Assembly (NCBI RefSeq): GCF_041248615.1 | Contig: NZ_CP158426.1 | Origin: Escherichia coli | GTDB lineage: Bacteria; Pseudomonadota; Gammaproteobacteria; Enterobacterales; Enterobacteriaceae | Strand: one strand, 5' to 3' | DNA length: 64,000 nucleotides | Shown here: positions 1 to 64,000 of the stretch, piece after piece | How the letters are laid out: each line of letters begins with the position of its first letter | How positions within the stretch are numbered: the stretch's first letter is position 1 | Translations under genes and position numbers: made by a program | Notes under the pieces: generated by a model | Database searches by the model: none | What the model was told of the DNA's origin: nothing | What the model saw: only the letters and a program-made list of their open reading frames with translations

Positions 1-93
1 GCAGCAAATGCTTTTTTCATTGTGAAAAATTTCCATCTATAAGCCACCTCAATGTGGCGTCAATGAGTGTAGCACTGACTTTTGTTTCGTCCA

Positions 94-116
94 CAAAAAA
101 GCCCGCAGCGCGGGCT
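94..116 (-). terminator. Intrinsic terminator immediately after the 179-aa ORF stop
   Basis: GC stem agcccgc/gcgggct (100-116) with plus-strand A6 run at 94-99 (T-run on minus strand); overlaps stop codon 116-118. Confidence 0.55.
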
Positions 117-655
117 TACCAAAACTTGTACCACGGGGATTTATCCTTCAATGGACAATCCTTCCATCGTGTGGCCAACCATTCATATTCTTTAAAATAT
201 GTGTTTATGTTTTCTTTTTCTCTAATGGCTTGTATAAGAGGTAGCGCAATCTGATAGTTATTTACAACGGAGCTGTAAAATACTTCCTTAATCATGGTCT
301 CATCATAAGTTTTCCGCTTCACGCTCACAGCCATGCGTTCGTAGAAACCTAGACAGTAAATTATTTCTCTCTTCTCTGTCTTTTCTTCATCCGTAAGATC
401 AGCCTGCCCATTGCTTGGATACATATAAGAGCGGAATGATTTGTTCGATTCGTGAATGCGGCGCATAGTAGATAGGCCTTTCTTATAATCTACATCAAAC
501 CTGCTTTCACCAAGGAATACTGAAGTGTGTACTTTTCTCGCTGTATTTACATTATAAATAATAGTAGCGATAGCTATGAACAAGCCAAGCGAAACCGCGA
601 CTGCACTTACGATTTGAGCCACAGCCATGGCAAATTGCATTTCTTCACTTAACAC
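116..655 (-). CDS. Hypothetical membrane-anchored protein (prophage moron); no family assignable
   Basis: 179-aa ORF from GTG at 655 with GGAGA 7 nt upstream (alternative ATG at 640); single N-terminal hydrophobic helix AMAVAQIVSAVAVSLGLFIAIATIIY then charged soluble domain; AT-rich; own terminator. Confidence 0.55.
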   Translation of the reverse strand: MLSEEMQFAMAVAQIVSAVAVSLGLFIAIATIIYNVNTARKVHTSVFLGESRFDVDYKKGLSTMRRIHESNKSFRSYMYPSNGQADLTDEEKTEKREIIYCLGFYERMAVSVKRKTYDETMIKEVFYSSVVNNYQIALPLIQAIREKENINTYFKEYEWLATRWKDCPLKDKSPWYKFW

Positions 656-676
656 AAACTGTCTCCAGACATGAAA

Positions 677-696
677 ACGGGGCCTAATGGCCCCGT
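677..696 (-). promoter_or_regulatory. Perfect palindromic hairpin in the leader of the 179-aa gene (possible attenuator or stabilising stem)
   Basis: acggggcc-taat-ggccccgt, followed on minus strand by TTTC; preceded by a 10-codon mini-ORF with strong SD. Confidence 0.3.
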
Positions 697-840
697 CATT
701 AAACTATCCGAATGTTAAACGCCTTCGTACTCGTCAAATTTTCTCATGTGGGCTCCTCCTGTATCGGTGCCTAATCGCTATGGATCACCCGTGAGGTAAT
801 AGTAAGCTATTCACCTGCAATCTGTACAGAATTATTTAAA

Positions 841-856
841 GGCACATCCCTGTGCC
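841..856 (-). terminator. Putative terminator downstream of antirepressor gene
   Basis: Hairpin ggcaca-tccc-tgtgcc 10 nt after ant stop, followed on minus strand by TTTAAATAATT. Confidence 0.4.
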
Positions 857-865
857 GCCGCCCCG

Positions 866-1576
866 TCAGAAGAACCCTGCCTTGTCGTTGATGTATTCCG
901 CGTGAGTCTGGATATCACGCAGGCATTTGCTCACACCGACGATGTAGCAAAACATGGTGGTCAGCTCCGCCGCCGCGCCCGATACGTCGTGCCCGTCGTC
1001 CTGTAACTGGTTCAGCAGATTCATCAGCAGTGAGTTCTCCGTCAGGCCGAGAACACCAGACGGAGAATGAATCAGACTGCGGTAGCCGGGCTTCAGTGGG
1101 GCGCTGTAGGTTTTGTTCTCTATCTTCATTGCCTGCATCACTGCTGATGCTGTGGCGTTGGCTACCTGGTCGGCAACCATCTTTATGCGTTCTTCCTGCG
1201 GGAGCGAGTTTTTAATGTAACTTCCGGTGCGGCGGATCTGAGGAAGAACCTCACCTGTAACCCATTTACGAAAGCGGTAGGGGATAGTGCCTGGTGTCAC
1301 CGCATCGCGGCAGCGGAGGATCAGTGTGTAGAGGCCTGACTCGGAGATGATGTTGATCTCTTTTACTCGGCTGTCAAAAATCGCACGATGTTCATGCCCT
1401 ATGTTGAACATAGACCTTTCATCATCATCCAGTTTTTCAAGTGATTGGGTGACGTTTTGGATACGCAGCGCACTACAAACGTCTTGGGCTACAAACCATG
1501 GTTGGCCATCGATAATGATGGAACGGATAGGGTTAACAGATTCAAATTTGAAGATGGCAGTTTGAGCATTAGCCAT
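866..1576 (-). CDS. Phage antirepressor, Bro-N domain family
   Basis: N-terminal FKFESVNPIRSIIIDGQPWFVAQDVCSALRI matches Bro-N/KilA-N-type antirepressor signature; ATG at 1576 with GGAGAT SD (track ORF begins at upstream in-frame GTG 1591). Confidence 0.8.
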   Translation of the reverse strand: MANAQTAIFKFESVNPIRSIIIDGQPWFVAQDVCSALRIQNVTQSLEKLDDDERSMFNIGHEHRAIFDSRVKEINIISESGLYTLILRCRDAVTPGTIPYRFRKWVTGEVLPQIRRTGSYIKNSLPQEERIKMVADQVANATASAVMQAMKIENKTYSAPLKPGYRSLIHSPSGVLGLTENSLLMNLLNQLQDDGHDVSGAAAELTTMFCYIVGVSKCLRDIQTHAEYINDKAGFF

Positions 1577-1731
1577 GGTGGTTATCTCCACTTAGTGATT
1601 TTAATCACCACCGCAACGCCAATTACTGGTGGTGAACTGGACAAGGTTGGCGTACCGGCCTAAGTGGTACCGGCGTCCTTTCGGACCCCTGCCCAGCCCA
1701 CCATAATTCGGATATAGCTGTGCTTAACGCA

Positions 1732-1755
1732 TAAAAAAACCACGTCTGGCGTGGT
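1732..1755 (-). terminator. Putative intrinsic terminator between small paralog gene and ant
   Basis: Stem accacg-tctgg-cgtggt (1739-1755) with plus-strand A7 (T7 on minus strand) at 1733-1739. Confidence 0.45.
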
Positions 1756-1891
1756 ATGCGCCACTTAGTAACTCGGGACGCCAATCCCGGCACTGGATTT
1801 TGCCAGTGCCAGATTACTATGGCACAAGAGGAGTGCGATGTAAATTTACCGCAAAGGTAAATATAAGCACTCCAGTTGGTAATTGCAAACC

Positions 1892-2149
1892 TTATCTGGT
1901 TTGTTTTCGTAATTGTTCGGCACAATAGTCGAGATGTGTTTGCAGATCCCGCATAGACATCTGTGAGCTGGTGACGTAGTTAATCAGTGCAGTCAGTTCG
2001 GCAAGTGGGCCATCGACATTAAATCCATCCTTATCGAGATCCCGGAGTAATTTCATCAAGTGCGATCCCTCCACCAGTGACCTGACGCCTCCCGGCGTGT
2101 GAATCCTTTCGGTAAATCCGTCTTCCAGTGGATAGTGATACTGCTGCAT
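1892..2149 (-). CDS. Small hypothetical protein (86 aa), paralogous to C-terminal domain of the adjacent antirepressor
   Basis: ATG at 2149 with GGAGAAG SD; shared motifs with Ant C-terminus (IH-S/T-P-G-GV, LxExSxLMxLL, DGxxVxG, AELT, RD-I/L-QTH); longest ORF extends to 2272 but lacks RBS. Confidence 0.55.
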   Translation of the reverse strand: MQQYHYPLEDGFTERIHTPGGVRSLVEGSHLMKLLRDLDKDGFNVDGPLAELTALINYVTSSQMSMRDLQTHLDYCAEQLRKQTR

Positions 2150-2344
2150 CTTATCTTCTCCATGCAATAACTGTATATTTATACAGTAGCAAATAATTTG
2201 TTTGCTATCCAGCACGTTTTGCAAATCACCTGAAAGGTAATATCTATTCGTATTTACAGTCTTTCTATCCATATGTGGTTTTTCAGGTAATAGAATAACC
2301 AGATATGCGGCGCAACGGGTGCTGCGACTATCTGGAGATTTAAC

Positions 2345-4927
2345 ATGACGGTCTCAACCGAAGTTGACCACAACGAATACACCGGTAACGGAGTTACGAC
2401 ATCGTTTCCGTATACTTTCCGCATTTTCAAAAAATCCGACCTGGTTGTTCAGGTGTCTGACCTGAACGGGAACGTAACAGAATTGGTTCTGGATACCGGT
2501 TATACAGTAACTGGAGCTGGCACTTATAGTGGCGGTTCTGTGGTTCTTCCGTCTCCGCTTGCTACTGGATGGAGAATTACGATAGATCGTGTGCTTGATG
2601 TAGTACAGGAGACAGATCTTCGCAATCAGGGAAAGTTTTTTCCCGAAGTGCATGAAGATGCCTTTGACTACCTGACGATGCTGATCCAGCAATGTTTTGG
2701 GTGGTTCAGACGTGCATTGATGAAACCATCTTTGCTTGCAAAATATTACGATGCAAAGCAAAACAGAATTTCTAACCTTGCAGATCCATCACTTGAGCAG
2801 GACGCTGTAAATAATCGCTCAATGCGTAATTATGTCGATGCTGCAATCGCCGGAGTTGTTGGTGGTTTTGGTTGGTTTATTCAGTATGGTTCTGGGGCAG
2901 TATACAGAACGTTCCAGGATAAGATGCGTGACGTTTATAATGTTAAAGATTATGGGGCGAAAGGTGACAATATTAACGATGATACGCTAGCATTTATTGC
3001 AGCAGCAAATGCTCTCGGAGAGGGCGGAAAGTTATATATTCCAACAGGAACATACAATTTAACTGGTCCAGTTAATATACCACCAGTGAATATGTGCGGC
3101 GATGGGCAGGGTGAAACAGTTATTGTGTTTGACAATACCACATCACCAAAAGACGGCTTTGTTTTCGCTGCGCCAACTAAATATGATATTGAATTTGGTT
3201 TAAGTCACCTTACAGTTAAAAGAAAAGGCGGGAATGGAGCTAATGCTATATATACCCCAAGAGGTGTCGGGCTTAACCATCTAAGACCAAAACCAACATT
3301 TAGATTTTTATCTTTCTGTTCTGAAACTGCAAATATTGATTCTGATGAATTCGCTCAGAAATACGGCTGGGAATGGTCTTTTAACTGTGGTGATAGTTGG
3401 CAGTTCACAATCGAACGCATTGATGCTGTTGGATGTTATCAGATAGCCAAAAGTTATAATGAACAGTTCCTTGATGGATTCATTCGCACCGCTCCAGAAG
3501 AGGGGATTTTATCAATGCGTGTGAGTGATATCACAACGCATAATGTTGCAAATTTTTTTGAAATTAAGCAGAAGACATATTTTACATTGCTTAATATTGA
3601 TGCCGCCAAGGCATTACGAGGCATTTACGACGCTGATGATCGTATATTTGAAACGAATCGTTATGCTTATGGTGAATGTATATGCACAAATGTTGGTATT
3701 AATGCCCAACTTGAACCAGTACGGCTGGATAACAGATTCCTGCTCATCATGAATGGTATGTTTATTCACCGCGCAGCAAAAGGTTACGATCATGGTCTGG
3801 AATGGGTTGGTCTTAAGCTTAGTCGTGCTCGCGTGTGTTCATTCCAGGGAATTGAGATCGGCACTGCCAGAGGGTATTCAGGGACTAAGAAAGGGATTGT
3901 TCTTGACGCCGGTGATGCAAATAACTTTACCAATGTAACTTTTGGTTTGCTTGATGTGTGCGCACAGATTGGCGATTCCAATTCACAGTATGGTGCCAAC
4001 TTTGCAACATGCTTTAATAATGTGAGCATTAATGCTGACACCGTATTGTTATTCGATTTGCAGCTATGCAGAAATTTCCATTGTGATGGATACGGAGCAT
4101 CTTCTGCCTACACTCTTCAGCAATTCCATAGGAACAGTGATGACACAAGCAATACTTATACATTTAGTAATGTAGGTAAACACAATCTCTACACTGACAA
4201 CTCGCTGTACCTACATAATTCTGCTTCGCTGGAGAACGGGAAGAATATACGTATTGATACACGAAACGGATTATCTGTTAGCACTCAAGCAGATACTGGT
4301 TCCGCAGGAAATAACTTCCTTATAATTCGTAGGACTGGTGTTGATATAGACAGTTTTGAGTTAAGGACTCGCAGTACAGCAGGTGCATATACATATATTA
4401 ATACACCTGAAACTCATTTTTCTGGCCTTATAAAACCAACTGTTGATAATGTTAACTCAAACGGAACATCAGCATTTCGATGGTCACAGGTATACGCTGG
4501 TACTGGCAGTATCAACACGTCGAATGAAGAGCTGAAATTGCGTATTGAGGCTGACGAGAAAACAACAGAATCAGAGCGTCTTGCTGCGCTTGAAATAAAG
4601 GAAAATATCTGGAGGTTTAAATTTAAAGATGCAGTAAAGATCAAGAGTGATGGCGCTCGGATTCATTTCGGTGTTGGTGCACAAACTGTAGGTAATATTC
4701 TCAGAAAATACGGTCTTGACCCTAATAACTATGCGTTCTGGTGTTATGATGAATGGGATGATATTTATGCTCCAGAAGTATTGATTAGGAGTGTTAAAAA
4801 CAATGAAACAGGAGAGTGGTACGACGAGGAATATTACACAGGAAGGCAGATTATTATTAAACCTGCTGGCTATCAGTATGGTATCAGATACGAGGAACTT
4901 CTGATGTTTATTCTTATGTTTATTTAA
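2345..4927 (+). CDS. Phage tailspike: conserved N-terminal particle-binding domain, right-handed beta-helix (pectate-lyase-like) depolymerase domain, C-terminal peptidase-S74-type intramolecular chaperone domain
   Basis: 860 aa; ATG 2345 with GGAGA SD; N-terminus TGNGVTTSFPYTFRIFKKSDLVV typical of podoviral tailspike anchors; VKDYGAKGDNINDDTLAFIAAANA beta-helix entry motif; C-terminal S726-NEELK ... EIKENIWRF chaperone-like region. Confidence 0.85.
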   Translation: MTVSTEVDHNEYTGNGVTTSFPYTFRIFKKSDLVVQVSDLNGNVTELVLDTGYTVTGAGTYSGGSVVLPSPLATGWRITIDRVLDVVQETDLRNQGKFFPEVHEDAFDYLTMLIQQCFGWFRRALMKPSLLAKYYDAKQNRISNLADPSLEQDAVNNRSMRNYVDAAIAGVVGGFGWFIQYGSGAVYRTFQDKMRDVYNVKDYGAKGDNINDDTLAFIAAANALGEGGKLYIPTGTYNLTGPVNIPPVNMCGDGQGETVIVFDNTTSPKDGFVFAAPTKYDIEFGLSHLTVKRKGGNGANAIYTPRGVGLNHLRPKPTFRFLSFCSETANIDSDEFAQKYGWEWSFNCGDSWQFTIERIDAVGCYQIAKSYNEQFLDGFIRTAPEEGILSMRVSDITTHNVANFFEIKQKTYFTLLNIDAAKALRGIYDADDRIFETNRYAYGECICTNVGINAQLEPVRLDNRFLLIMNGMFIHRAAKGYDHGLEWVGLKLSRARVCSFQGIEIGTARGYSGTKKGIVLDAGDANNFTNVTFGLLDVCAQIGDSNSQYGANFATCFNNVSINADTVLLFDLQLCRNFHCDGYGASSAYTLQQFHRNSDDTSNTYTFSNVGKHNLYTDNSLYLHNSASLENGKNIRIDTRNGLSVSTQADTGSAGNNFLIIRRTGVDIDSFELRTRSTAGAYTYINTPETHFSGLIKPTVDNVNSNGTSAFRWSQVYAGTGSINTSNEELKLRIEADEKTTESERLAALEIKENIWRFKFKDAVKIKSDGARIHFGVGAQTVGNILRKYGLDPNNYAFWCYDEWDDIYAPEVLIRSVKNNETGEWYDEEYYTGRQIIIKPAGYQYGIRYEELLMFILMFI

Positions 4928-4930
4928 AAT

Positions 4931-4950
4931 ATAGCGCAGGGATGCGCTAT
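4931..4950 (+). terminator. Putative terminator after tailspike gene
   Basis: Hairpin atagcgca-ggga-tgcgctat 4 nt after stop; T-rich tail is weak. Confidence 0.4.
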
Positions 4951-5343
4951 TCAACTATTTTATAAAATTAATAACTATTCATGCGATATAATGTGGCCTC
5001 TTTTATCTTTGCAGAATTAAAAACTATAGAAAATATTTTGTATTATTATAAATGCTTCTGGATCATATTAATCAGTTTGCCATCTATTAGAACTTTGATT
5101 ATTGATGCATCAATTATTTAACATAGTGGTTGTGCGCAACTCCACTAACGATTGAATATAGATTGTTATTTTTGTTTACACTGTCACACAAGAACATCCT
5201 TACCTGTCAATCAACATTATTATTTTTTGATTCCATGATGTTGATTTGTGATGTAAAAAAATACATATTAAACCATATATGGATTGTAATTCGTGGTTAC
5301 AATTCTTGTTGTTTTTTTATGGTGAGATAAAAAAGGTGTTTTA

Positions 5344-5745
5344 ATGTCATTTCAATTAACAGGAGAGTCAATAAATCAATGGCTTAGCCTTGGTTCTCTA
5401 GCAGCGGTGATAGCAGGAGTGCCTCCAGAAGTAGCTCTTGGGTCTTTGTCAGGAGCGGTAATTTTTGTTACCTCTGCTGTAGAGTATCCTGTTCGTCGTC
5501 GTGTACTCTTGTCGATACTCAGCTTTCTTTGTGGTCTTCTCTTTTACAAACCAACTGCATCAATTCTTATAGGCATAGCCAGTCTAATTCCTACCATTAC
5601 TCAGGACTCTTTCGAGAAAGGGATTGTTTTCTCTGCTGGCGCATTTGTGTCAGCAATAGTCGCAGTGCGAATTGGCATCTGGCTCTATCACCATTCCGAT
5701 AATCCACGCGAGTTAATTCCTGGGAGAAAAGACGATGGTAACTAA
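5344..5745 (+). CDS. Holin-like membrane protein (3-4 predicted TM helices)
   Basis: 133 aa, several hydrophobic helices, charged C-terminus; first gene of lysis cassette upstream of endolysin. Confidence 0.5.
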   Translation: MSFQLTGESINQWLSLGSLAAVIAGVPPEVALGSLSGAVIFVTSAVEYPVRRRVLLSILSFLCGLLFYKPTASILIGIASLIPTITQDSFEKGIVFSAGAFVSAIVAVRIGIWLYHHSDNPRELIPGRKDDGN

Positions 5746-6043
5746 TGAGCTTGTTTTGCTTATCACCAATGCAGTTATTTGTACTGGCATAGCAATTCGC
5801 GTTGTCACATTCCGGCGTAACGGCTCTCAACACCGAAGGTTGGGAGGCTGGCTTGCTTATTTCCTGATTGTTGCTGCAGCTAGTATTCCTGTTCGTGTCG
5901 TCTATGCAATCTGGTTACGTACGCCAATGGCTGTGGATTTATCTGAGGTCATTATCAACGCTGTCATGCTTGCAGCGGTTATTAAAACGCGCGGTAACGT
6001 CGTGCAGATTTTTAAAATAACGAGGTCTAAACATGGAGATTAA
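5735..6043 (+). CDS. Holin/antiholin-like membrane protein
   Basis: 102 aa, three hydrophobic segments and basic C-terminal tail [19 protein letters not shown]; GGGAGA SD; overlaps the previous and next genes. Confidence 0.5.
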
Positions 6044-6662
6044 ACAATTCCAGCGAGCTGCTGGTATTAGCGAGGCGCTGGCCGCACGCTGGTTCTCGCA
6101 TATAACTTCTGCGATGAAAGAGTTTGGTATCAGCAAAACCGAAGATCAGGCAATGTTTATTGCTCAGGTCGGGCATGAGTCTGGTGGTTTCACCAGGTTG
6201 CAGGAGAATTTCAACTACAGTGTCAGCGGTCTAGCTAACTTCGTTCGGGCTGGGCGTCTCACTCAGGGGCAGGCTAATGCACTTGGTCGCCGTGCTGGTG
6301 AACCACCATTGCCACTTGAGCGCCAGCGCGCGATCGCAAATCTGGTATACAGCAAACGCATGGGTAACAATGCTCCCGGCGATGGCTGGAATTACCGTGG
6401 GCGCGGGCTTATCCAGATTACCGGTTTGAATAACTATCGTGACTGCGGAAACGGCCTAAAAGTGGACCTGCTGGAGAATCCTGAGCTGTTGACGCAGGGC
6501 GAATACGCGGCTCGTAGCGCGGCGTGGTTCTTCTCCAGCAAAGGCTGCATGAAGTATACCGGCGATATTGCACGTGTAACTTTGATTATCAATGGTGGCA
6601 GGAACGGCATCGACGACCGGAGAGCGCGGTACATCACTGCCAGTAAGGTGCTGGCGGTATGA
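6033..6662 (+). CDS. Endolysin, glycoside hydrolase family 19 (chitinase-like lysozyme)
   Basis: 209 aa; motifs [10 protein letters not shown] and [16 protein letters not shown] resemble GH19 phage endolysins; lies between holin-like genes and Rz. Confidence 0.75.
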
Positions 6663-7141
6663 TCTGGGCATTCGTAAAAGCATACTGGAAACAGTTGCTT
6701 ATCGTGGCGGTGCTTGCTGTTCTGGTCATATCAGGAGTTGTTGCCTGGAATGTACACGGTAGCCGTCAGTACGACGCCGGGTATGCACAGGCGAAGGAAG
6801 ACCGCAAAGCTGAAGATGAGAGAGTTCGTCAGCACTACGAACAGGAGAAAGCGACCAATGAACGTGAAGCTCAGCAGAGGATCGACCAGGCGCGCAATGA
6901 TGCTCTTGATGCTGCCGCTCGCGCTGGCCGGTTGCAGCAACAACTCTTTGCCATCCGTGAGCAGCTCAGGCAGTATAACGCCATTGTCGGCGCTGGGACA
7001 TCAGCCGCAGACACCGGAGTTTTGCTTGCCGACGTGCTCAGCAAATCTCTCGAGAGAAACAGACAACTGGCAGAGTATGCTGACCGGGCAGCCGAAGCCG
7101 GAAGAGTCTGCGAAAAACAGTACGACACTCTGACCAGATAG
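6659..7141 (+). CDS. Rz-like inner-membrane spanin (i-spanin)
   Basis: 160 aa; N-terminal TM helix then Gln/Arg/Ala-rich predicted coiled coil; start ATG overlaps endolysin stop (ATGA). Confidence 0.7.
6858..7133 (+). CDS. Rz1-like outer-membrane lipoprotein spanin (o-spanin), embedded in +1 frame of Rz
   Basis: ATG 6858 with AGGAGAAAG SD; lipoprotein signal [26 protein letters not shown] (lipobox LAGC); fully contained within Rz. Confidence 0.6.
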   Translation: MNVKLSRGSTRRAMMLLMLPLALAGCSNNSLPSVSSSGSITPLSALGHQPQTPEFCLPTCSANLSRETDNWQSMLTGQPKPEESAKNSTTL

Positions 7142-7251
7142 CATGGCATTTTTCATGGTACTGATTTCCGGTGACGGTATATAAAACGGTACTAGAAAAA
7201 TGAAGTTTTGGAAAAATGTTATCACTCAATTTGTTATGATTGTCGTAAATA

Positions 7252-7266
7252 ATTGAGTGGGAATGA
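7252..7266 (+). other. guaA: Candidate attR core / terminal codons of guaA (IEWE-stop)
   Basis: att gag tgg gaa tga reads I-E-W-E-stop, which I recall as the GuaA C-terminus; upstream frame is broken by stops, so only the last codons are host-like here. Confidence 0.4.
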
Positions 7267-7296
7267 TTTTGATCCCTGCACTATGAATGAACAAAA

Positions 7297-7322
7297 CCCT
7301 CTGTTACTACAGAGGGTTTTTT
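7297..7322. terminator. Bidirectional intrinsic terminator between prophage end/guaA remnant and yfgI
   Basis: ccctctgt-tact-acagaggg stem with A4 upstream and T6 downstream. Confidence 0.6.
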
Positions 7323-7360
7323 ATCTTCAAGAATTATAGGCTTGAAGTTACTTACATCGA

Positions 7361-64000: not shown

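Follow-up and report, generated by a model that had tools for sequence, protein, structure and literature searches.

The first 7268 bp of the window, i.e. of the whole 64 kb stretch of Escherichia coli DNA analysed here, are almost certainly the attR-side end of a temperate podophage of the phiV10/epsilon15 type (genus Uetakevirus) that is integrated at guaA. The guaA integration site of Uetakevirus phages is well known, and the feature is ordinary and already understood. The window opens inside the prophage, and its 7.25 kb of phage DNA correspond to the right arm only of an element of about 39.6 kb, with attL, the integrase and the structural genes lying outside. A tyrosine integrase would have recombined the phage attP with the E. 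coli attB across a 17 bp core that covers the last five codons of guaA including the stop codon. As phage and host share one and the same core, a complete guaA would then be restored at attL, outside the window, and an orphan five-codon copy of guaA would be left behind at attR (7252-7266). The right arm combines a late lysis cassette with an exchangeable host-range cassette, i.e. the receptor-binding part of the tailspike, and a putative divergent induction module (table 1).

Table 1. Features of the prophage right arm and the adjoining host DNA (window positions).
Feature	Position	Strand	Basis or remark
Phage-derived DNA, right arm of phiV10-like (Uetakevirus) prophage	1..7251	.	megablast: HEMP4, ZX5, phiv142-3, TL-2011b, phiV10, epsilon15
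DUF4760 membrane-anchored protein, 179 aa, moron	116..655	-	Pfam DUF4760 1e-30; phrog_2284 (function unannotated)
Bro-N antirepressor (predicted), 236 aa from ATG at 1576	866..1576	-	Pfam Bro-N 8e-19; phrog_130 anti-repressor Ant
C4-type structured RNA, antirepressor leader	1625..1708	-	Rfam RF01695, 66 bits vs gathering score 45, full-length
isrK-type small RNA with own terminator, upstream of C4	1733..1809	-	Rfam RF01394, 67.2 bits vs gathering score 50, full-length
orf85, homologue of epsilon15 gp19 / phiV10 p24	1892..2149	-	phrog_450; 98.8% aa identity to p24
Near-consensus LexA (SOS) box TACTGTATAAATATACAGT	2170..2188	-	20 bp upstream of orf85 start codon
Mosaic tailspike, 860 aa	2345..4927	+	phrog_1171 tail spike
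AT-rich non-coding spacer, 27.6% GC	4928..5343	.	position of phiV10 oac / epsilon15 gp21/gp22
Holin-like membrane protein, 133 aa, epsilon15 gp23 / phiV10 p27 homologue	5344..5745	+	phrog_198 holin; 91% aa identity to p27
Holin, 102 aa	5735..6043	+	phrog_217 holin; 81% aa identity to phiV10 p28
GH19 (chitinase-class) endolysin, 209 aa	6033..6662	+	phrog_181; 95.7% aa identity to phiV10 p29; RefSeq name
Rz-like inner-membrane spanin, 160 aa, DUF2514	6659..7141	+	phrog_312; 93% aa identity to phiV10 p30
Rz1-like outer-membrane lipoprotein spanin, 91 aa	6858..7133	+	phrog_11621; 94% aa identity to phiV10 p30a
P arm of attP kept in attR	7142..7251	+	attR/attL/attP/attB alignment
attR core ATTGAGTGGGAATGATT	7252..7268	+	matches published ZX5 17-mer (PMC9782041)
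Native guaA rho-independent terminator	7293..7320	+	terminator scan; aligns with K-12 downstream of guaA
yfgI (179 aa), first host gene past prophage	7361..7900	-	then yfgH, yfgG, pdeF/yfgF

The junction at the 3' end of guaA

Host DNA restarts at 7252 with ATTGAGTGGGAATGATT, i.e. the five last guaA codons (IEWE-stop) followed by TT, and the 15-mer ATT GAG TGG GAA TGA is present as a single copy in the 64 kb window, exactly where the sequence-only reading had placed it. With window positions 6900-7500 as a megablast query, 5,411 of 5,426 complete E. coli genomes matched, and in those free of the phage (more than 5,000) the match begins at query position 353, which corresponds to window position 7252, under the label guaA/yfgI. 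Megablast matches to phage records stop at window position 7268/7269. Host matches starting at 7252 and phage matches reaching 7268/7269 therefore overlap by 17 bp. For phage ZX5, this core and integration at the guaA 3' end were demonstrated by PCR and Sanger sequencing, and the attP of phiV10 and epsilon15 was given as the same 17-mer (PMC9782041); phage TL-2011b is likewise reported to lie within guaA (PMC3293862). When attR, attL, the phiV10 and epsilon15 attP and the K-12 attB were aligned, the core proved invariant—identical in both attP, in K-12 attB and in attL and attR of the near-clonal strain NRZ14408—and the flanks switch in the way that recombination of attP with attB would produce. 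A junction of Rz, attR and yfgI like that of the window is found in 362 of the 5,426 complete genomes (approx. 6.7%).

The sequence-only reading had given guaA as the direct neighbour of yfgI in K-12, which is correct (the spacer is 92 bp), and its proposal of a phage integrated at the guaA 3' end agrees with the shared, published core. It had also described a broken frame upstream of the last guaA codons. This is not a frameshifted guaA: homology stops at 7252, and the in-frame TAA at 7246-7248 is phage DNA. It had further expected a replacement guaA terminus at the far junction. In NRZ14408 that end is restored, but the terminus is merely the identical core, which leaves GuaA unchanged, and it comes with a phage-borne copy of the terminator.

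This copy is a hairpin terminator in the phage attP arm, the 9 bp stem of which is the same as that of the guaA terminator. Integration thus deprives guaA neither of its coding end nor of a terminator. The native guaA terminator now sits 3' of the phage lysis cassette; after integration, the phage-borne copy would thus end guaA and the native one would receive the lysis transcript. The P arm also contains GTGACGGTAT at 7171-7180, which aligns with an annotated integrase-binding site of epsilon15 (the record also annotates IHF sites) and may likewise be bound by the integrase.

What the complete element looks like can be seen in NRZ14408, which is 100% identical to the window over positions 9000-58000, i.e. 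49 kb of flanking chromosome, and differs from it by 40 bases in 1-9000. Its podophage-type prophage, with which window 1-7251 is collinear, measures 39,592 bp from core to core, has both attL and attR, and gives the gene order guaB, guaA, Int, early genes, terminase, portal, capsid, tailspike, lysis, yfgI. The far junction, which lies outside the window for the source genome, carries in NRZ14408 the integrase and intact guaA that the sequence-only reading had anticipated: guaA encodes 525 aa ending in ...PPATIEWE, and beyond it come another copy of the core and, next, a P4-type tyrosine integrase (416 aa, 99.3% identical to phiV10 Int). From NRZ14408 we infer that the genome of the window also has attL and the integrase and probably the entire left 32 kb of the prophage, and the latter may well be active.

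A conserved lysis cassette and a mosaic tailspike

The lysis cassette lies directly before attP in the order known from phiV10 and epsilon15, with 81-96% amino acid identity to phiV10; together with the attP arm, it shows nucleotide identities of 89.6% to phiV10 and 81.6% to epsilon15. Three transmembrane helices are annotated for the gp23/p27 homologues in the phiV10 and epsilon15 records, and Rz1, with the lipobox LALAGC, is embedded in Rz in the +1 frame. All of 1-7251 is phage-like coding sequence with two holin genes, the endolysin gene and Rz/Rz1 at its end; the sequence-only reading had likewise described phage genes that end with a lysis cassette. Also its likening of the element to epsilon15/phiV10-like podophages holds, both for the lysis/attP region and for the endolysin and the tailspike N-terminus, which it had singled out for comparison.

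In the tailspike, a particle-binding N-terminus of Uetakevirus type (aa 1-166) precedes a beta-helix depolymerase domain, and an intramolecular chaperone domain of the S74 type forms the C-terminus. Residues 1-166, a conserved N-terminal domain of the epsilon15 gp20 type, are 69% identical to phiV10 and 72% to epsilon15, and residues 190-860 share 97% amino acid identity with a tailspike that NRZ14408 carries on a P22-like phage. Pfam detects Pect-lyase_RHGA_e at 198-268 (1e-11) and, weakly, End_tail_spike at 686-725 (0.003) and Peptidase_S74 at 726-790 (0.0028). The exact tailspike allele of the window was found in none of the searched collections, and the source is therefore not exactly NRZ14408.

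In a nucleotide comparison, homology to phiV10 is absent between 2780 and 5356. This interval includes the spacer at 4928-5343, which has no convincing ORF; O-antigen conversion genes between tailspike and lysis cassette, characteristic of phiV10 and epsilon15 but no requirement for the genus, are absent here. At the other end of the arm, the low-GC (39%) DUF4760 gene is accessory and is missing from phiV10 and the GF4 prophage; PADLOC and NCBIfam gave no match for its product.

Genera are delimited by the ICTV at about 70% nucleotide similarity over the whole genome. Isolated phages (PAS61, phiv142-3, ZX5, HEMP4, TL-2011b) cover 80-86% of the leftmost 24 kb of the prophage in NRZ14408 at 97-98% identity, and isolated phages cover 45-56% of the right 7.3 kb of the element, as present in the window, at 90-95%; these values refer to the two arms on either side of a middle section of approximately 8 kb.

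A divergent module with a predicted role in induction

Divergently from the tailspike, a putative induction module comprises the LexA box, the small gp19-like protein, isrK-like and C4-like RNAs and the Bro-N antirepressor (75% amino acid identity to phiV10 p23), with the two RNA matches directly upstream of the Bro-N gene on the same strand. Not a single chance occurrence of such a LexA box is expected in the window, and both phiV10 and epsilon15 have it at the same place; LexA is likely to bind at TACTGTATAAATATACAGT. orf85 resembles residues 155-228 of Ant (43% over 74 aa, E 7e-16) and is, by this similarity, a paralogue of the antirepressor C-terminal domain. In coliphage 186 (Tum) and the Gifsy phages, induction proceeds by a LexA-controlled antirepressor. 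The window fits this type, with the box at the promoter of the operon and a repressor candidate in the NRZ14408 prophage that consists of HTH domains only, i.e. without the S24 self-cleavage domain, LexA binding and antirepressor activity being predicted. The order of isrK, structured leader and antirepressor is also that of Gifsy-1 (PMC4825925), and it seems probable that LexA and the RNAs govern the antirepressor.

A further, tentative idea, which we consider somewhat less probable than not, is that Uetakevirus phages have an undescribed two-tier SOS switch, along with an attP-captured guaA terminator. In a first tier, the conserved LexA box would drive the gp19-like protein, a stand-alone antirepressor C-terminal domain and the only such gene of epsilon15. 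In a second tier, found in phiV10-like members, read-through beyond the isrK-type terminator and the C4-type leader would free the full Bro-N antirepressor. If true, the guaA terminator would also have been taken up into attP and retained there, which would keep guaBA as well as the lysis operon terminated once the phage is integrated.

Alternative explanations and related systems

The right arm could belong to a complete prophage or be all that survives of a cryptic one with its integrase side deleted. The window itself, which shows 7.25 kb of the phage but not its left end, would be compatible with a remnant, and the recombination patch that sets its tailspike apart from all sequenced relatives means that this is a distinct genome. 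However, all nine of the nine right-arm ORFs are full length in comparison with phiV10, and the complete prophage of NRZ14408, with its intact integrase and both att cores, sits in a flank that is identical over 49 kb, which makes a remnant very unlikely. Still less likely is an element of another type, such as a P22-like prophage, a lambdoid one or a hybrid, with an acquired Uetakevirus lysis/att module. The P22-like body of the tailspike and a mosaicism such that any isolated phage covers only about half of the right arm could be read in this way, but the tailspike N-terminus, gp19 homologue, antirepressor, lysis cassette and attP arm are all of Uetakevirus type, and the early, terminase, portal and capsid genes, which occupy the left 24 kb in NRZ14408, are 97-98% identical to those of ZX5, HEMP4, PAS61 and phiv142-3, with ZX5 being described as a Uetakevirus (PMC9782041).

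Finally, a chimeric join of a phage contig and the chromosome during assembly can practically be dismissed: the identical junction of Rz, core and yfgI recurs in the 362 independent complete genomes and agrees with attR as determined by sequencing in ZX5 lysogens (PMC9782041). Nothing specific speaks for such an artefact, except that the tailspike patch could reflect polishing across two paralogous tailspike copies.

Among its relatives, ZX5 (lysogen E. coli YO1+) is 94% identical to the right arm over 53% of its length and 97.4% identical to the left arm of the NRZ14408 prophage over 82%. It shares the layout of anti-repressor, tailspike, lysis genes, attP and int, but differs in the tailspike receptor-binding domain and accessory genes, which make up the uncovered 47% of the right arm. 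phiV10, the type of Uetakevirus phiV10 with O157:H7 as its host, has the same core, nearly identical attP arms including the terminator, and the LexA box at the same place. In contrast to the window, however, it has an O157-specific tail fibre body and the O-acetyltransferase gene oac between tail fibre and holin, 2.6 kb that are replaced here by another receptor-binding domain and the AT-rich spacer; moreover, the DUF4760 gene is missing from it and its Bro-N protein ends early, with a truncated C-terminus. The Salmonella phage epsilon15 again has the same core, the LexA box upstream of gp19 and the shared order gp19, tailspike, (conversion genes), gp23, holin, endolysin, Rz/Rz1, attP, int, but it infects another host genus, carries gp21/gp22 for seroconversion and lacks a Bro-N antirepressor beside gp19.

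Two further systems resemble single parts of the arm. The P22-like 'phage_14408_1' of NRZ14408 (NZ_LT599830.1) matches the receptor-binding and chaperone part of the tailspike at 97% amino acid identity, whereas its P22 gp9-type head-binding N-terminus, the neighbouring CatB-type O-acetyltransferase, the integrase and the genome type are different. The IsrK-orf45-AnrP module of Gifsy-1, like immI c4-ant of P1/P7, combines a leaky-terminator small RNA, a structured leader and an antirepressor on the same strand (PMC4825925). Unlike in Gifsy-1, the RNAs described here follow a LexA-box promoter and a gp19-like ORF, and do so in a podophage, with their regulatory role being predicted from sequence.

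The attachment site at the guaA-yfgI junction

The first 7.25 kb of the window form the end of a phiV10-like prophage that is probably inducible. In K-12, guaA adjoins yfgI with 92 bp between them. When window 6900-7500 was compared by megablast with 5,426 complete E. coli genomes, 5,411 gave a match; in insert-free genomes this match starts at query base 353, i.e. window 7252, beneath the features 'guaA | yfgI', and in phage genomes it runs to window 7268 or 7269 and no further. Because host matches begin and phage matches end at these positions, phage-type and host-type DNA share exactly 17 bp, ATTGAGTGGGAATGATT, which bears out the sequence-only reading that a prophage had inserted at the 3' end of guaA and abuts yfgI. 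The same 17-mer is unchanged across a five-way alignment of attR in the window, attL from the nearest genome, the attP sites of phiV10 and epsilon15, and attB of K-12, and the flanks switch as recombination between attP and attB predicts, with phage DNA to the left and host DNA to the right at attR, and guaA to the left and phage DNA to the right at attL. It is also the published attP/attB core of phage vB_EcoP_ZX5. TL-2011b, a relative with a match to the window, is likewise placed within guaA (PMC3293862). tRNA-linked integration was dropped, since the window has no tRNA genes.

The terminal guaA codons IEWE-stop (ATT GAG TGG GAA TGA) lie exactly where they had been noticed, at 7252-7266, as the sole copy of this 15-mer in the window. 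The 'broken frame' reported upstream of them, however, is no frameshift: guaA homology stops at 7252, and the in-frame TAA at 7246-7248 belongs to phage DNA. By analogy with experimentally characterised relatives, a tyrosine integrase would recombine attP with the same 17 bp where guaA ends. The orphan IEWE-stop at attR is the duplicate of the core. As the core holds the last five codons plus the stop codon, GuaA is unchanged in the lysogen; for annotation, the orphan codons are thus to be read as a duplicated att site and not as damage to guaA.

Integration also rearranges terminators. The phage arm placed after guaA at attL holds a terminator, AACCCTCTG-TTTTTG-CAGAGGGTT followed by a T-run (L001 7722-7745), and the native guaA terminator, found at window 7293-7320, shares its 9 bp stem; the terminator block is kept in phiV10, in epsilon15 (with one stem change) and in K-12. 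With same-stem terminators on both sides, integration swaps them, so that the phage copy goes to guaBA and the host copy to the lysis operon, where each would be expected to function as in characterised relatives. Core, terminators and gene content are direct observations. A phage-borne duplicate of the guaA terminator is a minor point of interest for phage biology.

Extent and prevalence of the prophage

The window begins within the prophage and the integrase side falls beyond it, which leaves room for the reading that this genome keeps only a prophage remnant. We regard this as very improbable. The near-clonal RefSeq genome NRZ14408 (NZ_LT599825.1), which is 100.000% identical to window 9000-58000 and shows only 40 base differences over window 1-9000, carries an essentially identical prophage in the order xseA, guaB, guaA, integrase, early genes, terminase, portal, capsid, internal/ejection proteins, tailspike, lysis cassette and yfgI. 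Its guaA is intact (525 aa, C-terminus ...PPATIEWE), and the integrase gene, which begins 192 bp past the guaA stop codon, encodes 416 aa with 99.3% identity to phiV10 Int. The distance between its two core copies is 39,592 bp, the element has a GC content of 48.7%, and its left 24 kb are matched by the isolated phages PAS61, phiv142-3, ZX5, HEMP4 and TL-2011b with 80-86% coverage and 97-98% identity. In the window itself, the lysis genes are all full length and 81-96% identical to those of phiV10. Excision competence would be expected from the experimentally characterised relatives.

The suggested kinship with epsilon15 and phiV10 is supported, and so is the earlier interpretation as a whole. 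Of the 5,426 complete E. coli genomes, 362 (6.7%) have 80% or more of the Rz-core-yfgI junction, so that about one in 15 has a phiV10-like prophage at the guaA locus. The remainder of the window, 7300-64000, is collinear core chromosome (yfgI, yfgH, yfgG, pdeF, ppx, ppk1, purNM, upp, uraA, hda, the hyf operon, dapA, bamC, purC, acrD, narQ, tkt), with no Rfam or tRNA match and nothing unusual in 7300-58000.

Features of the prophage right arm and its chromosomal flank (window coordinates)
Feature	Position	Strand	Remarks
DUF4760 membrane-anchored accessory protein	116-655	-	Pfam 1e-30; phrog_2284; 39% GC
Bro-N antirepressor	866-1576	-	
C4-type RNA	1625-1708	-	Rfam C4 antisense RNA, full-length match, 66 bits, above gathering score
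isrK-type sRNA	1733-1809	-	Rfam, full-length match, 67.2 bits, above gathering score
orf85	1892-2149	-	98.8% identical to phiV10 p24 (epsilon15 gp19 homologue)
LexA box, predicted	2170-2188		TACTGTATAAATATACAGT; near-consensus; just upstream of orf85; none expected by chance
Tailspike	2345-4927	+	860 aa; residues 1-166 69% / 72% identical to phiV10 / epsilon15
AT-rich spacer	4928-5343		27.6% GC; no credible ORF
gp23-like holin	5344-5745		
Holin	5735-6043		
GH19 endolysin	6033-6662		
Rz	6659-7141		
Rz1	6858-7133		Embedded in Rz; lipobox
attP P arm	7142-7251		GTGACGGTAT at 7171-7180 aligns with epsilon15 feature annotated as integrase-binding site
yfgI	7361-7900	-	Followed by yfgH, yfgG (-) and pdeF/yfgF (+)

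Exchangeable blocks and the tailspike

Homology to phiV10 in the right arm is limited to 853-2779 and 5357-7268, so two blocks differ, one made up of the tailspike body and the conversion gene, the other containing the DUF4760 gene. The latter is missing from phiV10 and from the relative GF4, and lies in a variable accessory region where related prophages (GF4, EC17CM13) have other genes or none. The single paper that brings up DUF4760 yielded nothing informative. PADLOC gave no match for the DUF4760 protein, Ant, orf85, the tailspike and the gp23-like protein, nor did NCBIfam for the first four of six proteins submitted, and a role of the accessory genes in defence was dropped for want of support from either. 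At the position of oac in phiV10 and of gp21/gp22 in epsilon15, the window prophage has the AT-rich spacer and no O-antigen conversion gene; a remnant of oac is ruled out, as 4928-5343 has no phiV10 homology.

In the tailspike, the suggested comparison with epsilon15 and phiV10 confirmed kinship for the N-terminus, beyond which there is none to the tailspikes of either phage. The body shows a pectate-lyase-like beta-helix signature and weak matches to endosialidase tail-spike and S74 chaperone domains (E ~0.003); its best match among 50,697 phage records, PSK1, is only 58% identical. Residues 190-860 are 97% identical at the amino acid level to a tailspike encoded by a P22-like phage, which is present in the NRZ14408 assembly as a separate 41 kb record (NZ_LT599830.1), the shared receptor-binding/chaperone module spanning window 2912-4960 and positions 6001-8012 of the P22-like locus. 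Two unrelated podophages of NRZ14408 thus share a host-range module, and a CatB-type O-acetyltransferase adjoins the P22-like tailspike there. The host-range cassette, i.e. the tailspike body either alone or together with a gene for O-antigen modification, is exchanged in one piece among podophage lineages, in this case Uetakevirus and P22-like.

The exact window tailspike is not on record, the nearest complete genome being 98.7% identical over the tailspike, and 38 of the 40 differences from NRZ14408 fall within it, at 2952-3403. Here the Uetakevirus copies of NRZ14408, GF4 and EC17CM13 represent one allele and the window another, which agrees with the P22-like tailspike at the differing sites yet is not identical to it. 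The co-resident P22-like tailspike is ruled out as the donor in a simple gene conversion, because about 30 differences in this stretch are private to it. The patch reflects either recombination from a third, unsampled tailspike allele or an artefact of polishing between paralogous tailspike copies.

A putative SOS-responsive induction module

Upstream of the tailspike lies a divergent module, transcribed away from it, whose LexA box is kept in position in phiV10 (L002 4281-4300) and epsilon15 (L006 516-535). Its first gene, orf85, encodes on its own a paralogue of the C-terminal domain of the Bro-N antirepressor (74 residues, 43% identity, E 7e-16), which is missing from the apparently truncated Bro-N protein of phiV10. 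Between these two genes sit the isrK and C4 matches, neither of which is annotated in phiV10 or in the RefSeq records examined. In the repressor candidate of the NRZ14408 prophage there are HTH domains and no S24 domain for self-cleavage, and a preprint reports that a DNA-damaging microcin induces Uetakevirus prophages, both of which fit LexA-controlled antirepressor induction. The conserved box and the S24-less repressor candidate suggest SOS induction via such an operon; together with the isrK and C4 RNAs preceding the antirepressor, the box hints at how such prophages may sense DNA damage.

Overall, this element belongs to a known phage group and sits at the attachment site known for it. 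An SOS-controlled, RNA-gated, two-tier antirepressor circuit, along with terminator capture by attP, would be a plausible if modest addition. The order of the RNAs and the antirepressor gene has a counterpart in the IsrK-orf45-AnrP locus of Gifsy-1, where an sRNA with a terminator, a structured leader and an antirepressor follow one another in the same order (PMC4825925).

Follow-up and report, generated by a model that had tools for sequence, protein, structure and literature searches.

A cargo cassette in a Uetakevirus prophage

The window, the 64,000-nucleotide stretch of Escherichia coli DNA that was analysed here, begins inside a phiV10/epsilon15-like (Uetakevirus) prophage. The genes and elements that concern us all lie on the minus strand and are listed in that order, with descending coordinates.

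2149-1892, minus strand: 85-aa gene, first in order toward the element
1822-1625, minus strand: isrK, C4 and a1b1 target RNAs (Rfam matches)
1591-866, minus strand: gene for a Bro-N antirepressor (ant), stop codon 868-866
856-841, minus strand: hairpin GGCACA-GGGA-TGTGCC, directly 3' of the ant stop codon; read from the sequence, and it folds
840-830, minus strand: TTTAAATAATT, immediately after that hairpin
828-799, minus strand: promoter-like element TGTACA (828-823), 18-nt spacer, TACTAT (804-799); read from the sequence
800-784, minus strand: inverted repeat ATTACC-TCACG-GGTGAT, abutting the -10-like hexamer
760-755, minus strand: Shine-Dalgarno sequence (SD) AGGAGG, 7 nt before the micro-ORF ATG; all homologues likewise have a strong SD
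747-715, minus strand: micro-ORF ATG AGA AAA TTT GAC GAG TAC GAA GGC GTT TAA, ten codons plus TAA for the peptide MRKFDEYEGV; homologues vary synonymously, with a periodicity at third codon positions
714-697, minus strand: AU-rich spacer from stop codon to hairpin, 18 nt here and 13-47 nt in the family, unconserved in sequence
697-673, minus strand: predicted intrinsic terminator, stem (G)ACGGGGCC/GGCCCCGT(T), loop ATTA, tail TTTC; hairpin proper 696-677, TTTC 676-673
666-116, minus strand: SD GGAG (666-663), GTG start at 655 and DUF4760 gene of 179 aa (ORF 655-116, stop 118-116)
117-99, minus strand: canonical intrinsic terminator AAGCCCGC-GCT-GCGGGCTT plus TTTTTG, found by the terminator scan, which closes the DUF4760 cassette
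Conserved 53-aa gene, minus strand: beyond the 117-99 terminator, truncated by the window edge

The hairpin at 856-841 and the 3' end of ant are conserved jointly in 369 E. coli records, regardless of the cargo downstream, and this hairpin likely represents both the end of the ant transcript and the upstream border of a cargo slot. In phiV10, ant leads directly to a bidirectional terminator and convergent genes, and the DUF4760 cassette is absent. The same slot in other E. coli prophages is occupied by the gene for a 211-aa protein, by that for a 210-aa relative, by YafO toxin–antitoxin genes or by small unknown genes. Given the cassette-free phiV10 and these alternative cargos, we regard DUF4760 as moron-like cargo in a hotspot; the gene is carried by 40 of 5,426 complete E. 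coli genomes. E. coli NRZ14408 is a lysogen with an identical cassette (NZ_LT599825, 1472116-1472870). The micro-ORF and the hairpin at 696-677 travel with it, in agreement with an earlier note on this sequence that had placed both in the leader of a moron. From its place in cargo hotspots, next to toxin–antitoxin genes, the cassette may serve in phage exclusion or in the fitness of the lysogen.

The DUF4760 gene is annotated identically, at 540 nt, in RefSeq records, and its GTG start at 655 is supported by the conservation in homologues of the Leu-Ser-Glu that follows just after it. The 179-aa product matches Pfam PF15956 at 8e-31 and phrog_2284 (PHROGs, unknown function), and comprises an N-terminal transmembrane helix and a helical domain (AF2 model, pLDDT 88). 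PADLOC, NCBIfam and Pfam gave no match for this protein beyond PF15956, and Foldseek comparison of the model with the PDB and with BFVD (predicted viral protein structures) returned nothing significant. Our literature searches found nothing on PF15956, its function or the peptide strings described below, and a single incidental mention of DUF4760.

A putative promoter and an operator-like repeat

The promoter-like element at 828-799 agrees with the consensus at 8 of 12 positions, where the cut-off of the promoter scan was 9 of 12. A -10-like TA..AT hexamer is found at the equivalent place in loci L028, L030, L072 and L075, and transcription is predicted to start near 792. Judged by the criterion that a moron has its own promoter and terminator, the cassette therefore shows a terminator (117-99) and, on the promoter side, a sub-threshold match together with a conserved -10-like hexamer and the inverted repeat.

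This repeat, at 800-784, resembles an operator. Of its generalized form, TTACC-N5-GGTRA, the window has 5 copies, where 0.25 would be expected; one copy, at 1860-1846, has the same position relative to the -10 hexamer of the isrK/C4/ant promoter, and another lies at 2240-2226. The copies suggest a common operator for three promoters of an immunity-like region; the prophage repressor and the product of the 85-aa gene are candidates for the protein that would bind it. The inverted repeat heads every cargo type in the E. coli hotspot and is also present in Serratia, Klebsiella and Yersinia cassettes, and the alternative cargos diverge from one another at its boundary. Read in order, the cassette thus consists of a putative promoter with the operator-like inverted repeat, an SD with the ten-codon micro-gene, a predicted intrinsic terminator, an SD with DUF4760, and a final terminator.

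Conservation of the micro-ORF across DUF4760 homologues

The earlier note had described, from this stretch alone, a ten-codon ORF with a strong SD at 747-715 and, 18 nt after it, a hairpin followed by the SD and start of the 179-aa gene. Re-reading of the minus strand bears out both the ORF, at exactly these positions, and the layout. Conservation in homologous prophages, which the note had named as a check, proved to extend much further. We retrieved DUF4760 homologues by protein-based searches, with identities from 94% down to about 26%, and found a micro-ORF upstream of every homologue inspected, down to about 26-34% identity, in E. coli, Klebsiella, Serratia, Pantoea, Erwinia, Yersinia, Citrobacter, Pseudomonas, Alteromonas and Kingella. 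Each homologue with readable upstream DNA has a mini-ORF preceded by an SD.

The genomic settings of these homologues are diverse and comprise four prophage contexts, one chromosomal site and a plasmid. In prophages of Klebsiella and Serratia and in Raoultella-like ones, the gene sits in the hotspot seen here. In Erwinia and Yersinia it lies within lambda-like tail operons, between gpK and gpI/J, and it also occurs in tail regions of other siphophages. P2-like phages from E. coli and Citrobacter carry it, as do phages of Pseudomonas, Alteromonas and Acinetobacter. The plasmid is from Kingella, and the chromosomal site is flanked by a PTS gene and lysA.

The peptides share their last six residues, [DE]-[EG]-[FYW]-[DE]-[GWLD]-[VFIY], which stand directly before the stop codon; in MRKFDEYEGV this conserved core is the hexapeptide DEYEGV. 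Close relatives are MKKFDEYEGV, MEKFDEYEGV, MSKFDEYELV and MKKFFDEYELV, together with M[RKQ]KFDEFEGF, MKKFDEFDGF, MKK[MV][YF]DEFDGF, MKKICDEFDGF, MRINEEFDGF and MNLYEEFDGF. Further homologues encode MIKFIRDEFEGF, MKRFIRDEFEWV, MKKIIHDEFEWV and MMKRIICDEFEWV, the Pseudomonas peptide is MAIKREPLLVAVVVREEYEGI, the Alteromonas peptide MNLRDGWDDI, and locus L145 and Kingella have MKPMHQEGWDGY and MGKIYLEGWDF. The ORF of the Acinetobacter phage, MKTYNKLTDGYGLG, lacks a clear C-terminal motif. Peptide length is 10-13 aa (21 in Pseudomonas), and the N-terminal part varies in both sequence and length (4-15 residues). Stop codons are mostly UAA, with UAG and UGA also present, and the second and third codons are A-rich in all members.

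To describe selection on the ORF we used 25 loci that had been retrieved via the DUF4760 protein alone and that are therefore unbiased as to the ORF. Their last six codons comprise 21 nucleotide sequences that encode only 8 peptides, and the summed column entropy at codon positions 1, 2 and 3 is 2.19, 1.37 and 8.26. The same sum over codons 3-10 of 15 unique ten-codon ORFs gives 1.35, 1.35 and 7.62 bits, and the flanking positions are essentially saturated (1.2-2.0 bits per site). This pattern, in which variation falls almost entirely on third codon positions, indicates that the micro-ORF is translated and that purifying selection acts on the peptide it encodes.

Searches that started from the ORF led back to the same gene. 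A degenerate DNA pattern for the peptide matched 34 viral contigs, with either DUF4760 or the 211-aa cargo downstream. Scanning metagenomes with the pattern yielded 15 contigs, 14 of which match the cassette leader; DUF4760 is readable downstream in 13 of these, and the 14th contig ends inside the hairpin. Among species-representative genomes, the ORF pattern was found in Yersinia massiliensis only, and a protein-based scan of species-representative genome contigs gave no match; because both scans were near-empty, the cassette is rare in that set. By these counts, the linkage of the micro-ORF to DUF4760 is tight.

The exception concerns some E. coli prophages in which the ORF, at 100% identity, stands without a terminator before the unrelated 211-aa gene. 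Divergence begins 13 nt after the ORF stop, and the first bases past the junction, ATTTACC-CTAAT-GGTAAAT, copy the cargo-heading inverted repeat, for which reason we read this ORF as a recombination scar, a remnant of a DUF4760 cassette. Alternatively, the ORF could work there independently of DUF4760. As it carries no substitutions, this copy is uninformative on the evolution of the ORF.

Three layouts can be distinguished. In class I, found in Enterobacterales (this window among them) and Pseudomonas, the ORF is followed by a spacer, a terminator, an SD and DUF4760. In class II (the Kingella plasmid and the IMG/VR locus L145), there is no terminator, and just 3 nt separate the ORF stop from the in-frame ATG of DUF4760. 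Class III (Alteromonas phage P24) has a 37-nt gap without a hairpin. Since these distant homologues keep the motif in the absence of the terminator, the peptide motif is older and more general than the terminator. The comparative data indicate that the micro-ORF and terminator before DUF4760 form a previously undescribed, widely conserved leader unit of the DUF4760 family. Its signature is an SD, 10-13 codons ending in [DE]E[FY][DE][GW][VF]-stop, a terminator and then DUF4760; the micro-ORF has never been annotated by gene callers. DUF4760, whose function is uncharacterised, hereby gains a fixed genetic partner that offers a handle for experiments.

Two further readings of the coding sequence were considered and rejected. 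A second mini-ORF after the hairpin (ATG 672-670 to TAA 651-649, MSGDSLC) is absent from homologues. For frameshifting, or for slippage during transcription of the A-run in codons 2-3, an in-frame slippery heptamer is missing, and the copy in the window has only A4.

A conserved terminator between the two cistrons

The hairpin at 696-677 has a predicted folding energy of -18.4 kcal/mol, with z = -3.7 against dinucleotide shuffles. A consensus terminator scan of the window did not list it, because the G-U extension of the stem leaves only 4 T in the 8-nt tail window; the earlier note's caveat that the T-run is short is right for this copy. Homologous hairpins in Citrobacter and Yersinia pass the terminator scan. 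At the equivalent position in homologues we found 23 distinct hairpins, with -11.5 to -18 kcal/mol, each followed by a U-run, on the sense strand only. Their stems vary by clade: CGGGGCC/GGCCCCG, CGGGACC/GGTCCCG, GCGGGGCT/AGCCCCGC, GCGGAG(C/A)/..CTCCGC, GCGGG/CCCGC and TCGGAGG/CCTCCGA. In Enterobacterales and Pseudomonas, the hairpin begins 13-47 nt after the ORF stop and never less than 13 nt.

Because the stem differs in sequence by clade yet is always self-complementary, we read the hairpin as an intrinsic terminator inside an operon. On this comparative evidence it is a sense-strand Rho-independent terminator between two cistrons, conserved as a structure, and the short U-run (UUUUC) of the E. 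coli copy may make termination weak here. We considered a promoter between hairpin and DUF4760 and rejected it, as the distance from hairpin to DUF4760 SD is just 10-40 nt in homologues and this interval contains the SD; as no promoter fits there, transcription of DUF4760 must come by read-through. Rfam covariance models, applied to positions 1-3000 with E-values up to 10, gave no match within the element (640-800). A match to Trp_leader lies outside it, at 93-183, and reaches 20 bits against a gathering score of 41.

The earlier note had allowed that the arrangement could be chance. In its fuller form, this explanation takes the ORF as accidental and the hairpin merely as the terminator or insulator of the antirepressor operon. 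For the window alone there is something to be said for it: a 10-codon ORF is unremarkable here, the T-run is short and the consensus scan passed the hairpin by. Comparison with homologues refutes it. The codon periodicity, in both the 15 ORFs and the 25 loci, excludes a chance ORF; ant has its own hairpin (856-841), conserved with ant whatever the cargo; and the ORF and terminator accompany DUF4760 where no ant is nearby, in lambda-like tail operons and at the chromosomal site. A role of the 696-677 hairpin as ant terminator or as bidirectional terminator was rejected likewise, given the separate ant hairpin and a T-run that is on the sense strand only in all homologues.

Tests of attenuation and translational coupling

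The arrangement had been likened in the earlier note to a leader-peptide attenuator or a translation-coupled riboregulator. The parts of a leader stand: a short ORF with an SD precedes the gene, an intrinsic terminator precedes the structural gene, as in classical attenuators, and both are linked to the 179-aa gene. The classical attenuator mechanism does not: MRKFDEYEGV has no run of regulatory codons, and partial-transcript folds of 20 homologues revealed no antiterminator, as no segment paired consistently with the 5' arm of the terminator. A ribosome at a stop codon covers roughly 10 nt past that codon. As the spacer of 13-47 nt exceeds this reach, a ribosome at the ORF stop could not melt the hairpin, which argues against a trp-type attenuator. 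Translational coupling through the hairpin is not evident, since it does not sequester the downstream SD.

Other pairings were examined and rejected. A hairpin enclosing the stop codon (codons 8-10 and the start of the spacer), seen by eye in several clades, gave a mean z of -0.33 against shuffled spacers in 21 leaders. The leader SD pairs with the terminator's 3' arm in only one or two sequences, so that this pairing is not conserved.

These results bear on an explanation in which ribosome loading matters and the peptide itself is functionless, the ribosome stabilizing a short RNA, promoting the hairpin as in mccA, or blocking Rho in the leader. The strong SD and the A-rich second and third codons of all members fit such a role, and mccA provides a precedent for ribosome-induced termination and message stabilization. 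It leaves unexplained why the last six residues are conserved as amino acids, despite abundant synonymous change, over a wide phylogenetic range, and upstream of the terminator we saw no stretch complementary to its 5' arm. We therefore consider this explanation improbable.

A proposed micro-gene with a leaky terminator

Our preferred reading, to which we assign a probability of roughly 0.45, is by analogy with mccA–mccB: the cassette would contain a micro-gene whose leaky terminator sets an excess of peptide over DUF4760. The micro-ORF would be translated, and selection would act to keep the product and not the codon content. Most transcripts would end about 120 nt from the start, yielding a short peptide-only mRNA; both this RNA and the efficiency of termination are predicted. 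A minority of polymerases would read through into DUF4760, as would termination-resistant polymerases during prophage induction. The peptide would thereby be in large excess over DUF4760 and would act in trans, most likely with or on DUF4760, as ligand or antagonist. To our knowledge, unmodified cytoplasmic peptides of 10-13 residues that are functional in trans are very rare in bacteria; cis-acting conserved short leader peptides are common.

The main rival draws on the latter class and is a real possibility, if a tentative one. Here the ORF would be a cis-acting arrest-peptide sensor: the nascent hexapeptide, inside the ribosome, would slow or prevent termination once the stop codon is reached, perhaps when a small molecule is present or when translation is under stress, for example during phage infection, and DUF4760 expression would change, through altered read-through in the terminator layout and through start-codon occlusion or coupling in the 3-nt layout. 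Conserved residues in a fixed register to the stop, behind a variable N-terminal part, are the pattern of known termination-arrest peptides, and functional 10-mers are rare. A short ORF, an intrinsic terminator and a gene make up the exact layout of msrDL, which stalls at a UAA stop (PMC10314930), and termination arrest by a short peptide is established in E. coli for PepNL (PMC11890864). Where only 3 nt separate the two genes, as in Kingella and L145, the DUF4760 start would be covered by a ribosome stalled at the ORF stop.

The terminator layout offers such a sensor no visible physical link, as the hairpin starts 13-47 nt past the stop, so that masking is possible only in the 3-nt layout. 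Neither an antiterminator nor a stop-codon hairpin is conserved, the occurrence of UAA, UAG and UGA argues against release-factor specificity, and the gene context suggests no inducer.

Structure prediction touches both explanations. When DUF4760 was modelled in AF2 joined to its own peptide through a flexible linker, with a paired 19-sequence alignment, the peptide did not dock confidently (peptide pLDDT about 35). This result, obtained with a monomer, a shallow alignment and an artificial tether, mildly disfavours direct binding of the peptide to the DUF4760 monomer, and the lack of any sign of binding in the model speaks for the arrest sensor.

Returning to the leaky-terminator reading, a more specific version would make the peptide the cognate ligand or antagonist, a micro-antitoxin or gatekeeper, of a membrane-anchored DUF4760 with a soluble domain similar to the EP domain, a small-molecule-binding domain, of the plant immune proteins EDS1, PAD4 and SAG101. 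In a prophage exclusion or defence cassette of this kind, the terminator would keep a labile peptide in excess, and loss of its synthesis, for example on host shut-off by an infecting phage, would release DUF4760 activity. We consider this version doubtful. If true, few of the functional peptides known in bacteria that arise by direct translation would be as small, and this one would have a bacterial EP-like domain as its partner.

Relation to known systems

Phage morons, as defined for lambdoid phages, are promoter–gene–terminator cassettes between conserved phage genes. The DUF4760 cassette is like them in lying between conserved genes, in being absent from phiV10, in having a terminator at its end and in occupying, by prophage type, either a tail-operon slot or a place beside the immunity region. 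We know of no description of an ordinary moron whose cargo gene is preceded by a conserved, translated micro-ORF and by a terminator inside the cassette.

The trp, his, leu and pheA attenuators share with our element the order of leader ORF, terminator and structural gene. They differ from it in their wiring, since a run of regulatory codons, an antiterminator and an anti-antiterminator are all missing here and it is the peptide sequence itself that is conserved. The metabolite-sensing arrest peptides tnaC and speFL, which act by masking a Rho-utilisation site, resemble it in that conserved residues keep a constant distance from the stop or stall codon and a downstream gene is controlled. Their peptides are 24-34 aa long, whereas here we find 10-13 aa (21 in Pseudomonas), a terminator predicted to be Rho-independent and no suggested ligand.

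In msrDL, a very short leader ORF with a stall at its UAA stop is separated by an intrinsic terminator from msrD (PMC10314930). The likeness of our element to msrDL–msrD, and to erm-, cat- and vga-type leaders, lies in a very short conserved leader ORF, an intervening intrinsic terminator and residence on mobile elements including prophages; the UAA stall site is that of msrDL. Our element differs in having no sequence similarity to them, no antibiotic-resistance gene downstream and a terminator beyond the reach of the ribosome, and stalling here is hypothetical.

The system that our preferred reading follows is mccA–mccB. The mccA gene is a 7-codon ORF with an abundant transcript of ~105 nt, ended by an intergenic intrinsic terminator; RNA upstream of this terminator attenuates it, and ribosome binding restores its function, so that termination is ribosome-induced and the message is stabilized (Zukher et al. 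2014, PMC4231749). Differences are plain: the gene downstream here does not encode an MccB (ThiF/E1-like) adenylating enzyme, the peptide ends in V, F, I or Y rather than Asn, no upstream RNA pairing that would attenuate the terminator was found, and our short RNA is predicted from sequence alone. Both systems have a directly translated micro-ORF (7 codons there, 10 here) with a strong SD and an untranslated tail of ~50 nt that ends in an intergenic terminator; both have downstream genes that depend on read-through; and the RNA predicted here, ~110-120 nt, compares with the ~105-nt mccA RNA. The DUF4760 leader thus joins a conserved peptide to an intrinsic terminator in the absence of the usual attenuator wiring, and either a 10-mer that acts in trans or an arrest peptide that reaches a distant terminator would extend the mechanisms known.

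Cargo exchange beside the antirepressor gene

The DUF4760 gene sits in a hotspot bordered by the antirepressor gene ant on one side and a conserved 53-aa gene on the other.

1-870, minus strand: cargo hotspot (also at comparison loci L003, L004 and L068-L071)
From 20 past the left end of the window, minus strand: 53-aa gene, WP_000708858
100-193, minus strand: DUF4760 3′ end and terminator (also at locus L005, 2490-2600)

Besides DUF4760, the hotspot can hold phrog_1349, which is a protein of 211 aa, a relative of 210 aa, the YafO toxin, either alone or together with an upstream gene, or two small genes of unknown function. In prophages without the rest of DUF4760, its last ~26 codons and terminator still adjoin the 53-aa gene; this 3′ remnant, found at 85-98% identity in about 50 genomes, is a scar left by cargo replacement.

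Putative operators

The alternative cargos diverge at (A)TTACC-N5-GGT(A/G)A(T), an inverted repeat that occurs five times in the window versus 0.25 copies expected.

784-800, 1846-1860 and 2226-2240, minus-strand units: inverted repeat copies
23980-23994, plus strand: inverted repeat copy

The -10-like hexamers of the predicted cargo promoter and of the isrK/C4/ant promoter are each abutted by a copy, and another is found close to where the 2272-1892 ORF begins, upstream of an 85-aa gene. The repeat resembles a shared operator. In lambdoid and other prophages (L086/L132 at ~2200-2400, L083/L131, L080 and L082), tandem direct repeats (TTGGTTCGTC in six copies; CGTTTCA-like units) lie ahead of the DUF4760 cassette, as does the palindrome TTGCTCAAATTTGAGCAA, which spans the -35 region; these elements are a putative operator set distinct from that of the E. 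coli hotspot.

Mini-ORFs next to DUF4760

Two distant DUF4760 homologues carry a mini-ORF that ends 3 nt before the DUF4760 ATG, in frame.

L145, 1430-1475, and L167, 1225-1270: mini-ORF ahead of DUF4760

Their mini-ORF peptides are MKPMHQEGWDGY and MGKIYLEGWDF. In neither locus does a terminator separate mini-ORF from DUF4760, and the DUF4760 SD is only weak. Together with the short in-frame gap, these features suggest translational coupling of the two reading frames or, alternatively, possibly stop-codon read-through from the mini-ORF.

Beginning 4 nt past the hairpin, a second mini-ORF in the window overlaps the start of DUF4760.

649-672, minus strand: ATG TCT GGA GAC AGT TTG TGT TAA

As it is not conserved among the homologues, it is probably a chance occurrence.

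The antirepressor control region

Upstream of the Bro-N antirepressor, Rfam matches at 1625-1822 (minus strand) comprise isrK at 67 bits, the C4 antisense RNA at 66 bits and, slightly below the gathering score at 43.5 bits, the a1b1 target of C4. On the basis of these matches and their position, the predicted antirepressor control region of the Uetakevirus prophage is of the P1 immI/Gifsy-1 isrK type.

Follow-up and report, generated by a model that had tools for sequence, protein, structure and literature searches.

The prophage locus described here probably carries two antirepressor units that are built on the same effector fold and obey different inputs, a LexA box for the stand-alone protein Ant1 and a C4 antisense RNA (c4) for the fusion protein Bro-N::Ant2, both proteins acting on the repressor Rep. 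The window, meaning the whole 64 kb stretch of DNA that was analysed, begins inside a prophage integrated at guaA in Escherichia coli, and the locus is the antirepression region of this Uetakevirus (epsilon15/phiV10-like) prophage. PhiV10 and the O157 typing phages belong to this phage family. Among 5426 complete E. coli genomes, 534 match the locus in part and 212 over at least 80% of its length. Coordinates below are those of the window; the two antirepressor genes, the RNA elements and their signals lie on its minus strand, and the palindrome between the tailspike gene and ant1 is given no strand. A TBLASTN search with SPC32H Rep as query detected no Rep homolog in the 64 kb window, and rep sits upstream in the same prophage, about 27 kb beyond it. 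The sequence of Rep was taken from the identical chromosome record NZ_LT599825.1. This 194-aa HTH protein (WP_000836290.1) can be aligned over its full length to SPC32H Rep (E 2e-53, 41-42% identity), and phiV10, PAS61 and the window prophage share it with 100% identity. The available text of the vB_EcoP_ZX5 paper reports ZX5 Rep as identical to that of phiV10 (PMC9782041), and the comparison of Rep covers three phages and one prophage, all identical. An operator-like palindrome, ATCACC-N5-GGTAAT, lies between the tailspike gene and ant1 (2225..2241), its equivalent is annotated "repressor binding site" in the epsilon15 record, and the prophage has 15 copies of the motif for 1.2 expected. Another palindrome of the ATTACC-N5-GGTAAT type lies at 784-800. 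A PADLOC search gave no match for the neighbouring DUF4760 protein or for an inserted 242-aa protein.

A sequence-only reading of this DNA had described a small ORF as a free paralog of the C-terminal domain of an adjacent Bro-N protein. Both ORFs were found on the minus strand at the positions it gave, the small one encoding 85 residues and not 86, as the stop codon had been counted in its 258 nt. The paralogy was borne out by BLASTP (35/84 identities, 42%, E 2e-19) over the C-terminal 80 or so residues of the Bro-N protein (147-228 in the alignment), and by a Smith-Waterman score of 163 set against 2000 shuffled controls (mean 26.7, sd 4.3, maximum 61; z = 31). Both proteins also match PHROG 450 (E 7e-48 for the small one and 6.5e-36 for the Bro-N protein) and chain E of PDB 5D50, 'Anti-repressor protein' (E 1.4e-46 and 2.2e-13, respectively). 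The C-terminal module is present both free and fused to Bro-N, as had been proposed. In Pfam and NCBIfam, no family covers the small protein or the C-terminal domain of the Bro-N protein.

The free copy, ant1 (1892..2149), is the ortholog of Ant of the Salmonella phage SPC32H, a characterised antirepressor whose crystal structure is PDB 5D50, and this upholds the suggestion that it could be an antirepressor itself. In phmmer, its residues 2-84 align on residues 3-85 of the 5D50 chain with 87% identity, and a TBLASTN search with SPC32H Ant found 86.7%. The dN/dS ratio between the two genes is 0.06, and the synteny of ant1 is the same as in SPC32H and epsilon15. A Shine-Dalgarno (SD) sequence GGAG (2158-2161) stands 8 nt upstream of the ATG at 2149 and a LexA box, CTGTATAAATATACAG (2171..2186), 21 nt upstream of it. 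Since a possible extension of this ORF to 126 aa (up to 2272) contains the LexA box, and in view of the GGAG before the ATG at 2149, this extension is probably non-coding. The box is the sole AT-rich CTGT-N8-ACAG match in the window, and it recurs at the corresponding position of SPC32H, epsilon15 and phiV10, which represents a conservation from Salmonella to E. coli phages. LexA would thus be expected to bind there in this phage as well. According to the secondary literature available, the SPC32H ant gene is under LexA/SOS control, and the Ant tetramer binds Rep and disassembles the Rep tetramer. Directly past the ant1 stop codon lies a long inverted repeat (1830..1877), which is a perfect 18-bp stem in phiV10 with the loop GCAAA vs TTTGC in the window, and which includes an operator-like palindrome TTTACC-N5-GGTAAA (1845-1861).

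The second gene, bro-ant2 (866..1576), encodes a 236-aa protein that most likely starts at the ATG at 1576, as in RefSeq, and not at the GTG at 1591. It matches PHROG 130, 'anti-repressor Ant' (E 3.3e-55). Its Bro-N head (aa 17-112, 1241-1528; Pfam PF02498, E 3.4e-19, 69.7 bits vs a threshold of 25.6) is joined by a helical linker to an SPC32H-Ant-like domain (aa ~153-234, 875-1120), for which the phmmer match to 5D50_E spans residues 155-231. The C-terminus of its AF2 model was superimposed by Foldseek on 5D50 chains E, G and H with a target-normalised TM-score of 0.75-0.79, an rmsd of 1.6-2.5 A and 38-39% identity. The heads are exchanged among relatives, with four Bro-N variants and AntA at this locus and Rha or ORF6N elsewhere, and the C-terminal domain is constant, which fits a constant effector carrying variable accessory heads. 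About 170 nt past the bro-ant2 stop codon, a terminator-like hairpin, CGGGGCC-AUUA-GGCCCCG followed by UUUU (674..695), can be read directly from the sequence and is the probable end of the unit. The idea that the fusion is a non-functional remnant of recombination was rejected, as 66 of the 71 loci keep it intact and three genera have conserved it.

The region between the two genes (1577-1891) is structured, as the sequence-only reading had stated (MFE z-score -5.8 vs shuffles), but it is not a mere spacer. It is an immI RNA module of the P1/P7 type, in which an IsrK-like a1/b1 element with a terminator is followed by a C4 antisense RNA. Two sigma-70-like promoters are predicted upstream, TTGCAA-17-TATATT (1888-1860) and TTTACA-17-CATAGT (1844-1816), the second with a start near 1809 that coincides with position 1 of the isrK model. 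The IsrK-like/c4-a1b1 element (1733..1822) scores 67.2 bits with the Rfam isrK model (RF01394, gathering threshold 50) and 43.5 bits with c4-a1b1, slightly below the gathering threshold of 46.7. It contains a1, UUGGCGU (1778-1784), and b1, CUAAGUGG (1761-1768), complementary to the a' and b' stretches of c4, and ends with an intrinsic terminator (1739-1755) and a run of seven U. The C4 RNA (1625..1708) matches the full Rfam model RF01695 (positions 1-87) with 66 bits for a gathering threshold of 45 (E 1.3e-11). Its b' loop, CCACUUAG (1660-1667), and its a' stretch, ACGCCAA (1647-1653), were assigned from the fold and from complementarity. The leader of the Bro-N gene (1587..1622) holds the corresponding targets, namely a2, UUGGCGU (1616-1622), an exact 7-nt complement of a', and b2, CUAAGUGG (1588-1595), an exact 8-nt complement of b', so that a' and b' are exactly complementary to a1/b1 as well as to a2/b2. 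The b2 target overlaps the SD GGAG (1587-1590), 10 nt before the Bro-N ATG, and no icd-like leader ORF is present in the 48 nt that separate c4 from this ATG. From this geometry, c4 presumably acts on the translation of the Bro-N gene. It would be processed in this phage too.

The pairing is reinforced by its covariation among relatives. The c4 loci were gathered with an nhmmer profile, a strict regular expression having missed most alleles. In 77 parsed loci, three a' alleles and four b' alleles form seven combinations, and a1, a2, b1 and b2 all co-vary with a'/b', with no non-pairing position and only an occasional G.U, such as the single one in the 8-nt b2 core of a Klebsiella locus. The b' allele of ZX5, for instance, is CCUUUUAG vs CCACUUAG in the window. 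Such a high polymorphism of c4 specificity among prophages was found undescribed in the searchable literature.

The c4/Bro-N cassette is an accessory element. SPC32H, epsilon15 and PAS61 lack it; phiV10, ZX5, TL-2011b, Tyrion and a Klebsiella phage have it. The Bro-N gene of phiV10 is frameshifted and PAS61 has the small ant gene alone, both with an identical Rep, which makes ant1 the core element and the Bro-N cassette the accessory one. The pair formed by ant1 and the Bro-N gene is conserved across Escherichia, Enterobacter and Klebsiella phages. Of the 71 related loci, 24 have a terminator and a gene in reverse orientation between ant1 and the cassette, which therefore requires its own promoter. 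The second of the two predicted promoters is kept in these 24 loci, and the -35 element of the cassette-proximal promoter is not conserved in phiV10. An obligatory co-transcription with ant1 was rejected as a general rule because of these same loci; it is possible in the arrangement seen in the window.

The mechanism proposed on these grounds would operate as follows. In the first unit, the host LexA would repress ant1 until DNA damage allows Ant1 to be made, and Ant1 would bind the N-terminal domain of Rep and break the Rep tetramer, as in SPC32H. The second unit, driven by a promoter of its own, would be an immI cassette of the P1/P7 type that was inserted here, ordered as the IsrK-like a1/b1 element with its leaky terminator, then c4, then the Bro-N::Ant2 gene. 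In the lysogen, a' and b' of c4 would pair with a2 and b2 of the leader and cover the Shine-Dalgarno sequence, leaving Ant2 untranslated. Synthesis of Ant2 would follow if c4 is missing, does not match in specificity or is titrated by a1/b1 RNA, the presumed occasions being the infection of a naive cell or superinfection by a phage with a different c4 allele. Its C-terminal Ant-like domain would then bind and inactivate the same Rep.

It is unlikely that Ant2 is aimed instead at the repressors of other phages and not at the resident Rep, as a trans-acting weapon of anti-immunity and cross-induction with a specificity unlike that of Ant1. The Ant1 and Ant2 domains do form two old clades, only 35-43% identical and without homogenisation within a phage, so that different targets are possible; phages that have the same Rep can do without the cassette; and trans-acting antirepressors of Salmonella hit the repressors of co-resident prophages, according to the secondary literature available. 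However, the Ant2 effector domain is 89-100% constant in 71 loci with near-identical ant1, Rep is identical in the three phages and the prophage compared, and overexpression of ORF4, the ZX5 counterpart of Bro-N::Ant2, reduced the prophage titre from 1e9 to 1e6 and lowered ZX5's own lysogeny, as reported in the available text (PMC9782041). The assay described there relied on GST-tagged overexpression and on an infecting phage that carries ant1, so that it does not prove binding of Rep by Ant2 alone. The sequence-only reading had also considered that the free copy might compete with the Bro-N protein, serve as its decoy or regulate it. In such a scheme, the shared domain would be mainly an oligomerisation module and mixed Ant1/Bro-N::Ant2 tetramers would form. 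The tetrameric state of SPC32H Ant (known here from secondary literature) and the adjacency and conservation of the gene pair are compatible with it, but the two domains share only ~40% identity in clades that stay distinct, ant1 works alone in SPC32H without the cassette, and the different control signals of the two genes imply that both proteins would often not be present together. Nothing was found in support of a modulator role or of hetero-oligomers, PAS61 and phiV10 having an identical Rep but, respectively, only the small ant or a Bro-N gene broken by a frameshift, and this possibility is highly improbable. Hardly any more credit can be given to a Bro-N head that does the work by binding DNA at operators or host targets, with an Ant-like domain that only multimerises and does not bind Rep: the model of the head is similar to DNA-binding folds (SKI Dachshund-homology domain, Mbp1/APSES) and, in the available text, ZX5 ORF4 overexpression cut rep mRNA by 75% (PMC9782041), but the heads swap freely while the C-terminal domain stays constant, and in SPC32H the domain suffices for antirepression without any head.

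With two differently controlled antirepressors acting on Rep as the preferred reading, all the parts appear to be known and only their combination appears to be undescribed. In the searchable literature, no description was found of the SPC32H Ant fold as the C-terminal module shared by antirepressors with Bro-N, AntA, Rha and ORF6N heads, nor of one phage with two copies of the module under different controls (LexA box vs c4 RNA). This fold may be the general effector of a modular antirepressor family, free or mounted on Bro-N, AntA, Rha or ORF6N heads. PDB 5D50 provides a structural handle on how these 'antirepressors', which databases now annotate by their N-terminal head only, may engage the repressor. 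Enterobacterial Uetakeviruses would possess a two-key switch, with one copy responsive to SOS and the other locked by a hypervariable c4 'barcode'. Since the effector is constant, as is Rep where compared, and c4 is polymorphic (at least seven a'/b' combinations), phages homoimmune by Rep could cross-induce one another. If this is true, such phages that differ in their c4 allele induce and overgrow each other, in an anti-immunity arms race at the level of the population. A polymorphic c4 combined with a constant Rep (identical in the four genomes compared) offers a natural system for the study of RNA-based heteroimmunity and prophage cross-induction. The IsrK-like a1/b1 RNA could act as a c4 sponge, and in the arrangement of the window, transcripts that run on from the LexA-controlled ant1 promoter could supply it, so that DNA damage would also unlock Ant2. 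The joint reading that combines a general repressor-disassembling Ant fold, the two-key switch, the c4-driven anti-immunity race and the IsrK-like sponge is put forward tentatively, as a possibility that may well fail as a whole.

Two lines of work between which no cross-reference was found in the literature are joined here, one on Salmonella SPC32H, with a small protein as antirepressor, and one on E. coli ZX5, with a Bro-N protein in this role. In addition to the orthology of ant1 with SPC32H Ant, a protein in the same range of length (Kim & Ryu 2013, J Virol; Kim et al. 2016, PNAS; PDB 5D50), the likeness extends to the divergent position relative to the tailspike gene, to the conserved LexA box and to a homologous Rep, although Rep is only 41% identical where Ant is 87% identical. 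In SPC32H, ant stands alone before a terminator, whereas the c4/Bro-N::Ant2 cassette is inserted directly after ant1 in the window phage. ORF4 of vB_EcoP_ZX5 belongs to the same family and locus as the window fusion and differs from it by one D/E change past the first ~75 residues, its head being a different Bro-N allele. The terms LexA and SPC32H do not occur in the ZX5 paper, and no discussion of the small ant gene or of c4 was found in its available text (PMC9782041).

The isrK-orf45-anrP region of Gifsy-1 (Hershko-Shalev et al. 2016, PMC4825925) shares with the window an IsrK-family element and a leaky intrinsic terminator, followed by an ~80-nt RNA and an antirepressor gene. There, the long transcript does not allow translation of the antirepressor, a 140-fold rise in this translation was obtained by providing IsrK in trans, and a processed RNA of ~80 nt was observed at the place corresponding to the window c4 (PMC4825925). 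The explanation given in that paper is the binding of IsrK to the long mRNA, and is not framed as titration of c4 (PMC4825925). Unlike Gifsy-1, the window cassette has no downstream antQ gene, and no Gifsy record came up when the phage collection was searched by TBLASTN with Ant1.

In the immI region of P1 and P7, c4 antisense RNA reportedly controls icd-ant (Citron & Schuster 1990). In this type of system, c4 is processed from the operon transcript by RNase P, and its direct target is translation of the icd leader ORF, to which transcription of ant is coupled. The window cassette likewise has a C4-family RNA with a' and b' loops, a1/b1 upstream, a2/b2 downstream with b2 across a ribosome-binding site, and then an antirepressor gene, and its a'/b' allelic specificities recall the heteroimmunity of P1 and P7. 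Unlike P1, it lacks an icd-like leader ORF, so that b2 covers the Shine-Dalgarno sequence of the antirepressor gene itself. It further departs from P1 and P7 in that its antirepressor is a Bro-N::SPC32H-Ant-like fusion, its repressor is a Rep-type HTH protein and not C1, and the cassette adjoins a second antirepressor gene that bears a LexA box.

Two paralogous genes lie in the same orientation on the minus strand: a Bro-N protein gene (866-1576) and a small ORF of 85 aa (1892-2149). The former is taken to start at the ATG at 1576; the start previously placed at 1591 corresponds to an upstream GTG. The sequence-only reading had proposed that the small product resembles the C-terminus of the Bro-N protein, and had named an alignment no better than shuffled controls as the result that would count against it. 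By BLASTP, the small protein matches Bro-N residues 147-228 with 42% identity over 84 columns (E 2e-19), and the Smith-Waterman score of 163 lies far above those of 2000 shuffles (mean 26.7, sd 4.3, max 61). With z = 31, the resemblance is therefore well beyond that of shuffled controls and the proposal stands. The structured spacer described between these co-oriented genes is confirmed as well, the 315 nt folding far above their shuffles (z = -5.8).

The further suggestion that the small protein is itself an antirepressor is supported by homology. This protein, Ant1, matches chain E of PDB 5D50 (E 1.4e-46, 87% identity), the "Anti-repressor protein" in the Rep-Ant complex of Salmonella phage SPC32H, Rep being the phage repressor. 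Judged by this identity, the ORF encodes a known protein, the counterpart of SPC32H Ant. According to secondary literature, SPC32H Ant appears once LexA has been cleaved and, in tetrameric form, binds two Rep dimers and splits the Rep tetramer. A near-consensus LexA box, CTGTATAAATATACAG, is predicted at 2171-2186, 21 nt upstream of the ant1 ATG, and is kept in SPC32H, epsilon15 and phiV10. Selection on the gene is strongly purifying (dN/dS 0.06 against SPC32H ant, dS ~1.5). RefSeq and most phage records label the small protein "hypothetical", and many gene calls lengthen ant1 to 126-127 aa (1892-2272), running over its own LexA box, a likely annotation artifact. Directly after the ant1 stop, a long inverted repeat is found at 1830-1877 (about 3470-3515 in phiV10, L001). 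The phiV10 version is a perfect 18-bp stem, and its 5-nt loop, GCAAA, reads TTTGC in the window, i.e. inverted, as if the tip of the hairpin had been flipped between the two. The same spot is the gene insertion site in 24 related loci.

In the larger protein, the Pfam Bro-N domain occupies residues 17-112, and residues 155-231 match the 5D50 Ant (E 2.2e-13); this C-terminal Ant-like domain is called Ant2 and the whole protein Bro-N::Ant2. In the AlphaFold2 model (mean pLDDT 77.5), a beta/alpha head is joined by a long helical linker of low confidence to a helical C-terminal domain, which can be superposed on chains E, G and H of 5D50 with a target-normalized TM of 0.75-0.79 and an rmsd of 1.6-2.5 A. 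The modelled head is similar to two DNA-binding folds, SKI Dachshund-homology and Mbp1. Across related loci the heads are variable (four Bro-N alleles and one AntA head), and the linker and Ant-like domain are near-constant. When 1.84 billion representative proteins were searched with a profile, only 56 clusters of the Ant-like domain were retrieved, either stand-alone (80-96 aa) or C-terminal to Bro-N, AntA, Phage_pRha and ORF6N heads. Free in some clusters and fused to varied heads in others, the Ant domain is therefore an effector module that is small and mobile. Ant1 and Ant2 fall into two old clades, with 54-86% identity within, 35-43% across and no homogenization within a phage. The pair is kept in Escherichia, Enterobacter and Klebsiella phages. 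In Klebsiella phage ST11-OXA245phi3.2 (L091, 2495-2755 compared with 3070-3759), Ant1 carries DGHDVSGAAAE, elsewhere typical of the Ant2 clade, the counterpart in E. coli Ant1 being DGFNVDGPLAE. Local gene conversion between the two paralogs could explain this, as could convergence on one and the same target surface.

The spacer turns out to be an RNA control module. Rfam recognizes two elements on the minus strand: 1809-1733 belongs to the IsrK family (67.2 bits, gathering 50) and is overlapped by a c4-a1b1 match (43.5 bits), and 1708-1625 is a C4 antisense RNA (66 bits, gathering 45). In the C4 hairpin, b' (CCACUUAG) is exposed in a loop and a' (ACGCCAA) is single-stranded. Both have exact complements on either side of c4: a1 (1784-1778) and b1 (1768-1761) upstream, in the IsrK-like element, a2 (1622-1616) and b2 (1595-1588) downstream, b2 overlapping the Bro-N gene's Shine-Dalgarno, GGAG (1590-1587). 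The leader after c4 (1575-1612) contains a second copy of each strand of the stem that closes c4, GGUGGUGA (1612-1605) being complementary to the 3' strand and CCACCAU (1581-1575, start codon included) to the 5' strand, so that an unprocessed transcript could fold alternatively and sequester the Bro-N start codon. In ZX5 (L002), a 37-aa "ash family protein" CDS at 3651-3764 sits over the c4 RNA and is probably misannotated.

Pairing was followed in 77 loci, namely 71 IMG/VR contigs with near-identical ant1, the window and five phages (phiV10, ZX5, TL-2011b, Enterobacter phage Tyrion and a Klebsiella phage). Three a' alleles (ACGCCAA, AGACCAA, GUGCAAA) and four b' alleles (CCACUUAG, CCUUUUAG, CCUUUGUAG, CCGUUUAG) occur in seven combinations, the window carrying ACGCCAA / CCACUUAG and both phiV10 and ZX5 ACGCCAA / CCUUUUAG. 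The four targets match their own c4 in 77/77 loci, with zero non-pairing positions and occasional G.U only. From this three-way covariation it follows that pairing with c4 constrains both target sets, and that the cassette (IsrK-like element, c4 and Bro-N::Ant2 gene) exists in several specificities incompatible with one another. What the parts are, how they are arranged and how they covary is shown here.

By comparison of loci, the cassette is an accessory insertion. No C4 or IsrK match was found in SPC32H and epsilon15, where ant is directly followed by a terminator and virion genes, nor a second Ant-like match in E. coli phage PAS61, where virion genes directly follow ant. Between Salmonella and E. 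coli loci, homology stops immediately after the ant stop codon. The same Rep accompanies three states: ant1 only in PAS61, a Bro-N gene frameshifted inside the Ant-like domain in phiV10, and an intact one in the window. The phiV10p22 CDS (L001, 4357-4446) is the out-of-frame tail of this frameshifted gene, and its separate status is likely an artifact. Among 80 IMG/VR loci, the cassette is present in 71 (fusion intact in 66, truncated in 3) and clearly absent from 6. The c4 RNA starts 180-191 nt past the ant1 stop in 47 loci; in 24 others, a reverse-oriented 242-aa gene and a terminator lie in between, and because these intervene the cassette must there be driven by its own promoter. A sigma-70-like promoter, TTTACA-17-CATAGT, is predicted at 1844-1816 and is retained in these 24 loci; its predicted start, ~1809, is position 1 of the IsrK model. 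The 242-aa protein, encoded at about 1210-2070 in one IMG/VR locus (L020), in 23 others and at 3780-4868 in TL-2011b (L005), has an N-terminal membrane anchor, a Cys-rich C-terminus and its own terminator; a PADLOC search gave no match to it.

The window is identical to positions 1472001-1536000 of the E. coli NRZ14408 chromosome (NZ_LT599825.1). It begins inside a ~39-kb prophage, integrated at the guaA 3' end, that stops at about 7200, the remainder being host chromosome; the repressor gene is located ~27 kb upstream, outside the window. The closest phages are the Uetakeviruses HEMP4, phiV10, ZX5, TL-2011b and the O157 typing phages. Over its full length, the prophage Rep (194 aa) is homologous to SPC32H Rep (41-42% identity, E 2e-53), and it is 100% identical among the window prophage, phiV10 and PAS61. 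The palindrome ATTACC-N5-GGTAAT (<=2 mismatches) occurs 15 times in the 49-kb stretch holding the whole prophage (L007) vs 1.2 expected, with copies at 784-800, 1845-1861 and 2225-2241. Most lie between genes: upstream of int, flanking rep, in the rep-cro region, upstream of both ant1 and the c4 cassette, and past the end of the Bro-N gene. The epsilon15 record labels the one near ant1 "repressor binding site". These candidates may be Rep operators, in which case both antirepressor units would also be under Rep. The 860-aa tailspike (2345-4927; glycosyl hydrolase family 28-related in RefSeq) has an N-terminus common to epsilon15 and phiV10, and the receptor-binding parts vary among otherwise near-identical prophages (SGNH hydrolase, endosialidase, others). 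The gene that immediately follows Bro-N downstream encodes a 179-aa DUF4760 protein (116-655, minus); it occupies the slot of the small membrane protein in SPC32H and phiV10 and looks like a moron, and its product had no match in the PADLOC search.

The reading favored here, which is considered probable, is that a LexA-controlled ant1 and a c4-gated Bro-N::Ant2 both act on the same Rep. In the lysogen, ant1 would be kept off by LexA, and the cassette would be transcribed with Bro-N::Ant2 left untranslated by the action of c4 on a2/b2. DNA damage would remove LexA, Ant1 would build up and Rep would be disassembled. Ant2 would be made if c4 were lacking, titrated by a1/b1 RNA or mismatched, and its Ant-like domain would then target the same Rep; a superinfecting phage with another c4 allele would evade the resident c4 and express Ant2. 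Binding, translational control and the occasions of Ant2 expression are what we infer here. A polymorphic c4, together with a Rep that is constant where compared and a constant effector, is what a second immunity layer of the P1/P7 type would predict.

Ant2 might instead be aimed at other repressors, which is improbable; Ant1 and Ant2 might form mixed tetramers in which one regulates the other, an earlier idea now given little credence; or the Bro-N head might be the active part, which is equally doubtful. Three lines of evidence favor the C-terminal domain as the effector, with the resident Rep as its target: the exchangeable heads, the sufficiency of free Ant in SPC32H and the behavior of ZX5 ORF4, a Bro-N protein that past its first ~75 residues equals the window protein except for one D/E change. 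In the ZX5 paper, the prophage titer falls from 1e9 to 1e6 when ORF4 is overexpressed, with a 75% drop in rep mRNA, and the ZX5 repressor is stated to be identical to that of phiV10 (PMC9782041). The ZX5 paper (PMC9782041) never names LexA or SPC32H, and its accessible part does not discuss the small ant gene or c4.

None of the individual components (ant1, c4/IsrK, the Bro-N "anti-repressor") is new, each being known or present in databases, and free and fused Ant copies are already grouped in PHROG 450 ("unknown function"). The searchable literature, which for SPC32H meant secondary sources, yielded no description of the shared effector domain or of the two-input architecture; c4 allele polymorphism in Uetakeviruses was not found described in it either. 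As for known systems, SPC32H has its ant gene (SPC32H_020) at the same position as ant1, divergent from the tailspike gene. In the immI region of P1/P7, antirepressor synthesis is blocked by c4 RNA, as Citron and Schuster reportedly described in 1990, and c4 is found with a1/b1 and a2/b2 in the same geometry ahead of the antirepressor gene. The icd-like leader ORF, a defining feature of P1, is however absent from the window locus, so the target here is the antirepressor's own ribosome-binding site. Gifsy-1 presents a comparable succession of IsrK, an ~80-nt RNA in the place of c4 and an antirepressor gene. There, IsrK supplied in trans gives 140-fold more translation of the downstream antirepressor gene, the ~80-nt RNA is processed at the position equivalent to c4, and the authors point to its likeness with the P4 seqA/CI RNA (PMC4825925).

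Follow-up and report, generated by a model that had tools for sequence, protein, structure and literature searches.

A predicted C4/IsrK-type control region upstream of the antirepressor-type gene of a phiV10-like Escherichia coli prophage

The heteroimmunity of phages P1 and P7 arises from differences in a' and b' of their C4 RNA. In work by Hartmann and colleagues from 1995, RNase P is said to make the 5' end of P1 C4, which is reportedly processed to about 77 nt. According to the P1 GenBank annotation, the introduction of a 2021 mBio paper and a 2025 review, processed C4 pairs with the a2 and b2 sites, blocks the ribosome-binding site and prevents the synthesis of Ant. The GenBank annotation labels the a1 and b1 sites 'putative', and even in P1 a role for them as decoys is a putative one.

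In the prophage Gifsy-1, the isrK promoter drives the antirepressor gene, and the mRNA formed by read-through of the terminator is untranslated (Hershko-Shalev et al, 2016, PMC4825925). Supplying IsrK in trans raises translation of the antirepressor more than 100-fold, and the mutations G28A/G31A and C162U/C159U derepress it. In the double mutants G28A/C162U and G31A/C159U the helix is regained, yet repression is not (224 and 327 units, compared with 4), and the authors favour a structural switch combined with translational coupling through orf45. A stable processed RNA, STnc1160, is found downstream of IsrK; its co-expression did not relieve IsrK toxicity (PMC4825925 throughout). Lysogens of Gifsy-1 show high transcription of both IsrK and STnc1160 under all conditions tested (bioRxiv 10.1101/787010).

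We analysed a 64,000-nt stretch of the Escherichia coli contig NZ_CP158426.1 (the window). Of the phiV10/epsilon15-like (Uetakevirus) prophage at issue, it includes only the right-hand ~7.1 kb, and host genes follow from about position 7360. Over the prophage region, phage HEMP4 is 99.2% identical to the window; the RefSeq chromosome NZ_LT599825.1 is 99.3% identical, and there PGAP calls correspond to ant at 866-1576 and to an 85-aa gene at 1892-2149. Given that the PGAP start of ant is at 1576, the spacer upstream of ant is 1577-1891 (315 bp). An initial annotation had described this spacer as structured and non-coding and had suggested that a small RNA controlling ant is encoded there. We put at roughly 90% the probability that a P1/P7-type immI module has its control region in this spacer, with all elements on the minus strand and with ant under C4/IsrK-type control.

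Across the whole 64-kb window there are two Rfam matches above gathering score, isrK and C4, both on the minus strand; a scan at E <= 1 adds only c4-a1b1 and a match to rli43 at chance level. Together with the comparative co-variation described below, these matches bear out the suggestion of one or more small RNAs in the spacer that control ant. The minus-strand RNA of the 245-nt leader folds beyond chance (z = -5.0; none of 200 shuffles was as good), so the spacer is indeed structured. The three inverted repeats that had been listed are all present: accacg-tctgg-cgtggt with its A7 run at 1733-1755 (given earlier as 1732-1755), ggcactgg-attttg-ccagtgcc at 1789-1810, and atttacc-gcaaa-ggtaaat at 1844-1862. 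That list had missed the largest structure, the 84-nt C4 fold at 1625-1708, as well as a second IsrK hairpin at 1774-1789. A tRNA/tmRNA scan of positions 1-6000 found none.

The isrK match (RF01394; 1809..1733, minus strand) scores 67.2 bits against a gathering score of 50 (E 3e-13) and covers model positions 1-77 of 77, marking a leader or short RNA of 77 nt. The c4-a1b1 match (RF03163; 1822..1770, minus strand), at 43.5 bits, falls slightly short of the gathering score of 46.7. The minus-strand RNA of 1809..1733 (fold z = -2.9) forms three hairpins: hairpin 1 at 1809-1790; hairpin 2 at 1789-1774, whose loop carries the a1 target site (AUUGGCGU, 1785-1778); and, beyond the b1 target site (ACUAAGUGG, 1769-1761), an intrinsic terminator at 1755-1739 with a U7 tract at 1739-1733. 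A terminator scan, which returned 9 sites where 1.5 were expected, includes 1755..1739 and its T7 run on the minus strand; this match and the IsrK fold agree with the earlier reading of 1732-1755 as a minus-strand intrinsic terminator.

These structures are kept among relatives. Compensatory changes affect 7 of 7 pairs of hairpin 1, in which 94.6% of cells are paired among 86 sequences, and hairpin 2 is 96% paired; the initial annotation had named a lack of hairpin conservation among related prophages as evidence against its proposal, and the compensatory changes in related loci clearly establish that the hairpins are conserved. For the terminator and the small inner hairpins of C4, pair counts from MAFFT alignments gave only 51% pairing, which we attribute to misalignment by indels; in their place we counted T-runs for the terminator, finding a run of at least five T ahead of C4 in 106 of 106 loci, and relied on the Rfam alignments for the inner hairpins. 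The leader of P1 c4 also matches the isrK model (35 bits, E 8.5e-6), and we therefore take 'isrK' to be the a1-b1-terminator leader of c4. The isrK and c4-a1b1 matches overlap in every locus examined; Rfam leaves isrK out of clan CL00128.

The C4 match (RF01695; 1708..1625, minus strand) scores 66.0 bits against a gathering score of 45 (E 1.3e-11) and spans model positions 1-87 of 87. The minimum-energy fold of this minus-strand RNA is the family consensus (-43.6 kcal/mol, z = -5.0), with a long closing stem around two hairpins followed by an unpaired stretch. The closing stem, parts of which were fixed by the pattern used to collect loci, is paired in 100% of the 86 sequences, with 6 pairs altered on both sides. 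When the annotated ends of P1 c4 are mapped through the Rfam alignments, analogy with P1 predicts a mature C4 of 75 nt (1702..1628), with ACCA after the stem. The loop of the second inner hairpin holds b' (CCACUUAG, 1667-1660), and the unpaired stretch after that hairpin holds a' (ACGCCAA, 1653-1647).

Both segments have complements on either side of C4, on the same strand. The b' loop pairs perfectly with CUAAGUGG at 1768-1761 and at 1595-1588, and CGCCAA of a' pairs with UUGGCG at 1784-1779 and at 1622-1617. The downstream copies mark the a2 target site (AUUGGCGU, 1616..1623), an exact match that lies 5 nt past the predicted 3' end of C4, and the b2 target site (ACUAAGUGGA, 1587..1596), which overlaps the ant Shine-Dalgarno sequence (GGAG, 1590-1587) and stands 11 nt ahead of the ATG. 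In the predicted fold of the ant leader, a hairpin at 1572..1614 (minus strand), closed by a GGUGGU/ACCACC stem, presents b2 and the Shine-Dalgarno sequence near its apex, with the ant AUG in its 3' arm. The stem columns (263-268 with 301-306) are paired in 93-100% of the 86 sequences; the changes are mostly one-sided, from G-C to G-U, with one pair altered on both sides in 4 sequences. The gene that follows, ant (866..1576, minus strand), encodes a 236-aa antirepressor-type product with a Pfam Bro-N domain (E 3.4e-19); PGAP calls it a BRO-N domain protein, and its homologues in related phages are annotated as anti-repressors. From its sequence and position, ant is predicted to be the antirepressor gene under C4 control.

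The region upstream of the leader carries two promoter-like sites on the minus strand. The upstream one (1860..1888) has a -35 element TTGCAA (1888-1883), a 17-nt spacer and a -10 element TATATT (1865-1860), with 9 of 12 consensus matches in a consensus scan; its hexamers are roughly kept in phiV10, ZX5, Tyrion and one Klebsiella phage, and it is the positional counterpart of P51a in P1. The downstream one (1816..1844), likewise a consensus match, has a -35 element TTTACA (1844-1839), a 17-nt spacer and an extended -10 element TGcCATAGT (1821-1816) that aligns with the annotated -10 of P1 P51b (P1c4). Its predicted transcript start is at about 1809, and the match to the isrK model likewise places model position 1 at 1809, 7 nt past the -10 element.

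Between these sites, and overlapping both, including the -10 element of the upstream one, is the perfect palindrome ATTTACC-N5-GGTAAAT (1844..1862, no strand). The initial annotation had counted it as a third hairpin; the inverted repeat is there, but it behaves as a DNA operator and not as an RNA hairpin. Its single copy in the window is uninformative because the window has only the right 7 kb of the prophage, and we therefore carried out the operator test on a near-identical full prophage and on phages. The 99.3%-identical full prophage has 10 operator sites at <=3 mismatches, compared with 1.4 expected (0 of 100 shuffles), an enrichment of ~7-fold, and three of the sites stand in tandem at 8604-8670, between the repressor gene and a divergent cro-like gene. 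In HEMP4 and ZX5 the motif TTACC-N5-GGTAA clusters likewise at the repressor/cro-like intergenic region. Among relatives the arms of the palindrome are invariant and the 5-nt centre varies. We rejected an RNA role for the palindrome on the basis of the invariant arms, the variable centre and the clustering of the motif. The repressor of the near-identical phages, whose gene lies outside the window, is a 194-aa HTH protein (WP_000836290.1) with a Pfam HTH_3 domain. It has no Pfam match to peptidase S24, and this fits induction through an antirepressor. By analogy with Op51 in P1, the palindrome would be an operator through which the main HTH repressor of the prophage controls the c4-ant operon.

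We then asked how the C4 segments and their targets vary together. All ten of the related phage loci (10/10) have isrK and C4 matches in the same order upstream of an antirepressor-type gene, and a pattern scan of viral contigs supplied 120 further loci, for 106 distinct regions overall; the pattern leaves loops and targets unconstrained. The 106 loci contain 35 variants of the b' loop and 6 of a'; the latter include CGCCAA, GACCAA, GUUCCAA, GGUCAA and UGUCAA, each with matching a1 and a2. We scored a locus when its own a' or b' had a complement of at least 7 nt at the expected place, and used swapped a' or b' as controls. Complementarity was found for a'/a1 in 99% of the 106 loci (0.4% when swapped), for a'/a2 in 98% (0% swapped), for b'/b2 in 84% (2.7% swapped) and for b'/b1 in 64% (0.7% swapped), so that the leader, C4 and the ant leader co-vary three ways. 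The distance from the end of b2 to the start codon has a median of 10 nt, and a large ORF directly follows b2 in 70 of the 106 loci, making C4 straight to ant the majority layout. For the 7-9-nt interactions in the ant leader, 45-111 of 1000 shuffled targets gave duplex energies as good; these single-sequence energies are only modestly better than those of shuffles, and the case therefore rests on the comparative data.

The curated order of P1 immI, namely Op51, P51a/b, a1, b1, c4, a2 and b2, is matched element for element by the window, including the spacing. Shared with P1 and P7 are the C4 fold, the two pairs of targets, the position of b2 at the ribosome-binding site, the regulation of an antirepressor, and tandem promoters beside a repressor operator. 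Unlike P1, the window has no icd ORF, a feature that is specific to P1 and does not define the RNA family; ant starts 11 nt past b2, so b2 covers the ant Shine-Dalgarno sequence itself. The a'/b' specificity also differs, with CGCCAA/CCACUUAG in the window and UGUCAA/UCACUAAC in P1; the b' specificity of phiV10 is CCUUUUAG. The phage type of the window has an HTH_3 repressor with TTACC-N5-GGTAA, whereas P1 has C1, and the element itself is an integrated podovirus prophage, whereas P1 is a plasmid myovirus.

The isrK-orf45(STnc1160)-anrP arrangement of Gifsy-1 matches the window in order and strand, and lies directly upstream of a Bro-N/antirepressor gene. Within 1520-1763 of Gifsy-1 (NC_010392.1), Rfam C4 is found at 1622-1705 with 69 bits, and isrK, C4 and c4-a1b1 all score above cut-off; in the window, c4-a1b1 falls just below. 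The terminator of the short RNA is in the same place, and a1 UUGGCG and a' CGCCAA are common to both loci, whereas the b' loop is UCGGUGAU in Gifsy-1 and CCACUUAG in the window. The ORF across C4 has 45 codons in Gifsy-1 but is closed after 14 in the window. The neighbourhoods differ as well: Gifsy-1 carries the module beside antQ in a lambdoid phage, the window beside the tailspike gene in a phiV10-like phage.

This comparison bears on how the Gifsy-1 mutants are read. The 45-aa 'orf45' extends across the C4 gene, and C4 is presumably the RNA named STnc1160. Numbered from isrK +1, G28A/G31A fall in a1 (UUGGCG, 26-31) and C159U/C162U in a' (CGCCAA, 159-164); judged by sequence, the published orf45 helix ('helix b-I') is the a1:a' pairing. 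The double mutants stay derepressed, as a C4 model predicts, because a2 is still wild type.

Homology with P1 and Gifsy-1 suggests how the region in the window may be transcribed and processed, how it may block translation and how the leader may act as a decoy. Transcription would start from one or two sigma-70-type promoters, overlapped by the palindromic operator, whose ligand is most likely the prophage HTH repressor. Most transcripts would end at the intrinsic terminator (1755-1733), yielding an IsrK-like RNA of ~77 nt that carries a1 and b1; read-through transcripts would hold C4, which would be excised to about 75 nt, with a 5' cut by RNase P as in P1. The b' loop and the unpaired a' of C4 would then pair with b2 and a2 in the ant leader. 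With the Shine-Dalgarno sequence lying within b2, this pairing would block ribosome binding and no antirepressor would be made. The prophage would stay repressed, with sequence-specific immunity against relatives that have the same a'/b'. The a1 and b1 sites would compete for C4, in cis or as free IsrK-like RNA, so that a high level of leader RNA would relieve repression and let Ant be made.

Processed C4 RNA most likely blocks ant translation, and by this analogy it would do so directly, because b2 overlaps the Shine-Dalgarno sequence with no icd or orf45 in between. The Gifsy-1 experiments imply that C4 is titrated by the IsrK-like RNA, and this is probably so here. We see the odds as even for a broader proposal: that IsrK (RF01394) and the c4-a1b1 leader are one element, a dedicated C4 decoy, and that every such locus is a three-site RNA switch. 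If this is true, the a1/b1 leader would draw C4 (a'/b') off the ribosome-binding site of the antirepressor (a2/b2) and set the threshold for prophage induction.

The same RNAs could have premature or Rho-dependent termination before ant as their main output, as with P4 CI or P1 icd-ant polarity, a reading that we consider unlikely. In the satellite phage P4, as predicted here, a small RNA is processed from the leader of its own operon and pairs with a single complementary site on each side (seqA/seqC), but the literature describes its effect as premature termination of a replication operon and not as occlusion of an antirepressor Shine-Dalgarno sequence. The authors of the Gifsy-1 study draw the parallel with P4 themselves, and in their hands IsrK in trans raises a transcriptional fusion 8-fold (PMC4825925); P1 ant expression needs icd translation (P1 GenBank annotation). 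In the window, however, there is no terminator-like site between C4 and the ant start, the nearest downstream minus-strand site being inside ant at 1397-1383. Given that b2 lies directly on the Shine-Dalgarno sequence and no ORF intervenes, a translational block is the simplest first step, with any termination as its consequence. A protein-coding spacer is much less probable. The 100-aa ORF named in the initial annotation exists (1623..1925, minus strand, TTG start, 7 Trp), and phiV10 and Tyrion have shorter minus-strand ORFs, of 87 and 68 aa, that overlap this stretch. Coupling of ant to an orf45-like ORF has a precedent in Gifsy-1, in which the 45-codon ORF extends between the C4 5' stem and the start of anrP, and activation drops when stop codons are introduced into it (PMC4825925). 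But neither the 100-aa ORF nor the other spacer ORFs match Pfam or NCBIfam, and PGAP makes no call here in the 99.3%-identical RefSeq genome, in line with the earlier view of the spacer as non-coding. The ORF ends vary between relatives, while conservation tracks RNA pairing with compensatory changes, and on these grounds we rejected a coding role. IsrK-type coupling through orf45 is absent from the window: read from the AUG that corresponds to the orf45 start (1704), the frame ends after 14 codons at a UAG in the b' loop, making coupling to ant impossible here, and the large ORF straight after b2 in most loci likewise argues against an intervening coding sequence.

On the P22 map, immI lies beside the tailspike gene. 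The initial annotation had drawn on this phage, and a P22-type immI would control ant through Arc/Mnt-like operators and a sar-like antisense RNA that is read from the other strand and runs over the ant ribosome-binding site. P22 immI resembles the window in that an antirepressor module, silent in the lysogen and with RNA in ant control, adjoins the tailspike gene, and the palindrome in the promoter region also fits such an arrangement. Unlike P22, with its Arc and Mnt proteins and a cis-antisense RNA from the opposite strand, the window has a predicted trans-acting, processed RNA, and both RNAs detected share the strand of ant. No sar match came up in the Rfam scan at E <= 1, positions 800-2500 have no plus-strand promoter-like site, and no Arc or Mnt gene is annotated. 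We rejected sar-type control, which the Rfam scan, the promoter scan and the annotation contradict, and regard it as the least probable of these readings. We retain C4/IsrK-type control of ant as the preferred reading.

A control region of this kind is well known in phages and was first described in P1, and the locus, though real, is ordinary and already known. C4 and IsrK together upstream of a BRO-N gene have already been described for APSE phages (bioRxiv 10.1101/2020.03.17.996009). All testable defining features of the C4 and isrK families are found here, and only the P1-specific icd and the Gifsy-specific orf45 are absent. What is mildly new is that IsrK corresponds to the a1/b1 leader and the Gifsy-1 'helix b-I' to the a1:a' pairing; a 2025 review treats the IsrK and C4 systems as unrelated and does not reflect their equivalence. 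The comparative data tie Salmonella IsrK to the classical P1 c4 mechanism, which could simplify the understanding of both. The module would decide whether the antirepressor is made, and would therefore govern prophage induction and sequence-specific immunity between phiV10-like phages; the number of immunity specificities can be seen from the 35 b' variants. A literature search for phiV10 and antisense RNA found nothing specific.

For annotation, the 'empty' 315 bp upstream of ant contain two curated RNA genes and a predicted operator. In RefSeq/PGAP and most phage records, these elements are unannotated or lie under apparently spurious small CDS ('Ash family protein', 'hypothetical protein'). 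'Ash family protein' CDS overlap the C4/a2 RNA region in phage ZX5 (1209-1322) and in Hafnia phage yong2 (948-1631), and look like spurious protein calls over an RNA gene; the 37-aa 'Ash family' product of ZX5 has no Pfam or NCBIfam match.

Close relatives also differ by apparent hairpin-loop inversions. The centre of the palindrome (1849-1857 region) reads TTTGC on the minus strand of the window and GCAAA in phiV10, and the loop of IsrK hairpin 1 is likewise inverted in one viral contig (5860-6126), with ATTTTG compared with CAAAAT.

Several observations concern the surrounding genes. Directly upstream of the c4 promoter, the 85-aa ORF (1892-2149, minus strand) is a homologue of epsilon15 gp19 and phiV10 p24. 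A Pfam search with it found no significant family; by BLASTP it has 43% identity over 74 aa to the C-terminal residues 155-228 of Ant/Bro-N (E 3e-16). On this similarity it is, we think, a paralogue of the Ant C-domain only, which may modulate Ant or the repressor. A DUF4760 membrane-protein gene (116-655), oriented like ant, lies downstream of it and is followed by a terminator-like hairpin. In P22, sieA sits near immI in a comparable position, and by analogy the DUF4760 gene may be a lysogenic-conversion or superinfection-exclusion gene.

The tailspike gene (2345-4927, plus strand) encodes 860 aa, called glycosyl hydrolase family 28-related by PGAP. Judged by eye, its N-terminus is of the epsilon15/phiV10 type, and at the C-terminus there is a resemblance to the self-cleaving chaperone domain found in endosialidase tailspikes. 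Since close relatives have an endosialidase-type spike at this position, the receptor-binding module appears to have been swapped. Directly after the last prophage gene, at 7164-7182, is ATTTCCGGTGACGGTATAT. It recurs at either end of the HEMP4 record, at 23 and 39787, and phage ZX5 has it at 7788, 295 bp ahead of the integrase gene. Probably it belongs to the attachment core or to the terminal overlap of the record.

Follow-up and report, generated by a model that had tools for sequence, protein, structure and literature searches.

The tailspike gene at 2345..4927 on the plus strand of the 64,000-nt stretch of Escherichia coli DNA analysed here (the window) raises the question of how its product is built and which surface polysaccharide, O-antigen or capsule, serves as its receptor. 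The first-pass annotation had reported an 860-aa tailspike. The open reading frame (ATG start, 860 aa, 96.1-kDa precursor) is real, RefSeq having annotated identical coordinates, 2345..4927, in the near-identical genome NRZ14408, and a Shine-Dalgarno sequence (GGAG, 2334..2337, plus strand), read directly from the sequence, lies 7 nt upstream of the ATG. PHROG 1171 ('tail spike protein') matched the ORF over its full length (E=7.5e-212) and a homologue search found homologues numbering in the thousands, which together rule out a chance resemblance. The PHROG match, an N-terminus like those of ε15 and phiV10, and a place just before the lysis cassette agree on the identity of the protein as a tailspike.

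The gene sits at the prophage end, between BRO-N genes and a plus-strand lysis cassette (5344..7141) comprising two holins (5344-5745 and 5735-6043), a GH19 endolysin (6033-6662) and a spanin-like DUF2514 protein (6659-7141); the host gene yfgI (7361-7900, minus strand) lies beyond the end of the prophage. A T7-gp14-like (T7-gp14-family) core protein is encoded in the same prophage. A perfect 8-bp hairpin, ATAGCGCA-GGGA-TGCGCTAT (4931..4950), begins 3 nt after the tailspike stop codon and is separated from the holin gene by a 416-bp non-coding spacer of about 32-37% G+C. This hairpin alone was singled out among the terminator-like sites around the gene (12 found vs 5.6 expected). Promoter-like sites around it were at chance level (14 found vs 14.2 expected), and no tRNA genes were found in positions 1-10000. 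The gene encodes the only receptor-binding tailspike of a temperate podovirus that is ε15-like (Uetakevirus-type) and has inserted beside yfgI in E. coli.

The N-terminal virion anchor (aa 1-165; 2345..2839, plus strand) is of the Uetakevirus (ε15/phiV10) type, with 72% identity to the tailspike of Salmonella phage ε15 (range for ε15 and phiV10, 69-72%), and both features of a Uetakevirus-type tailspike, the N-terminal anchor and the genomic position, were found. The spikes of ε15 (gp20) and phiV10 are likewise the single tailspikes of temperate podoviruses, but beyond aa 165 their receptor-binding part is unrelated to the present one; they target O-antigens, whereas the protein described here tracks a capsule locus. 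The anchor consists of a beta-sandwich (aa ~9-82) followed by helices, with AlphaFold pLDDT values of 85-94 over aa 10-80, and has a solved homologue in Dpo31/Dpo36 of phage Carin-1 (PDB 28lx/8ck1, E=1e-32; 48% identity to 8ck1_B by Foldseek), the match being confined to aa 1-179. The neck/linker that follows (aa 166-199; 2840..2941, plus strand) has low pLDDT, as expected of a trimeric coiled region, and contains the module junction: blastp boundaries for 18 homologues of the receptor-binding part (RBD) showed heterologous N-termini joining at aa 179-193. An anchor of about 110 aa, as first suggested, is too short, since conservation across genera reaches aa 165 and the foreign N-termini join later still. 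On these comparisons the true anchor/RBD junction is placed at aa ~180-203 (the anchor boundary was also put at aa ~165-200), in agreement with the published boundary in phiV10, where the anchor is the first 205 aa (PMC10408124).

The next part of the protein is a right-handed parallel beta-helix (aa 200-675; 2942..4369, plus strand), a putative polysaccharide-binding/depolymerase module. Its pectate-lyase-like nature and an entry motif near residue 200 had both been proposed at first pass, and both were recovered: VKDYGAKGDNINDD begins at aa 200 (nt 2942), within a match to PF12708 (Pect-lyase_RHGA_epim) over aa 198-268 whose score of 45.5 bits exceeds the cut-off of 27, AlphaFold strands span aa 208-673 with pLDDT >90 over aa 200-600, and Foldseek matched beta-helices of CBA120 TSP3, Sf6, HK620, phi29 gp12 and AlgE4 at 13-16% identity, as well as PfbA, a non-enzymatic beta-helix adhesin. 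Because the closest solved helices are only 13-16% identical, catalytic residues cannot be assigned from them and conservation is the only guide. The best-conserved stretch of the helix is aa 381-460, and D350, D360, D377, E406, D419, D429, D432, E436 and E444 are invariant acidic residues. The module may be a hydrolase, a lyase, an esterase or a purely binding protein. RefSeq names the protein 'glycosyl hydrolase family 28-related protein'; we rejected GH28 membership, as there was no GH28 Pfam match at E<=1. The NCBIfam rhamnogalacturonidase model, with a cut-off of 500, reached 15.5 bits and did so over aa 200-238 only; judged by these matches, the RefSeq name stems from nothing more than a common N-terminal helix cap. 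An endosialidase (GH58) was likewise rejected, as no beta-propeller was matched, only the S74 domain and the final ~40 positions of PF12219.

That PF12219 match, to the endosialidase stalk end, is weak (aa 686-725, 19.8-21.1 bits, under the cut-off of 25) and falls in the pre-cleavage stalk (aa 676-725; 4370..4519, plus strand), which is poorly modelled as a monomer (pLDDT <50 at aa 708-723). After it, at the extreme C-terminus, the last 135 aa form an intramolecular chaperone domain of the peptidase S74 type (aa 726-860, 16.0 kDa; 4520..4924, plus strand), modelled with pLDDT 80-95 over aa 730-860. The first-pass annotation had named such a domain from S726, including EIKENIWRF, which is present. 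On Pfam this assignment is borderline, PF13884 scoring 19.4 bits with the full-length tailspike and 22.6 bits with the isolated aa 676-860 against a cut-off of 22; the PDB matches are of the S74 type and clearly significant. By phmmer these were 7y5s (2.4e-20), T5 pb1 4uw8 (1.8e-14), endoNF 3gw6 (2.1e-10) and 3gud (2.4e-8), and by Foldseek 3gw6 (E=1e-7), 4uw8 (E=2e-7) and 3gud (TM(target) 0.71). Homologues of the module score up to 46-47 bits on PF13884, and 23/48 rows of the homologue alignment pass it at E<=1e-3.

The domain opens with a Ser-x4-Lys dyad, S726 (4520-4522) and K731 (4535-4537) within TSNEELK, and S726 is profile position 1 of PF13884. The counterpart of S726 is a Ser in 7y5s (TSDARLK) and an Ala in the crystallised chains of 4uw8 (TADARLK) and 3gw6 (TANGERK), and K731 falls on the Lys. 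S726, K731, H774 and G776 are invariant in all 33 of 33 homologues, at 28-96% identity. Among solved structures, the module's nearest relatives are the tail fibre 7y5s and the L-shaped tail fibre pb1 of T5, with common motifs that include INTSxxxLK and ARxHFGxxAQ, but there the chaperone follows a fibre tip and here a putatively enzymatic beta-helix. K1F endoNF has the same kind of C-terminal Ser/Lys-dyad chaperone, and the K1-phage endosialidases are specific for a group-2 capsule, as predicted here; endoNF, however, carries a GH58 beta-propeller in place of a PF12708 helix, and polysialic acid is not the substrate predicted for the present spike. The neck appendage gp12 of the Bacillus phages phi29 and GA-1 (3suc, 3gq7, 3gud) also has a PF12708-type helix followed by a C-terminal chaperone, but its helix is 12-15% identical, its host Gram-positive and its N-terminus different. 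The chaperone domains of endoNF and T5 pb1 are released by self-cleavage, and that of phi29-type gp12, whose substrate is teichoic acid, is autocleaved. From the analogy with these proteins we infer autocleavage of the tailspike; the cut is predicted to lie N-terminal of S726, with K731 as general base, and would give products of 80.1 and 16.0 kDa from the 96.1-kDa precursor.

The suggestion that the beta-helix is a swappable module was borne out by its distribution among phages. The same aa ~190-860 occur behind P22-, T7-, CBA120- and P2-type N-termini, and at least five different anchor families precede them; at the DNA level the module of ε15-like E. coli prophages is 99-100% identical to that of P22-like ones. 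P22-type prophages (P0001-P0003, L002 and L015) carry the same RBD behind a PF09008 head-binding domain, with a CatB-like O-acetyltransferase gene adjoining. The P22, Sf6 and HK620 tailspikes (Lederbergvirus) have the beta-helix fold in common with the protein described here; the classical spikes cut O-antigen and, to our knowledge, lack an S74 chaperone. DNA homology to the P22-type copies begins at the YGAKGD motif, where copies with ~100% identity elsewhere diverge by 7-15% (nt) in a variable patch (aa 203-353; 2949..3410, plus strand). The patch is an interleaved mosaic with no private sites, and may be a recombination product or a consensus artefact. The C-terminal module is exchanged independently of the beta-helix. 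One helix homologue (P0050) is without the chaperone domain. Sister prophages that share this yfgI site have an endosialidase beta-propeller spike in the tailspike slot. Published work (PMC10408124) documents tailspikes made of anchor, beta-helix and S74 chaperone and their exchange among Uetake-, Lederberg-, Kayfuna- and Kutter-type phages, and literature on the chaperone is cited in PMC8217332. Both the design and such swapping are thus in the literature already, and the link to a receptor is the added finding.

That link comes from the hosts. The RBD core was present in 11/5,426 complete E. coli genomes, and the O-loci of the carriers were O7 (two), O6, O21 (two), one other type and O17-family, so that near-identical RBDs (98.8-100% nt) occur in hosts with at least five O-antigen loci. 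The closest host, NRZ14408, is O7; a chimeric-query test found the RBD in only 2/96 genomes with the O7 wzy, and these were the only two RBD records that also had it, the remaining carriers being O6, O21, O17-family and other, and O7 specificity was rejected. Region 2 of the kps locus of NRZ14408, a rare group-2 locus, is present in 21/5,426 genomes overall and in eight of the 11 RBD carriers, where 0.04 would be expected (hypergeometric P=1.8e-18, genomes counted singly and kinship ignored). Two further genomes with this K-locus have the RBD in the form of a mosaic allele, which was seen nowhere but with this locus; 11 of the 21 K-locus genomes are without such a prophage. The three carriers without the NRZ14408-type K-locus are AR_0085, which has a K1 locus, yet its spike of RBD type is not an endosialidase, EC17CM13, which has no kps at pheV, and Br_112. 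Since the O-loci vary while the rare group-2 locus recurs among carriers, the likely substrate, and with it the likely receptor, is one particular group-2 capsule and not the O-antigen of LPS.

Region 2 of this locus encodes an alpha/beta-hydrolase-like protein and a 1169-aa Bcs3/KrkA-like polymerase, described as having a ribofuranosyltransferase-phosphatase module. Residues 424-786 of the latter match Bcs3 (E=3.9e-28); a Pfam search of the 1169-aa protein gave no match, and its N-terminal 420 aa had no PDB match even at E<=10. Polymerases of more than 1,100 aa for Kdo/ribofuranose capsules have the same architecture (PMC12887879, PMC13171606), but these matches assign the protein to none of the five KrkA-like clusters of PMC12887879. 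No published gene-level link of this RBD, or of Kdo/ribose capsules, to a phage enzyme was found in the literature.

The explanation that we favour, at a probability of about 0.62, is an ε15-like tailspike with a self-releasing chaperone and an exchangeable, capsule-targeting beta-helix. Three 96-kDa precursor chains would assemble, the 135-aa C-terminal domain (aa 726-860) nucleating trimerisation of the stalk and beta-helix, after which a cut at T725-S726, catalysed by Ser726 and Lys731, would remove the chaperone and leave 80-kDa mature chains in a stable trimer. Residues 1-165 would dock this trimer onto the tail, and the beta-helix (aa ~200-675) would bind and most probably cleave a surface polysaccharide, allowing the virion to reach the outer membrane. 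That polysaccharide would most likely be the capsule from the one rare group-2 kps locus and most likely not the O-antigen; we infer both the receptor role of this capsule and its enzymatic breakdown. Anchor, beta-helix and chaperone are cassettes that can each be swapped alone, and through recombination near aa ~690 and at YGAKGD, the conserved entry motif (aa ~200), this specificity passes among ε15-like, P22-like, T7-like and other phages.

The receptor could instead be conventional, the protein being an O-antigen-specific endoglycosidase like those of ε15, phiV10, HK620 and Sf6 and its capsule link incidental. Such specificity was reported for the Uetake- and Lederbergvirus tailspikes analysed in PMC10408124, whose prophage RBDs track O-serogroup. 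The fold here is also nearest to the O-antigen tailspikes CBA120 TSP3, Sf6 and HK620, and genes like the CatB-related O-acetyltransferase gene beside the P22-type copies are commonly taken to serve O-antigen conversion. We nevertheless consider an O-antigen receptor unlikely, given near-identical RBDs across at least five O-antigen loci, the scarcity of the RBD among O7 wzy genomes and the extremely strong K-locus association. That association might itself come from common descent, or from unrelated loci having been transferred together, and say nothing about the receptor: the counts ignore phylogeny, and some carriers are close to one another, 2018-10-1CC and TBU0218 being near-duplicates with identical coordinates and GF4 and TUM9803 having O21 and gnd alleles in common. 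With the duplicate pair removed P is still 3e-16, however, and the carriers cover at least three O-loci, different gnd alleles, two prophage backbones, two integration sites (yfgI and torT) and hosts from several continents; as the second, mosaic allele also keeps to the same K-locus, an origin of this kind seems very improbable.

The helix might also bind the polysaccharide without depolymerising it, purely as an adhesin, or modify the receptor as a deacetylase or esterase, and the matches to the adhesin PfbA and the epimerase AlgE4, the want of any match to GH28 or another curated glycosidase family and the unassigned catalytic residues would all fit. Against this, the invariant acidic block D350-E444 falls in the best-conserved part of the helix, as carboxylate catalysis would lead one to expect, and most characterised podovirus beta-helix tailspikes are enzymes, which leaves binding without depolymerisation quite unlikely. 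Another doubt concerns the C-terminal domain, which might remain attached as a distal part of the mature spike, the S74 module being inactive or regulated. The marginal Pfam score and the low-confidence monomer model around the cleavage site are compatible with this, and P0050 implies that the chaperone is not strictly required for the fold; the invariance of the Ser/Lys dyad, H774 and G776 across the 33 homologues and the match in both sequence and fold to the 7y5s, 4uw8, 3gw6 and 3gud domains make retention decidedly improbable.

The favoured reading, a capsule-targeting helix with a self-releasing chaperone, concerns an ordinary architecture, and its value is practical: a caveat for prediction, a candidate enzyme and boundaries for engineering. 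The cassette boundaries at aa ~190-200 and ~690, with the putatively self-releasing chaperone, mark cut points for grafting specificity, and the RBD may be of use in capsule typing, depolymerase therapy and tailocin retargeting. We know of no tailspike structure or gene for a linkage of the ribofuranose/Kdo capsule class. More tentatively, and as a possibility that we would rate below even odds, the RBD may be a phage depolymerase, the first to be defined by sequence, that acts on an E. coli group-2 capsule of this class (the K13/K20/K23-K19-K97 group or an unnamed K-type), now spreading as a cassette among ε15-, P22- and T7-like phages, with fine-scale gene conversion between co-resident prophage copies making new alleles. 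Prophage tailspikes of these genera serve to predict host O-serogroup, and an RBD that follows the K-locus is a caveat for such pipelines; it is also a candidate enzyme against capsules of a class that has received little study and is present in ExPEC lineages, ST131 among them.

The tailspike is encoded by an 860-codon ORF, called at 2345..4927 on the plus strand of the window, with a ribosome-binding site, GGAG, 7 nt 5' of its start. RefSeq annotates the identical ORF in the nearly identical E. coli genome NRZ14408, with the product name 'glycosyl hydrolase family 28-related protein', and PHROG 1171 ('tail spike protein') covers the protein over its full length (E=7.5e-212). The gene belongs to the right end of a prophage, which takes up the window's first 7.2 kb. 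The tailspike gene is preceded by genes for a DUF4760 protein and a BRO-N protein and by a small minus-strand ORF, and is followed by a 416-bp spacer rich in AT, two holin genes, and genes for a GH19 endolysin and a DUF2514 spanin-like protein; beyond the prophage come the host genes yfgI, yfgH, yfgG, pdeF, ppx and ppk. Because the N-terminus of the tailspike shares 69-72% identity with the corresponding part of the Salmonella phage ε15 and E. coli phage phiV10 spikes, and the upstream prophage part (in NRZ14408) encodes a T7-gp14-family core protein, the prophage is, judged by sequence, an ε15-like (Uetakevirus-type) temperate podovirus. The non-coding spacer that separates the tailspike from the first holin (window 4928-5343, about 32-37% G+C) has a perfect hairpin at 4931-4950, immediately after the tailspike stop codon, and a strong terminator-like hairpin (12-bp stem followed by a T run, 7293-7320) lies between the spanin-like gene and yfgI, approximately at the prophage/host boundary. 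The BRO-N protein (241 aa; 866-1591, minus strand; …LLMNLLNQLQDDGHDVSGAAAELT…) has C-terminal ~65 aa that, by eye, resemble those of the neighbouring 126-aa ORF (1892-2272, minus strand; …HLMKLLRDLDKDGFNVDGPLAELT…), for which RefSeq has only an 85-aa version.

Comparison of 120 database homologues with the tailspike by blastp sorted them into three classes. In the first, aa ~180/193-860 were common to 18 proteins (47-96% identity) with differing N-termini: PF09008 (P22 head-binding), PF18668 (CBA120/Kuttervirus type), PF03906 (T7 type), PF12571 or none recognised. Dozens of proteins in the second class matched in the N-terminus only, over aa 1-165 in other genera and aa 1-~203-290 in E. coli prophages, and had unrelated centres. 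In the third class (the P0068 group) the ends alone matched, at aa 1-165 (69%) and aa 696-858 (53%); since the middle was unrelated, the C-terminal module must have been exchanged on its own, by recombination near aa ~690. The pairing of helix and chaperone is facultative, because homologue P0050 has a 46% identical beta-helix without any C-terminal chaperone and P0053 keeps the ε15-type anchor with a C-terminal Peptidase_G2 autoproteolytic domain (PF11962) in place of S74.

DNA searches found the whole gene at ~98% in six complete E. coli genomes, nt 605-2583 of the gene alone within a P22-like prophage at torT in some E. coli genomes, and nt 1-654 alone in hundreds. Homology to the P22-type copies starts exactly at the YGAKGD codons, part of the VKDYGAKGD that starts at aa 200, where the first-pass annotation had placed an entry motif. 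Over aa 352-860 nucleotide identity between ε15-type and P22-type copies is 99-100%, and the transfer must therefore have been very recent. Through recombination at this conserved motif, phage lineages have exchanged the helix and chaperone as one cassette, and the swappable module proposed at first pass is borne out by its occurrence behind different N-termini and by this near-identity. The proposed anchor of ~110 aa was too short, as conservation in other genera reaches aa 165; the phiV10 anchor has been delineated at 205 aa, consistent with the boundary found here, and exchange of receptor-binding parts among Uetake-, Lederberg-, Kayfuna- and Kutter-type phages is already published (PMC10408124). 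Three prophages at the yfgI site (NZ_CP184143.1, NZ_CP133923.1 and NZ_CP028742.1) share the locus flanks, covering 62-66% of the 7.3-kb query with 94-96% identity; their tailspike at this place is of the endosialidase catalytic beta-propeller kind, so the slot alternates between tailspike catalytic modules.

The pectate-lyase-like right-handed beta-helix of the first-pass description was recovered both as a PF12708 match above threshold (aa 198-268) and as a continuous helix over aa ~208-673 of the AlphaFold model (mean pLDDT 81.3; >90 over aa 200-600). The nearest solved structures found by Foldseek (Geobacillus virus E2 ORF18, CBA120 TSP3, AlgE4, Sf6, HK620, phi29 gp12 and K5 lyase) are all just 10-16% identical to the helix. 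No GH28 profile matched the tailspike in Pfam and NCBIfam searches; the RefSeq name is thus not to be taken for family membership, and the GH28 assignment that it implies was rejected. Among 23 homologues the best-conserved stretch of the helix was aa 381-460, and D350, D360, D377, E406, D419, D429, D432, E436 and E444 were invariant or nearly so; this conserved acidic set provides candidates for a carboxylate active site.

The C-terminus had been likened to the peptidase-S74 chaperone from S726, and this stood. Pfam Peptidase_S74 scored 19.4 bits with the full protein (gathering score 22) and 22.6 bits with isolated aa 676-860, its profile position 1 falling on S726 in both searches. Matches to solved structures were unambiguous: 7y5s (2.4e-20), T5 pb1 (4uw8, 1.8e-14), 9vvr (1e-11), the endosialidase chaperone (3gw6, 2.1e-10) and 3gud (2.4e-8), of which 3gw6, 4uw8 and 3gud were also found by Foldseek. 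S726 and K731 lie at the positions first assigned to them, within GSINTSNEELKLR. K731 aligned with Lys in the solved structures, and S726 with Ser of 7y5s; its counterpart in the 4uw8 and 3gw6 chains is Ala, and we take these chains to be Ser-to-Ala cleavage-site mutants. S726, K731, H774 and G776 were invariant in an alignment of 33 sequences with the module (28-96% identity). In the model, aa 730-860 have pLDDT 80-95 and aa 708-723 <50, as expected where folding requires the trimer. As judged from sequence and model, aa 726-860 has the sequence, fold and catalytic dyad of an intramolecular chaperone. By homology, this domain would nucleate trimer assembly and the S726-K731 dyad, present and invariant, would cut at T725/S726, with self-cleavage expected to give 80.1 and 16.0 kDa products; aa 1-165 would dock the spike to the tail, as suggested by homology to ε15/phiV10 and Dpo31/Carin-1.

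Compared with NRZ14408 over 16,927 positions, the window differs at 40, of which 38 fall within nt 2952-3403, in a variable patch covering aa 203-353 (window 2949-3410). NRZ14408 has two copies of the receptor-binding part (RBD), an ε15-type copy in the chromosome (patch at L001 12605-13066) and a P22-type copy in the 41-kb record phage_14408_1 (L015 4001-4462), and 72 sites distinguish the two. At each of them the window has the base of one or the other (39 P22-type, 33 ε15-type, zero private bases), and the parent switches 38 times along the patch, giving 39 alternating runs. Such a mosaic could possibly have arisen in a sibling strain whose co-resident prophage spikes underwent fine-scale gene conversion, or patchy heteroduplex repair, with each other; alternatively, it may be a consensus (assembly/polishing) artefact of reads from two paralogues. 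Within the helix's first turns the patch alters 18 residues; it leaves the main conclusions unaffected.

Prophage spikes of these genera are expected to be specific for O-antigen (PMC10408124). Among 5,426 complete E. coli genomes, only 11 had the RBD core (nt 3400-4400), with identities of 98.8-100%. Taken from PGAP wzx/wzy names, the O-loci of carriers were O7 (NRZ14408, Br_112), O6 (AR_0085), O21 (GF4, TUM9803), the O17/O44/O73/O77/O106 family (A10) and a further type (EC17CM13), and just 2 of the 96 genomes with an O7 wzy had the RBD. These differences indicate that the RBD does not follow the O-locus but is independent of it.

In NRZ14408 a group-2-type kps locus adjoins yghD, and its region 2 consists of genes for 1169-aa and 329-aa 'hypothetical proteins' alone (L010 3613-8230). 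This region 2 was found in 21 of the 5,426 genomes, ST131 genomes (O25b:H4-ST131) included, and eight of the 21 carry the RBD (NRZ14408, GF4, TUM9803, A10, 2018-10-1CC, TBU0218, LSC52 and GF43), where 0.04 would be expected by chance (hypergeometric P=1.8e-18 over 5,426 genomes; 3e-16 once a duplicate pair was removed). The carriers with this K-locus are not one clone, since they differ in O-locus (three), prophage backbone (two) and attachment site (two). In the region-2 genomes AVS0578 and AH21A060 this spike is present as a collinear mosaic allele (for AVS0578, 90-100% identity over aa 203-412 and 700-860, 40-70% over aa 413-700). Three carriers were exceptions. AR_0085 keeps the same kps flanks, with KpsE identical to that of NRZ14408, around a K1 (neu) region 2 (L011); EC17CM13 has lost the whole kps/gsp region beside pheV in an IS26-associated deletion (L013); and Br_112 lacks this K-locus, its tailspike match being interrupted by an IS4-family transposase with one piece on either side. 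Each of these cases would fit a change of capsule, or decay of the prophage, after lysogeny.

Residues 424-786 of the 1169-aa protein match the H. influenzae type b polymerase Bcs3 (E=3.9e-28), and from the description of KrkA (PMC12887879) we take this stretch to be a ribofuranosyltransferase-phosphatase part. Its N-terminal 420 aa gave no sequence match in Pfam or PDB, and the 329-aa protein gave weak alpha/beta-hydrolase and TPR matches; with only two genes, region 2 has no CDP-ribitol synthase gene. Two papers from 2026 describe this very layout, a single ORF of >1,100 aa combining Kdo-transferase and ribofuranosyltransferase-phosphatase; the ribose-Kdo capsules of E. coli that have it are K13/K20/K23, K19, K16 and K97, together with relatives that lack a name, one of them from ST131 (PMC12887879, PMC13171606). 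Drawn from co-occurrence, the best-supported reading is that the tailspike recognises the capsule of this K-locus and probably degrades it; the helix would then bind and cleave the capsule.

Every P22-type copy examined is followed by a convergent gene for a CatB-related O-acetyltransferase (minus strand in all three: L002 7999-8604, L014 4999-5655 and L015 5999-6655), where the window's ε15-type copy has the 416-bp spacer. K13, K20 and K23 are relatives differing only by O-acetylation; if the receptor is a capsule with such relatives, the CatB-type gene could be a capsule-modifying superinfection-exclusion gene.

The structural features all have precedent, and the architecture is ordinary: the anchor is of the ε15/phiV10 type, the central domain has its precedent in beta-helix tailspikes and the C-terminal chaperone in endosialidase, T5 pb1 and phi29-GA-1. 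For K1, capsule-specific spikes on temperate podoviruses are already known. The first-pass observation is confirmed and its interpretation supported, with the anchor boundary corrected. In the literature searched we found no published phage gene tied to this capsule class; the novelty, within the libraries searched, lies in this specificity module and in its association with a rare K-locus. The interest of the finding is modest, and comes from an association with capsule, not O-antigen, and from a depolymerase candidate for a class of capsule that has been little studied.

Follow-up and report, generated by a model that had tools for sequence, protein, structure and literature searches.

The closest described counterparts of the locus analysed here are the lysis regions of the phages phiV10 (NC_007804: p27, p28, p29, p30 and p30a) and epsilon15 (AY150271: gp23, holin, endolysin, Rz and Rz1), in whose records all five genes of the cassette are already annotated; the cassette is a known system. 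In both phages the tailspike gene comes first, followed by serotype-conversion genes and then by the cassette, which immediately precedes the attachment site (attP) and an integrase gene. Together with TL-2011b and SPN1S, both phages belong to the published 'Bcep176' family of embedded two-component spanins (Kongari et al. 2018, PMC6139136). The endolysin of SPN1S, which is used in applied work, is reported to have about 30 times the activity of hen lysozyme on EDTA-treated cells (Lim 2012, as cited in PMC5025407), and for a further GH19 enzyme, PaGH19Lys of P. aeruginosa, the active-site residues are defined and an N-acetylmuramidase activity without chitinase activity was demonstrated (PMC12329726). 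Regarding the membrane proteins of such cassettes, the papers on Burkholderia P2-like phages (KS5, KS14, KL3 and AP3) named the products of a PF16931-PF05449 gene pair putative antiholin and putative holin, as a prediction only (PMC3091744, PMC5247547).

Results

A five-gene lysis cassette at the right end of an epsilon15-type prophage

The window, a stretch of 64,000 nucleotides of E. coli DNA (contig NZ_CP158426.1), contains at positions 5344-7141 an intact lysis cassette, with which an epsilon15/phiV10-type (Uetakevirus) prophage ends on its right side, beside the host gene yfgI (Table 1). It consists of five intact plus-strand genes, four in series and one embedded. The open reading frames described in the original prediction were all found in place, although four lysis genes had been counted there, whereas the four serial genes and the embedded Rz1 add up to five. 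Overlaps at the gene junctions comprise 11 nt (ATGGTAACTAA), 11 nt (ATGGAGATTAA) and 4 nt (ATGA). All five ORFs matched a PHROGs lysis family with E values from 4e-34 to 4e-90, which places them far beyond chance, and four of the five proteins additionally matched a Pfam family above the gathering score, while no NCBIfam model matched any of the five. The domain searches called for in the original prediction thus assigned every protein of the cassette to lysis families (Pfam, PHROGs).

Table 1 Features of the lysis cassette and its surroundings (positions in the window).
Feature	Position	Strand	Family or remark
Tailspike gene	2345-4927		phrog_1171, E 7.5e-212
133-aa inner-membrane protein, PF16931 Phage_holin_8	5344-5745	+	First cassette gene; homologue of epsilon15 gp23 and phiV10 p27
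102-aa three-transmembrane protein, PF05449 Phage_holin_3_7 (formerly DUF754)	5735-6043	+	'holin' in the phiV10 and epsilon15 records
209-aa soluble GH19-family endolysin (muramidase type)	6033-6662	+	PF00182, phrog_181
160-aa i-spanin (Rz equivalent), predicted N-terminal TM anchor and charged helical periplasmic domain	6659-7141	+	PF10721, phrog_312
91-aa o-spanin precursor (Rz1 equivalent), predicted outer-membrane lipoprotein	6858-7133	+	phrog_11621, lipobox
Prophage end, attR region (context, no lysis gene)	7142-7320	.	Near-identity to phiV10 and epsilon15 3' of Rz stops at ~7268
Hairpin and T-run	7293-7320		Near-copy in both phiV10 and epsilon15
Host gene yfgI	7361-7900	minus	Directly beyond the prophage end; then yfgH and onward

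The prophage assignment rests on identity, gene order and location. For the cassette DNA, a nucleotide search gave identities of 100% to E. coli NZ_LT599825, of 92-93% to the phages TL-2011b, ZX5 and BP9, of 89.7% to phiV10 and of 81.6% to epsilon15, and the 90-93% DNA identity to TL-2011b, ZX5 and phiV10 spans about 91% of the query. The five genes, their order, their overlaps and the embedded +1 Rz1 are all shared with phiV10 and with epsilon15, with protein identities (in gene order) of 90, 81, 96, 93 and 93% to the former and of 90, 80, 83, 89 and 85% to the latter; the first protein has 133 aa here and 134 aa in both phages. As in phiV10 and epsilon15, the tailspike gene lies on one side of the cassette and the attachment site on the other. 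In contrast to the phage records, the integrated prophage is followed by host DNA (yfgI, yfgH) in place of attP and the integrase gene, and a 416-nt AT-rich spacer takes the place of the serotype-conversion genes. The left part of the prophage lies beyond the window. Scanning the surroundings of the cassette for promoters and terminators yielded counts no better than those in shuffled sequence, and an Rfam scan gave nothing significant. Furthermore, the cassette is common in E. coli: among 5426 complete genomes, 1993 matched it in whole or in part, and in 383 the match covered at least 80% of it.

A soluble GH19 endolysin

The 209-aa protein matched PF00182 (E 3.5e-8, 34 bits, cut-off 25.5) and phrog_181 'endolysin' (E 3.8e-90). 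Its closest solved relative is the SPN1S endolysin (PDB 4OK7; E 1.1e-114, 82% identity over 208 residues), with which it has the GH19 fold, the catalytic Glu pair and the Q-x-T and I-N-G motifs in common. PaGH19Lys (PDB 9EOI) shares the GH19 fold but is only a distant relative (E 1.3e-31), and its residues H50, E51, E60, Q127, T129, I187 and N188 align with H48, E49, E58, Q128, T130 and I186-N187 of the 209-aa protein. The PF00182 and 4OK7 matches together with the catalytic glutamates bear out the assignment as a GH19 enzyme of neither the lambda nor the T4 type, which had initially been made from motifs. Considering the 82% identity to an endolysin active in vitro, the 209-aa protein is probably muralytic. 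No hydrophobic segment was detected in it, as the mean Kyte-Doolittle value stayed below 1.3 in every 19-residue window. An endolysin without a hydrophobic N-terminus has no signal or SAR domain, which rules out a SAR-endolysin/pinholin model and indicates that a hole-forming holin would be needed for its release.

An o-spanin gene nested in the i-spanin gene

The i-spanin matched PF10721 DUF2514 (E 2.1e-44) and phrog_312 'Rz-like spanin' (E 2.7e-60) and is 89-93% identical to the Rz proteins of epsilon15 and phiV10. It has one strong hydrophobic segment near the N-terminus (max KD19 2.61), is highly charged over the rest of its length and contains a single Cys at position 151. The o-spanin matched phrog_11621 'Rz-like spanin' (E 8.9e-40), and its gene is read in the +1 frame of Rz ((6858-6659) mod 3 = 1) and terminates 8 nt ahead of the stop codon of Rz; the complete nesting and the lipobox LAGC noted at the outset are both confirmed. 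The gene occupies 0.41-0.98 of the Rz length, a site typical for embedded spanins (PMC6139136). The lipobox comprises residues 23-26, with Ser (no Asp) at +2, and is preceded by a positively charged N-region (K4, R7, R11, R12). The mature o-spanin would have 66 aa, of which 41% are Pro, Ser or Thr, and besides C26, the predicted lipidation site, it carries C56 and C60, which together with C151 of Rz provide cysteines for candidate intermolecular disulfides.

Read mechanically, the +1 frame holds a longer ORF that begins with a TTG at 6714 and encodes 139 aa; the ATG at 6858 is conserved across relatives and is the start annotated in phiV10 and epsilon15. It is preceded at a distance of 10 nt by GGAG, a Shine-Dalgarno sequence that we consider merely adequate and not excellent as originally described. 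Conserved counterparts of the o-spanin ORF, with 82-93% aa identity, are present in phiV10, epsilon15 and a Klebsiella phage. When Rz is compared with that of epsilon15 and of the Klebsiella phage, identity at third codon positions is about 0.71 outside the overlap but 0.83-0.89 within it, which indicates a dual-coding constraint. In the RefSeq genome of identical sequence, the nested o-spanin gene was missed by automatic annotation, and such omissions are a known weakness of gene callers (PMC6139136). With respect to the 'Bcep176' members epsilon15, phiV10, TL-2011b and SPN1S, the embedded architecture is shared and the spanins are 85-93% identical to those described here; the published list does not contain this prophage copy, and nothing else of note is different.

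Two holin-like membrane proteins upstream of the endolysin

The 102-aa protein matched PF05449 (E 2.2e-26, 92.1 bits, cut-off 25.4) and phrog_217 'holin' (E 4.3e-34). Hydrophobic segments cover residues 1-27, 35-63 and 63-85, and an AF2 model of moderate confidence (pLDDT 72) places helices at 4-25, 34-61, 69-84 and 89-97. Applying the positive-inside rule, the basic loop at 26-35 and the basic C-terminal tail suggest an N-out/C-in topology. The gene overlaps the 133-aa gene at its start and the endolysin gene at its end (11 nt each), so that the structural characteristics of a holin, namely three hydrophobic helices, a charged tail and a gene overlapping that of the endolysin, are found together. 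Judged by these characteristics, the 102-aa protein is most likely the hole-forming holin.

The 133-aa protein matched PF16931 over residues 6-120 (E 2.1e-10, 41.2 bits, cut-off 26.4) and phrog_198 'holin' (E 1.6e-38), and is 90% identical to its counterparts in phiV10 and epsilon15. These are lysis families, whereas a match to a non-lysis family would have spoken against the original prediction. The AF2 model, again of moderate confidence (pLDDT 67), shows helices at 7-24, 28-44, 50-79 and 92-119; an RRR loop is present at residues 51-53 and the C-terminal tail is charged, so that holin-like features (three to four helices and a charged tail) occur in this protein as well. A dual start of the lambda S107 type is absent from both membrane proteins, whose N-termini (MSFQLTG... 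and MVTNELV...) contain no second start within the first few codons. Homology to the P2 antiholin LysA was not detected when a 90-sequence PF16931 alignment was compared with LysA by hhalign (probability 0.3%), and the two are alike only in being encoded by a separate gene and in having about four transmembrane helices. For the 133-aa protein, a role as antiholin or co-holin partner of the 102-aa protein is most likely. Overall, the matches to PF16931/phrog_198 and PF05449/phrog_217 agree with the initial description of two holin-like membrane proteins ahead of the endolysin, and support the caution with which it offered either a holin/antiholin pair or a holin plus an accessory membrane protein.

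The PF16931-PF05449 gene pair is a conserved module

Sampling genomic contexts protein by protein, we surveyed 15 cassette lineages of podoviruses, lambdoid and P2-like phages and found a PF16931 gene immediately followed by a PF05449 gene in 14 of them. The pair is encoded on one strand, abutting or overlapping, in the cassette described here, in phiV10, epsilon15, Tyrion, a Klebsiella phage, Hafnia phage yong2 and Burkholderia KS5, and furthermore in three lineages designated L007, L011 and L012 and in those from Laribacter, Gilliamella, Chromobacterium, Yersinia and Stenotrophomonas. In most lineages the two genes overlap by 4-14 nt, and in a few they abut. The endolysins encoded beside the pair are of at least five types (GH19, M15_4, PG_binding_1 with the muramidase domain PF11860, VanY-like, or unassigned). 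The exception is the lineage L009/L010, in which PF16931 is kept next to a partner without a match to PF05449 or any other Pfam family, together with a GH24 endolysin. PF16931 and PF05449 are not paralogues (hhalign probability 0.8%). The PF16931-PF05449 pair is a conserved module, a context of the two families that is newly found here, and this adjacency is the sole support for the putative antiholin function of the 133-aa protein.

A full-text literature search by Pfam names and accessions returned genome descriptions only and no experiments on PF16931 or PF05449 proteins; the labels 'holin' and 'antiholin' that the two families carry in Pfam, PHROGs, GenBank records and papers are predictions. 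Two experimental leads were discarded as guides, namely the tested holin of the Burkholderia P2-like phage ST79, which belongs to a different family (LydA-type, PF16083), and a N. gonorrhoeae holin described in a paper mentioning epsilon15, which is an unrelated protein of 49 aa.

Discussion

Taken together, we consider it highly probable that the locus is an epsilon15-type cassette which brings about canonical three-step Gram-negative phage lysis, with the 102-aa protein as the likely holin and the 133-aa protein as its likely antiholin or timing partner. In the first step, the 102-aa PF05449 protein would accumulate in the inner membrane and form large holes at a programmed time, with the 133-aa PF16931 protein, made from the overlapping upstream gene, acting as a dedicated membrane partner and most likely as antiholin or timing regulator. 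The soluble GH19 muramidase, having neither signal nor SAR domain, would then leave the cytoplasm through these holes and cleave the peptidoglycan. Finally, the i-spanin in the inner membrane and the lipoprotein o-spanin in the outer membrane would constitute a periplasm-spanning complex, which is expected to disrupt the outer membrane once the wall is lost.

Since both membrane protein families bear 'holin' names, their roles could be reversed or shared. A reversal, with the 133-aa PF16931 protein as hole-forming holin and the 102-aa PF05449 protein as antiholin or regulator, has in our view a real but minor chance of being correct, and several observations point in this direction: PF16931 and phrog_198 carry the labels 'putative phage holin' and 'holin', the 133-aa protein is itself holin-like with its three to four membrane helices and charged C-terminal tail, its gene comes first in the cassette, the PF16931 gene of P2-like phages directly follows gpX at the site where P2 has its holin gene Y, and L009/L010 keeps PF16931 beside a partner that lacks a PF05449 match. 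In addition, in the alp cassette of P. aeruginosa the first gene encodes a putative holin and the second the antiholin (PMC7969949). However, it is the 102-aa protein that has the textbook class-I holin layout (three TM helices, a predicted N-out/C-in orientation and a basic tail) and whose gene directly adjoins the endolysin gene, and the curated phage records and the Burkholderia papers all give the name 'holin' to the PF05449 gene, although these are predictions too. In this context, the self-lysis proteins AlpB and AlpC of P. aeruginosa may possibly belong to the same module as PF16931 and PF05449; no Pseudomonas aeruginosa entries appeared among the matches listed in the profile searches with the two families.

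An obligate two-component holin, in which both proteins are needed for the hole and neither is inhibitory, seems improbable to us, even though widely differing phage types strictly retain the two genes together while their endolysins are interchangeable, the overlaps of 4-14 nt (abutting genes in a few lineages) suggest coupled, stoichiometric translation, and the lack of paralogy between PF16931 and PF05449 argues against a holin accompanied by a duplicated inhibitory copy of itself. Yet separately encoded antiholins are likewise stably linked to their holins, and systems with two holin-like proteins elsewhere vary in the roles of their members, as in P1 (LydA/LydB/LydC/LydD) and the mycobacteriophage pairs. 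If both proteins were indeed required, the two genes would have travelled together through podoviruses, lambdoid phages and P2-like phages of Beta- and Gammaproteobacteria, combining freely with at least five endolysin types, and their products would represent a holin architecture distinct from single-protein holins and from the holin/antiholin pairs of lambda, P2, T4 and P1. We consider it extremely improbable that the 133-aa protein is a membrane 'moron' without a function in lysis (e.g. in superinfection exclusion or envelope modification) beside the serotype-conversion slot. While its gene lies just downstream of O-antigen-modifying genes in phiV10, epsilon15, Tyrion and L007, and several records say merely 'membrane protein' or 'hypothetical', the conversion genes are on the opposite strand, whereas the 133-aa gene runs in the same direction as the holin gene, which it overlaps; moreover, P2-like phages, which have no conversion module at this site, carry the pairing in their late operon, flanked by gpX and the endolysin, and the protein matches lysis families in both Pfam and PHROGs. 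A PF05449 holin with a PF16931 antiholin or timing partner thus remains our preferred assignment. The pair is widespread, so that the question of which protein is the holin concerns a large set of phages and prophages, including the relatives of SPN1S.

[quoted passage not shown] They differ in their endolysin, which combines PG_binding_1 with a PF11860 muramidase domain, and in their myovirus (P2-like) background; additionally, the Rz of KS5 has no DUF2514 match, unlike the Rz found here. The lysis genes of P2 are Y (holin), K, lysA (membrane antiholin), lysB and lysC, and those of lambda are S105/S107, R, Rz and Rz1. To these two systems the cassette stands in a relation of functional analogy only, namely a class-I three-TM holin, a separate timing regulator, a soluble endolysin and a two-component spanin, and homology of P2 Y to PF05449 was not detected (hhalign probability 0.1%). 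In comparison with P2, the putative regulator gene precedes the holin gene here, whereas in P2 it comes after the endolysin gene. The endolysin is a GH19 enzyme here and not a transglycosylase or of the P2 K type, and the dual-start motif of lambda has no counterpart in our cassette, whereas the embedding of Rz1 in the +1 frame is the same in lambda as in the prophage described here.

Gene content of the lysis cassette

Four plus-strand ORFs lie in series at 5344-7141, and a fifth is nested within the last (see table); this 91-aa ORF uses the +1 frame relative to the 160-aa ORF and stops 8 nt short of the latter's stop codon. The original prediction of overlapping or abutting lysis genes therefore stands (overlaps between successive genes of 11, 11 and 4 nt), with the count corrected from four to five. 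The domain searches proposed with that prediction returned lysis-family matches in both Pfam and PHROGs, with agreeing assignments for the cassette proteins, and they recover the two consecutive holin-like membrane proteins and the GH19-type endolysin recognized from the sequence; no NCBIfam model matched any of the five proteins. Gene identities and sequence features are direct observations.

Features of the lysis cassette and its flanks in the window
Feature	Position	Strand	Family match
Three genes: DUF4760 protein, BRO-N domain protein, small hypothetical	116-2149	-	
Tailspike, 860 aa	2345-4927		phrog_1171 E 7.5e-212; PF12708
AT-rich spacer, 416 nt	4928-5343		
133-aa membrane protein	5344-5745	+	PF16931 Phage_holin_8 E 2e-10; phrog_198 'holin' E 2e-38
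102-aa membrane protein	5735-6043	+	PF05449 Phage_holin_3_7 E 2e-26; phrog_217 'holin' E 4e-34
209-aa endolysin	6033-6662	+	PF00182 GH19 34 bits (cut-off 25.5); phrog_181 'endolysin' E 4e-90
160-aa i-spanin	6659-7141	+	DUF2514 E 2e-44; phrog_312 'Rz-like spanin' E 3e-60
91-aa o-spanin	6858-7133	+	no Pfam match; phrog_11621 'Rz-like spanin' E 9e-40
Hairpin	7293-7320		
yfgI	7361-7900	-	

Endolysin and spanins

Over its full length the 209-aa protein aligns with the SPN1S endolysin, whose crystal structure is known (PDB 4OK7; E 1e-114, 82% identity). Its H48-E49, E58, Q128, T130 and N187 match H50, E51, E60, Q127, T129 and N188 in the active site of the Pseudomonas aeruginosa GH19 endolysin PaGH19Lys, for which N-acetylmuramidase but no chitinase activity was demonstrated (PMC12329726). 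The SPN1S enzyme is credited with about 30 times the activity of hen lysozyme on EDTA-treated cells in the account of Lim 2012 in PMC5025407. Since the 209-aa protein has no hydrophobic N-terminal segment, it is a soluble cytoplasmic endolysin needing a large-hole holin; a SAR endolysin is ruled out on the same ground.

The i-spanin carries a single strong N-terminal hydrophobic segment followed by a charged remainder with one Cys (C151). As predicted, the nested ORF encodes a lipobox, with a basic N-region preceding LAGC at residues 23-26 and Ser at +2; its Shine-Dalgarno sequence, GGAG 10 nt upstream, is adequate only and not excellent as first described. The mature o-spanin has 66 aa, 41% of them Pro, Ser or Thr, and two further Cys. 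The embedded ORF is kept in phiV10, epsilon15 and a Klebsiella phage (82-93% amino acid identity), and third-codon identity of Rz to epsilon15 and the Klebsiella phage rises from ~0.71 upstream of the overlap to 0.83-0.89 inside it, which is the pattern that selection on two reading frames would be expected to produce. The o-spanin occupies 0.41-0.98 of the i-spanin length, the modal arrangement among embedded spanins (Kongari et al. 2018, PMC6139136), whose embedded 'Bcep176' family includes epsilon15, phiV10, TL-2011b and SPN1S. In the RefSeq (PGAP) annotation of E. coli NZ_LT599825, the counterpart of the i-spanin gene (L001 7460-7942, equal to window 6659-7141) contains no CDS for the embedded Rz1, an example of how gene callers tend to pass over nested genes (PMC6139136). 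In Enterobacter phage Tyrion, the 133-aa protein is retained (91% identity) next to a 501-nt Rz/Rz1 allele (4313-4813) with a divergent C-terminal two-thirds and a lipobox LGAC in the +1 frame, a combination that points to mosaic exchange inside the cassette; its o-spanin, annotated as 139 aa from a far-upstream start, is probably over-extended.

The two membrane proteins and their pairing

The 102-aa protein has three hydrophobic segments, modelled by AF2 as helices 4-25, 34-61 and 69-84 with a short amphipathic helix 89-97 (pLDDT 72), and its basic 10-residue loop and basic C-terminal tail predict an N-out/C-in topology by the positive-inside rule. Class-I holins such as lambda S105 and P2 Y share this three-helix, N-out/C-in arrangement; neither the 102-aa protein nor PF05449 showed sequence similarity to P2 Y. 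For the 133-aa protein the model gives helices 7-24, 28-44, 50-79 (kinked) and 92-119 (pLDDT 67), with an RRR loop past helix 28-44; the C-terminal tail is charged, and the number of transmembrane segments may be three or four. Comparison revealed no relationship of its family to P2 LysA or to the 102-aa family.

Distant PF16931 proteins were sampled for gene context from an exhaustive representative search plus a profile search. PF05449 follows directly on the same strand in the lambdoid-like Hafnia phage yong2, the Klebsiella phage, Tyrion, Burkholderia phage KS5, contigs L007, L011 and L012, P2-like prophages of Laribacter, Gilliamella, Chromobacterium and Stenotrophomonas, and a Yersinia prophage. 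The L011 partner, a 96-aa ORF at 3378-3668 (E 8e-12) overlapping the PF16931 gene by 4 nt, was missed by the collection's gene caller, so precomputed annotations undercount the pairing. The sole exception among the sampled contexts, L009/L010, has an 80-aa membrane protein without Pfam match as partner and a GH24 (PF00959) endolysin. Elsewhere the endolysin beside the pair is GH19, M15_4, PG_binding_1 with a PF11860 muramidase, VanY-like or without assignment; as the pair stays constant while the endolysin type differs, the two genes form a conserved module and travel together independently of it. In the Gilliamella prophage (1117-3162) the pair follows gpX as usual and is physically apart from its endolysin (Peptidase_M15_3), which sits with a DUF2570 protein upstream of gpX in the late region. 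In the bacterial chromosome L012 (3001-3695) the pair is flanked by NUDIX, PAS-GGDEF-EAL and phosphoesterase genes, with no adjoining endolysin or spanin gene, and represents either the end of a decayed prophage or a holin pair that has been domesticated.

Prophage context

The 2.1-kb cassette region is 100% identical to NZ_LT599825, 90-93% identical to the Uetakevirus phages TL-2011b, vB_EcoP_ZX5, phiv142-3 and phiV10, and 82% to Salmonella phage epsilon15; of 5426 complete E. coli genomes, 1993 match at least part of it and 383 match at least 80% of it. The prophage/host junction lies in 7142-7320: near-identity to phiV10 and epsilon15 3' of Rz ends at ~7268, and host yfgI, yfgH, yfgG, pdeF and ppx come next. 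The cassette therefore belongs to an integrated prophage and lies at its right end. The hairpin (12-bp stem and T-run) has a near-copy in the attP region of both phiV10 and epsilon15, and probably represents the att core, in overlap with the terminator of host gene yfgI.

Upstream, the spacer between tailspike gene and cassette (26-29% GC) contains no ORF with a family match and is itself unmatched in the phage collection, whereas phiV10, epsilon15, Tyrion and L007 hold opposite-strand O-antigen/LPS-modifying genes in this slot (oac, gp21/gp22, an acetylase and a sulfatase-like gene); from this difference, the serotype-conversion module seems absent or replaced. The tailspike, named 'glycosyl hydrolase family 28-related' in RefSeq, conserves the epsilon15-type N-terminal head-binding region (the phrog_1171 match), followed by a pectate-lyase-like domain and a weak, below-cut-off C-terminal match to the Peptidase_S74 intramolecular chaperone (E 1e-3). 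The three genes 5' of it, named after the NZ_LT599825 annotation, are accessory genes within the prophage late region.

Mechanism and comparison with known systems

The best-supported reading of the cassette is the canonical holin/endolysin/spanin pathway: the PF05449 protein would form holes, with the PF16931 protein as its dedicated partner and probable timing regulator, the holes would let the GH19 muramidase out, and the embedded Rz/Rz1 pair would then disrupt the outer membrane. Here we infer what the proteins do and how the two membrane proteins share the work. In Burkholderia phages KS5, KS14, KL3 and AP3 the pair was called 'putative antiholin' and 'putative holin' by position and topology (PMC3091744, PMC5247547), and we regard the same two roles in reverse as a doubtful, though realistic, alternative. 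An obligate two-component holin made of both proteins is somewhat less probable still. The literature search found no experiments on PF16931 or PF05449 family proteins, and the experimentally tested ST79 holin belongs to another family. A non-lysis function of the 133-aa protein is highly improbable: its gene overlaps the 102-aa gene and runs in the same direction, and P2-like late operons contain this pair as well, all of which contradicts such a function.

The question of which protein plays which role is general to the family and not particular to this locus. The curated records of phiV10 and epsilon15 hold exactly the same five genes (membrane protein, holin, endolysin, Rz and Rz1), followed by the attP region and then the integrase gene. 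Every feature of the original prediction is on record already, both in the annotation of the closest phages and in the spanin literature, and the copy in the window shows no departure from them.

Follow-up and report, generated by a model that had tools for sequence, protein, structure and literature searches.

The closest described relatives of the element analysed here are the phages ZX5, phiV10 and epsilon15, for which attgagtgggaatgatt has been reported both as the attP core and as the attB sequence at the 3' end of guaA (PMC9782041). The attB, attL and attR sites of ZX5 were confirmed by PCR and Sanger sequencing, and its integrase shows 98% homology to the integrases of phiV10 and epsilon15 (PMC9782041). 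GIsul2 integrates at the same guaA site, with a published core of GAGTGGGA (PMC9376610).

The stretch of DNA under study (64 kb in length, hereafter the window) is 100% identical to the genome of E. coli NRZ14408 (NZ_LT599825.1), window position x corresponding to record position x + 1,472,000. It almost certainly contains, at 7252-7268, the attR core that forms the right junction of a phiV10/epsilon15-type Uetakevirus prophage at E. coli guaA. Core, target gene and integrase type are all published, so the current understanding of these phages is unchanged. For the annotation of this genome it is useful that the right prophage boundary is fixed at 7251/7252-7268, that an orphan IEWE-stop sequence is explained and that guaA is found to be undisrupted in the strain. 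The features discussed are collected in Table 1.

Table 1. Features at and around the right prophage junction (window coordinates).
Feature	Position	Strand	Sequence and basis
Rz-like spanin (DUF2514), last prophage gene	6659..7141	+	Pfam DUF2514, E = 2e-44; genome and phage annotations agree
P arm of attP kept at attR	7142..7251	+	From the Rz-like spanin stop to the core; aligns with attP of phiV10, ZX5, epsilon15 and other relatives
Two direct arm-type Int sites, predicted	7171..7192	+	GTGACGGTAT at 7171-7180; ACGGTAC at 7186-7192
Left arm of inverted repeat	7223..7231	+	CACTCAATT; TCAAT invariant in the family
IHF-like site in the P arm	7224..7236	+	ACTCAAtttgTTA against consensus WATCAANNNNTTR, 1 mismatch; phiV10 2193-2205
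Core-type Int site C, presumed	7244..7254	+	CGTAAATAATT, on the phage side; inverted partner of AATGATTxAC across the spacer
Second IHF-consensus match, candidate	7246..7258	-	ACTCAATTATTTA, 1 mismatch; phiV10 2215-2227
attR common core	7252..7268	+	ATTGAGTGGGAATGATT; identical in attL, attP and attB; 17 invariant alignment columns
Strand-exchange (overlap) region, presumed	7255..7262	+	GAGTGGG(A); inferred
Core-type Int site at attR, presumed	7262..7272	+	AATGATTTTGA; mirror position to C
Native guaA rho-independent terminator	7293..7320	+	12-pair stem followed by a T run (terminator scan)
yfgI, first host gene right of the prophage	7361..7900	-	RefSeq; source and empty-site genomes

The prophage-host junction at the end of guaA

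The sequence at 7252-7266 (attgagtgggaatga) reads ATT GAG TGG GAA TGA and would encode IEWE followed by a stop. Translation of the same frame further upstream gives ...LL*LS*IIEWE*, with the nearest stop (7246-7248) only two codons ahead, and the initial annotation was right that just the last few codons, four in number, are host-like. Megablast comparison of 6900-7700 with complete E. coli genomes gave matches in 5,416 of 5,426, which mostly begin at query base 353 (7252) and lie under the guaA end and yfgI. When 1-7400 was compared with phage genomes by the same method, HEMP4, vB_EcoP_ZX5, phiv142-3, TL-2011b, phiV10 and epsilon15 were matched, and in every case the match stops at 7268-7269; identity of 1-7268 to HEMP4, ZX5, phiV10 and epsilon15 is 81-95% over the shared parts. 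Host-like and phage-like sequence thus overlap by 17 bp, and as the host match starts at 7252 and the phage match runs to 7268, the core is 17 bp long. The attR core proposed earlier as overlapping the guaA stop is thereby borne out by the junction mapping, as it is by the alignment of the att sites and by the published core, with its extent corrected from 15 bases to 17. This 17-mer occurs once in the window, where the sole other match has 3 mismatches.

A second copy lies 39,592 bp upstream, outside the window (L001 5661-5677; record 1439660-1439676). It is the attL core: it forms the end of an intact guaA and is adjoined by a tyrosine integrase gene. GuaA is annotated at full length (525 aa, RefSeq) and ends in ...GKPPATIEWE* at attL, as it does at empty sites, in agreement with the initial annotation, which gives IEWE as the end of GuaA. 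The comparison with the native guaA 3' end and with the opposite prophage junction that had been suggested there accordingly yields an identical 17-mer at both ends, and fixes the duplicated core. At attR, IEWE-stop represents the final four codons and the stop of guaA in a displaced, non-coding copy; the guaA stop in use is the one at attL, so that the earlier description of a guaA stop at this position holds for the sequence and not for its function.

The core-to-core distance is typical of Uetakevirus genome length, and the DNA between the cores is a Uetakevirus genome with int beside attL and the lysis cassette beside attR. According to the genome annotation, the order at the left end is xseA, guaB, guaA, tyrosine integrase, DUF1382, methylase, PerC, AlpA-like HTH and RecT, followed by replication genes, terminase, portal, capsid, tailspike, two holins, endolysin and DUF2514/Rz; the host genes after the prophage are yfgI, yfgH, yfgG and pdeF. 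A promoter scan of 7000-7500 found none.

Several features of the prophage itself were also observed. Its tailspike (window 2345-5340) is a protein of 860 aa related to glycosyl hydrolase family 28 (GH28). No O-acetyltransferase gene is annotated between tailspike and holins, the place at which phiV10 has oac. Over 1-5300 the likeness to phiV10-type phages is patchy, with 44-55% of the query covered. Outside the window, at L001 20854-20930, a tRNA-Arg gene stands between the terminase module and the portal module.

A five-way alignment was made of attR (from the window), attL (from the same genome), the attP sites of phiV10 and epsilon15 and the empty attB of C600. The 17 core bases are invariant in it, and the flanks swap partners as predicted for a reciprocal crossover: attR consists of phage P arm, core and host B', and attL of host guaA, core and phage P'. 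The same picture is obtained with ECOD1, a closer relative with an empty site. Ten Uetakevirus phages also have the 17-mer in attP, and it is found at unoccupied guaA-yfgI sites. Seen from the window, where only a 15-base guaA-like fragment lies by phage genes, the IEWE-stop could instead be taken for a truncated or rearranged guaA remnant, or for the target-site duplication of a transposing element, with no att site involved. This reading has next to no probability, given the intact guaA with the same 17 bases 39.6 kb upstream beside int and the empty sites that are collinear across the core. A truncated remnant was rejected on these two grounds, and a transposon- or Mu-type target-site duplication was ruled out by free phage genomes, which already carry the 17-mer between Rz and int.

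The native guaA terminator is now parted from its gene by the prophage; the same sequence is found 3' of guaA at empty sites. A close homologue of this terminator (AACCCTCTGTT..CAGAGGGTTTTT) is found in the phage P' arm and is conserved in attP and attL, and therefore guaA keeps a terminator in the lysogen. The stem of the P'-arm terminator (AACCCTCTG/CAGAGGGTT; L001 5722-5745, phiV10 L003 2282-2305) is identical to that of the native one, and phage-host homology therefore runs, discontinuously, about 70 bp past the 17-bp core. In the lysogen the guaA-type terminator occurs twice, at a distance of 39.6 kb.

Integrase, predicted arm-type sites and the crossover region

The integrase of the prophage (416 aa) possesses the Pfam domains Arm-DNA-bind_3 (E = 4e-20), Phage_int_M (E = 3e-12) and Phage_integrase (E = 1e-19). 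An AlpA-family protein of 82 aa is also encoded in the prophage (L001 8365-8613), and is a plausible excision factor.

Putative arm-type sites were recognised from the motif ACGGTAY, of which 5 kb of phiV10 hold seven copies against 0.72 expected. These are clustered: the P and P' arms have two each, and the other three lie within int, at its 5' end (2600, 2690 and 2940). The P arm in the window likewise has two, at 7174-7180 and 7186-7192. Conservation was assessed in ten attP regions from complete genomes of phages of Escherichia, Salmonella, Klebsiella and Enterobacter. An integrase search of viral contigs returned 80 prophage fragments, 99-100% identical, which were not used for conservation because most of them start at int and lack attP. 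The stretch CGGTATATAAAACGGTA, which holds both P-arm copies, is invariant in the ten attP-family sequences, and in the GenBank record of epsilon15 GTGACGGTAT is marked as a site bound by the integrase.

The bases GTAAATAA, which adjoin the core on its left, are the same in 10/10 Uetakevirus attP sites even though they are not host sequence. The attP sites have inverted arms, (T)GTAAATAATT and AATGATT(T/A)ACA, around a 7-bp GAGTGGG (in epsilon15 the arms are 11 nt long and 91% complementary), which would correspond to the classical C-O-C' layout of a tyrosine-recombinase core. At attR, the presumed core-type site at 7262-7272 takes its first seven bases from the common core and its remaining ones from host B'. 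In a GIsul2-like island of strain APEC E19019, whose integrase is 53% identical to that of the prophage, the two ends share only ATTGAGTGGGA (11 bp). Taken together, the GIsul2 core, the 11-bp identity of the island ends and the inverted arms place strand exchange most likely within GAGTGGG(A), 7255-7262; the cleavage positions themselves are deduced from this arrangement of sequences.

The host B' flank immediately right of the core (7269-7276) is polymorphic, being TTGATCCC here, TTGAACCC in ECOD1 and TGACCC in C600, a difference of a 1-2 bp indel or substitution directly by the crossover region; otherwise this flank agrees with the empty sites of ECOD1 and C600.

The inverted repeat beside the core

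Read in reverse complement, the left arm of the repeat is identical to AATTGAGTG (7251-7259), from which it is separated by 19 nt; the 9-bp inverted repeat of the initial annotation is hence exact, and its stated gap of 20 bp differs trivially. The window contains just 21 perfect inverted repeats whose arms reach 9 bp or more across a spacer of 3-40 nt, and only 1.5% of all 17-bp segments overlap such a repeat. When the P arm was shuffled 20,000 times with its dinucleotides preserved, the core became part of a repeat of 9 bp or longer at a frequency of about 0.001, and the observed repeat is therefore more than chance would give (p about 0.001). In a repeat search it extends to 28-nt arms (7212-7239 and 7243-7270) that are 71% complementary, and folding of the region as single-stranded DNA gives z = -3.9.

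Conservation of the left arm is uneven. TCAAT (7226-7230) and TTA (7234-7236) are invariant in the ten attP sites, and the spacer 7237-7245 and neighbouring bases vary. Position 7225, which would pair with a core G that does not vary, may be C, G or T, and the full 9-bp complement is therefore confined to the E. coli phages and Tyrion. As the invariant bases coincide with the IHF consensus, the left arm is read as an IHF site: to judge by its sequence and position, its probable role is to bend the DNA that links the arm-type sites with the core, and this fits better than a second core or a relic. The mismatch to the consensus falls on the conserved A of WATCAA, and an A-tract (7211-7216) precedes the site. 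Ten of 11 bases of TCAATTTGTTA are identical to TCAATTTGTTG of lambda, a stretch which we take to be the H' site. IHF sites are annotated at both palindrome arms in the GenBank record of epsilon15. The second consensus match, a candidate only, shares bases with C and with the left of the core, and makes up the palindrome's right arm. In 5 kb of phiV10 the consensus is matched six times against 5.2 expected by chance; this count is uninformative, and the clustering of three of the matches at attP is suggestive. The inverted repeat itself would arise because the IHF-like ACTCAAtttgTTA nearly mirrors TAAataATTGAGT at the left core edge. Of the two possibilities raised in the initial annotation, that the repeat is part of the recombination site or a relic of it, the former stands, since the repeat lies in the P arm, and the latter is the less likely, the conserved bases following the IHF consensus across the ten attP sites.

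Other explanations of the left arm were weighed against an IHF site. It might be an extra core-type site, bound by Int, by the AlpA-like excisionase or by another symmetric DNA-binding protein, in which case attP would have near-copies of the core halves, in inverted orientation, some 19 bp away on each side of the core. The repeat is exact and rare, as such a model would have it, and there is a mirror counterpart in the P' arm (TGAGTGGGAATGATT / AATCATTCCTATTCA, 15 nt, 87% complementary, 18 nt apart; 18 nt and 83% complementary in epsilon15) as well as a further direct copy, TCATTYCTATTCA, 63 bp downstream. In RNAalifold predictions for 9/9 phages the core moreover falls where two neighbouring hairpins meet, and a palindrome, too, accounts for the conserved TTA/TAA. 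An extra core site is nevertheless unlikely: the variation at 7225 restricts the full complement as described above, the invariant bases fall on IHF consensus positions, and no covariation is seen (RNAalifold for nine attP regions, 1/70 compensatory pairs, covariation term +1.44). In known tyrosine-recombinase systems the core sites lie around an overlap of 6-8 bp and not a spacer of 19 bp, and for this reason the 9-bp repeat was also rejected as a C/C' pair. That the repeat is a functionless by-product, namely a chance TCAAT near ATTGA in an AT-rich P arm or the relic of an old duplication, would fit with the lack of conservation in its outer three pairs, with core-side pairing partners that are mostly fixed by the guaA coding sequence, and with a degenerate IHF consensus that is matched at chance frequency over 5 kb. 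The shuffle probability argues against it, as does the invariance of TCAAT and TTA in attP sites from phages of four host genera while the spacer between arm and core varies, and this explanation is judged quite improbable.

In attL (L001 5663-5710) and in epsilon15 (L002 2232-2285), nearly the whole core is found inverted 18 nt downstream in the P' arm. The mismatches of this P' palindrome are all G·T on the + strand (G·U in RNA), and a transcript of guaA or the int upstream region could therefore form a 15-18 bp hairpin over the guaA stop. It is unlikely, though conceivable, that the location of the core exactly where two conserved imperfect palindromes meet represents an undescribed layer of the site, consisting of accessory core-like Int sites or of an RNA hairpin. 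The former would build an intasome of different geometry, and the latter would regulate the guaA transcript of the lysogen and/or transcripts into int. The RNA model was dropped following RNAalifold analysis of the nine attP regions, in which the predicted hairpins include the repeat and show essentially no covariation; covariation is, however, uninformative at this site because guaA fixes the core.

Proposed recombination and comparison with known systems

The prophage almost certainly entered by site-specific recombination into the last 15 bases of guaA and the 2 beyond. Because attP carries the same 17 bases, recombination of attP with attB by the phage tyrosine integrase rebuilds guaA at attL, where the P' arm supplies the terminator homologue, leaving the non-coding IEWE-stop copy at attR. 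The predicted order at attR is P arm (7142-7251) with arm-type sites (7171-7192) and IHF-like site (7224-7236), then core and host B'. Bending of the P arm by IHF could allow arm-bound Int to reach the core, as in lambda. Excision would take place between attL and attR and would require Int and the AlpA-like protein; the excised attP is expected to have the order P arm - ATTGAGTGGGAATGATT - AACAGCTAACTC. The prophage of NRZ14408 is presumed to be competent for excision.

The end of guaA is a landing site shared by Uetakevirus prophages and GIsul2-type islands with resistance or defence cargo. Prophages of the phiV10/epsilon15 type occupy it in about 360 of the 5,426 complete E. coli genomes. 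GIsul2 islands use the same attB as the prophage, with a core lying inside the 17-mer (PMC9376610). The right junction of the GIsul2-like island of APEC E19019 has the same 17 bases as the prophage, whereas its left junction shares only the 11 bp given above. Members of the GIsul2 family differ in being mobilisable islands of 12-15 kb (rep, trb and cargo) rather than phages, and in having different arms. The APEC E19019 island (NZ_CP126937.1 1456450-1468600, L097; 12 kb) encodes int, an HTH protein, repA, trbJ/trbL/traC and a cargo of a SIR2-family and an ATP-binding protein, which may be a defence module. In strain ST130 (NZ_CP043478.1, L093) a different element, with fragments of IS3 and IS5 and genes of hypothetical proteins, borders on yfgI, and the same 17-bp core marks the junction (locus position approximately 3020); its element-side flank, TTTCATTTATC, is unlike that of the prophage.

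The site resembles that of lambda in that an integrase with an N-terminal arm-binding domain is accompanied by direct arm-type repeats in both arms, and in that inverted core-type arms surround a 7-bp spacer, lambda having Int, IHF and Xis and a C-O-C' core with a 7-bp overlap; the binding sites of the prophage in this comparison are predicted and not footprinted. The likeness extends to the IHF-like site through its match to TCAATTTGTTG, with IHF binding in the prophage deduced from the letters of the site. It differs from lambda in its integrase, which is unrelated in sequence class (P4-type with Arm-DNA-bind_3), in the direction of int, which is transcribed away from attP and not towards it, and in its target, the 3' end of a protein-coding gene that is rebuilt together with its terminator.

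The agreement is closest with phiV10, epsilon15 and ZX5. Their attP and attB core is identical to that of the prophage and occupies the same place between the Rz-like spanin gene and int, and genome size (39.6 kb) and gene order agree as well. The P arm differs from that of phiV10 by about six bases in the alignment (for example, TTTGTT in the prophage and TTGGTT in phiV10), with the arm-type repeats the same. The prophage is thus distinguished from these three phages only by strain-level differences, in the tailspike, in oac and in a few substitutions of the P arm.
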